A DNA stretch of 64,000 bases, taken from the NCBI GenBank assembly GCA_964291655.2, contig OZ219802.1, positions 1,568,001-1,632,000 of the forward strand, read 5' to 3'. This DNA comes from Chloroflexota bacterium. Its GTDB lineage: Bacteria; Chloroflexota; UBA11872; VXOZ01. This document shows positions 1-64,000 of this stretch, piece after piece. Position 1 is the first letter of the stretch, and each line of letters opens with the position of its first letter. The position numbers were made by a program, and so were the translations under genes. The notes beneath the pieces were generated by a model. That model was not told the DNA's origin. It made no database searches and saw only the letters and a program-made list of their open reading frames with translations.

Positions 1-290
1 GCGTATTCACCCCTTTGGATGGAACGGGGCAGCGGGAAACGCGATGTTGAAGGCGAAGTAACGTAGGCATGGGTTGTGCCAAGAAGCGGGGGGAAAACCC
101 CCGCGCTACGGTTGAGGCTAAGCTTCCGGGGACAGTTCCCCCTTTGAGCGTATTCACCCCTTTGGATGGAACAGGGCAGCGGGAAACGCCATGTTGAAGG
201 CCAAGTAACGTAGGCATTGGTTGTGCCAAGGAGGGGGCAAGCCCCCGTGCTATGGTTGAGGCTAAGCTACCGGGGACAGTTCCCGCTACG
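1..290. repeat. Tandem repeat, 147-bp period, two near-identical copies (may continue left of the window); each unit contains one family-B palindrome
   Basis: GCGTATTCACCCCTTTGGATGGAAC starts at 1 and again at 148; the units align over ~140 bp. Confidence 0.9.
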
Positions 291-321
291 TCTTCTCCTG
301 GGTCTTGAAAGAGTGTGCGCG

Positions 322-1344
322 TTGAAGAACAGCATCTATGACGTACAGCGGTTGCGGGCCAGGCACGCGCACGTTGCCGCAATTGCCGACGCTCCAGCGC
401 CTGAAGCGCGCATAGTAGCGCCGCCAACGCCCGTAGTTGGGACGCCCACGGCAACAGACGTCTCGCTCCCGCAAGGGAAACCGAGCAGCAATGTGGCAGT
501 GATTGCCGGGTCATTCAACCCGATAACTCTCGCCCATCTTAGTCTTAGCGGCGGCGCGTTGCAGCAGCCGGACGTAGGCGCAGTCTGGCTGTCGCTGGCA
601 GTCCACACGGTTGATAAGGAGCATATCACCGGCGCGTTTCTGGAGGACCGCCTCTGCATGCTCGAAACTATCGCAGAGTCGCAGCAGAGCGTGGGCGTGG
701 TGCTCTGCAACCGGGGTCTGTACGTTGAGCAGGCGGAAGCGTTGCGCTCGACAGTCGTCGCGCCTGATCAGGAACTCGTATTCGTCGTAGGTTACGACAA
801 AATCCAACAGATACTCGATCCGCGCTACTACGAGGATCGGGAGGCCAGCCTCGATAGGCTCTTCTCTCTCGCACGCTTTTTGGTTGCGGAACGAGGCGCG
901 TACGGCGCCCAGGCGCTAGCTGCCTTGCTGAGTGAGAAGACGAATCTGGCGTACTCCGGGCGAATCGCGCCACTGACGACGCTGCCCCTGCGCCATGATC
1001 CCGCGCTCTCTTCAACCGCCGTGCGCACGGCTTACGCCGAGGGTGGCGGCAGCCCCGCGGAAGCGTACGCCGTGCCGGAAACCGTGCAGGCCTTCATCGC
1101 GGCAACGGGAGTCTACGCGTCGCCGATGGTGCTGCCCAACGGCGAGACAATTGACCGCTACGGGGTGCGGATGCGCATACGCGATGCGCTGCTGGCTGAA
1201 CCGGAAAGCGATTTCTCCGCGGCCGAGTTCCGCACTGCCGTCGCGCTGGCGACGACTGATTCCGATTCCGGTAGCACGTTGCGCCGGCTGCTCGCAGAGG
1301 ACTGTAAATCTCTGCGGGCAATTCGCAAGCACATCACAGTCTAA
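322..1344 (+). CDS. Nucleotidyltransferase (cytidylyltransferase superfamily), putative NMN/NaMN adenylyltransferase, Pof1-like
   Basis: GSFNPITLAH (HIGH-like) motif, VGYDKIQQILDPRYY, SSTAVR; start moved to TTG 322 because the upstream ORF part lies in the repeat. Confidence 0.75.
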   Translation: MKNSIYDVQRLRARHAHVAAIADAPAPEARIVAPPTPVVGTPTATDVSLPQGKPSSNVAVIAGSFNPITLAHLSLSGGALQQPDVGAVWLSLAVHTVDKEHITGAFLEDRLCMLETIAESQQSVGVVLCNRGLYVEQAEALRSTVVAPDQELVFVVGYDKIQQILDPRYYEDREASLDRLFSLARFLVAERGAYGAQALAALLSEKTNLAYSGRIAPLTTLPLRHDPALSSTAVRTAYAEGGGSPAEAYAVPETVQAFIAATGVYASPMVLPNGETIDRYGVRMRIRDALLAEPESDFSAAEFRTAVALATTDSDSGSTLRRLLAEDCKSLRAIRKHITV

Positions 1345-1532
1345 GCATCGCAGTGACCGGACAAGAACCTGCGTGCGGCAGCCTTGGGACTTCGGTTGGT
1401 TGACTCTCAGTGCTGGGGACCGGTCTTTCCCATCTCGATTGAGCGCGGCCATGGAGTCAAAACGCCCCGCAGCACAATGGCTCGGGACGTATTCAATGTG
1501 GTTCCCTGTTTCGAGACGTCGCGCAGCGGCGC

Positions 1533-2066
1533 TCAATCCTTCTTTGGCTTTTCCAGGTCGTCTACGTCGAGAGAATTGATGAACTCGCGGAAGAGGCCAA
1601 GCCGTTCCTCAAGTTCCGGATCCGGCGTGCTTTCCTCCACGGACTCGCCCTCGCCCTGTTCTTCCTTGGCTGGTGTAAAGCTGGCTGCGTCCAGCACGCT
1701 CTCCGCAACGAGTATAGGCGCGTCAACGCGAACCGCCAGGGCGATGGCGTCACTGGGCCGCGCGTCGATTTCGACGTGCCGCCCGTTGTGGTCGAGCACG
1801 ATGCGCGCGAAGTACGTGCGGTCTGCCAGATCGTTAATGAGGATACTCACAACGGTAGCGCCGAGTGTCTCGATAACGCTGCTGAGGAGATCGTGCGTCA
1901 AAGGTCGCGAGAAGGAATGCTTGTGCAGCTTGATGGCAATCGAATCGGCCTCGGCAATGCCGATCACGATCACGAGATAGCGCTCTTGGTCTTTCTCGCG
2001 CAGCACAACCATCCGGGTCGGATTAGCCGGATTTCTGCCTACGCTTTCTATCACCATTTCCACCAT
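1533..2066 (-). CDS. Bifunctional nuclease family protein (DUF151)
   Basis: RPLTHDL and IDARPSDAIALA motifs. Confidence 0.9.
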   Translation of the reverse strand: MVEMVIESVGRNPANPTRMVVLREKDQERYLVIVIGIAEADSIAIKLHKHSFSRPLTHDLLSSVIETLGATVVSILINDLADRTYFARIVLDHNGRHVEIDARPSDAIALAVRVDAPILVAESVLDAASFTPAKEEQGEGESVEESTPDPELEERLGLFREFINSLDVDDLEKPKKD

Positions 2067-2170
2067 CGTATTGCCACCTGCGCAGCGACGTATCTGCGTT
2101 TCAACCTTTGTCCACGGCCCAAAGCGATCCCACTTAGCCCAAGCTCGCGGGTGCCCTCAGTACCTTAAGT

Positions 2171-3397
2171 TTACTCTTCCGGCTGGTCTAGCTCAAATGC
2201 GTGATGTAGGGCTTGGGCCGCCCGTTGGGCGTCATCTTCGTGCACCAGGCACGTGATTCTGATCTCGCTCGTTGTAATGCTCTCGATATTGATGGACGGC
2301 TCCGCCAGCGCGCCGAACATGCGGGCCGCCACGCCGGGGGTGCTCTGTATGCCGGTGCCGACAATTGAGACTTTTGCCAAGTTGGCAAAGTACAGCACGT
2401 CCGCTGCGCCAAGCGTCTGGGAAGCGCCTTCCACGAGCTCAAGCGTCTTGGCGAGGTCGTCCCGTGACACGGTGAACGAAATGTCGGTAATACCGTCGTG
2501 GCTGATGTTTTGGACGATCACGTCAATATTGATGCTGTCATCCGCAAGTGGCTGGAAGAGCCCATGGGCAATGCCGGGACGGTCAGGGATGCCAAGCACA
2601 GAGATCTTTGCGACATCGGTATCGACGGCAATGCCGCGAATGCGTTGGGCGTCTTTCTCCATATCCTCACCTCGGGTGATCACTGTACCAGAATTGTCAT
2701 TGAACGATGAGCGCACGACGATGGGCATGTCAAAGAGCTCCGCGAGCTCAACCGCCCTGGCGTGCATTACCCGCGCGCCGAGCTTGGCCAACTCCAGCAT
2801 CTCCTCGTGGGCAATGCGGTCGAGCTTGCGGGCGGTCGGGATTACGCGCGGATCAGCGGTGTAGATACCGTCGACATCCGTGTAGATTTCGCAGGCGGCC
2901 GCCTTTACGGCGATGGCGATGGCGACTGCGGTCGTGTCCGAACCACCGCGTCCCAGCGTGGTCACGTCCAAGTCGTGCGTTACCCCCTGAAAACCGGCAA
3001 CGATGACGATGCGGCCGGCCTCGAGTTCTTGCTCCATCCGCGAAGGATCGATGTCTACGATCCGAGCGCGGGAGTAGAAGGAGTCCGTGCGTATGCCTGC
3101 TTGCTGGCCGGTGAGCGCCACGGCATCGTAGCCCACGTCGCGGAGGCACATCGATAGCAGGGTGGAGGAGACGATCTCGCCGGTAGAAAGGAGCAAGTCC
3201 AAGTCGCGGCCCCCGGGGGAGCTGGACACTTGATGGGCGAGAGCAATCAGCTCATCGGTCGTGTCGCCCATGGCAGAAACGACGACGACAACGTCGTTAC
3301 CGGCATCGCGCGCGGCGGCCAACCGCGCGGCTACGGACTTGATGCGCTCCGCACTCTCTACTGAACTGCCGCCGTACTTTTGGACCACTCGCGCCAT
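2171..3397 (-). CDS. lysC: Aspartate kinase
   Basis: VQKYGGSSV, TTLGRGGSDTTA, DVDGIYTADPR, two C-terminal ACT domains. Confidence 0.95.
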   Translation of the reverse strand: MARVVQKYGGSSVESAERIKSVAARLAAARDAGNDVVVVVSAMGDTTDELIALAHQVSSSPGGRDLDLLLSTGEIVSSTLLSMCLRDVGYDAVALTGQQAGIRTDSFYSRARIVDIDPSRMEQELEAGRIVIVAGFQGVTHDLDVTTLGRGGSDTTAVAIAIAVKAAACEIYTDVDGIYTADPRVIPTARKLDRIAHEEMLELAKLGARVMHARAVELAELFDMPIVVRSSFNDNSGTVITRGEDMEKDAQRIRGIAVDTDVAKISVLGIPDRPGIAHGLFQPLADDSINIDVIVQNISHDGITDISFTVSRDDLAKTLELVEGASQTLGAADVLYFANLAKVSIVGTGIQSTPGVAARMFGALAEPSINIESITTSEIRITCLVHEDDAQRAAQALHHAFELDQPEE

Positions 3398-3476
3398 GCG
3401 CGCGTCCCCTCCTCAAGAGGCTATGCGCTCTCCAACGACTTCCACGGCTTCTGTGCACAATCCTGCTCAGAAGTAG

Positions 3477-3500
3477 CAAAACACGCAACGAATTGCGTGT
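3477..3500 (-). terminator. Hairpin with short U-tract in the lysC leader, possible attenuator
   Basis: Minus strand ACACGCAA-TTCG-TTGCGTGT followed by TTTG, between the promoter and the lysC start. Confidence 0.35.
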
Positions 3501-3580
3501 GTCTTACATACTCCCGGAAGGTCAGCACCACAAAATAACACGCGGGCTATGCCTAGCGGAGAGCGGGAACTTTCTGCTAC

Positions 3581-3589
3581 ATTATAGCA
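3581..3589 (-). promoter_or_regulatory. Extended -10 promoter element for lysC
   Basis: TGCTATAAT on the minus strand ~185 bp upstream of lysC. Confidence 0.6.
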
Positions 3590-3650
3590 TGCATTCGGCG
3601 CGGAAACCGCTTGAGCATTGGGCTGTGACGCCCCTGTGAGGCCTGACGAA

Positions 3651-4616
3651 ATGTCGTACACAATCGTGTTGGCCGATCCCATTCACGAGCAAGGGATCGC
3701 GATCCTCGAGCAGATCGCAACGGTTCGCCAAGCTGGCCAGGACGGCGGCGTGCCCCTGGCAGACCAATTGCGTGAAGTCCACGCAGTCGTGACGCGCCTT
3801 ACGAAAGTAACGCCCGAACTCATCGATGCAGCCCCATCCTTGCGGGCAATCTCCCGGCACGGCGTGGGCGTCGATAGCGTGGATGTGGCATACGCCACGG
3901 CGCGCGGCATCCCGGTGCTCTATACTCCCGCCGCAAATGCGGAATCTGTCGCGGAACATACGCTGGGGATGATGCTGGCCGTGAGCAAGATGATCCTGCT
4001 TGGCGACCGCGCGCAGCGCAACGGCGATTTCCAGTCGCGCACGCGGCTAATTGGCTTTGAACTCTACGGCAAGACGCTAGGTGTTGTGGGCGCGGGCCGA
4101 ATCGGCAGCCGGGTCGCACGCATGTGCCGCGCTGCGCTCGACATGCACGTCATCGCCTACGATCCCATTCTTTCACCGGATGACGCCCGCCTGCTCGGTG
4201 TTGAACTAGTTTCGGACCTTTCGGTTCTGCTGCAGGAGGCCGACTATGTCTCGCTGCACGCGCCGCTGACGCCGGAGACACACGGTCTTATCGGCCCGCG
4301 CGAGCTTAACCTGATGAAGCCGACGGCGATCCTTGTCAATTGCGCGCGCGGCGGCATCGTGGATGAGCAGGCACTGGCGACGGCGCTGCTGGAAGGCCAA
4401 ATTGCCGGCGCCGCGGTGGACGTCTGGCAACAGGAACCGCCGCCGCAAGACCATCCCCTGTTTGCCTTGGAGAACGTGATCGTCAGCCCGCACATGGCCG
4501 CTCACACGGAAGAGGCGATGATTCGCATGGCGACGACGCTCGCGCTGGATGTCACCCGTGTCTTGCAGGGCGAACGGCCGCACTTCTGCGTCAACCCTGA
4601 AGTGTTCTCAGAGTAA
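3651..4616 (+). CDS. D-isomer specific 2-hydroxyacid dehydrogenase (phosphoglycerate dehydrogenase-like, no ACT domain)
   Basis: GVVGAGRIG, NCARGGIVDE, SPHMAAHT motifs. Confidence 0.9.
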   Translation: MSYTIVLADPIHEQGIAILEQIATVRQAGQDGGVPLADQLREVHAVVTRLTKVTPELIDAAPSLRAISRHGVGVDSVDVAYATARGIPVLYTPAANAESVAEHTLGMMLAVSKMILLGDRAQRNGDFQSRTRLIGFELYGKTLGVVGAGRIGSRVARMCRAALDMHVIAYDPILSPDDARLLGVELVSDLSVLLQEADYVSLHAPLTPETHGLIGPRELNLMKPTAILVNCARGGIVDEQALATALLEGQIAGAAVDVWQQEPPPQDHPLFALENVIVSPHMAAHTEEAMIRMATTLALDVTRVLQGERPHFCVNPEVFSE

Positions 4617-4647
4617 GTATCTCGCAGCGACAAAGGAGCGGACGCTA

Positions 4648-5478
4648 GTGGCAGTAATCGAACAATTCGTTGGCACACTGTCGCGACTGCGCGATCTAAA
4701 GGGCGAGGCCGTGGTGATCAAGATTGGGGGCAACGTGCTGCCCCACCGGGAGGCGTTCTGCGACGACGTCGAGGCGTTGTGGCAAGCCGGCCTGTTTACC
4801 GTCGTCGTGCACGGCGGCGGCAAAGCGGTAACCGAAATGGAAAAGACTCTCGGTCGGGAAGCGTCTTTTGTTGAAGGGCTGCGAGTTACGGATGCCGACG
4901 CCCTGGAACTGGTACAGATGGTTCTCGCCGGTAAGGTGAACAGCGATCTGGTGGCAATGCTTCAAGGCCGCGGCATTGACGCCATCGGCCTGACCGGCGC
5001 CGACGGTCAACTGCTCTTGGCAAACCCGCGCCAGAATCCGGCGGGGCTCGGTTACGTCGGCGATGTGAAGAAGGTGAACGTGGATGTATTTGTCGTCGTG
5101 GCCGAAGCACAAATGGTGCCGGTTATCGCGCCGCTCGGCGTCACGGAAGAAGGGCAGCTTCTCAACATCAACGCCGATACCGTCGCAGGCGACATTGCCA
5201 AAGCCCTTTCAGCACAACACTTCCTCCTGCTCACCGACGTGCCCGGTGTACAGGACAAGAACGGCGACGTGCTGCCCTCTCTTTCAGGGGCAAGCGCGCG
5301 TCAACTCATCCGCAACGGCACAATCAGCGGAGGCATGATCCCCAAAGTCACCGCTTGCCTGGATGCTTTGGAAGGGGTGCCGTCCGCCCATATCGTCGAC
5401 GGCCGCGAACCGCACGCCGTGCTGCGTCAACTCCTCACCGACGACCGCGTCGGCACCCAATTCCACGCCAAGGCTTGA
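4648..5478 (+). CDS. argB: Acetylglutamate kinase
   Basis: VIKIGG, VHGGGK, GLRVTD, NINADT, GGMIPKV; GTG start after AGGAG. Confidence 0.93.
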   Translation: MAVIEQFVGTLSRLRDLKGEAVVIKIGGNVLPHREAFCDDVEALWQAGLFTVVVHGGGKAVTEMEKTLGREASFVEGLRVTDADALELVQMVLAGKVNSDLVAMLQGRGIDAIGLTGADGQLLLANPRQNPAGLGYVGDVKKVNVDVFVVVAEAQMVPVIAPLGVTEEGQLLNINADTVAGDIAKALSAQHFLLLTDVPGVQDKNGDVLPSLSGASARQLIRNGTISGGMIPKVTACLDALEGVPSAHIVDGREPHAVLRQLLTDDRVGTQFHAKA

Positions 5479-5684
5479 GTTCATGGGACGAATTCTGTCC
5501 GTCACGGACTGACGTAGTTCTCACGGGCAAAGCGCCGCCAAGTTCGACGCAAGGCCGGCCGCTTCCATCCGGTATTTGCCGGCGCTCACCGTTCCCTCTT
5601 GCCGAGGATACGACCGCATCGAGAGATACGGGACATGCGCAGACTCCCAATCCGTCGCCTAGCTGCAGCCACTGGCGCTAAGAT

Positions 5685-5931
5685 TACTCCCTCTCCCTGG
5701 GAGGCCGTCTAATATATGCATCGCTCCGTGTAGACTTGCCCTTCGACCCTTCGACAGGCTCCTGGGGGACCTTTGCGTAACTCCGTCATTCCGGCGAAAG
5801 CCGGAATCCAGTGCGCCTTTACAACTAAAGATAGCATGATGTCAAGTCACTTCACCCCCATCCCAACCTTCCCCCTCATAGGTGAAGGGTTATGCAAAGA
5901 TCTCCTGGGGGAGAGGGCCGGGGTGAGGGGC
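5685..5931. mobile_element. Nested REP/MITE cluster: family-A palindrome split by a truncated GAGGCTGTCTC-type MITE and a GAGACC-type MITE (~5766-5904) carrying a family-C palindrome
   Basis: GGACCTTTGCGTAACTC...GGGTTATGCAAAGATCTC inverted ends flanked by CTGG(G) on both sides; CCCTCTCC at the left and GGAGAGGGCCGGGGTGAGGGG at the right. Confidence 0.7.
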
Positions 5932-5942
5932 ATCCGTGCCTA

Positions 5943-6884
5943 TCAGCCGAGTACCGGATTGCGCAAGGTTCCAAGTCGTTCGATTGTAGCCTCGATTGAG
6001 TCGCCGTCCACGAGCGAAGCGCCGGCTGCGGCACCCACTCCTGCCGGCGTGCCGGTGGAGATTACGTCACCGGGCTCAAGCGTGACGATGCGCGTAATGT
6101 ACTCGATCAATTCAAAGCAGTTGAAGATCATCTGTCCGGTGTTGCCCCGCTGCCGCTCGATGCCATTGACGCTCAGCGACATGGCGAGATTGTGGGGATC
6201 GGGAATCTCATCCGCCGTCGCGATGAACGGTCCCATGGGTCCATGGGTGTCGAACCACTTGCCGTTGAGCCAGTCGAAGAAGTCGTCCATCTCGCGTTCT
6301 TCCCGCTCCCACGGCAGGTTCATATCCCGCGACGAGATGTCATTGAAAATCGTATAGCCGGCAATGTGGCTCGGCGCATCGGCGGCGGAAATATCGCGGC
6401 CCGCTTTGCCGATCACGGCGGCAAGCTCCAACTCCCAGTCCACGCTGGCCGACATCTCCCACAGCCGCACCGGCTGATCCTGACCCACGAGCACGGTGTT
6501 GGGCTTCCAGAAGTAGCGAGGCGTCTGCTGCGACTTTTCCGGCGGTTCGTCACCGCCCTCGCGAATGTGGTCGGCGAAGTTGCCGGCCAGGCAAATTATC
6601 TTTCCCGGGTTCGAGATAGGCGGCAGCAGGCTTACCTCTGACGCAGCGTGGGCGAACGGCGCGTCGCCGCCTTGCTCCTGCGCAAAGCCGAGAACTCTCC
6701 GCGCCTGCGCCAAGCCGACGTCGCCCAGATCGAGCAATGCTCTTACGTCATTGGGCAGCTTGGCGCCAACCGCGCCGGCCTGTGCCGTAAAGGCGTCAGC
6801 GGCGTCCTGCAGATCGTAAACGTGGTCGCCATCCAACAGACCCGCCCGCGGGCCGCTATCGTTCGCGTAGGTGACGAGTTTCAT
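5943..6884 (-). CDS. Fumarylacetoacetate hydrolase family protein
   Basis: DWELELAAVIG, GYTIFNDISSRD, GKWFDTHGPMGP, TGTPAGVG. Confidence 0.93.
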   Translation of the reverse strand: MKLVTYANDSGPRAGLLDGDHVYDLQDAADAFTAQAGAVGAKLPNDVRALLDLGDVGLAQARRVLGFAQEQGGDAPFAHAASEVSLLPPISNPGKIICLAGNFADHIREGGDEPPEKSQQTPRYFWKPNTVLVGQDQPVRLWEMSASVDWELELAAVIGKAGRDISAADAPSHIAGYTIFNDISSRDMNLPWEREEREMDDFFDWLNGKWFDTHGPMGPFIATADEIPDPHNLAMSLSVNGIERQRGNTGQMIFNCFELIEYITRIVTLEPGDVISTGTPAGVGAAAGASLVDGDSIEATIERLGTLRNPVLG

Positions 6885-6950
6885 GCGTTTCTCCTTATGT
6901 ACAGACTCAACTTCATTCCCGTGTGAGCCCTGCTGTTAGCATTTCCACTG

Positions 6951-7118
6951 GAGACCTGTGCGCAATTCTGACGGACCCGAGGAACAGGGTATGAGTGGTG
7001 AAGATTTCCCCTCACCGCGGCCCTCTCCCCAGGGAGAGGGGGTCTTTTCGCCTGCCGGCATGGGTTGCGTATCGGACTGCAAATCCGCGCATACCCCATA
7101 CCTCGATTCGAGGGTCTC
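6951..7118. mobile_element. GAGACC-type MITE (degenerate) containing a family-A palindrome at 7008-7040
   Basis: Ends GAGACC...GGTCTC; flanks CACTG/CATTG (5-bp near-duplication). Confidence 0.55.
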
Positions 7119-7313
7119 CATTGGCAGAAATGGCAGGGCCATGTCTCATCCTACCCTATACCATACAGAGACAGCCCGCGCGGTGCACCGAACGGCGGTC
7201 TCGAGTCCTACGAGACGTACGGGATACGCTCTTGCTTTGTGCCTAACTCACCCGCCCAGTATACTGACAACCAAGTTAATAGGCGGGATAAATGAGGGTG
7301 AGGTGATGAGATA

Positions 7314-8294
7314 GTGACACCAATTCGCTGTGCTGTGCTCGGCACGGGGCATTCGCATGCACTGGGCAAGCTGAATGTGCTGCGCAACTTTCCTGAATGG
7401 GAACTCGTGGGCGTCTGCGAACCCGATGCCGCTTGGCGTCACCAGCGGCAGCAGGAGGCCGCCTGGCAGGGCCTGCAGTGGCTGGACCAGGCAGAAGTCT
7501 ACGACGATCCCACCATTCAGATGATCTGCGTCGAGAGCGAGGTGCCGCAGTTGCTGCCGCTCGGCAAAAAGTCAATTGATGCCGGTAAGCACATCCACCT
7601 CGACAAGCCCGCCGGCACGGACCTCTCAGAGTGGAAAGCGATCCTCGACAAAGCCGAGCGGCAAGACCGCATCATTCAGATGGGCTACATGTTCCGCTAC
7701 AATCCCGGTTTCGACCTGGTGCGGCAGGCGGTGCGCGAGGGCTGGCTGGGCGACGTGCACTATGTGCGCGGCGGCATCAACTCCGCGAGCGATCCCACCA
7801 CCCGGGAGCGGCTGTCACACTATCCCGGCGGGATCATGCTCGAACTCGGCTGCCACCTGCTCGACATGATTACGCTCATCATGGGCCGGCCGGAGAAGGT
7901 CACGCCGATTTTGCGCCGGGACGGGCAGTTTGACGTAACCATGCAAGACAACACCCTCGCCGTGCTTGAATACGGTCAGGCAGTGGGCATCATCGAGAGC
8001 TCGCTGCTCGAGCAGGGCTCGCAGGACCGGCGGCACTTCGCCGTGTGCGGCAGTGAGGGCAGCATCGTGCTGACGCCATTGGAGCCGCCGGCGGGCCGCC
8101 TCTTCCTCAACGAGCCGCGCGGCGGGTACGAGGCCGGCTGGCAGGACGTGCCCTTTGATAATATCCCCCGTTATGAGCGCGATCTCGTGGAGTTGGCCGC
8201 GTGCATCCGGGGTGAGATGGAATTCCCTTACTCGAAAGAGCACGACTTCATCACGCAGGAGACGGTCCTGCGCGCGTGCGGGGCGGCGGAGTGA
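7314..8294 (+). CDS. Gfo/Idh/MocA family oxidoreductase
   Basis: N-terminal Rossmann fold, HIHLDKP, GGIMLELGCH. Confidence 0.9.
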   Translation: MTPIRCAVLGTGHSHALGKLNVLRNFPEWELVGVCEPDAAWRHQRQQEAAWQGLQWLDQAEVYDDPTIQMICVESEVPQLLPLGKKSIDAGKHIHLDKPAGTDLSEWKAILDKAERQDRIIQMGYMFRYNPGFDLVRQAVREGWLGDVHYVRGGINSASDPTTRERLSHYPGGIMLELGCHLLDMITLIMGRPEKVTPILRRDGQFDVTMQDNTLAVLEYGQAVGIIESSLLEQGSQDRRHFAVCGSEGSIVLTPLEPPAGRLFLNEPRGGYEAGWQDVPFDNIPRYERDLVELAACIRGEMEFPYSKEHDFITQETVLRACGAAE

Positions 8295-8383
8295 AGAGCG
8301 GAGTAGAGTTGCTCTCTTGACGGCCAAAGCCAATCTGACCGAAACGCCACAAGCTACAGGTTGCACGAAGCCTGTGCCGAATC

Positions 8384-8438
8384 CCGTTCATACTTCGACC
8401 CTTCGACAGGCTCAGGACAGGCAGGCTCAGCACGAACT
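8384..8438. repeat. Family-D palindrome with a second copy nested inside
   Basis: ACTTCGAC-CCTTCGACAGGCTCAGGACAGG-CAGGCTCAGCACGAAC. Confidence 0.75.
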
Positions 8439-8491
8439 GGATTCTACATGCCTTCGAAATTCGTCTCATCCGCCCATAGAAGGAGTTTCCT

Positions 8492-9535
8492 GTGAACGAC
8501 GCCCCGGACATTCACGTAGAAATCACGCCCTGGAAGTTCGACGCTCAGTTCGTCTATTCCATGACCTACGACGAAGGCACCATCGATGCCATCTGCAACT
8601 CGTTTCCCATCCATGAAGAGCACGACATTCCGGGGCACGTCTGCACCGTGAGCGGGCACCTGGGCCAGCAACGCTTAGAACGCGGCACCTCGATGCGCGA
8701 GGTCTTCTATATGAACCCGGAACAGTTGCGTTTCCTCATAAACAAGGGCTGGACGATCAGCAGCCACTCCCACACCCACGTGCCCACCGACCAGGACGGC
8801 ATCGACCTCGATCTGGAAGTGCGCCTGAGCAAGTGGGAACTTGAGAAGGCGACCGGCGCACCCGTGCGGCTCTTTGCCTACTGGGGCAACCTGCGCATCG
8901 CCGACAAGATCCTGCCTGTGGCGCAGGCAGCGGGCTACCAGGGCATGCTCAGCATCGGCTACCCGTGGAATACATCCGAGTACGATGTATGGGACATCAT
9001 GCGCGCCACCATCGGACGCGATCTGGAAGGGTGGCTCCAAGAGCCGTCGGCCTCGCTCTACCGCCACACGCGCGACGCCTTCCCGGGCGAGCTCAGGAAG
9101 GAAGCGACGCGCGGCCACTGGCTCGTGGACATTAGCCACATCGTGGTAGACCGCTTGCCCGCAGCCAACGGCCCCGGCCTCTGGAACCGCTGCATGACAC
9201 CGGCAATCCTGGATGCCCGCTTGCGTGAGGTACGGGAGCTCTGGGGCAACGAACTCTGGGCCACGGTGCCGGAAGACGTCGTGGAGTATACGCTTCTGCG
9301 CCGGGCTTCATCGGTAGCGATAACGGCTAATGGCTCCGACCGCGCCACCTGCACCGTCAGCCTGAACGGCCTTCGTGACGACGTCACCGCCCGCGAATTG
9401 ACGTTCAGCGCCCAAACCCCATGGCGCAATGCCACCGTCAACGGCGGCGCAGTTGGGTCGCAGATGAAAGACGGCACGCTGACCTGGACCGCAGGGGTCG
9501 CGGATGGCACGGAGTTTGTGCTCAGCGCGAGCTAG
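8492..9535 (+). CDS. Polysaccharide deacetylase (NodB/CE4-like) family protein
   Basis: MTYDEG (TFDDG-like) and SHSHTH metal-binding motifs. Confidence 0.7.
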   Translation: MNDAPDIHVEITPWKFDAQFVYSMTYDEGTIDAICNSFPIHEEHDIPGHVCTVSGHLGQQRLERGTSMREVFYMNPEQLRFLINKGWTISSHSHTHVPTDQDGIDLDLEVRLSKWELEKATGAPVRLFAYWGNLRIADKILPVAQAAGYQGMLSIGYPWNTSEYDVWDIMRATIGRDLEGWLQEPSASLYRHTRDAFPGELRKEATRGHWLVDISHIVVDRLPAANGPGLWNRCMTPAILDARLREVRELWGNELWATVPEDVVEYTLLRRASSVAITANGSDRATCTVSLNGLRDDVTARELTFSAQTPWRNATVNGGAVGSQMKDGTLTWTAGVADGTEFVLSAS

Positions 9536-9597
9536 ACTATGCCTGATTGCATGAGCAGCCGCCAATCTCTCCAATAGTCAAGGTTTGCGATTTTTTT

Positions 9598-10085
9598 TCC
9601 GTCATTCCCGCTTTCGCGGGAATCCATCTGTATTTGTATCGCGCGACAGGTGAGGCATCCGGAGCGGGGGACAAGCCCCCGCGCTACAGGGAATGCTCTG
9701 AATCTGAGCTGTGTGTGACTCACATCGTGGCCGATAGGAAAAGAGAGCCTCCCGATCCGTCATTCCGGCAAAAAGCCTGCCTCGTACTCGAAACGGGGCC
9801 GGAATCCATCTTCAGCGCCAGCGGTGTAGGGCGTCCGGAGCGGGGGACAAGCCCCCGCGCTACAAAGTCTCAGCAAGTGGCACTGAGTATTCTTGAATCT
9901 TGACAGATTCCGTTCGCCCTGAGCAGCGTCGAAGGGTGAACGGCGATTGGAGCCCGCAGCCAACCACGTAACTCTCCGTCCATGCTTCGACAGGAGCTTC
10001 GCGCAGCCCTCAGCACGAACGGGGAGAGCTTTGCTTCTTTGGTCTCGAACATCGCCAAGGCGGGGGACAAGCCCCCGCGCTACAA
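9598..10085. repeat. Composite REP cluster (families C, B, C, B, D pair, B)
   Basis: GTCATTCCCGCTTTCGCGGGAATCCA at 9601; GCGGGGGACAAGCCCCCGCGCTAC at 9664, 9840 and 10060; CCGTTCGCCCTGAGC..GTCGAAGGG at 9910. Confidence 0.9.
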
Positions 10086-10185
10086 GGAATGCTCAGCACG
10101 AACGGTGATGAGGCGAACGGTTTTGAGTCCAGCGGAGAAGAAACGACCGGTGGGTATAAGAGCCCTTTCGAGTGAAAGCGAATGC

Positions 10186-11427
10186 TCACACTCGCTCTGC
10201 CGCTCTCATCGGACTAAATGCCAGTTGCACCTTCGCCACGGCGTCCACGATCTGCTGCATGTCCTTCTCGTCCGCCAGCATCACACTCTGCGGCAGCCAG
10301 ACGCCTTCCACGTGAGCGATACGGTCGGTATTGGGCAGGGGGCGGTCCAGCGGATTATCCGTGCGTCCTAGTTTCTCTAGAGTGTCGCGCACCGAATTCT
10401 TGACGGCGTTTTGTTCGTGGCAGGGCCAGTCGTAGCCGGGCGAACAGGGAATGCCTTCCGCGCTCAGCGCCTTGATAAAGTCGGCGCGGTCGTTGCCGCC
10501 AAAGGCCGCCTTGTCATAGCGCAGCATGTAGAGGTGGTGGGCGTGGGCGGTTACTTCTGCCGGACGGTGCTGGGGCGAAATGCCGGGAATCTCCGCCAGG
10601 TGGGTGTCCAGGTAGCAGGCATTGGCTTCTCGCGTTGCCATCTGCTCGGGCACGCGGGTGAGTTGTGCCCGTAGGAGCGCGCCATGAAACTCGCTCAGGC
10701 GGTAGTTCCAGCCCAGCCGCTCGTGCTGGTACCAAGCCCCTTCCCGGAGACGGCCCACGTTCATTACCGACCACGTCAGTTCGGCGAGCTCTTGGTCGTT
10801 CGTGCAAATGGCGCCGCCTTCACCGGCGTTGAGATTCTTGCTTGATTGAAAGCTAAAGCTGCCGAGGTCGCCGACGCCGCCCACCCCCTGGTCGCGCCAG
10901 GACGCGCCGTGAGCCTGGGCCGCGTCTTCCAGCACGCGCAGACCGTGCTTTTTCGCTACCTTCAGAACGCCATCCATGTCGGGCGGCTGACCGGCGATGT
11001 GTACAGGGATGATCGCCTTCGTGCGGGGCGTAATGGCAGCCTCGACCGAGGCGGGATCAAGCTCGAAGGTGTCGGGGTCGATGTCGGCGAACACCGGTAT
11101 CGCACCCAGGAAAAGCGGCGCGGCAGGCGTGGCGACGAATGTATACGACGGACAAATCACCTCGTCGCCGAATTCCACATCCAGCACCCGCAGGCCGAGC
11201 TCCAGCGCGCACGTGCCGTTGACCAAGGCAATGCAGTGCTTGGTACCTTGAAAGGCGGCGAACTCCTCTTCAAACTCCACAACCTGCGAACCGGCATTGC
11301 GTCCCCACACCCCGGATCGCAACGCCTCCAGCATTGCTTTTTCATCCACGCCGTCCCAGACCGGCCAGGTAGGAAACGGCGCCGTGCGCACCGGCGTACC
11401 GCCGTCGCGGGCGAGTTTCACAGTCAT
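10186..11427 (-). CDS. DegT/DnrJ/EryC1/StrS PLP aminotransferase (AHBA synthase-like subgroup)
   Basis: EDAAQAHG, SFSFQSSKNLNAGEGG, GWNYRL. Confidence 0.92.
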   Translation of the reverse strand: MTVKLARDGGTPVRTAPFPTWPVWDGVDEKAMLEALRSGVWGRNAGSQVVEFEEEFAAFQGTKHCIALVNGTCALELGLRVLDVEFGDEVICPSYTFVATPAAPLFLGAIPVFADIDPDTFELDPASVEAAITPRTKAIIPVHIAGQPPDMDGVLKVAKKHGLRVLEDAAQAHGASWRDQGVGGVGDLGSFSFQSSKNLNAGEGGAICTNDQELAELTWSVMNVGRLREGAWYQHERLGWNYRLSEFHGALLRAQLTRVPEQMATREANACYLDTHLAEIPGISPQHRPAEVTAHAHHLYMLRYDKAAFGGNDRADFIKALSAEGIPCSPGYDWPCHEQNAVKNSVRDTLEKLGRTDNPLDRPLPNTDRIAHVEGVWLPQSVMLADEKDMQQIVDAVAKVQLAFSPMRAAERV

Positions 11428-11512
11428 AAGCTAACGCTCCCATACTCCATTGAGAATCTCTTTGGCCGCGCTTTGTCTCCTGCCGCGTTGAAAGCCGCTG
11501 GCGCTTCCGGCG

Positions 11513-11541
11513 TAGAGGGCACGACATGTCGCGCCCTCTAC
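11513..11541. repeat. Family-E palindrome (GTAGGGGCACGACATGTCGTGCCCCTAC type); second copy at ~41908-41932
   Basis: GTAGAGGGCACGACATGTCGCGCCCTCTAC. Confidence 0.7.
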
Positions 11542-11656
11542 ACTACAGGATCACTTTCAACGTGCGTGTTGACGCTGTCTTTGAGTGACGTCTTTTTGGC
11601 AGGATACCGGAGCTACCCAACTCCCGCGAAGTGCGCCACTCTGAATTATACGCTGC

Positions 11657-12337
11657 TCAGCGCACACCCTTGCCTTGCACCACGAGCGTAAACTCACCGC
11701 GCGGCTCCTTTTCCGCAAAGTGCGCCAGCATCTCTGTTATCGTCCCGCGCAGGATCTCTTCATGTAGTTTGGTGAGTTCACGCGCTACCATGATTTCCCG
11801 TTCGCCCAGGCACTCTTGGCACGTCTGCAGGTCCTCCACAAGCCGGTAGGGCGAGGCATAGATCACGAGCGTGAACGGCAGGTCTGCCACGCTTGCCAGG
11901 AGGCGCTTGCGCCGTGACGGCCGTCCTGGCAAGAAACCCAAAAAGCAGAACATGCTCCCCGCAAACCCGGCAATGGAGGCGGAGGCAGCGGCTGCAGTTG
12001 GTCCTGGCACCGGAATAACCGGAATGTCGTTTTCCACGGCAGCCGCGATGAGGGGCTGACCGGGATCGGCGATGCCGGGTGTGCCGGCGTCCGTGACCAA
12101 GGCAACCTGCTTGCCTTCTCCCAGGGTGCGGAGAATTCGCTCCAAACGGCCGGTCCCGCTGTGAGCGTGAAAGCTGGTGAGCGGCGTGTGAATGTCCAGG
12201 TGCGCGAGCAACTTGCGGGTATGGCGCGTGTCCTCGGCGGCGATCACGTCTACCTCCCGCAGGATGCGCACGGCCCGCAGGGTAATGTCTTCCAGGTTGC
12301 CGATGGGTGTGGCTACCACGTAGAGCACGCCGGGCAT
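11657..12337 (-). CDS. rsmI: 16S rRNA (cytidine1402-2'-O)-methyltransferase
   Basis: LYVVATPIGNLEDIT, AAEDTR, DAGTPGIADPG, ARELTKLHEE. Confidence 0.95.
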   Translation of the reverse strand: MPGVLYVVATPIGNLEDITLRAVRILREVDVIAAEDTRHTRKLLAHLDIHTPLTSFHAHSGTGRLERILRTLGEGKQVALVTDAGTPGIADPGQPLIAAAVENDIPVIPVPGPTAAAASASIAGFAGSMFCFLGFLPGRPSRRKRLLASVADLPFTLVIYASPYRLVEDLQTCQECLGEREIMVARELTKLHEEILRGTITEMLAHFAEKEPRGEFTLVVQGKGVR

Positions 12338-12534
12338 CGGTTGTCACTACGCCTTTCTGAAAACCGCCATGTTGACGAGATTTGTCCGAATGGACAAAGA
12401 ACACCCCCGTCCCGACCTTCGCCTTCGGGGAGACCCTTGTAAGACCATAGCCGCAGCGAGACAGCCCCTTCTCCCTTGACGGAGAACTTTGCGTTAATCC
12501 GGCCGGGGGCGCAAGACTTGCTCCCTCTCCTCGG

Positions 12535-12748
12535 GAGGCTGTCTCATAATTGCCTATTCCGAGGTACACTGCCGTGCAGAGAGGCTAAGCGAGGTCTTGA
12601 GATAGACTTTAGTTTCTTTCTGGGCATCGCATCAAGCTTTCAAGCTACCGGTTCCATCACTTGTACCACTCTGTCAATACAATCCGCCACTTGGCTGCGT
12701 TCCTCATTTTACCTACCGTGCTCTGTAGCGGAATTATGAGACGGCCTC
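12535..12748. mobile_element. MITE, GAGGCTGTCTC-type, inserted in a family-A palindrome
   Basis: Ends GAGGCTGTCTCATAATT / AATTATGAGACGGCCTC; 4-bp direct repeat TCGG at 12531-12534 and 12749-12752; removal restores CCCTCTCCTCGGAGAGAGGGCCGGGGTGAGGGG. Confidence 0.85.
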
Positions 12749-13126
12749 TCGGAGAGAGGGCCGGGGTGAGGGGTCTTACCTGCTTTGCAAACCGTAAAAC
12801 TTGCAAGGTCAAGCATATTACAACCAGTCCGGTCAAGAAGCTGCTCGTGCTCAGAGCAATTTCACCCTCACCCCCGTATCGTGTCGATACGCTGTATCGC
12901 GTACGGGGCAGGCTCTAACCCTCTCCCTTGACGGAGACCCTTGCGAAACCTACGCGGAAGAGAGAGCGTTCCCTCTCCCTCGACGGGAGAGGGCTAGGGT
13001 GAGGGTGAATTTCTTGAAATCTCAAAGTACACACACCGATTCTGCACTGAAACATCTTGAAACTGCACGGCGTAAAGGGCCGTTGTAACAAAAAGACCCC
13101 CTCACCCCAACCCTCTCCCCCAGGAG

Positions 13127-14391
13127 TGTACAGACCGGGGACATAGGTAACAGATGTTCGGGTAGATAGGTTACACATTTTGTGCTCTGAGGTCTATGGT
13201 TTTTACTCTTTGGATCGAGAAGTACACGTCCCAGACACCGTCCGTTCGGGTGGGTCGCAGGGCGACTTGCTTGTGCGTGAAGGCCCTGCCCACACGGAGC
13301 CGTCTGCCTTGGAAGGAGATGCGGCCGGAGACATCGACGCTGCGTACGCGGTCGTCGGGAGCGTAGGCGAGGGCAGGCAAGGTCTCTGGGAAAGGGCGAG
13401 GACTAGGCGTGTATCTGGTAATGGGAGTGTCGAGATCGAGGGCATGGTGTGGGCGTTCCAAGTTGTAGAAGTGGCGCCAGGTGTCAAAGGCGCGCTGGCA
13501 ATGGTCCAGGTCGGTAAAGGTGGTCCCTGCCAGCAGTTCGCTCTTGAGGGAGCGGTGGAAGCGTTCCAGCTTGCCGAGTGTCTGGGGATGGTAGGGTCGG
13601 CTGTGCAGGACGTTGATGCCCAGCTGCATGAGCCAGACGGTGAGGGGCGTGAAGGGCTGGGCACTGTCGTTACCCCAGGGAGAGCCGTTGTCCATGAGCA
13701 TGGCCTGGGGCAAGCCGTAGCGGCGAAAGACAGCGGTGAGGCGGTCTTGGACCGTCTCTCCCCGCTCGTTGGCACAGGCCTGTAACCCGAGGTTGAAGCG
13801 GGAGTGATCGTCTAGGAGGGTGAGAGGATGACAGCGGTTCTGCTGCATGACGAAATGTCCCTTGAAGTCCATCTGCCACAGCTCGTTGGGCTGGGGTCGT
13901 TCGAAGCGCACATGGGGCGTGTGCTTGGCGCTCTGGGCTGGATCGATGAGCCCATGGCGTTTGAGAATGGCATTGATGGTGCTCTTGGCCGGCACGTCGG
14001 TGACCCCCTGGTCCTGCAGCATCCGGCGCAGCACGTGTGCGCCTTTCTTCGGATGCGCCAGGCGCAAGGCGATGATGCGCTCCTCCAGCGCCGGGCGCGT
14101 GCGGTGCGGACACGTGTGCGGCCGCCGCGACCGGTCGTGCAAACCGTCTTCGCCAGCTTTCGCATACCGCTCCAGCGTCTTGTACGCCGTCTTGCGACTG
14201 ATCTCCAGACGGCGACACAGCTCGCTGATGTTGGCCCCTTCCATCAGTGCCAGTGCAATGAACTCCTTGCGTTCAGACACAACCGTACTCTCCTTCCAAG
14301 GCATGGCGCTCCTCCATCTGTAAGAATCTCCATGCCTTAAGGTGTAACCTATGTGCCCGAACATGTGTAACCCATGTACCCGGTCTATACA
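13127..14391 (-). mobile_element. IS481-family insertion sequence, copy 1 (1265 bp)
   Basis: TGT...ACA ends, ~50-bp imperfect terminal inverted repeats, 5-bp target duplication AGGAG (13122-13126, 14392-14396). Confidence 0.95.
13171..14304 (-). CDS. IS481-family DDE transposase
   Basis: MPWKE start, HTH, WQMDFKG, DDHSRF, DNG, HPQTLGKLERFH. Confidence 0.95.
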   Translation of the reverse strand: MPWKESTVVSERKEFIALALMEGANISELCRRLEISRKTAYKTLERYAKAGEDGLHDRSRRPHTCPHRTRPALEERIIALRLAHPKKGAHVLRRMLQDQGVTDVPAKSTINAILKRHGLIDPAQSAKHTPHVRFERPQPNELWQMDFKGHFVMQQNRCHPLTLLDDHSRFNLGLQACANERGETVQDRLTAVFRRYGLPQAMLMDNGSPWGNDSAQPFTPLTVWLMQLGINVLHSRPYHPQTLGKLERFHRSLKSELLAGTTFTDLDHCQRAFDTWRHFYNLERPHHALDLDTPITRYTPSPRPFPETLPALAYAPDDRVRSVDVSGRISFQGRRLRVGRAFTHKQVALRPTRTDGVWDVYFSIQRVKTIDLRAQNV

Positions 14392-14509
14392 AGGAGAGGG
14401 AGTGCCCCTGCTTGAAAGTGGGGTTATGCAAAGGTCTCCTCGAGGGAGAGGGGGTAGGACGTATTGCCATTGACCTTGTCAAGGGTTGCTCACTGATGAT
14501 ACTGCGGCT

Positions 14510-15370
14510 CTAGCGTCCCCAGTCGCGGGGATAGCGGAAGTCGCGCTCGATGGTGCGTTGGGAGAGCTTGGCGATGATGGGTGGACGCCGCTTGTATTGC
14601 ATGCTCTGCACCACGCGCGCCACCTCCTCCACAAACTCCCTGGCGAACCCCGCGGCAATCAATTCTTCAGGACGATAGCGCTCGTCCACCAGCAGGAAAA
14701 GCAGGTGGTCTACATCTTCGTACGCGAATCCTAGTTCGCTTTCGTCCGACTGACCCGGCCATAGGTCGGCGCTTGGTGGTTTTTCTATAATTGCTGCCGG
14801 AATCTTCAAATGGCGGGAGAGTTGCCGCACCTGGGTCTTATAGAGATCGCCAATCGGGTTCACGGCACTTGCCATGTCGCCGTGCAGGGTGCTGTAGCCC
14901 AAGAGCAGTTCCGTCTTGTTACTTGTACCCAGCGGCAGGCTGTTAAACTCAACGGAGTGGTCGTAGAGAACGATCATGCGCGCACGCGCCATCACGTTGC
15001 CGCGCCGCTTCACGTCCATGTCGCGAAACTCTGCGAAGTAGGGGTCCACCAGCGAGGTAATCTCGATGAGCTTTGAGGGTATGCCCAATGCGCCAACCAC
15101 CGCTTCAGCGTCGCTGCGGCTGTCGGGGTTCGATTCCCGATACGGCAGCAAGAGGGCCAGCACGTTTTCCGGGCCCAGGGCACCCGCCGCCAGGTAAGCT
15201 GAGAGCGCGGAGTCGATGCCGCCGGAGAGATTCAGCACCGCCCGGGTAAAGCCGAATTTATGCACCTCATTGCGAATGAAGCTGTGCAGGATCTGCTCGG
15301 TAAGCGGTAGATTGAGGTCCAACCCACTGCGCGCTTTGGCGACGAGGTCTGTCTTTGCCTCACTCGTCAT
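14510..15370 (-). CDS. nadE: NAD+ synthetase (synthetase subunit only)
   Basis: [44 protein letters not shown]. Confidence 0.95.
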
Positions 15371-16251
15371 GCGTACCGCTCGCGATAGATGCGGCGCAAT
15401 TCACGATAGGTCAGGTCCAGCCGCTCGTCGCGCAGCAGCGGCAGCAGCGACCGCTGGCGGCGCATCGCCTCCGCAGAGACTTCAGCGGTGACCAACGCCT
15501 CTTCGAAGTACGGCGCGCGCACGAGCACCGTGCCGTCCGGGCCGACGACTTCCGATCCGCCCCAAAAGTTGACCCCATCCTCATAGCCGACGCGATTGCA
15601 ATACACCACGTAACTTGTGAACATGCGCGCGTAGAGATTGTTGAGATTGTGCCAGGTCTGCGCGCTGCGCAGGTCCTGCGACTCACCGGACACGCCGCGT
15701 CCGGGACCGCTGGAGATGCCGAGAATGAGGTCGGCGCCATCCGCATGGACGATGCTCACCGCCGAGGGGTGCCAGAAGTCTTCACAGATCAGGGTGCCGA
15801 GGCGGCCGAAGCGTGTGTCGAAAGCGCGTAGGTGCTCGCCGGCCGCCAGATAGCGTCCTTCATCGAACATGCCGTAGGTCGCGAGGTACACCTTGCGGTG
15901 CAGGTGGCGCACCCGGCCGGCCTCCAGGTACACGCCGCTATTGTAGAAGCGTTGATCGGCGGATTCCTCCACCATGCCGAACAGAATGCTCATGCGGTCG
16001 CTGGCGGCAATGAGCGGCGCCAACAGCGGATCATCCAGCCGGCACGCCGTTTCCGTCACGAGGTCTTCTAAGAAGTAGCCGTGAAGGGAGAGTTCCGGGA
16101 ATAACAACACATCCACTGCCTGCGCCTCCGCCTCAGCAACCACGTCCAAGTGCTTCTGGATGTTGCGCGTGACGTCACCCAGGTGCGGGTTCATCTGCGC
16201 AAGGCCGATGCGGAATGACTGCAATGGAGTATTGGTTCGTTCGGGAAGCAC
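15367..16251 (-). CDS. Carbon-nitrogen hydrolase, probable stand-alone glutaminase subunit of NAD synthetase
   Basis: FPELSL, HRKVYL..YGMFDE.RY, ICEDFW triad; 4-bp overlap with nadE. Confidence 0.88.
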
Positions 16252-16292
16252 GTGGGGGTCTCACCTCTTTGACCTCTGGCTCATGCGAAAAG

Positions 16293-16317
16293 TGTGCTCG
16301 GAATCACAATCATTGTA
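16293..16317 (-). promoter_or_regulatory. TACAAT -10 element with adjacent TGTGA-N6-TCACA-like operator upstream of glutaminase-nadE
   Basis: TGTGC-TCGGAA-TCACA at 16293-16308; ATTGTA at 16312-16317. Confidence 0.4.
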
Positions 16318-16512
16318 ACGGTCTGCAAGTGTTGGGGCTAGTTCGGGTCGGCGCGTCGTACCTGTGGAGTGGGTCTCCATTCAACGAAGCTCCCGTGTTT
16401 GAGGCAGCTTGATCGAGGAAAAGTGCAAGGGAGGGCGCAAAATGTGTAAGATACATGACATCGAATGACATACGGCAAGAGTACGGTAGTCCGGCAGGAG
16501 GTCAAGCAGCGC

Positions 16513-17547
16513 ATGGCTGAGAGGTTTCGAGTAGGCATTGTCGGCCTGGGACGCGTAGCCAGCACCATTCAGGATGAGGTGACCGGCTATGCGGGACGCA
16601 TGCTGCTGCCCTACTCCCACACGCATGCCTATGCTGCCGTGCCCCAGACACACGTCTGCGCCGTGGCTGACATCGATACGCAGAAGACTGCGACCTATGT
16701 GGAGCAATGGCAGCCCGTTTTCGGCGATATTGCAGCCTATGCGTCCTATGATGAGATGCTGCATAACGAGAACCTTGACATCGTGAGCGTCTGCACCCAC
16801 GCGCCGCTGCATGCGCCGGTAACGCAAGCGGCGGCCCGGGCAGGTGCCAAGGCAGTCTTCTGCGAGAAAGCAATCGCAACGAGCCTGGCCGAGGCCGATG
16901 CGATGATCGGCATCTGCGATGAGCACAACGTGAAGCTCGTGGTCAACCATACGCGGCGGTGGGACCCCTACTACGAAACGGCGCTTGCACTCATTCAAGA
17001 CGGCCGGATCGGCAATGTGCGCACGATCTCGGCGCACTTTGCCGGTGAACTCGTACATACGGGCATCCATTGGCTCGACGCGATGCTGACCTTCAGTCAG
17101 AGTATGCCAGCCTGGGTGACGGGCGGTCTCGCTTCCGGTGCCGACATAGCACTGGATGCCGGTGGCACTGCCTATGTGGGCTTCTACAACGGCGTGATGG
17201 GCTTTATCGACGGCCAGAGCGGTCCGATTTTCGAGATAGACGTGATCGGCACGGCCGGCCGCTTGCGCCTCAGCAACAGCGATGCGGAGTTCTTTACCTT
17301 CGATTCTGCGACGCGCACGATGGTAAAGCGGCCGTTTCCTCTGGTTACATACCCACGCAGCGGTATGCAGGGAGCCGTGGAAGATATCGTCCGATGCATC
17401 GAGCACGATCGTCCCAGCCGCTCCGACGGCCGGGCCGGACGCGCCGCGCTCGAACTCGCACTCGCGGTCTACGCCTCGCACGCTTCCAATGGCGCACGGG
17501 TCCAACTGCCGTTGGCGGAACGCGAGCGCGTCGTGCTCTCCCGCTGA
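16513..17547 (+). CDS. Gfo/Idh/MocA family oxidoreductase
   Basis: VGIVGLG, VFCEKA, VNHTRR; ATG after AGGAGG. Confidence 0.9.
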   Translation: MAERFRVGIVGLGRVASTIQDEVTGYAGRMLLPYSHTHAYAAVPQTHVCAVADIDTQKTATYVEQWQPVFGDIAAYASYDEMLHNENLDIVSVCTHAPLHAPVTQAAARAGAKAVFCEKAIATSLAEADAMIGICDEHNVKLVVNHTRRWDPYYETALALIQDGRIGNVRTISAHFAGELVHTGIHWLDAMLTFSQSMPAWVTGGLASGADIALDAGGTAYVGFYNGVMGFIDGQSGPIFEIDVIGTAGRLRLSNSDAEFFTFDSATRTMVKRPFPLVTYPRSGMQGAVEDIVRCIEHDRPSRSDGRAGRAALELALAVYASHASNGARVQLPLAERERVVLSR

Positions 17548-17746
17548 TCGGACGCAGCCGGTGTAGTTCTGCCACTCACGACATTGTAGCGTCAATGCTC
17601 CACCGGACGGTACCGCTGTGCAACTCGCATTTCCGCTATCATGGTGTTAGGCATCGAAAGTTCGAGCTGAAAAGCACCTTGTTTCTCAAGAGAGTTTTGC
17701 GTAACTCTCGCGGACGCTAGGTAACGGGTTGAATCGGTGATGATTA

Positions 17747-17966
17747 CCCCTCACCCCGGCATTCTCCCTGGGGAGACCCTTGCATAACCCTTCGCCGGTA
17801 CGGGAAAGTCCCCTCTCCCCACAGGAGAGGCGGTCTTCTTGCCTGGCCGGTCCGGGCCGTGCAAAGCCTGCTCCGAACGTGCTGCGGGGGTCTCCACAGA
17901 GAGAGGGGACTCATTCACCTTGGTAAGGGAGAGATTTCCTCTCAATTAGGGTTGTGCAAGGGTCAT
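17747..17966. mobile_element. GAGACC-type MITE (17773-~17966, right end degenerate) inserted in a family-A palindrome and containing family-A derivatives
   Basis: CTGGG then GAGACCCTTGCATAACCC ... GGGTTGTGCAAGGGTC. Confidence 0.65.
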
Positions 17967-18009
17967 TGAAAAGAAGGTCCGTCGAGAGAAGATCAAGTCT
18001 AAAGAAGGA

Positions 18010-19353
18010 ATGGCAATGGTACGAACTGAGCAGAGCGCAGCGTTGTTTGCTGAGGCTGAGGCATACGCCCCGGGCGGGGTACATACGTCAATTCGCAATG
18101 TGGAACCCCGGCTGGTTTTCAACCGCGCCGAGGGCGCACGCATCTGGGATGCTGACGGCAATGAATACCTAGACTACCACGCCGCCTTCGGTCCATTCAT
18201 CTTAGGTCACGTGCATCCCATAGTCGTTCAACGCGTTGAAGAAGCACTGTGGGAGACCGACCTTTACGGCGTCGGCGCCACGCCGCAAGAAATTGCGCTC
18301 GCCAAGAAAGTCGTTGAGCACGTACCTTCAATCGAGCAAGTACTGTTCACCAATGCCGGCTCGGAAGCAACGTTTCACGCGCTTCGCGTCGCCCGCGCCC
18401 ACACCGGCCGTGAGAAGATCATAAAATTTCAGGGCTGCTACCACGGCTGGCACGATGCCGTGCTGCGCAATGTCATCAGCACACCGGACATGATCGGGAA
18501 ACGCGACTTCCTCTCGGCGGGGATGATGGAGGAAACCGCTGACGCCACGCTCATCTGCACCTTCAACAATGCGGATGAAGTAGAGGACACGATTAGAGCG
18601 CACGAGGGCGAAATTGCCGCCATCATCGTGGAGCCCATTCCGCATAACATCGGCTGTGTGCGCCCGGAGCCGGGCTTCTTGGAGGCGCTGCGCGCATTGT
18701 GCGACGCCCACGGCATTGTCCTCGTGTTTGACGAGGTGATCACCGGCTTTCGCCACGACCTCGGCGGCTATCAAAAGATCGCAGGCGTCACGCCGGACGT
18801 CACCACGTTGGGGAAAGCCATTGCCAACGGCTTCCCGCTGGCAGCGGTCGGCGGCAAGAAGGAGATCATGTCGCGCTTCAACACGACCCCCGGAGGCGAT
18901 ACCTTCTTTGCCGGCACCTACAACGGTCACGCCGTCGGCACTGTGGCGGCGCTTGCGACCATTGAAATCATGGAAACGCAGGGAGTGCACGAGGAGATTT
19001 TCCGTCTCGGGGACCGCATACGCAATGGATTGTCAGAAGTCATGACAGATGCCGGCATTCCGGCCGTTGTCGAGGGTTTCGGCTCCGTATTCGTTACATA
19101 CTTCATGGATGGCCCAGCGCGCAATTTCACGGATCTCTTGCAAAACGACGCAGATTTCTTCATTCGCTACCGCCAAGAGTGCATCAAGCGGGGCGTATTC
19201 AAGCTGCCCATGAACATCAAGCGTAATCACATCAGTTTCGCTCATACGGATGCGGATATCGATCGGACGCTCCAGGTGGCGGAGGATGCCATCCACACGC
19301 TCTTGCGTCAAGGTGTAAAGCCGGAGCCCAGTGAAGTGCTGGCATTGACGTAA
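18010..19353 (+). CDS. Class III aminotransferase, glutamate-1-semialdehyde aminomutase-like
   Basis: DADGNEYLD, GCYHG, VFDEVITGFR, TLGKAIANGFP, AGTYNG. Confidence 0.88.
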   Translation: MAMVRTEQSAALFAEAEAYAPGGVHTSIRNVEPRLVFNRAEGARIWDADGNEYLDYHAAFGPFILGHVHPIVVQRVEEALWETDLYGVGATPQEIALAKKVVEHVPSIEQVLFTNAGSEATFHALRVARAHTGREKIIKFQGCYHGWHDAVLRNVISTPDMIGKRDFLSAGMMEETADATLICTFNNADEVEDTIRAHEGEIAAIIVEPIPHNIGCVRPEPGFLEALRALCDAHGIVLVFDEVITGFRHDLGGYQKIAGVTPDVTTLGKAIANGFPLAAVGGKKEIMSRFNTTPGGDTFFAGTYNGHAVGTVAALATIEIMETQGVHEEIFRLGDRIRNGLSEVMTDAGIPAVVEGFGSVFVTYFMDGPARNFTDLLQNDADFFIRYRQECIKRGVFKLPMNIKRNHISFAHTDADIDRTLQVAEDAIHTLLRQGVKPEPSEVLALT

Positions 19354-19534
19354 GCACGGAGCAGCCAGGCAGTTAGACCGCGCGGGCCGTGTTCTGTCGA
19401 TTTACTTTGACCGTGGATTTTGAGCTGGAATCCCATAAGACCGTCGCTAACGGCGTGTGCACGGCATCTGTTACAGAACCGCTACTCGCGGATTCAATGA
19501 CGAACCCTGTAGGTCTCAAACGAGGAGAAGCATA

Positions 19535-21199
19535 GTGCCAACCCCTACCGACACCTTCACCCCTCAGCCAATCACTGAGATCGCCAGCCGACTCGGCTTG
19601 CAGAACGATGAATTCAACAGCTACGGGCCGCTTATGGGCAAGGTGCGCACCCAGGTGTTGGAGCGCCTCGCGGACAAACCCGACGGCAAGCTCATTCTCG
19701 TCACGGCAATCTCCCCCACGTCCGCCGGAGAAGGCAAGACCACTGTCACGGTCGGTCTCGCGCAAACGCTCTACAGCCTGGGTAAGAACGCCCTCTCGTG
19801 CACGCGTGAACCCTCGCTCGGTCCGGTATTCGGCATAAAGGGCGGCGCAACCGGCGGAGGCAAGGCGACGTTGGAACCGTCGCTCGAGATAAACTTGCAC
19901 TTCACCGGAGATTTTCACGCCATCACCGCCGCGCACAACCTGCTCGCCGCCATGCTCGATAACCACCTGCATCAAGGGAATAAGCTCGGCATCGATCCCC
20001 GGCGCGTGACCTGGCGGCGGACGATCGACATGAACGACCGTGCCTTGCGCAACATGGTCATCGGCCTGGGCGGCAGGACGGAAGGCGTGCCGCGCGAGAG
20101 CGGCTTCGACATCACACCCGCTTCGGAGATCATGGCGATCCTCTGTCTATCCAGCGATCTCGCCGATCTTAAGGAGCGTTTAGGCCGGATCGTCGTGGGC
20201 GAGACGTTCGACCGCAAGCCGGTTACGGCGGCTGACCTCAATGCACATTCCGCCATGACGATCTTGATGCGCGAGGCCGTGCATCCTAACCTCGTGCAAA
20301 ACATGGCTGGCGGGCCCGCGCTTGTTCACGGCGGACCCTTCGGCAATATCGCCCACGGCTGCAATTCCATTATTGCGACGCGGGTGGGCTTGAAGCTCGC
20401 CGACTACGTGGTCACAGAGGCCGGGTTTGGCACCGATCTCGGCGCGGAGAAGTTCTTCAACATCAAGTGTCGGCGCGCCGGTCTTGCGCCGTCGGCGGTT
20501 GTGCTCGTAGCCACGATTCGGGCGCTCAAGCTTCACGGCGGCGTGCAACCCGCCGATTTGGAAACGGAAAATACGGCCGCGCTCGCAGCCGGCCTCGCCA
20601 ACCTGCAGAAACATATCGAGAACATAAAGAAATTCGGCCTGGACGTTGTCGTCGCGCTGAACCGGTTTCCCTCGGACACCGCTAATGAGATGCGCACCGT
20701 GACGGAATTCTGTATGGCCGAGGGCGTGCCCGTCGCGGATACAGACGTCTTTGCGGGCGGCATTGACGGCGGCAGGGCCTTAGCGGAAGAAGTGCTCAAT
20801 CTGGTAGAGGGGGCAAAGCCGAATACCTTCAAGCTCCTGTATCCCGATGACATGCCGCTTAAAGACAAGATTGCGACCGTCGCCAGAGAGATTTACGGCG
20901 CCGCCAGAGTGAATTACGCCCCTCCAACGACAACGGTGCTGCGCCAGCTTGAGCGCCGCGGCTTCAAGCACCTGCCTATCTGCATGGCGAAGACGCAGTC
21001 GTCGTTCTCCGACAACCCGCGTTTAATGGGCCGGCCTGAGGGCTTTACGATTACGGTACGCGAGGTCAAGCTCGCCGCCGGGGCAGGCTTCGTTATTCCA
21101 CTGACGGGCGACATCCTCACACTGCCCGGTCTGCCGGCAGAACCGGCCGCAGATGGCATGACCATCGACGAAGCGGGAAACGTCAGCGGTCTCACCTAG
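19535..21199 (+). CDS. fhs: Formate--tetrahydrofolate ligase
   Basis: GEGKTT, REPSLGPVFGIKGGATGGG, HGGPFGNIAHG, CMAKTQ. Confidence 0.96.
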   Translation: MPTPTDTFTPQPITEIASRLGLQNDEFNSYGPLMGKVRTQVLERLADKPDGKLILVTAISPTSAGEGKTTVTVGLAQTLYSLGKNALSCTREPSLGPVFGIKGGATGGGKATLEPSLEINLHFTGDFHAITAAHNLLAAMLDNHLHQGNKLGIDPRRVTWRRTIDMNDRALRNMVIGLGGRTEGVPRESGFDITPASEIMAILCLSSDLADLKERLGRIVVGETFDRKPVTAADLNAHSAMTILMREAVHPNLVQNMAGGPALVHGGPFGNIAHGCNSIIATRVGLKLADYVVTEAGFGTDLGAEKFFNIKCRRAGLAPSAVVLVATIRALKLHGGVQPADLETENTAALAAGLANLQKHIENIKKFGLDVVVALNRFPSDTANEMRTVTEFCMAEGVPVADTDVFAGGIDGGRALAEEVLNLVEGAKPNTFKLLYPDDMPLKDKIATVAREIYGAARVNYAPPTTTVLRQLERRGFKHLPICMAKTQSSFSDNPRLMGRPEGFTITVREVKLAAGAGFVIPLTGDILTLPGLPAEPAADGMTIDEAGNVSGLT

Positions 21200-21450
21200 T
21201 CCAGGTTCTACATGTAGCAACCAATGTACCGAGCGTGGGGCAGCCACTACATAGTCTGGGCGGGAAGGCGAGAAGTACTCCCTCTCCCCGAGAGAACCAC
21301 ATTCAACCCTCGTCAACCGCTGTGTAGATATCCCTCTCCCGGTGAAAACCTCCGCTAGACCCAGACCTGCCGCCAAGATTACTCCTTCTGCCTCGGGAAA
21401 CCTTTAGAATAATTCAGCCGGAGGCGCAATGATTACACCCTCTCCCTGGG

Positions 21451-21686
21451 GAGACCTTTGCGCAACTCAAGCGGTAGCGAAATAGTTCCCTCTCCCTCGA
21501 CGGGAGAGGGCTAGGGTGAGGGTGAATCTCCTGAATTCTCTCCATAGCATACCGATATTTGCTCGGCTACATCTTGACACTGCACCAGCGCAAGGGGCCA
21601 CTGCAAAATAAAGATCCCCTCACCCCGACCCTCTCCCCGGGGAGAGGGAGGTTTTCTCGCCTACAGGTGAGTTACGCAAAGGTCTC
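21451..21686. mobile_element. Intact GAGACC-type MITE (236 bp) carrying an inverted pair of family-A palindromes and itself inserted in a family-A palindrome
   Basis: Ends GAGACCTTTGCGCAACTC / GAGTTACGCAAAGGTCTC; CTGGG duplicated on both flanks; empty site CCCTCTCCCTGGGGGAGAGG. Confidence 0.88.
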
Positions 21687-21853
21687 CTGGGGGAGAGGAT
21701 CTCTGCTAATTCTGTCCTTCGTACCTGTAAGACCCATGCGCAAATGCTTTAAATTGGCAAGATACTCCCGGGCCAAAGTTTGCGAAAAAAAGACTGTGCG
21801 CCTATCTGAAACTGACGAACTAAATCTAGTAACAGCAGGTAGCCGCATGGAGT

Positions 21854-22522
21854 CTAGAAGAGGCTGAGTTGATCGGAAGCGGGCTCGTCAGTCGCCGGTG
21901 AAGCGTCCTCGCTCTCCGTCTCCTGCCCGGCGAAGTGACCTTGCGCGTGCAGTTCGTTGAGGCGCTTGGCGACGTCAGGTAGCCTCTGAACGTCCTCAAA
22001 CAACTTGTGCTTGATGGCGGTGGCGCGCAGGCCGGCCGCGGGGTGGTAGAACGGCACGTAGGCACGGCCGTCGGCATATTTCGGCTCGCCGTGTATGGCC
22101 GAAATCTTCGCGCCGGGAAAGAAACGCGCCATGGAATAGCGGCCGAGCGTGACGACAATGCGGGGGTTGATGGCGGCAATCTGGCGGTCGAGGTAGTCGT
22201 TACAAGCGGCGATTTCGTCCGGCTGGGGGTCGCGGTTGCCCGGCGGGCGGCACTTGACGACGTTGGTAATGAACACCTGCTCCCGCCGCAAGCCGACGGC
22301 GGCCAGCATCTCCTCCAGCAGCTTCCCCGCCTGGCCGACAAACGGCCGCCCCTGCCGGTCCTCTTGAAACCCCGGCCCCTCGCCGATAAACATGATGCCG
22401 CTCTTGATGGCGCCTTCGCCCGGCACCGCCTTGGTACGTCCTTCACACAGCCGACACGCCGTGCACCGCCGTACCTCCGCGCCGATGTCCTCCAAGACTT
22501 GCTCAGGGGTCTGCTCCACCAC
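21854..22522 (-). CDS. Uracil-DNA glycosylase, family 4 (Fe-S)
   Basis: CTACRLC, GEGPG, GRPFVG, VKCRPPGNR, YHPAA. Confidence 0.93.
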   Translation of the reverse strand: MVEQTPEQVLEDIGAEVRRCTACRLCEGRTKAVPGEGAIKSGIMFIGEGPGFQEDRQGRPFVGQAGKLLEEMLAAVGLRREQVFITNVVKCRPPGNRDPQPDEIAACNDYLDRQIAAINPRIVVTLGRYSMARFFPGAKISAIHGEPKYADGRAYVPFYHPAAGLRATAIKHKLFEDVQRLPDVAKRLNELHAQGHFAGQETESEDASPATDEPASDQLSLF

Positions 22523-22627
22523 CAGAAAACTCCGTCGCCACCACGCGTGAACATGAGGATGATCCTGCATCTACAGTACAGAATCTAGCCGACACTGAGC
22601 AAGATTTGGGAATGCTAGGACCTACTA

Positions 22628-22770
22628 GCCGTTCGCGCTGAGCTTGCCTGTCCTGAGCACTTCGACAAGCTCAGTACAGGCTCTGTCGAAGGATCGAAGC
22701 ATGAACGGCGGGATATTCTACTAGCTAAGAAGCTCTGGCCCACCCTTCGACAGGCTCAGGGCGAACGGGA
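22628..22770. repeat. Family-D palindrome pair with nested copies
   Basis: CCGTTCGCGCTGAGC...TCGAAGC and CCCTTCGACAGGCTCAGGGCGAACGG. Confidence 0.85.
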
Positions 22771-23114
22771 TTGGGGCAACACTTGCTCGCGTCTGCAGCC
22801 AGACAACCTCGGCCTATTCCAAGGTTCCCTCACTATGCAGCACTTTGGCACGAAGCGCCGGAGCCGTCTCCAGGCTGACAAGAGCGACTCTACGCAACAG
22901 GTGGACACCAAGCTCACGGAAGCCGCTTAGGCGCGAAGCCTTGCCGCTCTGTGTCAAGGCGGTCCGCCTGACACTTTTTGGCGGTACGTATGCTGCGTTG
23001 GCGTCATGCCATGGGACTTTAAGGGACATTTAGAACAAGAAGTTGAAGTATCAACCTTTGTGCTATACTTACAGTGTTAGCAGAGATTTCGACAGAGATA
23101 AGCGAGCGTGGCTC

Positions 23115-23357
23115 ATGGTTACGACTGAGGAACGGCTGGCGCCCATTGAGGGTGGCTATGAACACATGGCCACGAAGGCTGACATTGCCGCGACGAAGGC
23201 CGACATTGCCGATACCAAAGCCGACATTGCGGTGCTCGATGAGAAAGTTGACGCCATACGGGGCGAATTGCGCTTGCACAGATGGGCGCTTGGGATCGTC
23301 ATCCTGGCCCAACTTGCAATCATCGGCCGCGTGTTCGAGATCATACCCTCTGGCTAG
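23115..23357 (+). CDS. Small membrane-anchored coiled-coil protein with ATKADI repeats (DUF1640/CCDC90-like)
   Basis: Three 7-aa (A/D)TKADIA repeats, C-terminal hydrophobic helix; TGCTATACT promoter ~50 bp upstream. Confidence 0.75.
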   Translation: MVTTEERLAPIEGGYEHMATKADIAATKADIADTKADIAVLDEKVDAIRGELRLHRWALGIVILAQLAIIGRVFEIIPSG

Positions 23358-23511
23358 GCTGCAAATCCAGCTTTCGTTCCGGACTGCAATCCGGCCCTGT
23401 ACTCACCACATCCTCGTCCCCGACAAACGCTTGAATCCAAAGGCGCTCGTGCCTCACAAAGCTGCACGAGCGCCTCTCTACGTACCTCTTTAAGGTTTCG
23501 ACGCGTTTTGC

Positions 23512-24438
23512 TTACGCCGTAGCCAACACCGATAGATTCGGGTCCAGCTCGTAGGTGCCCAGCAGTTCGCGGAGGGTGTGGGCAAAGTCGTCGGGGACGG
23601 GGACCAAGGGTAGGCGGTGGCCGCCGGCGTTGAAGCCGGAGAGGTTGAGGCAGGCCTTGATAGCGGCCGGACTGGCGACCGGTGAAATGGGCGGGAAGAT
23701 CGACGTGAAGAGCGGCATCAGGTGCTGGTGCAGCCCACCGGCTGCCGGAATGTCGGACGCCAATGTGGCGTTGATCATCTTCTTGATTTGCAAACCGATC
23801 ACGTGGCTGGCCACGCTGATGATGCCGTAGCCGCCCATGCACATGATGTGGTACGTATCGGAGTCGTTGCCGCTCCAGACGCGGAAGTCGTCGGGCGTCA
23901 GGCGCAGCACGTCGGAAATCTGGCCCAGGTCGCCGGAGGCTTCTTTCACGCCGACGATGTTGTCCACCTCGGCCAGGCGCGCCGTGGTCGCGGCATCCAT
24001 GTTGCGCACCGTACGCGTGGGCACGTTGTAGACGATGCACGGCAGCGACGTGCTGTCCGCAATCGTTTTGAAATGCTGGTAGAGGCCCTCTTGCGGGGGG
24101 TTATTGTAGTACGGCACCACGAGCAGCAGGCCGTCCACGCCCAGCGCTTCGGCCTCCTGCGAGAATGCCACGCTTTCGCCGGTATTGTAGTTGCCGGTAC
24201 CCGCGATCACGGGCGCGTGTCCGTCCGCCGCAGCCATGACGGTGCGGTAGCACTCCAACTTCTCCTCATGGGAGAGCGTGGGTGTTTCGCCGGTGGTGCC
24301 GGTGACAAGCAGCGCGTCCGAACCGCCTTCGATGAGCTGCCCGGCAAGACGGCCGAGTTGGTCGTAGTTCACCGATCCATCGTCGGCAAAGGGCGTGACC
24401 ATCGCCGTAATGAGTCTCCCAAGCTCTTTGCCTGCCAT
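23512..24438 (-). CDS. dapA: 4-hydroxy-tetrahydrodipicolinate synthase
   Basis: TAMVTPF, GTTGE, PYYN, YNVPTRT, VKEAS. Confidence 0.93.
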   Translation of the reverse strand: MAGKELGRLITAMVTPFADDGSVNYDQLGRLAGQLIEGGSDALLVTGTTGETPTLSHEEKLECYRTVMAAADGHAPVIAGTGNYNTGESVAFSQEAEALGVDGLLLVVPYYNNPPQEGLYQHFKTIADSTSLPCIVYNVPTRTVRNMDAATTARLAEVDNIVGVKEASGDLGQISDVLRLTPDDFRVWSGNDSDTYHIMCMGGYGIISVASHVIGLQIKKMINATLASDIPAAGGLHQHLMPLFTSIFPPISPVASPAAIKACLNLSGFNAGGHRLPLVPVPDDFAHTLRELLGTYELDPNLSVLATA

Positions 24439-25006
24439 GTGTGCGCTCCTTCTCAAGGCTGATAGTCTTTTGGATCAGTGTACCTTACGCTAAGGGCATT
24501 GTCACACGATTCTGCTGTCAATAGAAGCCTCAACGCTTGCGGTATTCTTCGCGCGCAGAGCATTGCGCACAGTGCCTCTGCTCCCTCTACACTCTCCCAC
24601 TGCAAGCCTCTGCCAATCTGTGCTGGACCGGTTGTGATTGGGCGGGTCAAACGGGCTTCCTCTCGCTCCGGCCCTTATCCTGGAGAGAAAGGGAGCGGTT
24701 CAAGCGCCAACCCTGGTTGCGCATCAGATGGGAAGTCCGCGCATGCCCCCTCACCTCGCTGCGTAAGTGTCCACCGGGAGCAAGCCGAGTTGACCACGTA
24801 CTTGAATCGGGGGTGGGAGAATCCCCGCAGTTCAGGCTTTTCTCGCCGCCTTCGCATGGCTGCACATTGGGCATCTGAAAACGAGGCGTTATCGTCACAG
24901 CTTCAATACCGCAGCCATGATCGAGCTACGCCATGGTATCCAGCGGGGACAGTACAACCCGCACCTCATTCTTCAAACCTGGCCATGCTCGTCCGAGGAT
25001 TGCCCT

Positions 25007-26137
25007 CTAGGCACCAACACCGGCTTGTGCTGCCGCCAACGCCGTGCGGCAGGCTGCCACGTCCGTGTCCGCGTTATAGAAGTGCGGGGAAATGCGAACG
25101 CGCCCTTCTTTAGCCCACACGTGGACTCCGGCGGCGTGCAAGGCATCGCCAATCTGCTGGTAGTGCGGAGATTCGAACGAGACAATCCCGGCCCGCTGCG
25201 CTGGGTCTCGCGGTGTCAGCGGCGCAATCCCTAACCCAGCCAAGACATCGTGCACCTGACCCGAGAGATCGAGTACACGTTCAGTGATGTACGGCATCCC
25301 CACTTGGTCCAAGAAGCCCAGCGCCGCGTACAGCGTGTAGACCGCCGTATAATCGAGCAAGCCGGTCTCGAAACGCCGTGCGTCGTCGTGGAAGGTGTAG
25401 TCGAGGGTGTTGATAACGGAGGGAGGGTTCACCATCCCGCGCCAACCGGCATAGAAAGGCTGGAGCATATCGAGGCGGTCTTGGCGGCAGTAGAGAAATG
25501 CCAGCCCGTGCGTCGCGAGCAGCCACTTGCGCGTGCAGGCAGCGATGAAGTCAATGGCGCCGACTTCCACCGGCACCGCGCCCACCGATTGGGAAGCATC
25601 CACCAGGAGCAGCGCGCCGTGGGCGTGGGCGCAGTCCGCGACGGCGTCGAGATCAGCGCGGTAGCCGGATCGATAACTAACGTGGCTGATGACCACGAGC
25701 CGCGTGCGGTCATCCACATGCGCGGCGATGGCTGCGGGGGCTACCGCACCATGGGAATGCCGCACCAGGCGCACCTCAACGCCAAAGCGCCGGCCGAGGT
25801 GCAAGCAGGCGATGATCGAGCTGGGAAACTCCAGGTCGGTGACCACCAGGTTGTCGCCCGCCTCCCAAGGCAGGCCGAACAGAATGGCGTTCACGCACTC
25901 GGTGGTGCTGGACAGCAGCGCAATCTCTCCCGCACTGCACCCAATGAAAGCCGCGACGCGCCGACGGCAGTCGGCTTCGACCTCCTGCATTTCCGTGGGC
26001 GTGATCGCGCCCTGCAGTTTTTCATCGGCGTACTGGTGCAAGGCACCAGCCACCGTGCGCCCCATACACGACCCCGCCGCCGTGTTGAGATACGTGCGAC
26101 CACGCAGCCCCGGAAATTCGTCACGCCAGTCAGTCAT
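25007..26137 (-). CDS. Class V PLP aminotransferase (cysteine desulfurase/lyase-like)
   Basis: YLNTAA, DLEFPS, VDASQSVG, KWLL, RISPHFYN. Confidence 0.88.
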   Translation of the reverse strand: MTDWRDEFPGLRGRTYLNTAAGSCMGRTVAGALHQYADEKLQGAITPTEMQEVEADCRRRVAAFIGCSAGEIALLSSTTECVNAILFGLPWEAGDNLVVTDLEFPSSIIACLHLGRRFGVEVRLVRHSHGAVAPAAIAAHVDDRTRLVVISHVSYRSGYRADLDAVADCAHAHGALLLVDASQSVGAVPVEVGAIDFIAACTRKWLLATHGLAFLYCRQDRLDMLQPFYAGWRGMVNPPSVINTLDYTFHDDARRFETGLLDYTAVYTLYAALGFLDQVGMPYITERVLDLSGQVHDVLAGLGIAPLTPRDPAQRAGIVSFESPHYQQIGDALHAAGVHVWAKEGRVRISPHFYNADTDVAACRTALAAAQAGVGA

Positions 26138-26197
26138 TGTTCGTTAACCTACGCTTGGCCGGATGTGAGCGAGAGAAGAGTTGCGAGCATCGAGCAC

Positions 26198-26749
26198 TTA
26201 GGTTGCAAGGTTGTACACCGCAATGATCTCATCTATCCCAACTGCGGCTTCCCTAGCTACGTCCACAGGAATGTGCGGCTTTAGCTCATTGACTCTTCGT
26301 GCTACCTGCCCAAGGGTTCTTGAGTTGTCTTCCTTCTTCACGTAAAAGGCAGTTCCGAGTTGCTCCAGATCTGTCACCGACCTAGGCCCAAGGTGCTCTG
26401 CAACGAACTCTATCTCATTACGATGCACTTTGACGACAGAAGAGAGTCGCTCTTGGAGCCTCTTCCCAAATTTGGTGGTCACCAGGCTGGGCCCGTATGG
26501 GATAGGGTGAATAAGCAATTCGAGCTGATAGTCCGCCCGCATTGCTGTTAGTTCGTCTCGCAAGTCAAACGAAAAGGGCCCATGCTTGTATAGGATGAAG
26601 TCAAAACCAAGTGGCACACGAGTGAGTTCTTGAAGAAGATAGATGGACTTCTGCAAGTGAGTCTCGCCACACCAGCTTCCGGCCGCTTTCAACTCGTCTG
26701 CAAGCGACAGAACTATTGCATTTCTTCCGAGTCTACTCAATTGACCCAC
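26198..26749 (-). CDS. Uncharacterised protein, YwgA / DarG C-terminal / Panacea-like fold predicted
   Basis: LQKSIYLLQ...YKHGPFSFDL...LEQLGT pattern; overlaps the upstream HD gene by 17 bp. Confidence 0.7.
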   Translation of the reverse strand: MGQLSRLGRNAIVLSLADELKAAGSWCGETHLQKSIYLLQELTRVPLGFDFILYKHGPFSFDLRDELTAMRADYQLELLIHPIPYGPSLVTTKFGKRLQERLSSVVKVHRNEIEFVAEHLGPRSVTDLEQLGTAFYVKKEDNSRTLGQVARRVNELKPHIPVDVAREAAVGIDEIIAVYNLAT

Positions 26750-28076
26750 TGTCCTCCTCCTTTACTTTTCCTATGATATCCTCCCTATTCTCATTGAGCC
26801 ACTTGGCAGCTCCTTCCCGGTAGCTCGGCTCGACAAAGACATAGTCAATCGCGGTCTCTGGAAGATTCCCCAGAACCTGTGACTGTGTGAGAGATGAAAC
26901 AATTCTGCCGTCCCTGCTCAAGACAGGAAAATCGGGGGCCCCGCCACCCTTCTTATCTTGGTCAAGGCGGACATTATCGGTGCCGAATTTCTTGGATGCG
27001 GCTTCATGGATTGCTGATGCAGCATCTGGATTCTTCTTAATGTCGTCAGGATTTCGTCGGTAGAGAACCCTAAAGTGCTGACGGCGGACAATGCGGTCGG
27101 CTAGCAGGCTCAGGTTGCTGCTATTTGAGGAATTCTGGCGAATTGCGTATATCACTTCTGCGTCAGTCATGTTGATCATGTCCTCTAGTCCTATAGAGAA
27201 CTGTCCACTAGGTAGCCATGAATTCAAGAATTCTCTCAGGTGTATGTCGTAAACTCGCCGAACCGGATGGTAGTAGACCTGCGAGAACATCGCGTATCTC
27301 GCGAGAAGCAAGGCTTCTACCGAGTGAAGACCTCCCTCCTCGACACCCATGGTTGGCTCACTAGATTGGCTGCCAGACGTTGTGGGTGCTGGTGGAAGAA
27401 TACGAAGCGTGTCTATTAGCCTATAGTGGTCGAACCTGCCATAGGCTACACCAGTATGGTGCGAGTCACGCAAGAGATAGTCCATCCTGTCAGCTCCAAA
27501 GGCATCCCCGACTATGATCTCTGCCAATATGGCCTGCCAATCCGTAAATTTAGTTTCGATGATATTGGCACCTTCCTTGGCGCCTACAGCCAGTTTGGCA
27601 ATGTCATTCGGCCGTAACGGTGGCGTTAGAGCCTGCCAGACTTCGCACATTTCCATACTGAGAATGAACTCTACAGTAAGGCGTTCATGATTCCAGCCAG
27701 TTGGAAGCAACTCTTCACCTGCATGCGAGAACGGCAAGTGTCCGAGGTCATGGCACAATGCGGCTGCACGTACAACCTTGCGCCAGTACCGGAGTTCATC
27801 AGAATGTCTTAGTTCCGGCAATACTCTCCTGACCGCATCGTTCACGTTCTCCGGCTCTGTAACCACTCTGAATATCCTATCCGCCAGTTCCATCACACCT
27901 AGCGAATGTTCAAATCGCTTGTGGGTTGCACCCGGGTACACGAGGTGTGTTAATGCCAACTGGTTGACATGACGGAGCCGTTGGAAGGGGCGTGAGTCAA
28001 TGATCTTGCGTTCGTGAGAATCGAACTGAATGAACGTGTGAATAGCGTCTCGGATTTCGTGTGTATTCTTTATCAT
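26733..28076 (-). CDS. HD-domain phosphohydrolase, SAMHD1/YwfO-like dNTP triphosphohydrolase family
   Basis: IRDAIH, FQRLR..QL..VYPGATH.RFEHSLG, HDLGH.PFSH, DRMDYLLRD, VYYH. Confidence 0.92.
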   Translation of the reverse strand: MIKNTHEIRDAIHTFIQFDSHERKIIDSRPFQRLRHVNQLALTHLVYPGATHKRFEHSLGVMELADRIFRVVTEPENVNDAVRRVLPELRHSDELRYWRKVVRAAALCHDLGHLPFSHAGEELLPTGWNHERLTVEFILSMEMCEVWQALTPPLRPNDIAKLAVGAKEGANIIETKFTDWQAILAEIIVGDAFGADRMDYLLRDSHHTGVAYGRFDHYRLIDTLRILPPAPTTSGSQSSEPTMGVEEGGLHSVEALLLARYAMFSQVYYHPVRRVYDIHLREFLNSWLPSGQFSIGLEDMINMTDAEVIYAIRQNSSNSSNLSLLADRIVRRQHFRVLYRRNPDDIKKNPDAASAIHEAASKKFGTDNVRLDQDKKGGGAPDFPVLSRDGRIVSSLTQSQVLGNLPETAIDYVFVEPSYREGAAKWLNENREDIIGKVKEEDSGSIE

Positions 28077-28418
28077 TAACTTATTCACTTACTGCTAAGT
28101 GTTAAGCGCCTGCCACAGATCTTATTGTAGCAAGGAACTATAATTCACATGGTTTGCTAAATCGCAACGTGCCGACGGGCATGTTTCGCAACTCTGTTAA
28201 CTTGGCCAATTATAGATGCCGAGGTCGACGAATTACCTAGTCTTGTGCCCGCTGTCTTTGGAGAACATTGTCCGGCGCCAAAATTGCTTGGTCACGTACC
28301 AAGTGTTAGTGTCCAGTGGTAATGAACCCTTCCACCGTGGTCCGGATTACTCTGTGGCCCACCATGCTCCAAGTTGACGTTTCTATTCCTAAAGAGTGAC
28401 TTCCCAGGAGCAATCGAT

Positions 28419-30362
28419 TTGACCCGAGAACAGCGGCTGAGTTCTATCGGCATTAGTTTGGCGCTCTTCCTGGCGGCGCTCGATCAGACGATTGTGACCA
28501 CGGCGTTGCCGCGCATCACGGATGAGCTGGGCGGACTGAACTATTATGCCTGGGTCGTGACAGCGTACCTGCTGGCGTCGGTGCTGAGTCTGCCGCTCTT
28601 TGGTCGTCTTGTCGAGATTTTTCCCGCCAAGTGGGTACTGCTCGGCGCGGTGAGCGTTTTTCTCGCCGGTTCCATGCTCTCCGGCCTGGCGCCGGGCATC
28701 GAAGCATTGATAGCCTTTCGCGCCCTGCAGGGCTTTGGCGGAGGCGGCATCTTTGCCTTGGCCTTCACATTGATCGGCCTGCTCTTTACGCCCCGCGAGC
28801 GGGGGCGAGTGCAAGGGATGATGGGCGGTGTATTTGGCCTCTCAAGTGTGGCGGGTCCCTGGCTCGGCGGTTTCCTAACCGACCTGCTCTCCTGGCGTTG
28901 GATTTTCTATATCAATATGCCCCTCGGCATAATCGCCATCATCTTTCTGGTGGGCTTCATGCCGCAACTCCAGTCCGAGCAACGCGGTCGCTTCGACCTG
29001 CTGGGTGTCGTCATGCTCGCACTTTGGGTCGTGCCGTTGGTGCTTGCGCTATCCTTAGGCGGCACGAGCTACCCTTGGCTCTCCGGACAGATTCTCGGAT
29101 TGACCGTGCTCGCACTGGCGGCCCTGCTCCTCTTCTTGTGGTGGCAGCGGCGCAGCTTAGACCCGTTGATTCAACTCAAACTCTTTCAAATCAAGGTCTT
29201 TCGCTGGGCGATGGTGGGAAGTTTCTTCTTTGGCGGCGCGTTTCTCGGCTCTGTGGTCTTCTTACCACTCTATCTCGTACATGTGAAGGGATTCTCGGCG
29301 ACGAATTCCGGGCTCTCAATCACGCCGTTGGTGATGGGTGTCGTCATGGGAAGTATACTGGGGGGCCAAATTGCCAGTCGTTCCGGACGCTACAAGCTGC
29401 CGCTCATCACATCCATTTGCATCGGCGGCTTCGCGTTTGCCGCGTTTGCTTTCAATCTGCGTGTCGATACGCCGCTATGGCAGGTGATCCCACTCATGGT
29501 GGTGATCGGCCTCAGTCTGGGACCATCGTTGCCGCTCTATACGCTGGCCGTACAAAACGCCGTGCCCCGCGCCCGTCTCGGCACCGCTACCAGCACGTTG
29601 CAATTCGTGCGCCAAGTGGGCTCCACGGCTTCGGTCGCGTTGATGGGTACCGTGCTCGCAGCGACCATCACTGCAACTACTACCGAGCAAATGCCTGAGG
29701 TAATGGGCGGGCCATTAGGAGAAACCACTTTGGGAGAGGGGAACAACAACGTGACAAACCTGGGTGCAGAGGTTCAGGCGCGCTTCGCGGCTCTTGAGCG
29801 GCAGTTCGTTGCGGCTCTGAATGGGGACGAGAGCGCACGCCAAGCGCTGTTGTCGGATCCAGCACTACCGCCGGAAATCGCATCCCAGTTGCAGTCTGGC
29901 AGCATTCGCGATCAGGTGCGGACGGACTTGGCGCAGACCATCGCGCAGGTCGAGGCGGCACTCGCGGGAGACGCCACCGCCCGGAACCAAGCGCTGCAAA
30001 ATCCGCGCATAGCGGAAGAGCTGAAAGCGATTTTGCAAAATCCGCCCGAGTCTGCCGATACTCGCGCAGAGGTCCTGAACACCCTCCGCGGGCGTTTACA
30101 GGCTGAAGAAGAGACCATTGTTGGCGAGGTTGAGACACAGGTTGTTGCTCAAGTCCAGGCACAGTTGCGCGATCGGGCGGCGGAGGTTGTCGACGTGCTC
30201 ACGAGCGCGCTTAAAACGGGAATTACGGCTGCCATACAGCGCGTTTACACATTTGCCGCAGCCTTGACTCTTTTCAGTTTCGTGGCGGCGTTGCTCATTC
30301 CTGACGCGGAATTGGGAGGCGCTCCAGGCGCCAGACGCGAAGACGCGGCACCGAACGCGTAG
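28419..30362 (+). CDS. MFS transporter, DHA2 (14-TMS) family, with a large soluble insertion before the last helix
   Basis: LAALDQTIV.TALP, WVVTAYLL, RALQG.GGG, WRWIFYIN.P.G; TTG start after AGGAG. Confidence 0.9.
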   Translation: MTREQRLSSIGISLALFLAALDQTIVTTALPRITDELGGLNYYAWVVTAYLLASVLSLPLFGRLVEIFPAKWVLLGAVSVFLAGSMLSGLAPGIEALIAFRALQGFGGGGIFALAFTLIGLLFTPRERGRVQGMMGGVFGLSSVAGPWLGGFLTDLLSWRWIFYINMPLGIIAIIFLVGFMPQLQSEQRGRFDLLGVVMLALWVVPLVLALSLGGTSYPWLSGQILGLTVLALAALLLFLWWQRRSLDPLIQLKLFQIKVFRWAMVGSFFFGGAFLGSVVFLPLYLVHVKGFSATNSGLSITPLVMGVVMGSILGGQIASRSGRYKLPLITSICIGGFAFAAFAFNLRVDTPLWQVIPLMVVIGLSLGPSLPLYTLAVQNAVPRARLGTATSTLQFVRQVGSTASVALMGTVLAATITATTTEQMPEVMGGPLGETTLGEGNNNVTNLGAEVQARFAALERQFVAALNGDESARQALLSDPALPPEIASQLQSGSIRDQVRTDLAQTIAQVEAALAGDATARNQALQNPRIAEELKAILQNPPESADTRAEVLNTLRGRLQAEEETIVGEVETQVVAQVQAQLRDRAAEVVDVLTSALKTGITAAIQRVYTFAAALTLFSFVAALLIPDAELGGAPGARREDAAPNA

Positions 30363-30706
30363 TGGCGGTGCAGAAAAGCATCGCACAGTAGCGCCGCGCG
30401 GTTACGTGTGTCATCGAAGAAGCAGCCTGTCACTCCAGCAAGGGTGCCACACGCAGTAATCGCTGGCTGCCATCCTGCGCTACCGGCAAGCGTGGCAGCC
30501 CTTGACGCTGGGCGCACCGAGTGTGTGACCCACACGACTGAACCGAGGCAACGAGACAGTACACCATCCGGGCAATGCCCCACTTCTTGCTCTGCCTCCA
30601 GTTAGGAATCAGCGATATTATTCCGGCGCGCTTGAGAGCAGTTGAAATACAATATCGGGCCGGTGATGTGCCCTGGGTATGCTACAATTGACGTTGGAAT
30701 TTCCCG

Positions 30707-30778
30707 GCCGACGTAGCTCAGTGGTAGAGCAATGGTTTCGTAAACCATAGGCCGCCGGTTCAAATCCGGCCGTCGGCT
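30707..30778 (+). tRNA. tRNA-Thr (CGT)
   Basis: Acceptor stem GCCGACG/CGTCGGC, D-arm TAGCTCAGTGGTAGAGC, anticodon arm ATGGT-TTCGTAA-ACCAT, GGTTCAAATCC T-arm; TGCTACAAT promoter ~20 bp upstream. Confidence 0.96.
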
Positions 30779-30998
30779 CCCAGAAGATCGACACTCTCGA
30801 GTGAAGCAGCGCATTCGCCGGACTCGTTGCGGAGCGCTGCTTATTTGTTGGCGATTGCATGGGTGTTGCTGCCCGGTCGTGGGCGACGCCACTCTAGAAG
30901 GCATCATGGTGTAACGCGTGTTTGTGGCTTTGTACGGGACGAGGGAACTGCGCAACCGCCGCTCTTCCGGCAGCCCTTTCCAACGGTAGCCAACCACT

Positions 30999-31898
30999 AT
31001 GGGATCGTCGCAAGAAGCGAACCGCAATCCCGATGCGAGCATAGTTGCGCTCGTGCTTCTCTTGGCGCTGCTGTGGGGCGGCAACTCCGTTGCTATCAAG
31101 ATCGGCTTGCAGGACATACCCCCGTTAGCGTTGGCCGGCTTCCGCTTCATCATCGGTCTGGCTGCGGTAACTGGCTGGGCGTGGTTGCAGCGCGTACGGA
31201 TCAAGCTGGAACCCGGCGAACTTGTGCCCCTCATCTACCTCTCACTGATATTCCTGCTCCAGATCATCGCCCTCAACGTCGGCACGCACTATACCACCTC
31301 CTCCCGCTCCATCGTGCTTAACAGTACCTACCCGCTCTTTACCACCCTCTTTGCACACTTTCTCATCCGAGGGGACCGGCTCACCGTCCTAAAGACGCTG
31401 GGTATCTTGCTTGCCTTTGGCGGTGTCACCGTGACGTTCATGGAGAGCTTGAACCTTGCTTCAGGTGACTTTCTGATCGGTGACATCGTGGTGCTGGCAA
31501 GCGGCGGTCTGTTGGGTCTGCGGGTCGTCGCGACCAAGCGGCTCATACAGAGCATTCACCCATATCGCCTCCTGATCTGGTCGATGCTCTTCAGCCTGCC
31601 GTGGTTCTTCATCTTGAGCCTCATCTTCGAGCAGGGCTGGGAGTATCGGATATCAGCATCCAGCATCACGGCGATCTTGTACCAGGGACTGGTGGTAGCG
31701 GGCTTTTGCTTTGTGGCCTGGACCTCGGTGCTGCAGCACTACCGCGCAAGTCGCCTCGTCGTGCTCTTCTTTGCGACGCCGCTCTTTGGCGTCGTGCTGA
31801 GCAACCTCCTCTTGGACGAGGCGCTCGGCCTTGAGCTCGTGTCGGGAGCCGTTTTGGTGGCAGCCGGAATATTTCTTGTCAATCGGACCAAAGAGTAA
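30999..31898 (+). CDS. DMT/EamA family transporter
   Basis: About ten hydrophobic segments in two repeats; LLWGGN..AIK, PPLALAGFRF. Confidence 0.9.
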   Translation: MGSSQEANRNPDASIVALVLLLALLWGGNSVAIKIGLQDIPPLALAGFRFIIGLAAVTGWAWLQRVRIKLEPGELVPLIYLSLIFLLQIIALNVGTHYTTSSRSIVLNSTYPLFTTLFAHFLIRGDRLTVLKTLGILLAFGGVTVTFMESLNLASGDFLIGDIVVLASGGLLGLRVVATKRLIQSIHPYRLLIWSMLFSLPWFFILSLIFEQGWEYRISASSITAILYQGLVVAGFCFVAWTSVLQHYRASRLVVLFFATPLFGVVLSNLLLDEALGLELVSGAVLVAAGIFLVNRTKE

Positions 31899-31988
31899 GG
31901 TGCGGGGCGGCAGGCTTGCCGCGCTGTGCCTCTCCAGAGATGGGGGACCGGACAGATTTCCTTCGCCTCGCATCGGCCCTCCACTTGA

Positions 31989-32169
31989 GAGGCTGTCTCA
32001 TAAATGCATCGCTCAGTGTAGACCTGCCCTTCGACAGGCTCAGGGCGAACGTAAAAGGCAATAATCCATTCGTGCTGAGGGCTGCGCGAAGCCTGCTGCG
32101 CGAAGCCTGCTGCGCGAAGCCTTGTCGAAGCACGATATGGCTTATCGAGCCGACTGACGAGACAGCCTC
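31989..32169. mobile_element. MITE, GAGGCTGTCTC-type, carrying a family-D pair and a 3x14-bp repeat
   Basis: Ends GAGGCTGTCTC / GAGACAGCCTC; 4-bp direct repeat TTGA at 31985-31988 and 32170-32173; GCTGCGCGAAGCCT x3 at 32081-32122. Confidence 0.85.
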
Positions 32170-32489
32170 TTGAGGTGAGGGCGCATGGTTTACGCCTCTG
32201 CTGAAGTTGCCGGTAGGTCTCCACCGGGGAGAAAAGAACCCCCAACCAACCTACGTTGGGAATTCGTCTCCTGAGGCAGCTATGACGTAGGCCGGTTGGG
32301 GCGCATTCGCATTGACCCCTGCCCTATCTCACACCTATTGGGAAGGCCTCCGGCCCACTCAAGGCAGGCACCCCCGAGGATTTTCAATCGGCATGTGACA
32401 TCTGAGATGCTCCCCGCTGTCAACTACAGGGCTGCGGTTGCACTCCTAGAGCAGGGCGCCGGGATACGGACGTCATCTTGTCAGAACTC

Positions 32490-33746
32490 TTAGTCCGCCC
32501 GTTGGAAGATGAGCGTGGCGTTGTGGTCGCCGAAACCGAAGGAGTTGGAGAGCACATAATTCAGGGGGGCGTCGATGGTCTGGCCGAGCACGTAGTTGAT
32601 GCCGTTGCAATCCGGGTCGATGGTCTCGGTATTGATAGTCGCGGGCACCTTCTGGTCTTGTAGCATCTTGACGCAGGAGACCGCCTCGAATGATCCCGCG
32701 GCAGCGAGCATGTGTCCGGTGCTGGACTTCGTCGCCGAAACGTACGGCCGATCGCCAAACATCTCGCGCAAGGCCGCCGCTTCCACGCGATCGCCGATGA
32801 CGGTAGAGGTCATGTGCGGGTTGATGGCGTCGATGTCTGTCGCTGCCAGGCCCGCCATTTCCAATGCAATCTTCATGGTCTGCACCTGGGCGTCGCCGTC
32901 CGGTTCCGTGCGTCCGCCGGTGCCGTTCGTGCAGCCGTACCCAACAAGATACGCCAAGATGGGCGCGCCGCGGGCCTTGGCGTCGGCTTCCCGTTCCAAA
33001 ATCATGGCGGCGCCCCCTTCGCCAATCACGAAACCGTCGCGGTCTACGTCGGCCGGGCGGCTGGCGTGATTCGGATCGTCGTTGCGACGGCTCATAGGCC
33101 CGCCGCGCGCCGCAAAAATCGCCGTAATTGTGGGCACAACCACACCGTCGGACCCGCATGCCACCATGATGTCGGCGCGATCCGTGTGCAACATCCACAT
33201 GGCCTCGCCCACGGCGATGGTGCCGGTGGCGCAGGCGACGGAGGGTGTGAAGTTTGGGCCGCGCGCGCGAAATGCCGCCGCGATGAGCGCAGTAGCCGCG
33301 TTGGGCATGATGCGCAGCACCTCGCTGGGCAGGAACGACGCGAATTCGCCGCGACCGGTCCGCTGGGAGGCCTGCTCCACTGTGCGCGCGCCGCCTAGGC
33401 AATTACCGGAGACGACGCCGCAGCGGAATTGCAATTCCTCAGGCAAGGGCAACGGCAAGCCGGAGTCCGCAATCGCTTCCAAGGAGGCAGCCAAGGCGTA
33501 CTGGTGTGTGCGGTCCTGCCGGCGGGCGTCGTTATAGATGCGGCGCGGCAGGCCTTTGAAGACAACGTTCGGATCAAAGCCATCGACTTCGCAGGATATC
33601 CTCACCGGGAAGTCAGTGGCATCGTACGTTTCGGTGGGGCCGGCGCCGGAAACCCCCGCACAGAGGTTTTCCCACGAATCCGCGATGCTCGTACCCAAAG
33701 GGGTAACGGCCCCAATTCCGGTTACCGCAATACGTGTATACTTCAC
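32490..33746 (-). CDS. fabF: Beta-ketoacyl-ACP synthase II-like condensing enzyme
   Basis: VTGIGAVTPLG, ACATG catalytic Cys, DGFVIGEG, KSSTGH, SNSFGFG. Confidence 0.8.
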   Translation of the reverse strand: MKYTRIAVTGIGAVTPLGTSIADSWENLCAGVSGAGPTETYDATDFPVRISCEVDGFDPNVVFKGLPRRIYNDARRQDRTHQYALAASLEAIADSGLPLPLPEELQFRCGVVSGNCLGGARTVEQASQRTGRGEFASFLPSEVLRIMPNAATALIAAAFRARGPNFTPSVACATGTIAVGEAMWMLHTDRADIMVACGSDGVVVPTITAIFAARGGPMSRRNDDPNHASRPADVDRDGFVIGEGGAAMILEREADAKARGAPILAYLVGYGCTNGTGGRTEPDGDAQVQTMKIALEMAGLAATDIDAINPHMTSTVIGDRVEAAALREMFGDRPYVSATKSSTGHMLAAAGSFEAVSCVKMLQDQKVPATINTETIDPDCNGINYVLGQTIDAPLNYVLSNSFGFGDHNATLIFQRAD

Positions 33747-33897
33747 CGAGTGCTCAATCCGTCACTGCCGTAGTCACGAACTCTTCCACGCTCTATACAC
33801 CAACGGGTAGCCGCATGCTTTCCAACAACTAGCAACAATAGTACTTATTGCTATTTGCATTATACCTGCCGACGCCATGTTCGGACAGGACGAGAGC

Positions 33898-36255
33898 TTA
33901 CACCGGGAAGCGAGAGAACTCCTCGTCCTTCTCGTCGGCGGTTTCCGCGTCGTCCAGGTCGAAGGGCGGATCGTCTCCGTCGTCTTCCAGCAGGTCGCCG
34001 GCGCTAACGAGCACATGACGCACGCGGCCCAAGCCTTCCGGTGGGGTAACAACCCCACGTTCCTCGAGCGTATCCAGGATGCGGTTGGCCTTGGTGGCGC
34101 CGATGCCGAGCTGGCGCTGCAGGAATGAAGCCGAGGCATTGTCGTACTGGCAGACCAGGCGGATAGCCTGGCGCACCAGGTCGTCGTCTTTGTTCTCTTG
34201 GTGGTTGGCCACGGCCTCCTCGAAAGACTTTTCCGGAATGTACTCCGGCGCGCCTTGCTCCCGCCAGAAGGCCACGATGCGGGCAATTTCGTCGTCGGCG
34301 AGGAAGGTACCCTGAATACGGGTGAGGCGGGTGGCCTCTTTCGGCGCAAAGAGCATGTCGCCCTGGCCGATGAGCTTTTCCGCTCCCGCGCCGTCGAGAA
34401 TGGTGCGCGAATCGGCCTGCGAACTGACTGCAAAGGCGATGCGGCACGGGAAGTTGGCTTTGATGAGACCCGTGAGCACGTCCACCGACGGGCGCTGGGT
34501 CGAGACGACCAAGTGGATGCCCACCGCGCGGGCCATTTGCGCCAGGCGGCAGAGGTATTTCTCCACGTCGCCGGCCGCCGTCATCATGAGGTCGGCAAGC
34601 TCGTCGATCAGGATGACGAGGTAGTGCATCGGCTCATCGCCGGCCTCTTGCTTGGCGGTGTTATAGGTTTGGATGTTGCGGAAACCCTCCTGCGCCAGCA
34701 CCTTGTAGCGCCGCGTCATCTCGTCGGCGGCCCACATGAGTGTCGGCACCACTTCGTCCAGGTCGGTAATGACGGGGCGCAGCAGGTGCGGAATGTCGCT
34801 GTAACCGATCATCTCCACCATCTTGGGATCGACGACCAGGAAGCGCAGCGTCTCCGGCGTGTGCTGCATGAGCAACGAACAGATGATGGCGTTCACGCAC
34901 GCCGACTTGCCCGAACCCGTGGAACCGGCAATCAACAAGTGCGGCATGGTGGCGAGGTCTGTGACCCGTACGTCGTTGGCGACGTCGCGCCCAAGCGCCA
35001 GCGGCAGCATGCCCTTGTGCTCCGCAAAAGAGGGATCGGTCATAAACTCCCGCATCGTGACGATGGTGGTGTGCTGGTTGGGAATCTCAATGCCGACGTA
35101 CGGAAAGCCGGGTACCGGCGCTTCGATACGCACACTCGTCGCGGCGAGGGCGAGGGCGAGGTCGTTGGCGAGATTCACAACGCGACTCACCTTGATGCCT
35201 TGACCTAGAGTGAGCCGGTACTGGGTGACGGCCGGGCCCCGGATGGCTTCGGCAACCTCTGCCACCACTTTGAAGCTGCGCAACGCCTCCTCGATTATGA
35301 GGGCGCGTTGCTCGATTTCCTGAGTCGCTTCTTCTGCATCGTTCGTGTGCGCGGCGGGCGTGAGCAATTCCGGCGGGGGCAATTGCCAGCGCGGGGCTGC
35401 GGCGGTCTCTTCCCCTTCCATTGCAGCGGCCATGTCTTCATCCGCCAATCCGGCCTCGTTCAACAGGTCCAAAGAGTCGGTAGATTCAGCCTGATTCGGT
35501 GCATCTGCCACCGCTTGCAGTACTCTCGGAGCGGTCTTCGCATCGGGAGTGCCTACGTTAGAAGCTACGCGTACTGCCACTGCGCGGGGTTTGGGCGTGT
35601 CCGGCTGTTCAGGTTCCGTGGCCCAATCCCCAATGCGATGGTACGCGCCGACGGCTGCCGCAAAGAGCATTCCCAGGCCTTTGCCTACCAACCGCACCAC
35701 GTACCATATGCCCACCAGCGCGCTGCGCATTCGCCCGAGTGAGATTGAAAAGGTGACAATCGTCGTGATGAGCAGCAAGGCAAAGAGAACGATTACTGCT
35801 CCCGCAAAACCGAGCGCGGTCGTGAGCGGTTTGAGAATCTGCAACCCGACGGCGCCGCCCACAGGATAGGCATCCGCCATTTCCGGCGGGCCTGCTATTG
35901 CCTGTCCAAAAGCCGTCGCAGCGAGCACGAGCACCGCCAGCGCCGTGAGCGTTTCCCAACGCACATAGCGCTCTTGTGTGATGCCGTCGCGGATGAGCTG
36001 TATGCCGAGCACGATTGAAGCGAGTGCAGGCAGCGGCGCCATCCACCCGAATAGGGTGACGAGCAACTCGTGCCACAATCCGCTCACTGTGCCGCTCGGC
36101 GAAAGCAGCGCGATGACCGAGAGCAGGCCGATCACTATGCTTAGCACGCCAAAGACCTCTCGCCGCAGGGGCGAGGGCAGGCGCAGTGAAGGAAGAGGCA
36201 GACGGGACTGGCGTGAAGACGACTTTTGACTTGCGGTGCTACGACGGGTTGCCAT
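33898..36255 (-). CDS. ftsK: DNA translocase FtsK/SpoIIIE
   Basis: N-terminal 4TM region, PHLLIAGSTGSGKS, DELADLM, TQRPS, gamma domain ASFLQRQL. Confidence 0.95.
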   Translation of the reverse strand: MATRRSTASQKSSSRQSRLPLPSLRLPSPLRREVFGVLSIVIGLLSVIALLSPSGTVSGLWHELLVTLFGWMAPLPALASIVLGIQLIRDGITQERYVRWETLTALAVLVLAATAFGQAIAGPPEMADAYPVGGAVGLQILKPLTTALGFAGAVIVLFALLLITTIVTFSISLGRMRSALVGIWYVVRLVGKGLGMLFAAAVGAYHRIGDWATEPEQPDTPKPRAVAVRVASNVGTPDAKTAPRVLQAVADAPNQAESTDSLDLLNEAGLADEDMAAAMEGEETAAAPRWQLPPPELLTPAAHTNDAEEATQEIEQRALIIEEALRSFKVVAEVAEAIRGPAVTQYRLTLGQGIKVSRVVNLANDLALALAATSVRIEAPVPGFPYVGIEIPNQHTTIVTMREFMTDPSFAEHKGMLPLALGRDVANDVRVTDLATMPHLLIAGSTGSGKSACVNAIICSLLMQHTPETLRFLVVDPKMVEMIGYSDIPHLLRPVITDLDEVVPTLMWAADEMTRRYKVLAQEGFRNIQTYNTAKQEAGDEPMHYLVILIDELADLMMTAAGDVEKYLCRLAQMARAVGIHLVVSTQRPSVDVLTGLIKANFPCRIAFAVSSQADSRTILDGAGAEKLIGQGDMLFAPKEATRLTRIQGTFLADDEIARIVAFWREQGAPEYIPEKSFEEAVANHQENKDDDLVRQAIRLVCQYDNASASFLQRQLGIGATKANRILDTLEERGVVTPPEGLGRVRHVLVSAGDLLEDDGDDPPFDLDDAETADEKDEEFSRFPV

Positions 36256-36519
36256 AGATAGACTCCTCATAGCGTGCAGAAGAAGGCGGGTACGGTGAAA
36301 GACGAATGCTAAGAATTCAGCGTGGGTGTGGGCACATGTTTGGTAGGGGAGAGTGGCACAACGGGCGCAAACCCGTCAGGCAAAGTCCCGCACTTGAGGG
36401 TGCTTGCCGAGGCACCGTCAGGCACTGTCACCGTTCGCCCCACATTGCCCCGATATGCTGCACCGCGTACGGAGCAGGACAAATCGTGACACCAGGTGAA
36501 CGGAACCAGCGATCCATAG

Positions 36520-36648
36520 CCATTCGCCCTGAGCCTGCCTGTCCTGAGCTGATCGAAGGGTCGAAGGGTGAATGTTGCTCTTCACTTACATCCGAAACCG
36601 TTCATACTTCGACAAGGTCTTCGCGAAGACTACTCAGTACGAACGGAA
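36520..36648. repeat. Family-D palindrome pair with micro-inserts
   Basis: TTCGCCCTGAGCCTGCCTGTCCTGAGC..TCGAAGGGTCGAAGGG and ACTTCGACAAG-GTCTTCGCGAAGACT-ACTCAGTACGAACGG. Confidence 0.8.
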
Positions 36649-36688
36649 TCTAATAACCGGGCAGACAACCACTCCGAAACAAAAAGGG

Positions 36689-38347
36689 TCAGACTTCGGT
36701 CACAACGGGGAGGATCATCGGTCTGCGGCGGGTCTCACCGTAAAGGAATGTTGACACCACGTCGCGGATTCGATCTTGAACTTGGCGGATTTCGGCGCGG
36801 GGGCCGAGATCGGCCTCCAGATTATTATACAAGCGCTGCCGGGCTTTTTCAATCAGCATCTCCAGGCCCTCTTGCATGAAGCCCCGAGAGATGATGTCAG
36901 GACCCGATAGCACGTGGCCGGTCTCACGATCGATGGTCACCACCACGATGAAGATGCCGTCCTGCGAGAGATGCTTGCGGTCGCGCAGGACGCTATGGCT
37001 AACATCCCCGACGCCAAGTCCGTCTACGAAGACATACCCGGCTTGCACCCGGTCAACCTTGCGTATTTCATCTGCGGTCAACTCGATGATATCGCCGTCT
37101 TCCGCTACGATGATGTTCTCCGTATCCACGCCGATCTCGCCCGCCAAGCGCGCGTGGTGCATAAGGTGCTGATAGCCGCCGTGGATGGGGATGAATGCTT
37201 CCGGTCGCAAGATGCTGAGAAGAGTCTTCAGTTCTTCCTGGGCACCGTGCCCTGAGACGTGAACGTTGGCCACTTTGTCGTAGAGCACGTCCGCTCCCTG
37301 GCGAAAGAGCTTATCGATGGTCTTTGCCACCAAGGCCTCGTTGCCGGGTATGGGACTGGCGGAAATGATGACCGTGTCGTCGGTCTCGACGTTGATCTGG
37401 CGATGGTCGCGGTTCGCGATGCGGCCCAAAGCGGAGGTCGGCTCGCCCTGGCTGCCCGTGGTAATGATGACGACCTCTTCTTTATTGAATTCGTGCAGGC
37501 GATCGGGGCGCACCAGCATGTTTGCCGGTACATCCAGGTACCCCAACTGCATAGCCATGTTCACATTCTGCACCATGTTGCGTCCGGTCACGCAGATGCT
37601 GCGGTCGAATTCGTGGGCGGTATCCACCACCTGCTGCACGCGTGAGATCAATGAAGCAAACGTGGTCACGATGATGCGGCCGCGCGCCTCCGAGAAGACC
37701 TCGGCAAAGCAATCGTAGATCACCCGCTCAGACGGCGTGTACCCAGGCCTGTCGGCGCGGGTGCTATCGGAGAGCAGCAGCCGCACGCCTTCCTGGGCGT
37801 ACTTTGCCAGTCGCCAGATATCGGAGAGTTCGCCGTCCACCGGCGTATAGTCGAACTTGAAGTCGCCCGAATGCACCACCAGACCGACGGGCGTATAAAT
37901 CGCCATGCCCACGCCGTCGGGGATACTGTGGCACATGTGGAAGAATTCAAAGCGGAAGGGGCCGAGCGTAATCTGATCGCCGGGGGCGATCTCCCGCAAC
38001 CTGGCCTGTTCCTCGAGGCCGTGTTCCTTGAGCTTGACCTCCAGCAGGCCGAGCGTGAGCCGCGTGCCATAGATGGGCGCGTTGATCGAGCGCAGGAAGT
38101 AAGGCAGCGAGCCGGTGTGGTCCTCGTGCCCGTGCGTGATGATGATCGCCTGGATGCGGTCCCGCTTGTCTTGTAAATACGAGATGTCGGGAATGACCAG
38201 GTCGATGCCCAGCATCTCGTCTTCGGGGAACATGACGCCGGCGTCGATGAGGACGATGTCATCGCCGTACTCCAGCACCATGCAGTTCTTGGCAATTTCG
38301 CCCAAACCGCCCAGGGGAATGATGCGAAGCTTCTTATCGGCTGACAT
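36689..38347 (-). CDS. rnj: Ribonuclease J
   Basis: PLGGLGEI, THGHEDH, HSIPD, GDFKFD, TGSQGEP, HVSGH, RRPMILP. Confidence 0.96.
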   Translation of the reverse strand: MSADKKLRIIPLGGLGEIAKNCMVLEYGDDIVLIDAGVMFPEDEMLGIDLVIPDISYLQDKRDRIQAIIITHGHEDHTGSLPYFLRSINAPIYGTRLTLGLLEVKLKEHGLEEQARLREIAPGDQITLGPFRFEFFHMCHSIPDGVGMAIYTPVGLVVHSGDFKFDYTPVDGELSDIWRLAKYAQEGVRLLLSDSTRADRPGYTPSERVIYDCFAEVFSEARGRIIVTTFASLISRVQQVVDTAHEFDRSICVTGRNMVQNVNMAMQLGYLDVPANMLVRPDRLHEFNKEEVVIITTGSQGEPTSALGRIANRDHRQINVETDDTVIISASPIPGNEALVAKTIDKLFRQGADVLYDKVANVHVSGHGAQEELKTLLSILRPEAFIPIHGGYQHLMHHARLAGEIGVDTENIIVAEDGDIIELTADEIRKVDRVQAGYVFVDGLGVGDVSHSVLRDRKHLSQDGIFIVVVTIDRETGHVLSGPDIISRGFMQEGLEMLIEKARQRLYNNLEADLGPRAEIRQVQDRIRDVVSTFLYGETRRRPMILPVVTEV

Positions 38348-38606
38348 AGAGTAGGTAATATTCCAGTTGCGGTTAAAACCGCGAGATTGAGGAGGTAAGT
38401 TTCCTTGGACCTCTACGATTGAGGCCTACAATCATGATGGACTTGCGCGTGCAGGGCGTCAAGGTAGGGGCAGCGCCTGAAAGCGGCGCTGGCGTTCATA
38501 TACTATTGGGAGGGGATGAGTAGAGTGTCGGTCAAGGTGATGGCAAGGCAGTATTCTTCGTGGCAAGGAACGCGTTGCGAGCGCATAGAGAGCGACCCGC
38601 GCACGC

Positions 38607-39083
38607 ATGACGGCAGTAACGATTCGACCGGCATGCAGATGATGCGCCGCGCCTCCGCGAACTTGAACGCATGATCGTGAAAGCGTCGCTCCCAATTATT
38701 GGTGAAGTGCGCTCTAACTTGCCGGCCAAAGATGCCGTCGGCGCGTCGGTCATTGACTCACTGTAAGTCGTGGCAGTAGCGGCGGACGGCATCGCCGTCC
38801 GGTAGCGGATGTGACTGGTGTGATTGCGCTCACTGTGCGTACCGGGGGAGCCCTACCCAGCCACCGTACGTCCACGTCCGCTCCCTACCGCCGCCAGGGC
38901 ATCGCTCTGCGGTTGGTGCGGGAAGCAGAGGCATGGACACGGGAGCAGGGCATGCTGAGGCTTGCAACCGACGTGGCCGAGGGCAACCACGCTGCTCTGG
39001 CGTTCTTTCTGCGCGCTGGGTACTATGAGGAGCGTGGCATGTTGGAGAAAATTTCGGCAAACGGCCAATCAGTGAGGACGTAG
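38607..39083 (+). pseudogene. GNAT acetyltransferase pseudogene
   Basis: MTAVTIRPA / ADDAPRLREL in shifted frames, then a stop; C-terminal YRRQGIA..L and N.AA..F..RAGY motifs in ORF 38811-39083. Confidence 0.7.
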
Positions 39084-39130
39084 CGTGTGGGCTTGGCCCC
39101 GCTACGTGTGGGATGCGCACGATGAAGAGC

Positions 39131-39600
39131 GGATGGATTCCCGCGTGCGCGGGAATGACGGACTTTGTGCAGTCTTTCCTACCGTAACGCGGGGGCTTGT
39201 CCCCCGCAGGAGACGTAGCGCGAGGGCTTGTCCCCCGCAGGAAGCTACTTCGACCGTAGCGCGGGGGCTTGTCCCCCGGTCCCTACATCGAAAGAGGGGA
39301 GACAGGCTGCCAATCTGTCACTCCGGCGAAAGCCGGAGTCCAGGGGCTTTGCCATGCAGCCTTTAGGAGGCGTAAAGAGAGACCAAAGTAAAAGACAGGT
39401 TACCTCCCCGTTTCTGATGCGGGGCCGGAGCCTTGGGAGTTCGGCGTTTGGACCAAAGAAAAATGCGCGAGAGTAATGCGGAGAAGATGGATTCCCGCGT
39501 GCGCGGGAATGACGGACTTTGTACTGTCTCTTCTACCGTAGCGCGGGGGCTCGTCCCTCGCAGGAGACGTGGCGCGAGGGCTCGTTACCCGCAGGAGACT
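39131..39600. repeat. Composite REP cluster: two (family C + tandem family B) blocks
   Basis: GATGGATTCCCGCGTGCGCGGGAATGACGGACTTTGT at ~39132 and ~39486, each followed by 2-3 CGTAGCGCGGGGGCTTGTCCCCCGC-like units. Confidence 0.9.
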
Positions 39601-39699
39601 ATTTCGACGTAGCAGAGCAGTCTGACAGAAGGACATTGCAAGTCCGGCAAGTAGTGCGGGGTGTGTTGCCCCGCGAGGAAGCACAGTGTGGAGTAGTAC

Positions 39700-40779
39700 A
39701 TGAAAGCGAAAATCGCGGTATTGCCCGGCGACGGGATTGGTGTGGAAGTGGCGGCCTGGGGCGCGCAGGTGCTCCAGCATGTGGCGGACTCTTGCGGTCA
39801 CACGTTTCAATTGAGCGAAGGGCGTATCGGCGGCAATGCCATCGACGCGACCGGAGCGCCCTTGCCTGACGACTCGCTGGCGCTCTGCAAGCAAGCCGAC
39901 GCCATCCTCGTGGGCGCGGTGGGCGGTCCCAAGTGGGACGTCGGGCCGCCGGAGGCGCGACCGGAGTACGGCCTGCTGCGCTTGCGCAAAGAGCTGCGTC
40001 TCTATGCCAACCTACGCCCGGTGAAGACTTTTCCCGCGCTCATTGAATCCTCGCCGCTGAAGCGCGAGATTGTGGACGGCACCGACTTGCTGGTGCTGCG
40101 GGAGCTTACCGGCGGCCTCTACTTCGGCCGTCCGCGCGGGCGAAGCGCCAATAAGCAGGGCATTCGCGTAAAGGACACGCTCACCTATACGAGCGGCGAG
40201 ATGGAGCGCATCATCCGCTTGGGCTTCGATCTTGCCCGGCAGCGCCGCAAGCAATTGGCCTCGGTGGATAAGGCTAACGTGCTGGCAAGCAGCGGGCTGT
40301 GGCGCGAGATTGCAGAGCAAGTGGCCGAGGAGTATCCCGATGTATCGGTAGAGCATATCCTGGTGGACGCCTGCGCCATGCACCTCATCAATGATCCACA
40401 ACGATTCGACGTGCTGGTGACCGAGAATATGTTCGGCGACATTCTCTCGGACGAGGCTTCCGTGCTGACGGGCAGCCTGGGCATGCTGCCGAGCGCCAGC
40501 CTGGGCCGCGGGCGGCGCGGACTTTACGAGCCGGTGCACGGCACGGCCCCGGACATTGCCGGCCAGAACAAGGCGAATCCCCTGGCCGCCATTCTCTCTG
40601 CGGCCATGCTGCTGCGCCATTCTTTGGGCCTGGAGCAGGAAGCAGAGGCAATTGAAAGCGCGGTGGAAGACGTGCTGGCAGCAGGCTACCGCACGCCGGA
40701 CCTGGCAAGCGGTGCGGCTGGCGAACGCGCGGTGGGAACGCAAGAGATGGGCGAAGCCGTGCTGCAGCGGATCGGCTAG
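39700..40779 (+). CDS. leuB: 3-isopropylmalate dehydrogenase
   Basis: [52 protein letters not shown]. Confidence 0.96.
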
Positions 40780-40897
40780 GATTGCTTTCCCACTGGAACG
40801 CCTGCAGACAGCGCTCATCGTGTCTGGAGCAGCGTGCGAATGTGCAACTGCACCGCCGTTTCGGCCTAACACCTTAGGGGCGGCTCCAATGAATCCT

Positions 40898-40998
40898 CGT
40901 AGCGCGGGGGCTTGTCCCCCGCTTTCCGGTCGCCAGAATTAGCGGCTCACAGGGGGATGTACGGTAAAGATGGATTCCCGCGCACGCGGGAATGACGG
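40898..40998. repeat. Family-B plus family-C palindromes
   Basis: CGTAGCGCGGGGGCTTGTCCCCCGC and TGGATTCCCGCGCACGCGGGAATGACGG. Confidence 0.85.
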
Positions 40999-41094
40999 AT
41001 TGAACCCCTGTGCCAGAGACTCAGACTATTCGTTAATTAAGACGGATTCGGTTTTGACACTCCTCGCAGTTGTCGTGGAAAGGACTATGTCCCC

Positions 41095-41889
41095 ATGGAT
41101 CTTGGTTTGGCGGGAAAAGTAGCCGTCGTCACCGGCGGCAGCCGTGGTATCGGCCGGGCAACGGCGCTCACGTTTGCGGAGGAAGGAGCTGCCGTGGCCA
41201 TTTGCGCCCGCGGCAGCGAGACTCTTCAAGAGACCTTGGTAGAGATTCGTTCGCGCGGAGTGAACGCCTTCGGCATGGCCGTGGACGTAACGCAGCGCAC
41301 CGAGGTGGAGTCGTTTATCGAGGCGAGCGCCGAGGCTTTGGGCGGCATTGACATGCTCATCAATAACGTCGGCGGTTCTGTAGGTAAGGGGTTGATGGAC
41401 TCTACGGACGAAGAGTGGATCGACACGTTCGATCTCAACCTCTTCCACGCGGTGCGCACCTCCCGGGCCGCGGTACCGCACATGCGCAAGCGGCGCAGCG
41501 GCTCGATCGTGGTCATATCGTCCATTTCAGGCCTGAAACCGGCGCCCGGCAGCCAGTACGGCGCCGCAAAAGCGGCGGAGGTGTTCGTGAGCGGCGCATT
41601 GGCGATGGAGTTGGGGCCGGACAATATCCGCGTAAATACGGTCAGTCCCGGCTCGATTCTCTTTCCGGGCGGGGGCTGGGCACAGCGGCAGCATGAAGAT
41701 CCGGAGGGATTCGGCAAATTTGCGGTAGAGGAGTACCCGCTGGGCCGCCTGGGCACGGCCGAGGAAGTGGCGCGGGCGGTGGTCTTTGTCGCCTCACCCG
41801 CCGGAAGCTGGATCAACGGCACGAACATTTCCGTGGACGGCGCCCAGCAACAACCGGGCATGTTCGAGAAAGGCCCCGTGTGGCAGTAA
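41095..41889 (+). CDS. Short-chain dehydrogenase/reductase
   Basis: TGGSRGIG, NNVG, YGAAK, PLGRLG. Confidence 0.93.
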   Translation: MDLGLAGKVAVVTGGSRGIGRATALTFAEEGAAVAICARGSETLQETLVEIRSRGVNAFGMAVDVTQRTEVESFIEASAEALGGIDMLINNVGGSVGKGLMDSTDEEWIDTFDLNLFHAVRTSRAAVPHMRKRRSGSIVVISSISGLKPAPGSQYGAAKAAEVFVSGALAMELGPDNIRVNTVSPGSILFPGGGWAQRQHEDPEGFGKFAVEEYPLGRLGTAEEVARAVVFVASPAGSWINGTNISVDGAQQQPGMFEKGPVWQ

Positions 41890-42200
41890 GCCTCTCATGG
41901 AAAGACGTAGGGGCACGACATGTCGTGCCCCTCGAGCCCACAGCCAGGGCTGCCAGACTCCGCAACTTCCGCGGGAGCTTTCCTGTCTAAGATAAAGTTC
42001 AAGTCCAAGAGCGGGAGACAAGCCTCAATGTTGTCTCATTAGCCGCCGGGGTGAAGAACATGCGGTTCTCGGTGCCCTGCCCGGTAGCACAGGTTTCTAA
42101 CCTGCATCCGCATCCTCCTGCTGGGACGCATTCCTTGTGATTGCATGTCTCACTTCATTGCCGCAACGCTGCATTTTCCCCTCACCCCAGCCCTCTCCCC

Positions 42201-43465
42201 TGTACAGACCGGGGACATAGGTAACAGATGTTCGGGTAGATAGGTTACACATTTTGTGCTCTGAGGTCTATGGTTTTTACTCTTTGGATCGAGAAGTACA
42301 CGTCCCAGACACCGTCCGTTCGGGTGGGTCGCAGGGCGACTTGCTTGTGCGTGAAGGCCCTGCCCACACGGAGCCGTCTGCCTTGGAAGGAGATGCGGCC
42401 GGAGACATCGACGCTGCGTACGCGGTCGTCGGGAGCGTAGGCGAGGGCAGGCAAGGTCTCTGGGAAAGGGCGAGGACTAGGCGTGTATCTGGTAATGGGA
42501 GTGTCGAGATCGAGGGCATGGTGTGGGCGTTCCAAGTTGTAGAAGTGGCGCCAGGTGTCAAAGGCGCGCTGGCAATGGTCCAGGTCGGTGAAGCTGGTTC
42601 CTGCCAGCAGTTCGCTCTTGAGGGAGCGGTGGAAGCGTTCCAGCTTGCCGAGTGTCTGGGGATGGTAGGGTCGGCTGTGCAGGACGTTGATGCCCAGCTG
42701 CATGAGCCAGACGGTGAGGGGCGTGAAGGGCTGGGCACTGTCGTTACCCCAGGGAGAGCCGTTGTCCATGAGCATGGCCTGGGGCAAGCCGTAGCGGCGA
42801 AAGACAGCGGTGAGGCGGTCTTGGACCGTCTCTCCCCGCTCGTTGGCACAGGCCTGTAACCCGAGGTTGAAGCGGGAGTGATCGTCTAGGAGGGTGAGAG
42901 GATGACAGCGGTTCTGCTGCAGGGCGAAATGCCCCTTGAAGTCCATCTGCCACAGCTCGTTGGGCTGGGGTCGTTCGAAGCGCACGTGGGGCGTGTGCTT
43001 CGCGCTCTCTGTGGGATCAATGAGCCCATGGCGTGTGAGCACAGCGTGGATGGTGCTCTTGGCCGGCACGTCGGTGACCCCCTGGTCCTGCAGCATCCGG
43101 CGCAGCACGTGTGCGCCTTTCTTCGGATGCGCCAGGCGCAAGGCGATGATGCGCTCCTCCAGCGCCGGGCGCGTGCGGTGCGGACACGTGTGCGGCCGCC
43201 GCGACCGGTCGTGCAAACCGTCTTCGCCAGCTTCCGCATACCGCTCCAGCGTCTTGTACGCCGTCTTGCGACTGATCTCCAGACGGCGACACAGCTCGCT
43301 GATGTTGGCCCCTTCCATCAGTGCCAGTGCAATGAACTCCTTGCGTTCAGACACAACCGTACTCTCCTTCCAAGGCATGGCGCTCCTCCATCTGTAAGAA
43401 TCTCCATGCCTTAAGGTGTAACCTATGTGCCCGAACATGTGTAACCCATGTACCCGGTCTATACA
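42201..43465 (-). mobile_element. IS481-family insertion sequence, copy 2 (1265 bp)
   Basis: Same ends as copy 1; 6-bp target duplication CTCCCC (42195-42200, 43466-43471). Confidence 0.95.
42245..43378 (-). CDS. IS481-family DDE transposase
   Basis: Near-identical to 13171-14304. Confidence 0.95.
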   Translation of the reverse strand: MPWKESTVVSERKEFIALALMEGANISELCRRLEISRKTAYKTLERYAEAGEDGLHDRSRRPHTCPHRTRPALEERIIALRLAHPKKGAHVLRRMLQDQGVTDVPAKSTIHAVLTRHGLIDPTESAKHTPHVRFERPQPNELWQMDFKGHFALQQNRCHPLTLLDDHSRFNLGLQACANERGETVQDRLTAVFRRYGLPQAMLMDNGSPWGNDSAQPFTPLTVWLMQLGINVLHSRPYHPQTLGKLERFHRSLKSELLAGTSFTDLDHCQRAFDTWRHFYNLERPHHALDLDTPITRYTPSPRPFPETLPALAYAPDDRVRSVDVSGRISFQGRRLRVGRAFTHKQVALRPTRTDGVWDVYFSIQRVKTIDLRAQNV

Positions 43466-43574
43466 CTCCCCAGGGAGAGGGAGCAATACACGCCTTTGGA
43501 GGAGAGGAGATACGCGCTCTCTATGCGTGTAGGGAATGCCAAACGTCCCCCTTTTGATTTTGGTGCGACAACAT

Positions 43575-43805
43575 TGGGGACAAGCCGCCGCGCTACGGTA
43601 GTAAAGTCGGTGTGTAACCCGTCATTCCCGCGCACGCTCGCTCCTGCAGGGGGCGGGGATTCCATCTGCGCTGCGTCCCCATGAACCCCGGACGCTGGAC
43701 GCAGAGTCTGCCCGTACTTGATACGGGGTTACAGACGAGTCCTGAGCACTTCGACAAGCTCAGCACGGGCTCTGTCGAAGGGCCTGCGCTACCGGGGGAA
43801 TGACG
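43575..43805. repeat. Composite REP cluster (B, C with insert, D derivatives)
   Basis: GGGGACAAGCCGCCGCGCTAC, GTCATTCCCGC..., CCTGAGCACTTCGACAAGCTCAG. Confidence 0.8.
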
Positions 43806-43826
43806 CTTGCAACTATCTGCTCCCGC

Positions 43827-44297
43827 TCACCCGTTGGGCTGCACCTCATTGATCAACCCAACCAAGCCGTACAACGCCACAATGTAGCCGTACCAACCGA
43901 AGCCCTGCACCACGCCGCGCGCCGCCGCGGAGATGATGGAGTGGCCGCGCCAGGCTTCCCGCGCGTGTAGGTTGGAGAGGTGCACCTCGATCACCGGAAA
44001 CGGCATCGCCTTCAGGGCATCGAAGAGCGAGGGGCTGTATTGGGTCAAACCGGCCGGGTTTAAGAGGGCGCCCTGGGCGTTGTCGATGTTCTCGTGCAGG
44101 AAGTCGAGCACCGCGCCCTCGTGGTTGGACTGGAAGCATATCACGTCAAAGCCGAGCTTTTCAGCCTCCTTGGTAACTTGCTCGTGAATCTGATTCAGCG
44201 TCACCGTGCCGTAGATTTCCGGCTGGCGGCGACCGAAGAGATTCAGGTTCGGGCCGCCCACGACAAGGATTCGTTTCGGGGGAATCTGGTCTGTCAT
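43827..44297 (-). CDS. aroQ: Type II 3-dehydroquinate dehydratase
   Basis: GPNLN..G.R.PEIYG, FQSNHEG, NPAG, IEVHLSN..ARE. Confidence 0.9.
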   Translation of the reverse strand: MTDQIPPKRILVVGGPNLNLFGRRQPEIYGTVTLNQIHEQVTKEAEKLGFDVICFQSNHEGAVLDFLHENIDNAQGALLNPAGLTQYSPSLFDALKAMPFPVIEVHLSNLHAREAWRGHSIISAAARGVVQGFGWYGYIVALYGLVGLINEVQPNG

Positions 44298-44692
44298 CAG
44301 TTTGCTCCGATCTATGCCTTCAGGGTAGGACTCATCTAAAAAATCATTGTTGGTTAGCAGTCGTCGTTCGCTGCATGGCGGATGGAATCGAACGGGATTC
44401 CATATTCATCTCTGCATTACATGGTACGTGAATTCATCGCGTAACGCCCACCATCAACGCCTGGCGCAGCTTCCAGCACGTGAGTCTTGCACACGTAGCA
44501 CTTCCTGTTCATGCTGAGCTTGCCAAAAGGTCGAAGCATGAACGGAGGCCCTGCGGCAAACTCAGGGCAGGCATGCTCAGAGCCTGCCCCGTGCTCGATA
44601 CAACGTATCGACACGATACAGCGTATCCACACGGATACGGGGACGAACGGAATTGCTGCTTCTCAACGAGTAGCAGATTGCTTACGGCCCGA

Positions 44693-45733
44693 CTAGAATC
44701 GTCCGTCGCGGACCTCAAAGTGTGTTGGTTTCGCATAGGCCGGCAGAGCGCGCTCGAGCCAGTCGGCGGTCCAATCGATCATGATCTCCAGCGGCACGAC
44801 CGGAGCGCCGAAGAGCTGCTGCGCCTGCGCCGTGCTGTTGATCCAGGCGGTCTCCGATTCTGTGCCGTCAAAACGCGGCGACGTGTTGAACCGCGTGCCG
44901 AAGGCATGAGCCAAGGAGCGAATGCTGCTAGCTTCCGGCCCGCCGATGTTTAGCGGACTTGTGGGTGTGGTGCAATGCAGCAGTGCGCGCAGGGCCTGAG
45001 CGCCGGCGTCGCCCTGCCAGATGACGTTCACGTGCCCCATGGTCAGCGGCACCGGTTCACCGGCGTGCACCCAGCGTGCCACGTCGTGCAGCACGCCGTA
45101 ACGCATGTCGATGGCGTAGTTCAGCCAGAGTAGGCGGCCCGGCGTCCCGTGCCGCTCTGAAAAGTATTGGAAGACGCGCTCGCGTCCAACGCAGGAATTG
45201 GCGTATTCGCCCACCGGTTCCGCTGCTGCCTTCTCGTCCCAGCCCTCACCGGCGACCGGCGCGTAGGGGTACACGCAAAGCGTGGAAAACGCCACAATCC
45301 GGGACTGGGCAAAGGCGTCAGCCACGATTGCGGGCACATGCGTGTTCATGGCCCACGTGAAAGCCGGGTCTTCCTGCGTGCCGAACTTCTTGCCTGCCAT
45401 GAAGATGACGTTGGGCAACCGTGGGAGGTCAGCAACCGCGGTGTGGTCCAAGAGATCGCACGCAAGAGTCTCGACACCCCAGGCCTCGAGACGTCCACGA
45501 ACTGCCGGATCGCTGAAGCGCGCCACGCCGACGACCCGTTTCTGCGGTGCCGCGCGCTTGGCCAGCCGCGCGAGTGTCGGCCCCACTTTGCCGCCGACGC
45601 CAAGAATGAGTATGTCGCCGTCGAGCCGCTGCAGGTCGTCGATCAAGGCTTGGCTGGGTCGCGAGAGCAGCTCCTCCAGTGCATCTACACCGGCAATCTG
45701 TGCTGGGAGGGTTTCGGGTGTGAGTAGATTCAT
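44693..45733 (-). CDS. NAD-dependent epimerase/dehydratase family protein
   Basis: LGVGGKVG, AGKKFG, EYANSCVGRER, LNYAIDMRYGVL. Confidence 0.85.
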   Translation of the reverse strand: MNLLTPETLPAQIAGVDALEELLSRPSQALIDDLQRLDGDILILGVGGKVGPTLARLAKRAAPQKRVVGVARFSDPAVRGRLEAWGVETLACDLLDHTAVADLPRLPNVIFMAGKKFGTQEDPAFTWAMNTHVPAIVADAFAQSRIVAFSTLCVYPYAPVAGEGWDEKAAAEPVGEYANSCVGRERVFQYFSERHGTPGRLLWLNYAIDMRYGVLHDVARWVHAGEPVPLTMGHVNVIWQGDAGAQALRALLHCTTPTSPLNIGGPEASSIRSLAHAFGTRFNTSPRFDGTESETAWINSTAQAQQLFGAPVVPLEIMIDWTADWLERALPAYAKPTHFEVRDGRF

Positions 45734-45761
45734 GAGCGACCTACCGCGTACGATGCCTCAT

Positions 45762-45992
45762 CCGTCACTCCGGCGGAAGCCGGAGCCCAGGTATGCGAGC
45801 AAGATGGATTCCGCGCCCCCACGGTGGCGAGCTTTCGCGGGAATCACCACGGCCTTACTCAGGCCGCACAACGGGAATGAAATGCGGCGGCCGGCCCTGA
45901 ACGTCATTCCTGCGAACGCCGGAATCCAGGATGTGCGCGACGACGATGGATTCCGCGCCCCTGCGCGGGGGCGAACTTTCGCGGGAATGACG
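45762..45992. repeat. Two inverted pairs of family-C palindromes, right-hand copies carrying 18-20 bp inserts
   Basis: GTCA(C/T)TCC..G.A.GCCGGA..CCAG paired with TGGATTCC-GCGCCCC...GGCGA-(G/A)CTTTCGCGGGAAT. Confidence 0.85.
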
Positions 45993-46195
45993 GAGTCTGT
46001 CGTGCTATTTTCAGGGTAATGACGGATCTTGATTCAGTTTCTCCAGCGGGGCGCTTGCGAGACTAACCTCTGGACGATGACTCAAGCGTGCCCCTCCATC
46101 GGTCACTACCTGCTGTGCAGAGCACCGCTCAGTCCGATGGCAATTCAGTATACCATGGACTCTGACAACCTCAGCGCAAGCAAGGAGCGACGGCA

Positions 46196-47260
46196 GTGAA
46201 GCGGGTGATGTTCGACGATCTCTATACGTGGTCGGTCTTCAACGAAGAGAAGCAATTCGACTTCAACGGCTACCTCTGGGTGCGGGAAGAAGGCAATATC
46301 CTGATCGATCCGGTACCTATGAGCGCCAGCGACGGGGCGCAATTGGACGCGCTCGGCGGCGCTGCGCTAATTGTGCTGACCAATCGCGACCACGAGCGCG
46401 ACGCCGTGGCCTTCAAAGCGCGCACCGGCGCGCATATTGTGGCGCATGAGGCCGACGCGCCGCTCTTCGAACTTGCGGTGGACCGCACGGTAACCGACGA
46501 CGAGGAGATCGTGCCCGATCTGCGGGTGCTGCACCTGGCGCACGGCAAGAGTCCCGGTGAGATTGCGCTGCTCTGGCGCGGCGGGAGCGTGGCCTTCATC
46601 GGCGACTACGTCTGGGGCCATCCCGTGGGCTCGTTGACGCTCGGCGCGGAACCGGCCGTGGCAGACCCGGCGCAAGCGGCGCTGCAACTCCGCAAGCTGC
46701 TGGCGGTGCAGCAACTCGACGCGCTGCTGCTCGGCGACGGCCATTCGATCCTAAGTGGCGCCCGCGATGCGCTGCTGGCTATGCTCGAAGCGCGCACGGA
46801 TATCTATATCAACCGCATTAACCTGGATGAGATACCGTGGTTGCCGCTGAAAGCTCCGGATGACTTCGTGTATGAATTCAAGAACATCGACCCGTTGATT
46901 GGCGCCCGCCACCTGGGGTATCAGGTCATTCGCCTCAAGCCGGGCAAGACAGCCTTTCCGCTCCACTTCCACCACCACGAAGAAGAGCTGGGCGTGGTCT
47001 TGGACGGGGAGTGCACGGTGCGGACCTCGCGAGGCGACGTGCCTGCGCGCGCCGGGGACTTCTTCGCGTATCCGCCCGGTCCCAACGGCGACCACCACTA
47101 CATCAACACGGGCGCTGAGCCCTGCACACTGCTGCTCCTGAGCAACGTGGTACCTGCCGACGTGAGCGAATATCCTAACTCCAACAAGGTGAACATGCGC
47201 TCCGTCCGCCGCATCTTCCGCAAACAGGACGCCGTGGACTACTGGGACGGAGAAGTGTGA
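46196..47260 (+). CDS. Metallo-beta-lactamase-fold / cupin fusion protein
   Basis: ILIDP, LTNRDHERD, KSPGE, GD, GDG in the N-half; LHFHHHEEE...GDHHYIN cupin motifs in the C-half. Confidence 0.8.
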   Translation: MKRVMFDDLYTWSVFNEEKQFDFNGYLWVREEGNILIDPVPMSASDGAQLDALGGAALIVLTNRDHERDAVAFKARTGAHIVAHEADAPLFELAVDRTVTDDEEIVPDLRVLHLAHGKSPGEIALLWRGGSVAFIGDYVWGHPVGSLTLGAEPAVADPAQAALQLRKLLAVQQLDALLLGDGHSILSGARDALLAMLEARTDIYINRINLDEIPWLPLKAPDDFVYEFKNIDPLIGARHLGYQVIRLKPGKTAFPLHFHHHEEELGVVLDGECTVRTSRGDVPARAGDFFAYPPGPNGDHHYINTGAEPCTLLLLSNVVPADVSEYPNSNKVNMRSVRRIFRKQDAVDYWDGEV

Positions 47261-47464
47261 TAGGGATTGCCAGACTCAAGCCGGAAACTTGAGGGATAGG
47301 GAATCTTGTACCGCTAAGGCAACGGCGGGTGTCACGTCCGCTCACCTGGCTAGAGAACTATCGCACATTCCTGCCGTGCTATTAGCACCCCACTGCGGTG
47401 TGTAGTACCGTATATAAGGACGAATAAGGCGGCAAAGACCTCCAACATTCAGAAAGCAACGAAA

Positions 47465-48496
47465 GTGGCATCTGTAGTTCGGTTCGGCATCGCGGGGATG
47501 GACCATTGGTATGCCGGTTTCGGGGCGCTGCGGGGCATTGCCGCATGCGATAATGCGGTGGTGACGGCTGCGGCGCATCGCAAGACTGCGTACCTAGAGG
47601 CGACGGCACGAGACTTTGACATTCCTTATACGACCGACGACTATCACGAAGTCGTGCGGCGGGATGACGTGGACGTGGTCGTGGCGGCCTGCACCACGGC
47701 GGAAGCGCCCGCACTGTGCCAAGAAGCGGCCTGCCATGGCAAGCACATCATCTGCGTGAAGCCGATGGCGCTCACGCTGGCAGACGCCGACGCGGTGGTC
47801 GGGGCGGTCGCGCAGGCCGGTGTCGGCTTCTATCCGCTGGAAGCCCTTCAGGCAGGCGGCGGCGCGGCGCAACAATACGCGCAATGGCTGCAGGAAGGCC
47901 GCATTGGACGGCCCATTAGCGCCACCGTAATCCGGCGGGGTGGACTGCCCACGCAGGAGTGGCCCGGCGTGCACGTGGCCCGCACCTGGTGGCTGGATGC
48001 TTCCCTAGCTCCCGGCGGCGGTTGGATCGACCACGCGATCTATGACGTCCACATGCTGCGCAAGTTGCTGGACGCTGAGGTTGTCCGCGTGACCGGCGCC
48101 ACCGCGAACTTGGTTCACAAAGACATTCCGCTTGAGGACTTTGGGGTGGCGACGCTCACGTTTGATAACGGCGTGGTAGCAACGCTGGAAGTTACGTGGT
48201 CCAGCGGTCCCGAATCGGGCATGCACGCGTTCCAGCTCGTGGGCACCGAGGGGCAGATTGCTACGGACGGCATTTCCGGCAAGCTGGCAGTGCGGGGCAA
48301 CTTTGCGCCCTGGCAGGGCTGGGTGCTTTCCGATGCTGTCAAAGGTCAGAGTGGAGAGAGCATCGCGTTGATGGCGGACCATGTGCAGAACGGCACGCCG
48401 CTGCCGGCCACGGTCGAAGACGGACGGCAAAACCTCGCAGTGTGCCTGGCCCTCTACGAGGCCGCGCGCCATGACCGCGTCGTTATGCTTGCCTAG
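47465..48496 (+). CDS. Gfo/Idh/MocA family oxidoreductase
   Basis: FGIAG, HIICVKP, GGGWIDHAIY, EDFG. Confidence 0.88.
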   Translation: MASVVRFGIAGMDHWYAGFGALRGIAACDNAVVTAAAHRKTAYLEATARDFDIPYTTDDYHEVVRRDDVDVVVAACTTAEAPALCQEAACHGKHIICVKPMALTLADADAVVGAVAQAGVGFYPLEALQAGGGAAQQYAQWLQEGRIGRPISATVIRRGGLPTQEWPGVHVARTWWLDASLAPGGGWIDHAIYDVHMLRKLLDAEVVRVTGATANLVHKDIPLEDFGVATLTFDNGVVATLEVTWSSGPESGMHAFQLVGTEGQIATDGISGKLAVRGNFAPWQGWVLSDAVKGQSGESIALMADHVQNGTPLPATVEDGRQNLAVCLALYEAARHDRVVMLA

Positions 48497-48653
48497 CATG
48501 TGATGCTTGCCTCAGTGGTCTTGCGTAACATCTACGCCATTGGCCTGGGGACTTAACTTAAGGGGTTTTGCTTGGCGTTGCCGTCGCACAACGAGAATGA
48601 CTATCATCGCCCCACCGGAGTCGCATCACCCAATTCTCAGGCCGCGTCTTGCC

Positions 48654-48686
48654 CCCTCTCCCCGTGGGAGAGGGCCGGAGTGAGGG
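48654..48686. repeat. Family-A palindrome
   Basis: CCCTCTCCCCGTGGGAGAGGGCCGGAGTGAGGG. Confidence 0.85.
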
Positions 48687-48947
48687 CAAAGTGCAGCGAG
48701 ACGCTGACTAGGAGAGGGTTAACCAACTCTAGGATAGCGATTTGGCTGGTGAGCGCCGACGTAGGTTGCAAACCTGCGCTACCGGAGGACCGGGCAGGGT
48801 TGCGCCCGGGAATGCAAGAGATTCTTGCAGTGCGGCTGGGGTGAAAGCAATGAATGACGGCCCCCGCTGTCCGTATGTTGCCGGGTTTTCGTGCGGCCTG
48901 CCAAGTTCAATACCCGTTCATTCATTAGTTTTGCGCACGGCACATTC

Positions 48948-49706
48948 ATGAGCACAGTCATCGCGCTTGCGAATCAGAAAGGCGGTGTCGGCAAGACGAC
49001 CACCGCCGTCAACCTGGGCGCGTACCTTGCCTTGCACAAGCAAACGGTGCTCTTGGTAGACTTGGACCCGCAGGCGAACACTACCGGCGGCTTAGGCATC
49101 CCCAAAAGCGACCCCAGCATCTACCACGTGCTGCGCGGCAGGGCTGCGGCACAGGACCTCATCGTTCCGGTGGAGAGCGCTCCCAATCTCTCGGTGTTGC
49201 CGTCAAGCCCGGCCCTAGCGGGCCTGGAAGCGGAAGCCGTAAGCCTGCCGGAGCGCGAGTACCTCTTGCGCGCCGCGCTGGCTCCGCTGCGCGACGCGTA
49301 CGCGTACATTCTGATTGACTGTCCGCCATCACTCGGCATGCTCACGGTGAACGGCCTTTGCGCTGCCGATGAGGTGATAATTCCGGTACAGTGTGAGTAC
49401 TTGGCGCTGGAGGGACTGGCGCAATTGCTGGATACGGTCAGGCGGGTGCGCAGCGGGTTGCACCCGAGGCTGGGACGCGTGCGCATACTCATGACGATGT
49501 ACGACGTGCGTACTCGCTTATCGCAACAAGTGCGCGACGAGGTGCGGTCGCACCTGCCGGGTCAGGTGTTCGAGACCGTGATTGCCCGTAACGTGCGCCT
49601 GGCGGAAGCGCCGAGCCACGGCCGCACGATACTGGCGTACGATCCCTTCTCAAAAGGGGCCGAAGGCTATCGCCGCTTGGCAGAGGAAGTACTAGGCAGT
49701 GTTTGA
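48948..49706 (+). CDS. parA: Chromosome partition ATPase ParA/Soj
   Basis: [45 protein letters not shown]. Confidence 0.95.
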
Positions 49707-49734
49707 AGAACCCACACCATTACCTAAAGTGCCG

Positions 49735-50165
49735 GGTTATCCGATGACAGATTCGGCAAACGTAATCGGTGGTTCTGCAGTCGTGTGCGACCACATCACA
49801 TGTCATTCCGAACGGAGCGCAGCGCAGAGAGGAATCTCGTGTGGCGAGGCTGAAAACTGGGTGCAGCTTGGGCCCTAGATTCCGCGAACAGGGTTCGACG
49901 CTACGCTCGGAATTGTAAATGTCAGGTAATTCGTTGACAGATTTGAGAACAAAAGCAACCCTTCGCAGTGTTAGACATGACTAGTACACGTGTCATTCCG
50001 AACGAAGCGCAGCGAAGAGAGGAATCTAAGATGTTGAGCCTATTGGGCGACACGTTGCATGGGCCCTAGATTCCTCGCTGCGCTCGGAATGACATGCGCC
50101 GTCAACTCCTCAGAATGGAAAGCGAATTCTGTCAACGCATTACTCAACACGTACAGGAATGACAG
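49735..50165. repeat. Two related ~190-220 bp units between parA and parB, each with a GTCATTCCGAAC..GGAATCT / AGATTCC..CGCTCGGAAT pair; the second is bounded by inverted repeats (49926-50143)
   Basis: GTCATTCCGAAC at 49802 and 49992; GTAATTCGTTGACAGA vs TCTGTCAACGCATTAC. Confidence 0.8.
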
Positions 50166-50255
50166 AGATTTTCAGCGCTATCTAGTAGACTAGGGTATTT
50201 GAGAACGACCTACTGAACACTGAGAAGAGTGACCGTTGAGAGGAGTCAGGAGACT

Positions 50256-51092
50256 GTGTCGCGTAGAGGTGGCTTGGGCCGAGGACTAGAGGCGTTGCTG
50301 CCGGAGTCGGGTCTGCAGGACATACCGGTAGAGCGCATTCGTCCCAATCCGTTGCAGCCGCGCCAGACATTTGTTGAAGACGAGCTGGAAGAGCTTGCGC
50401 AATCGATCCGCGAGCACGGCATTCTGCAACCGGTGGTGGTCAGCCGCCAAGCGGAGGAAGGCGTCTATCAGCTAATCGTCGGCGAACGCCGCTGGCGCGC
50501 GGCTCAGCAAGCGGGCCTCGCCACAATCCCGGCTCTAATCCGGCCCACCGGCAGCCGCGAGGCGCTGGAAATCGCGCTGGTCGAGAACCTCCAGCGGGCG
50601 AGCCTTTCGCCGCTTGAAACTGCCGAGGCGTATGCGGCGCTCATCAGCGAATTTGGCATTACCCAGGAGCAGGTGGCGGCGCGCGTCGGCAAGAGCCGGT
50701 CTGCCGTTGCTAATACGCTGCGTTTGCTGAATCTTGCTACTGCGGTTAAGGAAGCCCTCGCTTTGGAGACGATCAGCGAAGGCCACGGGCGGGCCCTGGT
50801 TCGGCTTGCGCCCGAGCTGCAAATACATGCGTTAGCTGAGATAGAAAAACGAGGTCTGAACGTGCGCCAGACCGAGCAACTTGTGATACGACTGCTGGGA
50901 TCGCCGCGCTCTCCTCGTGCCAAATCCCCAGATGCCCGCAACGTCGAGTGGGAAGACCTGCTCCGGCGTTCTCTCGCAACGAAAGTGGAAATCAAGCGCC
51001 GCGGCAAACAGGGCACCATCCAAATCCACTTCTTCTCTGATGAGGAATTGGAAGGTCTGTTGGACAGGCTGCTAACCGAGGAAGAAGGGTAG
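50256..51092 (+). CDS. parB: Chromosome partition protein ParB/Spo0J
   Basis: GLGRGL, NPLQPR, GILQP, GERRWRA, ENLQR, HTH KSRSAVAN.LRLL. Confidence 0.95.
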   Translation: MSRRGGLGRGLEALLPESGLQDIPVERIRPNPLQPRQTFVEDELEELAQSIREHGILQPVVVSRQAEEGVYQLIVGERRWRAAQQAGLATIPALIRPTGSREALEIALVENLQRASLSPLETAEAYAALISEFGITQEQVAARVGKSRSAVANTLRLLNLATAVKEALALETISEGHGRALVRLAPELQIHALAEIEKRGLNVRQTEQLVIRLLGSPRSPRAKSPDARNVEWEDLLRRSLATKVEIKRRGKQGTIQIHFFSDEELEGLLDRLLTEEEG

Positions 51093-51201
51093 TGCGACGA
51101 GAACTAAGCGTGGTCTGACAGGCGCCAATTGGTCAGCAAGCGGCTTACGCGGGCGGCACTTACTGCTAAGGCGCATCTGGAGAATCAGGCTGAATCGTCA
51201 A

Positions 51202-51462
51202 CTAAGTAATCGTAACACCAAACTGCTTGGCGGCTTGCTCAAATGCTCTATCGGTAGCTTCTTGTACTACATAGTGATTTGAACCTTCACGGTTGTAGAA
51301 CACCGGAGCCACACCGGTTCGCCTGCGCCCTTTAGCACTAATGATGACCTTGACGACCGAAACTTCGCCAAACTTTCCCTCAATAGTCTCAATGTCCGAT
51401 GACCAATCTTGGTCATAGAGGTCAAGGCCTTGTATCAAACTTGGATGCATACTCTCACTCAC
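51202..51462 (-). CDS. Small uncharacterised protein with weak Rad52/Rad22-family resemblance
   Basis: Start overlaps the upstream stop (GTGA); C-terminal EATDRAFEQAAKQFGV resembles the Rad52-family A.TDA.KRAA..FG motif. Confidence 0.55.
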   Translation of the reverse strand: MSESMHPSLIQGLDLYDQDWSSDIETIEGKFGEVSVVKVIISAKGRRRTGVAPVFYNREGSNHYVVQEATDRAFEQAAKQFGVTIT

Positions 51463-51842
51463 ACACTGAATATGTGCTTCTCTATTTTTCCGAGAAAGAC
51501 TCGCACATCGCCAATGCTCTTACGTACGTCTTCCTCATCCAAAGAGTCTTCATAGAAGTTTCGATGAAGGGAGTTCGCTAGTCGGAATAGGGGCGGCAAC
51601 TCGGCATCATTACACTCGTCGGCGATTCTCTGTACGTTTTCGCGGAGTGGGCCGTACTTGCCGTGCTTCCATCTCCGCTGCACAGATGCGGCCTTTACCA
51701 CATGTACGGCGGCTCCCCATGCCTTTTCCGATGCCTGGAGCATGTCCCCTCGGCCCAACTCTTCCTCCGCTTGTTCAATGAAAATGTAGCTGGTTTGTAG
51801 ATGCTCGGTAGCCTTTGCCAACTGCTCGTCAGTTGTCGACAT
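51459..51842 (-). CDS. PaREP1-family (HEPN-like) protein
   Basis: AEEEL..GD.LQASEKAWGA and A..LH.NFYE motifs. Confidence 0.85.
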   Translation of the reverse strand: MSTTDEQLAKATEHLQTSYIFIEQAEEELGRGDMLQASEKAWGAAVHVVKAASVQRRWKHGKYGPLRENVQRIADECNDAELPPLFRLANSLHRNFYEDSLDEEDVRKSIGDVRVFLGKIEKHIFSV

Positions 51843-52137
51843 TATTCGACTCCGGCAACGCCCGTTACACCTTCTGCGGCGCTTGGCGTGAAGTACATTC
51901 CAGTCATACTGTTGGACTATCCTCACCTTACAAGCACTGGTGAATGAAGACAATCCTTCACCGCATGACTACGGCTAATTCCTTGCTATTTATATAACTA
52001 AGTCTGTCATGGAACGGTTATACGAGTCAATACTGTTTGCTGACATGGACCTACCACAACCACAAGCCGACTGTTAAGAATAGCGCCTGAGATAGGGGCG
52101 GACTCCACGAGTCTTCTTGCGCGAAAACTCTCCAGCG

Positions 52138-53445
52138 CTAGTCATTCCCGCCGCTGCTCGCCGATGCCCTGGGCTGCACCGGCGGTACCAGCACACGCCA
52201 TGCCAGGAGCGCCGCGAGGAGGATGGCCGGTACGAACGTAAACTGAAATACGCGCAGCCCGGTCATGATGCCATAGTTGTCGGCGACGGCGCCGAGCGCG
52301 GGCCCGACAAACAGTCCGAGCGAGTAATTGGAGGCCTGCACCAGTGAGAGGCAGGAAGCGCGCTGTGCCGAAACGAGACGGCGGTTGAGGCTCTCCTGCA
52401 TGAGCGGATGGAGCAAGCCAATCATCACGTAGACGCCGAGCATACCCAAGATGACGAGCGGCCTGAATGGCGCGTTGACGAGGACAATGAGGGATGCCAT
52501 GCCAATTATGCCAACCGTGAGAATCGCGGCCCGTTCGCTGCCCCATAGCAAGGCGCGAATGCGGGCCGAGCCGAGCATGAAGAGCGACATGACCCCATAG
52601 AACAACGCGTAGATAAACCCGAGATCGGCAGCGGAGAAGCCCAGCGACGTAAGGTACGGTCCGCCGAAGGGCCGCTCGCTCAAGAAATAGGCACGCGTCA
52701 TCACCACAAACACCACCACCAGACCAACCAGTTCGGGGTTGTGTGTGATAGTCCGGACGGTGGCCCTGAGTTGCCCGAAGTACTCGCGTGTTCTTTCCCT
52801 GAATGAGGTCGACTGCGACGGCATCGGCCGGTCGCGGGGGATGGTGGGTTCCACAAACCAGACCGCGATGCTTGCCGCGGAAATAAGTGCGGCAGCGCTT
52901 GCCCAGAACGGCCCCGAGAGGCCGGCTTGGCGCGCAACGACACCGGTGATGAGCGTGCCGGCGACCATGCTGATATTCTCAATGGCCAGGGCGCGACCCA
53001 AAAGGGTTTGGGACCTCCCCTCCAGGCCCGCACCCTTGATGGAGTCATAGAAGAGCGCCATGTCCGCGCCGGAGGCAAAGGCCGCGCCGACGCCAATTGC
53101 GACAAAGCCAATCATGAAGACAATGTATTCTGAAGCAAAGATGAGGAGGACAACGCCCGAGCAACCCAGCAGCGCCCCCACGAAGATGCTCCACTTGCGG
53201 CTGAAGCGGTCGGCAAAGAGGCCGGTGGGCAACTCCGAGGCAATGCTGGAGAAGTTGAGCGTGGCCATGAGGAGCATGAAGCCGGTGAGCGAGATGCCGC
53301 GATCCAAGAAGTAAATGGCGAAGATCGGCAGCAGCGTGCCCCAACGCACACCCCAGGCGACTTTCAACAGATAGAATTTCCACACGTTGCGCTCGAGCGT
53401 GCGCGCCTGTTCGAGCGTAGTGCTGCTTTCTGCTGATGTGAGCAT
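52138..53445 (-). CDS. MFS transporter (12-TMS)
   Basis: ELPTGLFADRFSRK motif A variant, ASGADMALFYDS, about 12 hydrophobic segments. Confidence 0.9.
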   Translation of the reverse strand: MLTSAESSTTLEQARTLERNVWKFYLLKVAWGVRWGTLLPIFAIYFLDRGISLTGFMLLMATLNFSSIASELPTGLFADRFSRKWSIFVGALLGCSGVVLLIFASEYIVFMIGFVAIGVGAAFASGADMALFYDSIKGAGLEGRSQTLLGRALAIENISMVAGTLITGVVARQAGLSGPFWASAAALISAASIAVWFVEPTIPRDRPMPSQSTSFRERTREYFGQLRATVRTITHNPELVGLVVVFVVMTRAYFLSERPFGGPYLTSLGFSAADLGFIYALFYGVMSLFMLGSARIRALLWGSERAAILTVGIIGMASLIVLVNAPFRPLVILGMLGVYVMIGLLHPLMQESLNRRLVSAQRASCLSLVQASNYSLGLFVGPALGAVADNYGIMTGLRVFQFTFVPAILLAALLAWRVLVPPVQPRASASSGGND

Positions 53446-53582
53446 GCGGCGAAGAACCTACATTGGCGCCGCTGCGCCGGCTATATATCCCGGTAAGGCA
53501 CTTCTCAGCGGGATACGCCCGGAGCGTATGCGCGGCGTTGAAGGTGCTCCGCCTATCTTACAGCAGGAACGTGTGCGCCGGT

Positions 53583-54467
53583 TTAGACCGGCTCGTGCGG
53601 GTTGCTCTGTGGGGAGGGAGCCGCAGTCGCGGAACGACGAACCGGCGGCATCGGCGCGGCCATGGCATCCTGCTGCGCCCAACGGAAGAAGACGATCGCC
53701 AGCGGCAGCAGCATGTAGAGGCCGCCGCCCATCCACATAATTAAGCCCCCAATACGCTGGTCGTCGAGTGCGGTGAAGGTCGAACCCTCACGCGGCAGGA
53801 GATACGCGGTGTAGAGCACCTGGCCCGAGACCGTAATCAGAACGCCTACGAGCTTGAGCCCGGCTGTGGCGAGAAAGATGTAGAGCAGGCGGCGGGGCGC
53901 GGACAGACGCGCGCGAAACGGCCACGAGTCGACCACATTCCACCAGAAGAATACTGCCGGCCAGAAGAACGTCGTGTGTTCGAGCACGTGTATGATTTCA
54001 TCATCTACCGCCGCCGAATAGAGCTGCGGCACGTGCCAGAGCCAAAGCATTGCCAGGAACAGGCCGAGCGCCACGTGGGAATGCAGCAACGTCTGCGTAA
54101 TGCGGCGCATGACGCGATTGCGCGCCACTGTAACAAAGACCGGACGCTGCAGGAAGGCCGGCAGGCCCCGCAGCACCATCACGACCGGCGCGCCCAGCAG
54201 CAACAACGGAGGCACGATGAGCACCAGCAGCAAATGCTGGATCATGTGCATGGTGAAATACTGGCCGGAGAGCGTATCTACGGGTCCGATGAGAGAAATG
54301 AGCAGGAGGGCAATGCCCGTGCCGAATGAAAACCTGCGCCACAGCGGCGGAGTGGTCCGACCGCGCCGCCGCGCCCGCGTTACGCCAATGGCATAGAAAA
54401 GGCTAGCGAAGCCGCAGCTTGCCGCAACCGAGAGGATTACAAATCCAGTCGTTAGGGCGCCGACCAT
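53583..54467 (-). CDS. ctaG: Cytochrome c oxidase assembly factor, caa3-type CtaG
   Basis: HMIQHLLL..PPLLLLG.P, WLWHVP.LY, H.LEH, DQ..GGLIMW. Confidence 0.9.
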   Translation of the reverse strand: MVGALTTGFVILSVAASCGFASLFYAIGVTRARRRGRTTPPLWRRFSFGTGIALLLISLIGPVDTLSGQYFTMHMIQHLLLVLIVPPLLLLGAPVVMVLRGLPAFLQRPVFVTVARNRVMRRITQTLLHSHVALGLFLAMLWLWHVPQLYSAAVDDEIIHVLEHTTFFWPAVFFWWNVVDSWPFRARLSAPRRLLYIFLATAGLKLVGVLITVSGQVLYTAYLLPREGSTFTALDDQRIGGLIMWMGGGLYMLLPLAIVFFRWAQQDAMAAPMPPVRRSATAAPSPQSNPHEPV

Positions 54468-54772
54468 TATCCTGAGCGGATGCCGAAGAGGACCATAAGC
54501 GCAATCAGCAAGAGTATTTCAATGGTGAAACCAAAGAAGAAGAAGCCGGAGAACAGTTTGCTGTCATAGCGCAAGTGCATGTAATACGCGACCACTAGGG
54601 CGAACTTCGTGCCAGCCAGGACTAACAGCAGCGGCACCAGCAGCGCAAACGGGATAGCCACGTAATACGTGGCGACTTCCAGGATCGTTAGGACCGTAAG
54701 GACAATGGCAATACGGACGTAATGACCGGTCGTGGCATGGGCCTCGTCGTTATGGGTGGCTTCTGTGCTCAT
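54467..54772 (-). CDS. Cytochrome c oxidase subunit IV family protein
   Basis: LT.LEV, KF.LV..YYMHL.YD; three TM helices; position in operon. Confidence 0.88.
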   Translation of the reverse strand: MSTEATHNDEAHATTGHYVRIAIVLTVLTILEVATYYVAIPFALLVPLLLVLAGTKFALVVAYYMHLRYDSKLFSGFFFFGFTIEILLLIALMVLFGIRSG

Positions 54773-54835
54773 GCTCTTCTCCTCACGGTTCGGCTATGAC
54801 GCGGCAAGCGACAGGAAACCTTGCCAACTCTTGCC

Positions 54836-54863
54836 CGGCGGGGGACAAGCCTCCGGCGCTACA
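54836..54863. repeat. Family-B palindrome inside the cta operon
   Basis: GCGGGGGACAAGCCTCCGGCGCTAC. Confidence 0.75.
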
Positions 54864-54901
54864 AGGATACCTCTTAACTTCTGCGCGCGCCGCATTCAGG
54901 A

Positions 54902-55534
54902 CTATGTCGGAATCAGATAGATCAGCGTAAAGATGATAATCCAAACAATGTCAACAAAGTGCCAGTAGAGGCCGCCCAATTCCACGTCCAGCGGCTTCAC
55001 TTTGCCAAAGTAACTCAAGACCAGCAGCGAGAACAGCCATAGGACGCCCACGCCCACGTGTGTGCCGTGAAATCCGGTGAGCACATAGAAGGTCGTGCCA
55101 AAGAGATTGGTCGTAAGCCCCAAGCCATGGTGCACGAATTCGATGAATTCGTACGCCTGGAAGCCCAGGAAGCCGGTACCGAGCAAGGCCGTCATCAGCA
55201 GCCAGAAGCGTCCCTTTTTCAGCTCGCGCTGTCTGCGTTCTTCGTCCGTGCCGGATCCCGCCGCTCTCTCGAAGCCGGCGAGCGACAGCACCATCGCCAA
55301 GCTGCTCATAAGCAGCACAAACGTGCTTACCGAAGTGAGCGGAATGTTGAGAATCTCTTCGGGATAGGGGCCAACGACACTCTTGCCCCGGTAAACGAGG
55401 TACGTAGTGATCAGGGAACCAAAGAAGATGCACTCAGAGCCAAGGAAGGCCCACATGAGGATCTTGCGGTGGTTAAGGCCCGTGGACGTTGGATGCTCTT
55501 CATGCGCCTCGTGGGCGAGTGCTGCATCACTCAT
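54902..55534 (-). CDS. ctaE: Cytochrome c oxidase subunit III
   Basis: W.FL.SE, T.VLL.SS, FY.LTGFHG.HV, GLYWHFVD.VW. Confidence 0.95.
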   Translation of the reverse strand: MSDAALAHEAHEEHPTSTGLNHRKILMWAFLGSECIFFGSLITTYLVYRGKSVVGPYPEEILNIPLTSVSTFVLLMSSLAMVLSLAGFERAAGSGTDEERRQRELKKGRFWLLMTALLGTGFLGFQAYEFIEFVHHGLGLTTNLFGTTFYVLTGFHGTHVGVGVLWLFSLLVLSYFGKVKPLDVELGGLYWHFVDIVWIIIFTLIYLIPT

Positions 55535-55593
55535 TCAGCGATTCTCCTCACGTTAGCCAATCAGTTTCGCTCTATTCTGGAATTTCATCTCTG

Positions 55594-55626
55594 CCCTCAC
55601 CCTAACCCTCTCCCTGAGGGAGAGGG
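55594..55626. repeat. Family-A palindrome inside the cta operon
   Basis: CCCTCACCCTAACCCTCTCCCTGAGGGAGAGGG. Confidence 0.9.
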
Positions 55627-55692
55627 GACAAGCTGGGGAAGTCTCTGTCTTTCGAGTTAGACTGTCTTTCCGTCACGTCTACCTGTTCACTC

Positions 55693-55770
55693 ATCGAGCT
55701 TGTCTCGTAGTTATCGAGCTTGTCTCGATAGTATTCCAGCTTGTCTTGATTGTAATCGACCTTGTCTCGA
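55693..55770. repeat. Four direct repeats, 20-21 bp period, core ATCGAGCTTGTCTCG
   Basis: Cores at 55693, 55713, ~55734 and 55755. Confidence 0.8.
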
Positions 55771-55777
55771 ACATGCA

Positions 55778-57655
55778 CTAGTGTTCATCATCTGGCGGTG
55801 TGGACGCTGGTTCCAGCGACCAGGCATAGACCGAGACAATCGTCCACGCCACGCCGAATATCGCTACCAGAATGTGAATCATCAGTCCCGCAGCCGCAAT
55901 CGTCAAACCGGCGCCGACTAGAAGCGGCCAGTAGGATGGGTCCGGCATGTGGACTTCATGTTCTTCGTCAGATTCGTCCGCATGTTCGGCCACGGCCGCG
56001 CCGACCTTGCTGAGCTGCGCCGCATCGCCGTGTCCGTCGCCGTACTTGTCAAACCAAACCTGATCGCGGTGCGTAATCTGTGGAATTTCATCGAAGTTAT
56101 GCTCCGGCGGCGGACTGGGGATAGCCCACTCCAACGTGCGCGCGTCCCACGGGTCGTTGCCGGCGGGCTTGCCCTTGATGTAGCTAACGACGAGGTTGTG
56201 GAGGAACACCAAGACTGACAGGCCAATGAAGAAGGCACTGATGGTAATGAACATGTTCCAGAATTCCCAGCCCATGCCGGCGGGATATGTGCTGACACGG
56301 CGCGGCATGCCGTCAAGACCCACGAAATGCATCGGGAAGAAGGTGAAGTTCATGCCCAGGAACATAGTCCAGAAGTGAATCTTGCCGATTTTTTCATCCA
56401 TCATGCGTCCCGTGATCTTGGGGAACCAATAGTAGACCCCACCCATCAACGCTAGGATGAGACCGCCAAAGAGCACGTAGTGGAAGTGGCCGACGACAAA
56501 GTAGCCGTCCTGGAAGTGCAGGTCCAAAGGCACGGCCGCCAGCATCGGGCCGGTCAGCCCGCCGATGAGGAATGTCGTCAGGAATCCCAAAGCAAAGAGC
56601 ATTGGAACCGTCAGACGAATGCGGCCGCCGAAACAGGTCGCAACCCAGTTGAACATCTTGATACCGGTGGGAATGGCAATCAGCATGGTGGAACCGGCGA
56701 AGGCCGCATCGGCAATGGTGCCCATGCCGGTGGTGAACATATGGTGCGCCCACACGCTAAAGCCCAGGAAACCGATCGACACGGCTGCAAAGACCATCGC
56801 GCTGTAGCCGAAAATCGGCTTGCGTGAAAACGTGGGCAGGATTTCAGAAGCAATGCCGAATCCCGGCAAGACCAAGATATACACCTCCGGATGTCCGAAG
56901 ACCCAGAAAAGGTGCTGCCAGAGCATCGGGTCACCGCCCTCCGCCACCTCGTAGAAATTCGTGCCGAAAAGTCGGTCGAATTCAAGGAAAATCAAAGCGG
57001 CCGTAATGGCGGGAAAGGCGAAGATGATCAGGAAAGACGTAACGAACGTCATCCAGACGAAAACCGGCATGCGCATGAACGACATTCCCGGTGCCCGCAA
57101 ATTGATAATCGTAATGATAAAGTTTAGGGCCGCCGCTACCGAGGCCACACCGAGCACCAGCAAACCAAGACCCCAAAAATCGATGCTCAGACCGGGGGAG
57201 TATTCCTTGGACGTCAAGTTCGCGTACCCAAACCAACCGCCGTCGGGGGCCTGGCCGAACAGGAAGCTGCTGTGCATCAAGAGACTGCCGCCAAGGAACG
57301 TCCAGTAGCTGAAGGCGTTCAGACGCGGAAACGCCACGTCGCGTGCGCCGATCATCAGTGGAATGAGGAAATTGAAGAACGCCGCAGCCATGGGCATGGC
57401 GACCATGAAGACCATCGCCGTACCGTGCATGGTGAAGAGTTGGTTGTACGTATCGGGATCGAGGATCTGTCCATCCGGAGTCGCGAGCTGAAGTCGGATT
57501 AGCAGTGCTTCGAGTCCGCCAATGAGAAAGTATATGAGGGACGTTACAAAGTAGAGCACGCCGATGCGCTTATGGTCGATGGTGGTGATCCAACTCCATA
57601 CCGTCGCGCCGGTGGAAACGCGTTCCTGCGTGCGTACGTCTGTTACTGTTGCCAT
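55778..57655 (-). CDS. ctaD: Cytochrome c oxidase subunit I (A1 type)
   Basis: DHKRIG, TMHG, WVFGHPEVY, WAHHM, HFHY, MPRR. Confidence 0.97.
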   Translation of the reverse strand: MATVTDVRTQERVSTGATVWSWITTIDHKRIGVLYFVTSLIYFLIGGLEALLIRLQLATPDGQILDPDTYNQLFTMHGTAMVFMVAMPMAAAFFNFLIPLMIGARDVAFPRLNAFSYWTFLGGSLLMHSSFLFGQAPDGGWFGYANLTSKEYSPGLSIDFWGLGLLVLGVASVAAALNFIITIINLRAPGMSFMRMPVFVWMTFVTSFLIIFAFPAITAALIFLEFDRLFGTNFYEVAEGGDPMLWQHLFWVFGHPEVYILVLPGFGIASEILPTFSRKPIFGYSAMVFAAVSIGFLGFSVWAHHMFTTGMGTIADAAFAGSTMLIAIPTGIKMFNWVATCFGGRIRLTVPMLFALGFLTTFLIGGLTGPMLAAVPLDLHFQDGYFVVGHFHYVLFGGLILALMGGVYYWFPKITGRMMDEKIGKIHFWTMFLGMNFTFFPMHFVGLDGMPRRVSTYPAGMGWEFWNMFITISAFFIGLSVLVFLHNLVVSYIKGKPAGNDPWDARTLEWAIPSPPPEHNFDEIPQITHRDQVWFDKYGDGHGDAAQLSKVGAAVAEHADESDEEHEVHMPDPSYWPLLVGAGLTIAAAGLMIHILVAIFGVAWTIVSVYAWSLEPASTPPDDEH

Positions 57656-57740
57656 GCCGACTCTCCTCGCTGCACAGACGTGGCCGTATTAGCGTATAAC
57701 GGACTGCTGCCCAATGCTATACAAGCAAATGATACAATCT

Positions 57741-57758
57741 TTGTGAGCATTTTCACAA
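57741..57758. promoter_or_regulatory. Palindromic operator, Rex-type or CRP/FNR-type, between ctaC and ctaD
   Basis: TTGTGAGCATTTTCACAA = TGTGA-N6-TCACA, one mismatch to TTGTGAA-N4-TTCACAA. Confidence 0.65.
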
Positions 57759-57769
57759 TCTATTCCCGG

Positions 57770-58798
57770 TTATCTGAGTGCGGTGATATAGGCCGTGAGT
57801 AAGCGAATGTCCTCTGGGGTCAGTTCAATCGGTAGAATCATCTTGTTCCCGGGTTTCAGCCCCTGAGGGTCGCTAATCCAATTCATGACGTCCGCACTGG
57901 TGTTTTCCAATATGCCGCCGGCGATATAGGCGCGGCTGCCCACGTGGGTGAGGTCCGGACCGATTGTGCCGATTGCATCGGTGCCGCGAATTGTATGGCA
58001 CGTCACGCACGCGCGGCTAACGAAGAGTTGCGCGCCTTCGGCAGCGTCACCGGTCACCTCCGCGGCAGGCTCCCGCTGTTTGTCTAACCAGCTATCGAAA
58101 GCAGCCTCCGATTCTACCACCACGTGGAATCGCATCTGCGCGTGCGCCGTACCGCAATATTCAGCGCACTGCGCCGCATAGAGGCCTTCTTCCGTTGGTG
58201 TAAACCAGATGGTATTCGTGGATCCCGGCATCAAGTCTCGTTTTCCCATGAGGCGCGGCACCCAGAATGAGTGGATGACGTCATTGGACTCAAGTTCAAA
58301 GTAGACTGCGCGGTCAATCGGAATATGGATCTCGTTGGCAGTAACCACGTCAAGATCAGGATAATGCACTTCCCACCACCATTGGTGGCCGACTACCCGC
58401 ACCCGGATTGCGTCCTCCGGCGGGGCAGCTTCGATGGTCGCCATTGCTTGATACGTCAAGATAAGCATGATCACGACGACGATGGAAGGAGCGAGCGTCC
58501 AGGCAATCTCCAAACGCGTATTGCCGTGGACCTGCGGCGGGATGCTCGTGTCGTTATCCCGCACGCGGAAGCGAAATACTGAGTAGAGGAGCAAGCCCTG
58601 GACAAGCAGGAAGATAACAATTGCAAGCCACGTCAGCGGGGCAAAAAGATCGTTGATGACTTGATTGTTGTCCGATCGCGGAAAGAGCATCGTCTGCGGC
58701 GTGTCAACCGCCCCGCAGCCGGCAATGAGAGCTACGGCCGCCGCCCCTATGATTAGCCGCGGCAGCCACCAACCCAGGTCTCGTCTCGGTGATTGCAT
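57770..58798 (-). CDS. ctaC: Cytochrome c oxidase subunit II with fused cytochrome c (caa3 type)
   Basis: Lipobox LIAGC, GHQWWW, DVIHSFW, CAEYCGTAHAQM CuA site, CVTCH heme c motif. Confidence 0.96.
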   Translation of the reverse strand: MQSPRRDLGWWLPRLIIGAAAVALIAGCGAVDTPQTMLFPRSDNNQVINDLFAPLTWLAIVIFLLVQGLLLYSVFRFRVRDNDTSIPPQVHGNTRLEIAWTLAPSIVVVIMLILTYQAMATIEAAPPEDAIRVRVVGHQWWWEVHYPDLDVVTANEIHIPIDRAVYFELESNDVIHSFWVPRLMGKRDLMPGSTNTIWFTPTEEGLYAAQCAEYCGTAHAQMRFHVVVESEAAFDSWLDKQREPAAEVTGDAAEGAQLFVSRACVTCHTIRGTDAIGTIGPDLTHVGSRAYIAGGILENTSADVMNWISDPQGLKPGNKMILPIELTPEDIRLLTAYITALR

Positions 58799-59195
58799 CC
58801 TATGCTGCCTCCTTGCGGCGAAACGTCCTTCGTATTCCGCCTGCCTGTCTGCCGGAGGTCGCATCTATGTCCGCTGTCAAAAGACTCCGGAATATCAAGC
58901 GCCGCTGCTCATTCCGGCGCAGGTATGCCCTTGCCATCTCTGTCGCTTACTCCCATGTAGTCGCTGACGGTTGCAAAAAGTCTGCCGGTGCATAACCGCT
59001 CTATTGCGGCGGTAATCCGCTCGGCAACAAGCACTCTTACTCTCATCCAATTTGCCGTGTGAAAGTAGATACAAAGTCTACCCACACTATTCTAGCCACT
59101 CGGTTCGCGGTCTACAAGTCGAACCGGCAGGACAAAATTGTAACGCTCGTTTGGGTCCACGTCTACTGCTGCCGGCGCCCTTGGGCGAAGCTTTC

Positions 59196-59873
59196 CTAAC
59201 CATGGTGTCCTCTCGCAGCAGACCAGGCGCGCTGCGCCCGCGTCCATAGTTGCAGCCACAATATGCCGATACAATACGCTCCAATTACGTCGCTCGGCCA
59301 GTGAACGCCGAGGTACACGCGGGAGATGCCAACGAGCGCGATCATCGTAAGCATGCAAGCGGCTCCAACCCCGCGCACCCAAGGCTGGCGGGCGTTTTTC
59401 CAGATAAGCCAGGCAAGGAAGCCGTAGAAGATCGTAAATGACTGCGCATGGCCGCTGGGAAAGGCAAATGTGTCCACGCCAAGGGCGGCCATTTCCTCTG
59501 GCGGCAGGGCCGGACGGGGACGCGCAATGAGCGCCTTGAGCGCCTGGTTGAGCAGATGCCCAAAGAGCGCCGCTGCTGCCAGGACAACCGCCTCTTGCCG
59601 CCAGCCGAAAACCCCAAGCAACACGACTACGGCAATAGTCGTCGGCGCGGCAATGCGAAACCAGCCGATGGCGCTGACGCCATGCAAGACAGGATCGAGC
59701 AACGGCAACCGCCAGGACTGAATTGCTTCCCCCAACGGAACATCCAGGGAAAAAGGGTCTCCCTGTAGCGCACCGAAACTCAGGACGAGCACAACGACGA
59801 AGAGCGCGAGTTCTGGAGTCCAGGGGCGCGCCCGCACGTAGCAGCGCAGGAATTCACGGAAACTCTCAGCCAT
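59196..59873 (-). CDS. PAP2-family phosphatase
   Basis: K....RPRP, FPSGH, SRVYLGVHWPSDV. Confidence 0.93.
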   Translation of the reverse strand: MAESFREFLRCYVRARPWTPELALFVVVLVLSFGALQGDPFSLDVPLGEAIQSWRLPLLDPVLHGVSAIGWFRIAAPTTIAVVVLLGVFGWRQEAVVLAAAALFGHLLNQALKALIARPRPALPPEEMAALGVDTFAFPSGHAQSFTIFYGFLAWLIWKNARQPWVRGVGAACMLTMIALVGISRVYLGVHWPSDVIGAYCIGILWLQLWTRAQRAWSAARGHHG

Positions 59874-60543
59874 CGCGACTCTCTCGCGGCGGTACGTGCT
59901 CCGCCCGGTTGGCAGCTTCGGCTTCCAGTTCCGCGGCTTTCTCCGGCTGGCCGGTCTTCAGGTAGTAAGCAATTTTCTTTTGGTTGATGAAGTTCTGGTT
60001 GTAGGCAATCCAGTCCCGATGGTACGTCTCGTTCACCATACGGTCCATGATCGCTTGCCAATCGGCGTCGTTCAGCCACGCCATGCAGGGCACGAGCAGC
60101 GCCGCCCATGCTGTGGTCAGTAGCAGGCCCGCGAGAAGTGTGGGGACGATCGCCTGCAGCAACGTGGCAAGGGAGAGCATGCTGCGGAGGTTCGCCGACT
60201 CGCCGGCATCAACGCCGGCGGTGATCAGCTCTGTGAACAGCAAGCCGAGCGGCAAGCAGAGTACGAGCAGCACCGCAGCCCCGGTGACGAGACCGAAGTC
60301 ATTGCGCCGGCTGACGCGTTGATTGGCGAGCGCCGCCGCCGCGCCTGCCAAACTCAAGTAAAGCACGGCGCCGCAGCCTATCCAGAGCAAGGGGGCCGTC
60401 AGCCATGACAGCCAACGACTGAGGAGCAGAGCGCCCGCCCAAACACCGGCCGGAAGCGCAATGCCCGCGAGCAGGCCGCTCAGGCCGACACGCCACGCTG
60501 CCGAGTATTCAAGCTGGATGCGGTGCCGCAGGTAATCGTACAC
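59866..60543 (-). CDS. Hypothetical membrane protein (about 4 TM)
   Basis: Hydrophobic segments; stop overlaps the PAP2 start. Confidence 0.7.
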   Translation of the reverse strand: MYDYLRHRIQLEYSAAWRVGLSGLLAGIALPAGVWAGALLLSRWLSWLTAPLLWIGCGAVLYLSLAGAAAALANQRVSRRNDFGLVTGAAVLLVLCLPLGLLFTELITAGVDAGESANLRSMLSLATLLQAIVPTLLAGLLLTTAWAALLVPCMAWLNDADWQAIMDRMVNETYHRDWIAYNQNFINQKKIAYYLKTGQPEKAAELEAEAANRAEHVPPRESRDG

Positions 60544-60676
60544 TCAGGAATGCTTCCGCACTTCTTCTCTGTACGTTGACGTGCGCAAGGCTGCCGCAGC
60601 GAGGAAGGTGGCCGGTACGCACGCATCAATGCCATTAGCCGAGGCGAGAACTGTGCTCGTCAACGCTTGGTGAAAA

Positions 60677-61471
60677 TTAGGCTTTGCTCAGCAGGTTGCG
60701 CAGTGTATCGCCCTGATCCCGCAGCCAGTCATGGATGATGTTGATGTCGGTGCCTATGCAGAAGTGGGTTACGCCCATGTCGAGGAAGCGCTGGGCCTGG
60801 TCAACCGAGTTGAACTCGGCGCGGGGCGGAATGCCCTTCGCCAAACACGTCTCGAACACCTTCTTCTCAGCGGCTTTCACGTCCGGGTGCTGGAATTCAC
60901 CGGCCCGGCCGATGTTCATGGCGTAGTCTGCGGGACCCCACTGCACCATGTCGACACCTTTGACCTCCAGGAATTCATCCAATTGGTCCACGGCGGACTG
61001 CCGTTCGATCATGAGCGCCACCACAATGTCGTCCAGCGCTTGGGGGTAATCCGGCCCGGCGCCGTAGGACATGTACCACGCCCGGCGCATGGCCACGCCG
61101 TGAATGCCGCGTGCCTCCGGCGTATCCGCCCGCACCGCCCGCACGCACTCTTCGGCATCCGCGACAGTGCGGCTGTCGGCAAAGAGCACGCTTTGAAATC
61201 CGGCGCCAATGGCGCGCTGCGCCAGAAAGCTGCGGGGCGCTTGGTCAACCTTGATCATTGTGGATAGGTTGTGCAATTCCGCCGCCCGGCAGAAGTTTTC
61301 CAGGTCGTGCAGATTGAACGGCGCATACTCGGCGACAAATTCGACGTAGTCATAAATTCCGGTCAGGCCGATTACCTCGATCATCCCAGGCCAGGTGGTG
61401 TGCACGTGGGTGGCCAACGTTGGTTCACCGGCATTGAGTTTCTCGCGAATCCTATTCGGTTGCATGGGCAT
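60677..61471 (-). CDS. HpcH/HpaI aldolase family protein
   Basis: DYVEF.AEY, ALMIE, GVDMVQWGPAD. Confidence 0.85.
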   Translation of the reverse strand: MPMQPNRIREKLNAGEPTLATHVHTTWPGMIEVIGLTGIYDYVEFVAEYAPFNLHDLENFCRAAELHNLSTMIKVDQAPRSFLAQRAIGAGFQSVLFADSRTVADAEECVRAVRADTPEARGIHGVAMRRAWYMSYGAGPDYPQALDDIVVALMIERQSAVDQLDEFLEVKGVDMVQWGPADYAMNIGRAGEFQHPDVKAAEKKVFETCLAKGIPPRAEFNSVDQAQRFLDMGVTHFCIGTDINIIHDWLRDQGDTLRNLLSKA

Positions 61472-61598
61472 CCTCCGGCGTGAAAGTGCGCGCAGGCAAC
61501 ACGAAAACGTCCCGCGCTCGTGTCAGTATACTGCACAAGTGCGGGACTGCCAAAGGTTAGCTAGATTAAGTGTTTAGGGGTGAGGTGCGCGGCGGCGC

Positions 61599-62018
61599 TT
61601 AGGCGCTGAGGAATAGCGCGAAGAGGAATCCTTGAATTGTCACGATCAGGGCGACCGCGGCGATCAGCATGGCGCCCAAGCGGATCGTCATGCGTTGCTC
61701 CAATGCAACGAACCGCGCATCTACCGAATCGAAGCGTGCATCCACACGCATTTCCAATTCACGCAGGTCGGCTTTGGTGGCCACCCGCAACGCTTCCAGG
61801 TCGGCTTTGGTGGCTACCCGCAACGCTTCTAAGTCGGCTGTGGTGGCCATCCGCAACGCTTCTAAGTCGGCTGTGGTGGCCATGTTCGCTATGTCGGCTT
61901 TGGTGGCTAGGGCGTCGCGGGATTCGCCCAAGGCCTCAATCAGAGTTTGCGCTTGCGTCTCCGTGAAGCCTCCGGCCGCAAGCGCCGTATACGCCTTGTG
62001 GGTGTCAAGTATTGCCAT
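61599..62018 (-). CDS. DUF1640/CCDC90-family membrane-anchored coiled-coil protein with 11-aa repeats
   Basis: DTHK...L...GF...QA head, LATKADI neck, AT(T/K)ADL x4 with 11-aa period (33-bp DNA repeat), C-terminal TM. Confidence 0.85.
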   Translation of the reverse strand: MAILDTHKAYTALAAGGFTETQAQTLIEALGESRDALATKADIANMATTADLEALRMATTADLEALRVATKADLEALRVATKADLRELEMRVDARFDSVDARFVALEQRMTIRLGAMLIAAVALIVTIQGFLFALFLSA

Positions 62019-62111
62019 CAGTTATTGCTCCTTGTAGTTTCTTTGCGCCGGAGAGCTTCGCTCTTCCGGAGAAGAGCGCCGGACGCGGGCGCAATCCGAC
62101 CAAGGCGCTCC

Positions 62112-63284
62112 CTAATGCACCGTGAGCATGCGCTCGAGGGAGACCACTGCCCAGTGCGCCACGTCGGGATCGACGCTCACCTGGTTCGTGACTTTGTCTT
62201 CCAGGAGGTCTTCCATCACCCACGCGACGTAGGCGGGATGGATGCGGTACATCGTGGAGCAGGGGCAAACGATGGGGTCGAGACAGAAGATCTTTTTATC
62301 GGGATTTTCGGTAACCATACGGTTGACCATGTTGATCTCGGTACCTACCGACCAGGCGGTACCGGCAGGAGCTTCGGTAATGGTCTTGAGGATGAACTCG
62401 GTAGAGCCGTTGTAGTCGGCGGCCTGCACCACTTCCATTGGGCACTCCGGATGGACGATCACGTTGACGTCCGGGTGCTGCCGGCGAGCGAACTCCACCT
62501 GCTTCACCGTAAAGCGCGTGTGCACCGAGCACCAGCCCTTCCAAAGAATTACTTTGGAGTTTTGCACGTCGGCCTCTGAATTGCCGCCCAGCACCGGCTC
62601 TGCCGGGTCCCAGACGACCATTTCATCGAGCGGGATGCCGAACTTCAGACCCGTGTTTCGGCCCAGATGCTGATCGGGGAAGAAGAGAATCTTCTCTCCC
62701 CGCGCCATCGCCCACTCGTAAACCGCGGCAGCATTGGAGGAGGTACACACAATACCGCCATGGGCGCCGCAGAACGCTTTGAGCGCCGCGGTGGAATTCA
62801 TATACGTAATCGGCACGATGGATTCACCAACGGCGTCGGTGAGCTGTTCCCAGCATTCCACGATGTCGTCGATGTCGGCCATGTCGGCCATGGAACAGCC
62901 GGCCGTGGGATTGGGCAGGATGACCGATTGATTGGAAGCGGTAAGAATATCGGCGCTTTCCGCCATGAAGTGCACGCCGCAGAAGATGATGTATTCAGCG
63001 TCGCGGCGGTTTGCGGCAAACGTGGCGAGCTTATACGAATCACCGCGCAGGTCGGCGTACTTAATCACCTCATCGCGTTGGTAATGGTGCCCGAGGATGA
63101 GCACGCGCTCGCCGAGTTCCTGCCGGACGGCAGCGATGCGTTGGTCTAGCTCCTCTGCAGGCAACTGCAGGTAGTGCTTTGGAATCGGCTCATTCTCGCG
63201 ACCGGCACTGCGCCGGCTGCGCAACAAGAGTCGGTGAATTCGCCGGTACTCACGCGGCGATAGCGCGTCCGCCGTGGCTGCCAT
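62112..63284 (-). CDS. nadA: Quinolinate synthase
   Basis: LGHHYQ, GDS, FCGVHFMAE, AGCSMA, CTSSN, PDQHLG, CSVH, HPEC, GTE, CSTM. Confidence 0.96.
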   Translation of the reverse strand: MAATADALSPREYRRIHRLLLRSRRSAGRENEPIPKHYLQLPAEELDQRIAAVRQELGERVLILGHHYQRDEVIKYADLRGDSYKLATFAANRRDAEYIIFCGVHFMAESADILTASNQSVILPNPTAGCSMADMADIDDIVECWEQLTDAVGESIVPITYMNSTAALKAFCGAHGGIVCTSSNAAAVYEWAMARGEKILFFPDQHLGRNTGLKFGIPLDEMVVWDPAEPVLGGNSEADVQNSKVILWKGWCSVHTRFTVKQVEFARRQHPDVNVIVHPECPMEVVQAADYNGSTEFILKTITEAPAGTAWSVGTEINMVNRMVTENPDKKIFCLDPIVCPCSTMYRIHPAYVAWVMEDLLEDKVTNQVSVDPDVAHWAVVSLERMLTVH

Positions 63285-63335
63285 GCGTGCCTATTCCCTC
63301 TTTCCCCCCTGCAGGAGCGCCACATCTTTATCCTC

Positions 63336-63373
63336 TGTGAAAGCGCTCACCACAGCCTTGCTTGCATTATACA
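63336..63373 (-). promoter_or_regulatory. nadA promoter (-10 TATAAT) with downstream TGTGA-N6-TCACA-like box
   Basis: ATTATA at 63366-63371; TGTGA-AAGCGC-TCACC at 63336-63351. Confidence 0.5.
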
Positions 63374-63818
63374 CTACTGCGGCGGCAAATCGACCACGAT
63401 CGTTGCTGCTGATCTGAGACTCCGGATGACTTGGAGGCGTGTCTCGGTGGCAGCCATCCAATGTCACATGAATAGGTTGGATTCCGCCAGCTACTGAGAA
63501 AGTAGACCGACCCTAACTATGCAGCGTGCCATTCACGGTGACCGCTTTCACGCATTGAGCGTCGAGCGAGAGAGGAAAATAAACCCTAGGCGTTGTGCAT
63601 GGCAGGGGCTTTGGGCCGATGCTTCACGTGCGCTGGTGGTCCTGTGCGTGCAAACCCACTGCGCAAGCGTGGGCCATGAGGACAACCCAGCGTGTCGAGC
63701 CGCCCGACCTGCGTACGTGCGGATTAGGCCGTTGGCTACCGGAGTCTGGAGGGGCAGATGGAGGCCGACGCGAGGAACTAAATAGGAGACACGTACACGC
63801 AGCCAACCCAATGGAATT

Positions 63819-64000
63819 CTAAGGAGCGGGTATGTCCTGTATTTGCCTATCCGCGGCGCGCATCAATTCCAAGCCCTGCACCACGATTTCCATCTGCTCC
63901 AATTCAAGAATGTCCGCCATCAACTGTAGTCGCTCCCGACGTATTCTCCAGAAGCGCTTTAACGCGTGCCGTCCTTTGTCGGTCAGTCTGCAGATGACGA
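63819..64000 (-). CDS. 3' end of a probable MarR-family regulator (truncated by the window)
   Basis: Manual translation VICRLTDKGRHALKRFWRIRRERLQLMADIL...; LTDKG wing motif; stop at 63819. Confidence 0.65.
   Translation of the reverse strand, partial: VICRLTDKGRHALKRFWRIRRERLQLMADILELEQMEIVVQGLELMRAADRQIQDIPAP

Follow-up and report, generated by a model that had tools for sequence, protein, structure and literature searches.

Evidence that an IS481-family insertion sequence and its MITE derivatives target one REP-like palindrome family in a Chloroflexota genome

Several insertion sequence (IS) families are known to use palindromic repeats as targets. Specifically, Tobes and Pareja described five IS families that target REPs, and defined as type 1 a 100% association with the same REP position (PMC1525189). 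In that description, IS1397 and ISKpn1 (IS3 family) insert in the central part of the REP/PU palindromes of enterobacterial BIMEs, a specificity attributed to the transposase, and the IS110-family elements IS621, ISPpu9, ISPpu10 and ISPa11 show a 100% association with one REP position (PMC1525189, Table 2). As for the IS481 family, Ngan et al. (2024, mBio) reported an element located at one REP position in all 5 of its copies in Pseudomonas fluorescens SBW25 (PMC11708052). In our search of the literature on IS481 and repetitive extragenic palindromic sequences, this was the only paper whose account bore on the question, and a search combining the IS481 family with palindrome and target site found nothing relevant. 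The original prediction for the locus studied here mentioned REP targeting for IS3 and IS110 elements; with five families and the SBW25 element described, that list is out of date. In addition, IS1272 and other IS1182-family elements are described as likewise choosing inverted-repeat or stem-loop targets (PMC5678879), and REPs in the strict sense as being RAYT-mobilised and GTAG- or CGTC-tagged (PMC2817692, PMC3733652).

The locus was analysed within a window of 64,000 nt, the whole stretch to which all positions refer. Copy 1 of the element (minus strand, 13127-14391) is 1,265 bp long, reads TGTACAGACC...GGTCTATACA and is flanked on both sides by AGGAG. Copy 2 (minus strand, 42201-43465), which is 98.4% identical to copy 1 and carries an open transposase frame, is flanked by CTCCCC. 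Reading of the flanks bore out the boundaries and the target site duplications (TSDs) originally proposed for both copies. The ends of copy 1 form imperfect terminal inverted repeats, each about 53 bp long (13127-13179 and 14339-14391), 84.9% alike over 53 nt. The transposase gene (minus strand, 13171-14304) has its likely start at an ATG at 14304 (377 aa) that follows GGAGGAG, and the longest frame extends to 14364 (397 aa). The transposase scores 290.2 bits against the IS481-family model NF033577 (cut-off 224) and 116 bits against the IS3 model, below the cut-off of 160; Pfam matches are rve, rve_3, HTH_32 and LZ_Tnp_IS481. Members of the IS481 family have one transposase frame with no programmed frameshift, a length of about 1-1.3 kb, terminal inverted repeats and short direct target duplications in the range of 4-15 bp. 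The single open frame of 377-397 aa within a 1,265-bp element matches this layout, and the element is an IS481-family insertion sequence with one predicted DDE transposase gene. In-frame stops in the transposase frames of relatives had raised the suspicion of recoding; this was ruled out as an artefact of frame choice, because the stops fall at codon 9 of an over-long frame and precede the likely start.

Both copies interrupt a unit of the same repeat, hereafter family A, in which CCCTCTCC-loop-GGAGAGGG adjoins a CCCTCACCC tail (GGGTGAGGG on the opposite strand). The palindrome has arms of the form CCCTCTCC(C)-loop-GG(G)AGAGGG, 8-9 bp long, and the tail lies 2-4 nt from one of them. At copy 1, direct reading of the plus strand gives the tail CCCTCACCCC (13099-13108), a motif found beside 64/68 occupied sites in the genome, followed at 13111-13126 by the left arm CCCTCTCC (13111-13118), the loop and the first AGGAG (13122-13126), a segment also present in the empty allele described below. 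On the other side of the element, the second AGGAG (14392-14396) and the remainder of the right arm, AGGG, occupy 14392-14400. At copy 2, again on the plus strand and by direct reading, the tail CCCTCACCCC (42179-42188), the left arm CCCTCTCCC (42191-42199) and the first CTCCCC (42195-42200) make up 42179-42200, and the second CTCCCC (43466-43471), the loop A and the right arm GGGAGAGGG (43473-43481) make up 43466-43481. An intact unoccupied unit in the opposite orientation (minus strand, 12971-13005) reads directly as CCCTCTCCC-tcgac-GGGAGAGGG, with cta separating it from the GGGTGAGGG tail; it is paired, in inverted arrangement, with the unit that copy 1 interrupts.

The genome contains 161 intact family-A palindromes, this unit among them, and about 95 interrupted ones (~256 copies). 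Family A is therefore a short (20-40 bp) palindrome with more than 100 copies, as REPs are. Intact and rebuilt palindromes together amount to ~5.4 kb, which is 0.16% of the genome; of its non-ORF DNA they make up ~0.9%, the latter being a crude estimate based on a greedy pick of ORFs of at least 300 nt. By the same crude gene model, 107/161 intact copies lie outside these ORFs and 54/161 inside, so that the repeats are no more than putatively extragenic and harmless. The hairpin folds with -9 kcal/mol (z -2.8). Family A differs from REPs in the strict sense in two respects: a GTAG or CGTC tag is absent from the aligned occupied sites, in which the conserved end is CCCTCACCC, and the sole Y1_Tnp match in the genome, a 226-aa frame scoring 30 bits, has a different hairpin on its flanks, not family A. 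An Rfam scan of 12800-14700 returned two chance microRNA matches only, far below threshold.

Throughout the genome, 24 full-length copies were found, 17 of them at 98.4% identity or more, 2 at 92.4% and 5 at 86.2-86.6%; 11 copies are 100% identical. In addition, there are 44 short elements of 287-289 bp (~288 bp), which match the IS only at positions 1-55 and 1212-1265 and contain no transposase. These are MITEs derived from the 1,265-bp element, with which they share the terminal inverted repeats; 37/44 have TSDs of 5-6 bp, and all 44 lie inside the repeats. Since no two of the 68 elements have both flanks in common, the 68 insertions are separate events.

All 68 elements (24/24 full-length and 44/44 MITEs) are flanked by halves of a tail-plus-hairpin repeat, so that every copy is associated with the repeat, as in a type-1 association. 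The host repeat belongs to family A in 67 cases and to a second hairpin family, family B, in one case, a MITE. The strict pattern CCCTCTCC-N0-10-GGAGAGGG surrounds the insertion point in 60 of the 68 rebuilt sites; the 8 others comprise four with a mismatch in one arm, one at the hairpin foot, the family-B hairpin and two with unlike flanks. The chance of finding 67/68 elements in family A is about 1e-135 (log10 P about -135), a crude estimate that takes the target as 0.9% of non-ORF DNA. Collecting all genomic copies, as had been suggested, thus placed the elements in family-A palindromes and not mostly outside them, and palindromes that occupy only ~0.9% of non-ORF DNA, crudely estimated, cannot explain 67/68 by their abundance.

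Excision of the element together with one copy of the duplication yields exactly the two empty sites that had been predicted. For copy 1, such a site exists in nature: in G008, the genome of a sister species, flanks 93-97% identical to ours are joined without an IS by GACCCCCTCACCCCAACCCTCTCCCCCAGGAGAGGGAGTGC, which includes the rebuilt copy-1 site letter for letter. A usable empty allele was obtained in G008 at 1 of the 5 sites tried. The whole repeat-bearing spacer of copy 2 is missing there, leaving that site uninformative; at C2:557824 and C2:997549 spacers diverged or contigs break, with the same outcome, and at C2:1873481 the right flank was not located. A joint between 13121 and 14392, seen in three public sequencing runs, was considered as an empty allele or excision product and rejected as a generic repeat from other loci, because its shorter side is only 21-23 letters long and its depth is very high. 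In conclusion, these data, together with the same habit in relatives (see below), make us highly confident that the IS481 element and its MITEs insert almost only into one REP-like repeat family, in a strongly non-random manner, in agreement with the original prediction.

The geometry of insertion is also defined. Of the 68 TSDs, 43 are 5 bp long, 15 are 6 bp and the remaining 10 are 0-3 bp, with 12 different sequences; the variation in duplicated sequence and length noted from two copies therefore extends to the whole set, in which 10/68 elements lack a clean TSD. At the hairpin tip the duplication is usually CTCCC(C), which takes in the end of the arm nearer the tail and the first base of the loop. 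Among tail-bearing elements with a TSD of at least 3 bp (n=56, a count that leaves out 12 elements without a clean TSD or a strict tail), 48 fall in a 3-nt window, 5 at the mirror position and 3 elsewhere. Accordingly, the tail-proximal half of the apex received 48 insertions and the distal half 5 (p 7e-10), copy 1 being in the minority class (5/53). As for the element itself, the 64 insertions that have a clear tail split 34:30 between the two orientations relative to it; the shared orientation of the two copies in the window, to which the original prediction had drawn attention, was a coincidence.

Not every hairpin is used equally. Family A has 67 occupied and 161 intact copies, versus 1 and 52 for family B (Fisher p 2e-6). 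Within family A, the ratio of tail-bearing to tail-less copies is 57:3 among occupied and 111:50 among intact ones (p 1.5e-5), and that of short to long loops is 50:3 versus 111:50 (p 9e-5). The element strongly prefers tail-bearing, short-loop family-A copies, which argues against recognition of any hairpin. The proposal that palindrome structure, rather than a fixed sequence, is recognised was too strong given the preference for family A, for the tail and for a short loop.

Relatives in other Chloroflexota genomes, whose transposases are 60-84% identical, likewise occupy the tips of palindromes proper to their hosts. Reading of the flanks at 20 loci from 13 other genomes found repeat halves on both sides at 18. 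Among the first 49 loci of closer lineages (transposases 57-84% identical), there are 30 where a perfect palindrome spans the TSD, compared with 307 of 15,200 random control positions (2.0%); in a 58%-identical lineage, only 2/22 insertions are in perfect palindromes. Related genomes are kin and not independent trials. At least three relatives occupy a family-B stem. Arm sequence cannot be the whole signal, because the palindromes differ between lineages and because one MITE and at least three relatives are found in the unrelated family-B stem.

The closest named relatives are ISRm20 (IS481 family, Sinorhizobium meliloti) and ISEc19, with ~50% amino-acid identity. ISRm20 resembles the present element in its length of 1,265 bp and its similar end (TGT..AG.CCGGGGACATA). 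In 4 records of ISRm20 and an 82% relative, representing 3 distinct sites, the element has inserted into the tip of a repeated palindrome, and its 5-bp TSD is the 5-nt loop of ATCCCTGTG...CACAGGGAT. Differences from the present element are that this TSD is exactly the loop, with the dyad at its centre, that the palindrome sequence is another one and that a CCCTCACCC-type tail is absent. A literature search by name found no relevant paper on ISRm20 among the papers searched. The tip-targeting habit, seen both in the Chloroflexota relatives and in ISRm20 of Sinorhizobium, is apparently an inherited one.

Family A is also used by other transposons. All 23 copies of an IS1182-family element lie in the family-A repeat, where they duplicate the 4-nt loop, and so do 4/4 copies of a second IS481 element (IS481-B). 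The three elements differ in where they insert, each at an exact position of its own: on the tail side of the apex, at the hairpin foot or in the 4-nt loop.

By comparison with the systems introduced above, IS1397 and ISKpn1 share with the present element a DDE (rve) transposase, of a sister family, but have two frames with a programmed frameshift and shorter TSDs (3-4 bp), whereas here we find one frame and an off-centre, tail-side position. The IS110 occupants of REPs belong to a different enzyme class, have no inverted repeats and insert in an oriented, sequence-guided manner by a bridge-RNA mechanism; the present element has a DDE enzyme, TSDs and random orientation. The SBW25 element, compared here by its published description, is of the same IS family, about 1.3 kb long and bounded by long (49-bp) inverted repeats, but lives in another host phylum and in REPs that are RAYT-associated REPINs; its TSD is 4 bp and the description covers 5 events and mentions no MITEs, against 5-6 bp and 68 events here (PMC11708052). 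IS1272 has an unrelated transposase family and is described as replacing the stem-loop without a TSD (PMC5678879), whereas the IS1182 element found here duplicates the 4-nt loop. The targeting habit therefore belongs to a known class of hairpin-targeting insertion sequences and is not a new kind of system.

All together, the best explanation is, very probably, that the element and its MITEs target family A with the geometry and selectivity given above. By analogy with IS1397 and ISKpn1 of the related IS3 family, where experiments demonstrated it, the transposase itself would read the double-stranded, dyad-symmetric repeat plus its tail, and the two staggered strand transfers would be placed on the tail side of the dyad. 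The two element ends would be nearly equivalent, hence the random orientation. Insertions would be mostly harmless, as the targets lie in repeat DNA, and about 68 copies could therefore accumulate. With regard to this reading of the repeat, we lean, cautiously, towards sequence-plus-geometry recognition intrinsic to the transposase, as opposed to a host factor or an extruded structure.

A host protein sitting on the repeat, or a structure maintained by the host, might instead recruit transposition complexes generally, with a transposase devoid of specificity of its own. This would economically explain three elements on one repeat (68 elements of the present family, 4/4 of IS481-B and 23/23 of the IS1182-family element), and the tail dependence could reflect a protein-binding site. 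We nevertheless consider it unlikely: an exact position proper to each element fits individual recognition better, the same habit occurs in Alphaproteobacteria with a quite different palindrome, and the specificity of IS1397 and ISKpn1 is reported as being carried by the transposase (cited in PMC1525189).

Even less probable is that the transposase senses DNA shape only, accepting the tip of any extruded hairpin or cruciform, as proposed for IS1272 (IS1182 family). Although the hairpin is stable, the TSDs are of 12 kinds, stems differ between lineages and insertions into the unrelated family-B stem occur once here and in at least three relatives, the 52 family-B, 50 tail-less family-A and 50 long-loop copies are strongly under-used, and the hairpins beside the RAYT-like gene are unused. 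In addition, a symmetric shape cannot explain off-dyad, tail-side insertion (48:5).

Random or merely intergenic insertion, with purging of copies outside harmless repeats or with sheer repeat abundance producing the pattern, can appeal only to the general fact that gene-disrupting insertions get purged, and is refuted by the counts: ~0.9% of non-ORF DNA holds 67/68 elements, 48/53 insertions fall inside a 3-nt window, and the 11 full-length copies that are 100% identical are therefore too young for much purging. Finally, half-palindromes do flank every copy, and in SBW25 a supposed 4-bp TSD is described as travelling with the IS (PMC11708052), but the idea that they belong to the mobile element, with its true ends further out, and are carried along is refuted by the 161 intact palindromes without IS and the natural empty allele, as well as by direct duplications of 5-6 bp that differ between copies, by insertion in either orientation relative to the tail and by the interruption of the same repeat by three unrelated elements.

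In conclusion, the targeting of family A extends what was known. REP-type repeats were already recognised as IS landing pads, with one IS481-family case in print; our data add 68 separate events of one element and 27 of two others on ~256 repeat copies, measurable preferences as to the presence of the tail, the length of the loop and the side of the dyad, and evidence of a habit that spans an IS481 subgroup from Chloroflexota to Alphaproteobacteria. We put forward, as a tentative proposal, that the ISRm20-like elements (~1,265 bp) may form an old, phylum-crossing IS481 subgroup of DDE transposases specialised for hairpin tips, with a specificity that tracks host palindromes; here the CCCTCACCC tail would be read as an asymmetric mark leading to off-dyad integration, and the repeat would be a landing pad shared by three transposons that insert at different exact positions. 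If true, this would provide a natural system for studying what steers a retroviral-integrase-like enzyme to a defined, harmless site. The insertions described here already supply natural target variants with which the choice of a structured site by a DDE transposase can be tested. For the organism, the targeting would explain how nearly a hundred transposon copies are found in a small genome with little visible gene damage.

The two IS481-family elements of the window, copy 1 (13127-14391) and copy 2 (42201-43465), are both 1,265 bp long and 98.4% identical to each other, and they carry on either side AGGAG and CTCCCC, respectively, exactly as the flanking duplications had been written in the original prediction. 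The element termini are TGTACAGACC...GGTCTATACA; over 53 nt, one end matches the other at 84.9%. The sole long frame with family matches (13171-14364, minus strand, 397 aa) scored 290 bits with the NCBIfam model NF033577 for IS481 family transposases (cut-off 224) and 116 bits with the IS3 model, below its cut-off of 160; the Pfam domains rve, rve_3, HTH_32 and LZ_Tnp_IS481 were found in the same protein. In relatives, codon 9 of this long frame is a stop, and the true transposase start is therefore probably the ATG at 14304, which is preceded by GGAGGAG and opens a frame of 377 aa.

A blastn search of the whole host genome (3.47 Mb, contigs C1 and C2, 59% G+C) recovered 24 full-length copies, 11 of them at 100% identity, 6 at 98.4-99.1%, 2 at 92.4% and 5 at 86.2-86.6%. 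A further 44 elements of 287-289 bp have only the terminal ~55 nt in common with the IS and are therefore MITEs, of three subtypes. When all 68 elements were turned to one orientation and their flanks printed, palindrome halves were seen to flank every full-length copy (24/24) and every MITE (44/44), the palindrome bearing a CCCTCACCC-type tail at one end. Specifically, 67 of the 68 elements are hosted by one REP-like palindrome, family A, CCCTCTCC(C)-loop-GG(G)AGAGGG, while one MITE (C2:1507574) lies in a second hairpin stem, family B, CCCCGTA-tcgag-TACGGGG, adjoined by the same type of tail. Once the element and a single copy of the duplication had been taken out, 60 of the 68 rebuilt sites showed the strict pattern CCCTCTCC-N0-10-GGAGAGGG around the point of insertion; the other eight comprise four with one arm mismatch, one at the hairpin foot (C2:685450, an 86.5% variant), one in family B and two with unlike flanks. 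The target-site duplication (TSD) is 5 bp long in 43 elements and 6 bp long in 15; the other 10 have 0-3 bp. No pair of elements is alike on both flanks, so each insertion is an event of its own rather than a segmental copy; single flanks are often alike (80-96% over 150-270 nt) because the palindrome frequently belongs to a larger mosaic repeat.

Around copy 1 (12971-13126 and 14392-14460) the repeat units form inverted pairs and are parts of the larger mosaic repeat, and the stretch AGTGCCCCTGCTTGAAAGTGGGGTTATGCA comes after many repeat units. At C2:1793963 (IS) and C2:1520257 (MITE), one copy has the tail on both flanks and the other on neither, and the flanking hexamers, CTCCCC and GGGGAG, are reverse complements, as expected if an inversion had taken place between two copies of opposite orientation. 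Four elements (C2:835518, 1435983, 1464678 and 2239312) share an odd junction, with CTCCCC on one side, TCCCAG on the other and a duplication off by one C, which could reflect an assembly homopolymer error, slippage or a carried-over donor base.

The genome holds 161 intact family-A palindromes (3,398 nt), 111 with tail and 50 without. Including the interrupted copies, family-A space amounts to ~5.4 kb and makes up 0.16% of the genome. Its share of non-ORF DNA is 0.9%, a crude estimate in which non-ORF DNA is the 17% of the genome outside a greedy set of ORFs of at least 300 nt. The chance probability of 67 out of 68 insertions falling in this space is ~1e-135. The refuting alternative named in the original prediction, that these repeats are simply common in intergenic DNA, thus does not account for the enrichment. 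The observation that this IS481 element targets one REP-like palindrome family is confirmed, on a case much stronger than the two window copies could reveal.

A natural empty allele was searched for in the closest sister-species genome, G008; among the five sites tried, only that of copy 1 gave a usable one. There, the flanks are 93-97% identical, no IS is present at the orthologous place, and the allele reads ...CCCTCACCCCAACCCTCTCCCCCAGGAGAGGG..., with the left and right flank alignments overlapping by the five TSD bases. This sequence matches exactly the site that had been rebuilt from copy 1. As single-stranded DNA, the same site gives the expected 8-bp hairpin (-9 kcal/mol, z -2.8 vs shuffles).

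By turning each site with its tail at left, we observed that insertions are distributed non-randomly between the two sides of the dyad. In 48 elements the duplication starts 16-18 nt from the tail start, and the duplicated bases (CTCCC, CTCCCC or TCCCC) are the end of the arm nearer the tail, together with the first base of the loop. The distal arm is hit at the mirror position by five elements, including window copy 1 (AGGAG; 48:5, binomial p 7e-10); three use other positions, and the remainder lack a clean TSD or a strict tail. For the 64 elements whose tail is clear, the two orientations with respect to it occur at 34:30 overall (IS 12:11, MITEs 22:19); the common orientation of the two window copies, noted in the original prediction, is therefore a coincidence. 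Taken as a whole, the original interpretation was partly right, holding for the targeting of REP-like palindromes; the shared orientation does not extend to the genome at large.

It had also been proposed that structure, or a protein bound to it, is recognised rather than a fixed sequence. Hairpins are not taken indiscriminately by the element: for family A, 67 repeats are occupied and 161 intact, compared with 1 and 52 for family B (Fisher p 2e-6). The ratio of repeats with and without tail is 57:3 among occupied and 111:50 among intact ones (Fisher p 1.5e-5), and that of short to long loops is 50:3 and 111:50 (Fisher p 9e-5). These family, tail and loop preferences disfavour shape alone and argue for a read-out of sequence and spacing, tail included.

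The same repeat has other occupants. We found 58 further tail-plus-left-arm sites without a right arm nearby, many of them interrupted by a 1.6-kb element (~1.65 kb) with an IS1182-family transposase (NF033551, 364 bits, cut-off 270). It is present in 23 copies, for example C1:64929-66561, all outside the window; all 23 have CCCTCTCC at left (CCTCTCC in one) and GGAGAGGG at right, and the pattern is recovered in 22 of the 23 sites after rebuilding. A perfect 4-bp TSD, exactly the 4-nt loop, was observed in 13 copies. The other 10 have unlike 4-mers, in several cases reverse complements such as TGGG facing CCCA across the element, which suggests rearrangement between copies or unusual joining at the hairpin. 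A second IS481 element of 1,287 bp (transposase 55% identical; C2:1707063-1708349, with copies near 1755244, 1906093 and 2408103) has its insertion point at the foot of the arm nearest the tail, and all four copies conform, the duplicated bases being CCCTC or CCCTCT. In one case it directly adjoins an IS1182 copy, both lying in a single repeat unit. Overall, ~95 of ~256 repeat copies bear a transposon, and the three elements occupy three different positions on one repeat.

Since three elements use a common site, insertion may be directed by a host factor that they share or by cruciform extrusion. We favour a model in which the transposase itself would recognise the double-stranded dyad plus tail, by analogy with two elements of the sister family IS3, IS1397 and ISKpn1, for which the account in PMC1525189 cites such recognition. 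Two strand transfers 5-6 bp apart would then occur on the tail side of the dyad, and the similarity of the element ends would give random orientation.

The repeat is REP-like in being short, palindromic and present in >100 copies. It carries no GTAG or CGTC tag, and the sole Y1_Tnp (RAYT-like) frame of the genome (C2:2523380-2524060, 1399-2079 of locus L001, minus strand, 226 aa) is surrounded by a different hairpin, GCGGGCG-aga-CGCCCGC; for both reasons, we did not file family A as a RAYT-type REP.

Among 40 related genomes, the transposase is present in 12/16 of the same genus and 5/24 others of the class; these genomes are kin, and the locus counts that follow are not independent trials. 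In a first set of 20 loci from 13 genomes, judged by eye from printed flanks, repeat halves lie on both sides of 18, one of them in a family-B stem; in one more, where the right end was wrongly set, a family-B half is seen on a single side. The G034 locus, from another family, has a different 12-bp palindrome. A second set, with one genome per species, gave 80 further loci, with both ends set for 71. A perfect palindrome (stem at least 7, loop at most 9) spans the TSD in 32/71, compared with 307/15,200 random positions in the same flanks (2.0%). The habit is inherited in the closer lineages (first 49 loci, transposases 57-84% identical), with 30/49 perfect palindromes, most of the remainder showing unlike flanks or a repeat that is imperfect. 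A lineage with a 58% identical transposase (L087-L110, two Dehalococcoidia genomes; ~1,286-bp elements, 5-bp TSDs) has only 2/22 loci in perfect palindromes, so that not every lineage in this branch of the IS481 family targets hairpin tips.

The target palindromes differ by lineage, for example CCCTCTCCC-ttgac-GGGAGAGGG (TSD ACGGG), a 15-bp stem whose 7-nt loop is duplicated in its central 5 nt, and, in a Thiotrichales genome, CCCTCCCCG-ctca-CGGGGAGGG. Among named elements of the plasmid collection, ISEc19 and ISRm20 come closest (~50% identity). ISRm20, at 1,265 bp the same length as the Chloroflexota element, lies in ATCCCTGTG-CTYGT-CACAGGGAT, its TSD being exactly the 5-nt loop (four records, three distinct sites, one of which carries an 82% relative).

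Our literature search found no published work on the Chloroflexota element or on the ISRm20 target. In the parts consulted of Tobes and Pareja 2006 (PMC1525189), REP targeting is described for IS3, IS110, IS4, IS256 and IS5 elements, and IS481 is absent. REPs have been suggested as targets of a ~1.3-kb IS481-family element in P. fluorescens SBW25 (Ngan et al. 2024, PMC11708052), and palindrome targeting is reported for IS1272, an IS1182-family element (PMC5678879). In conclusion, the phenomenon is already known in kind, and the present case is unusually well populated.
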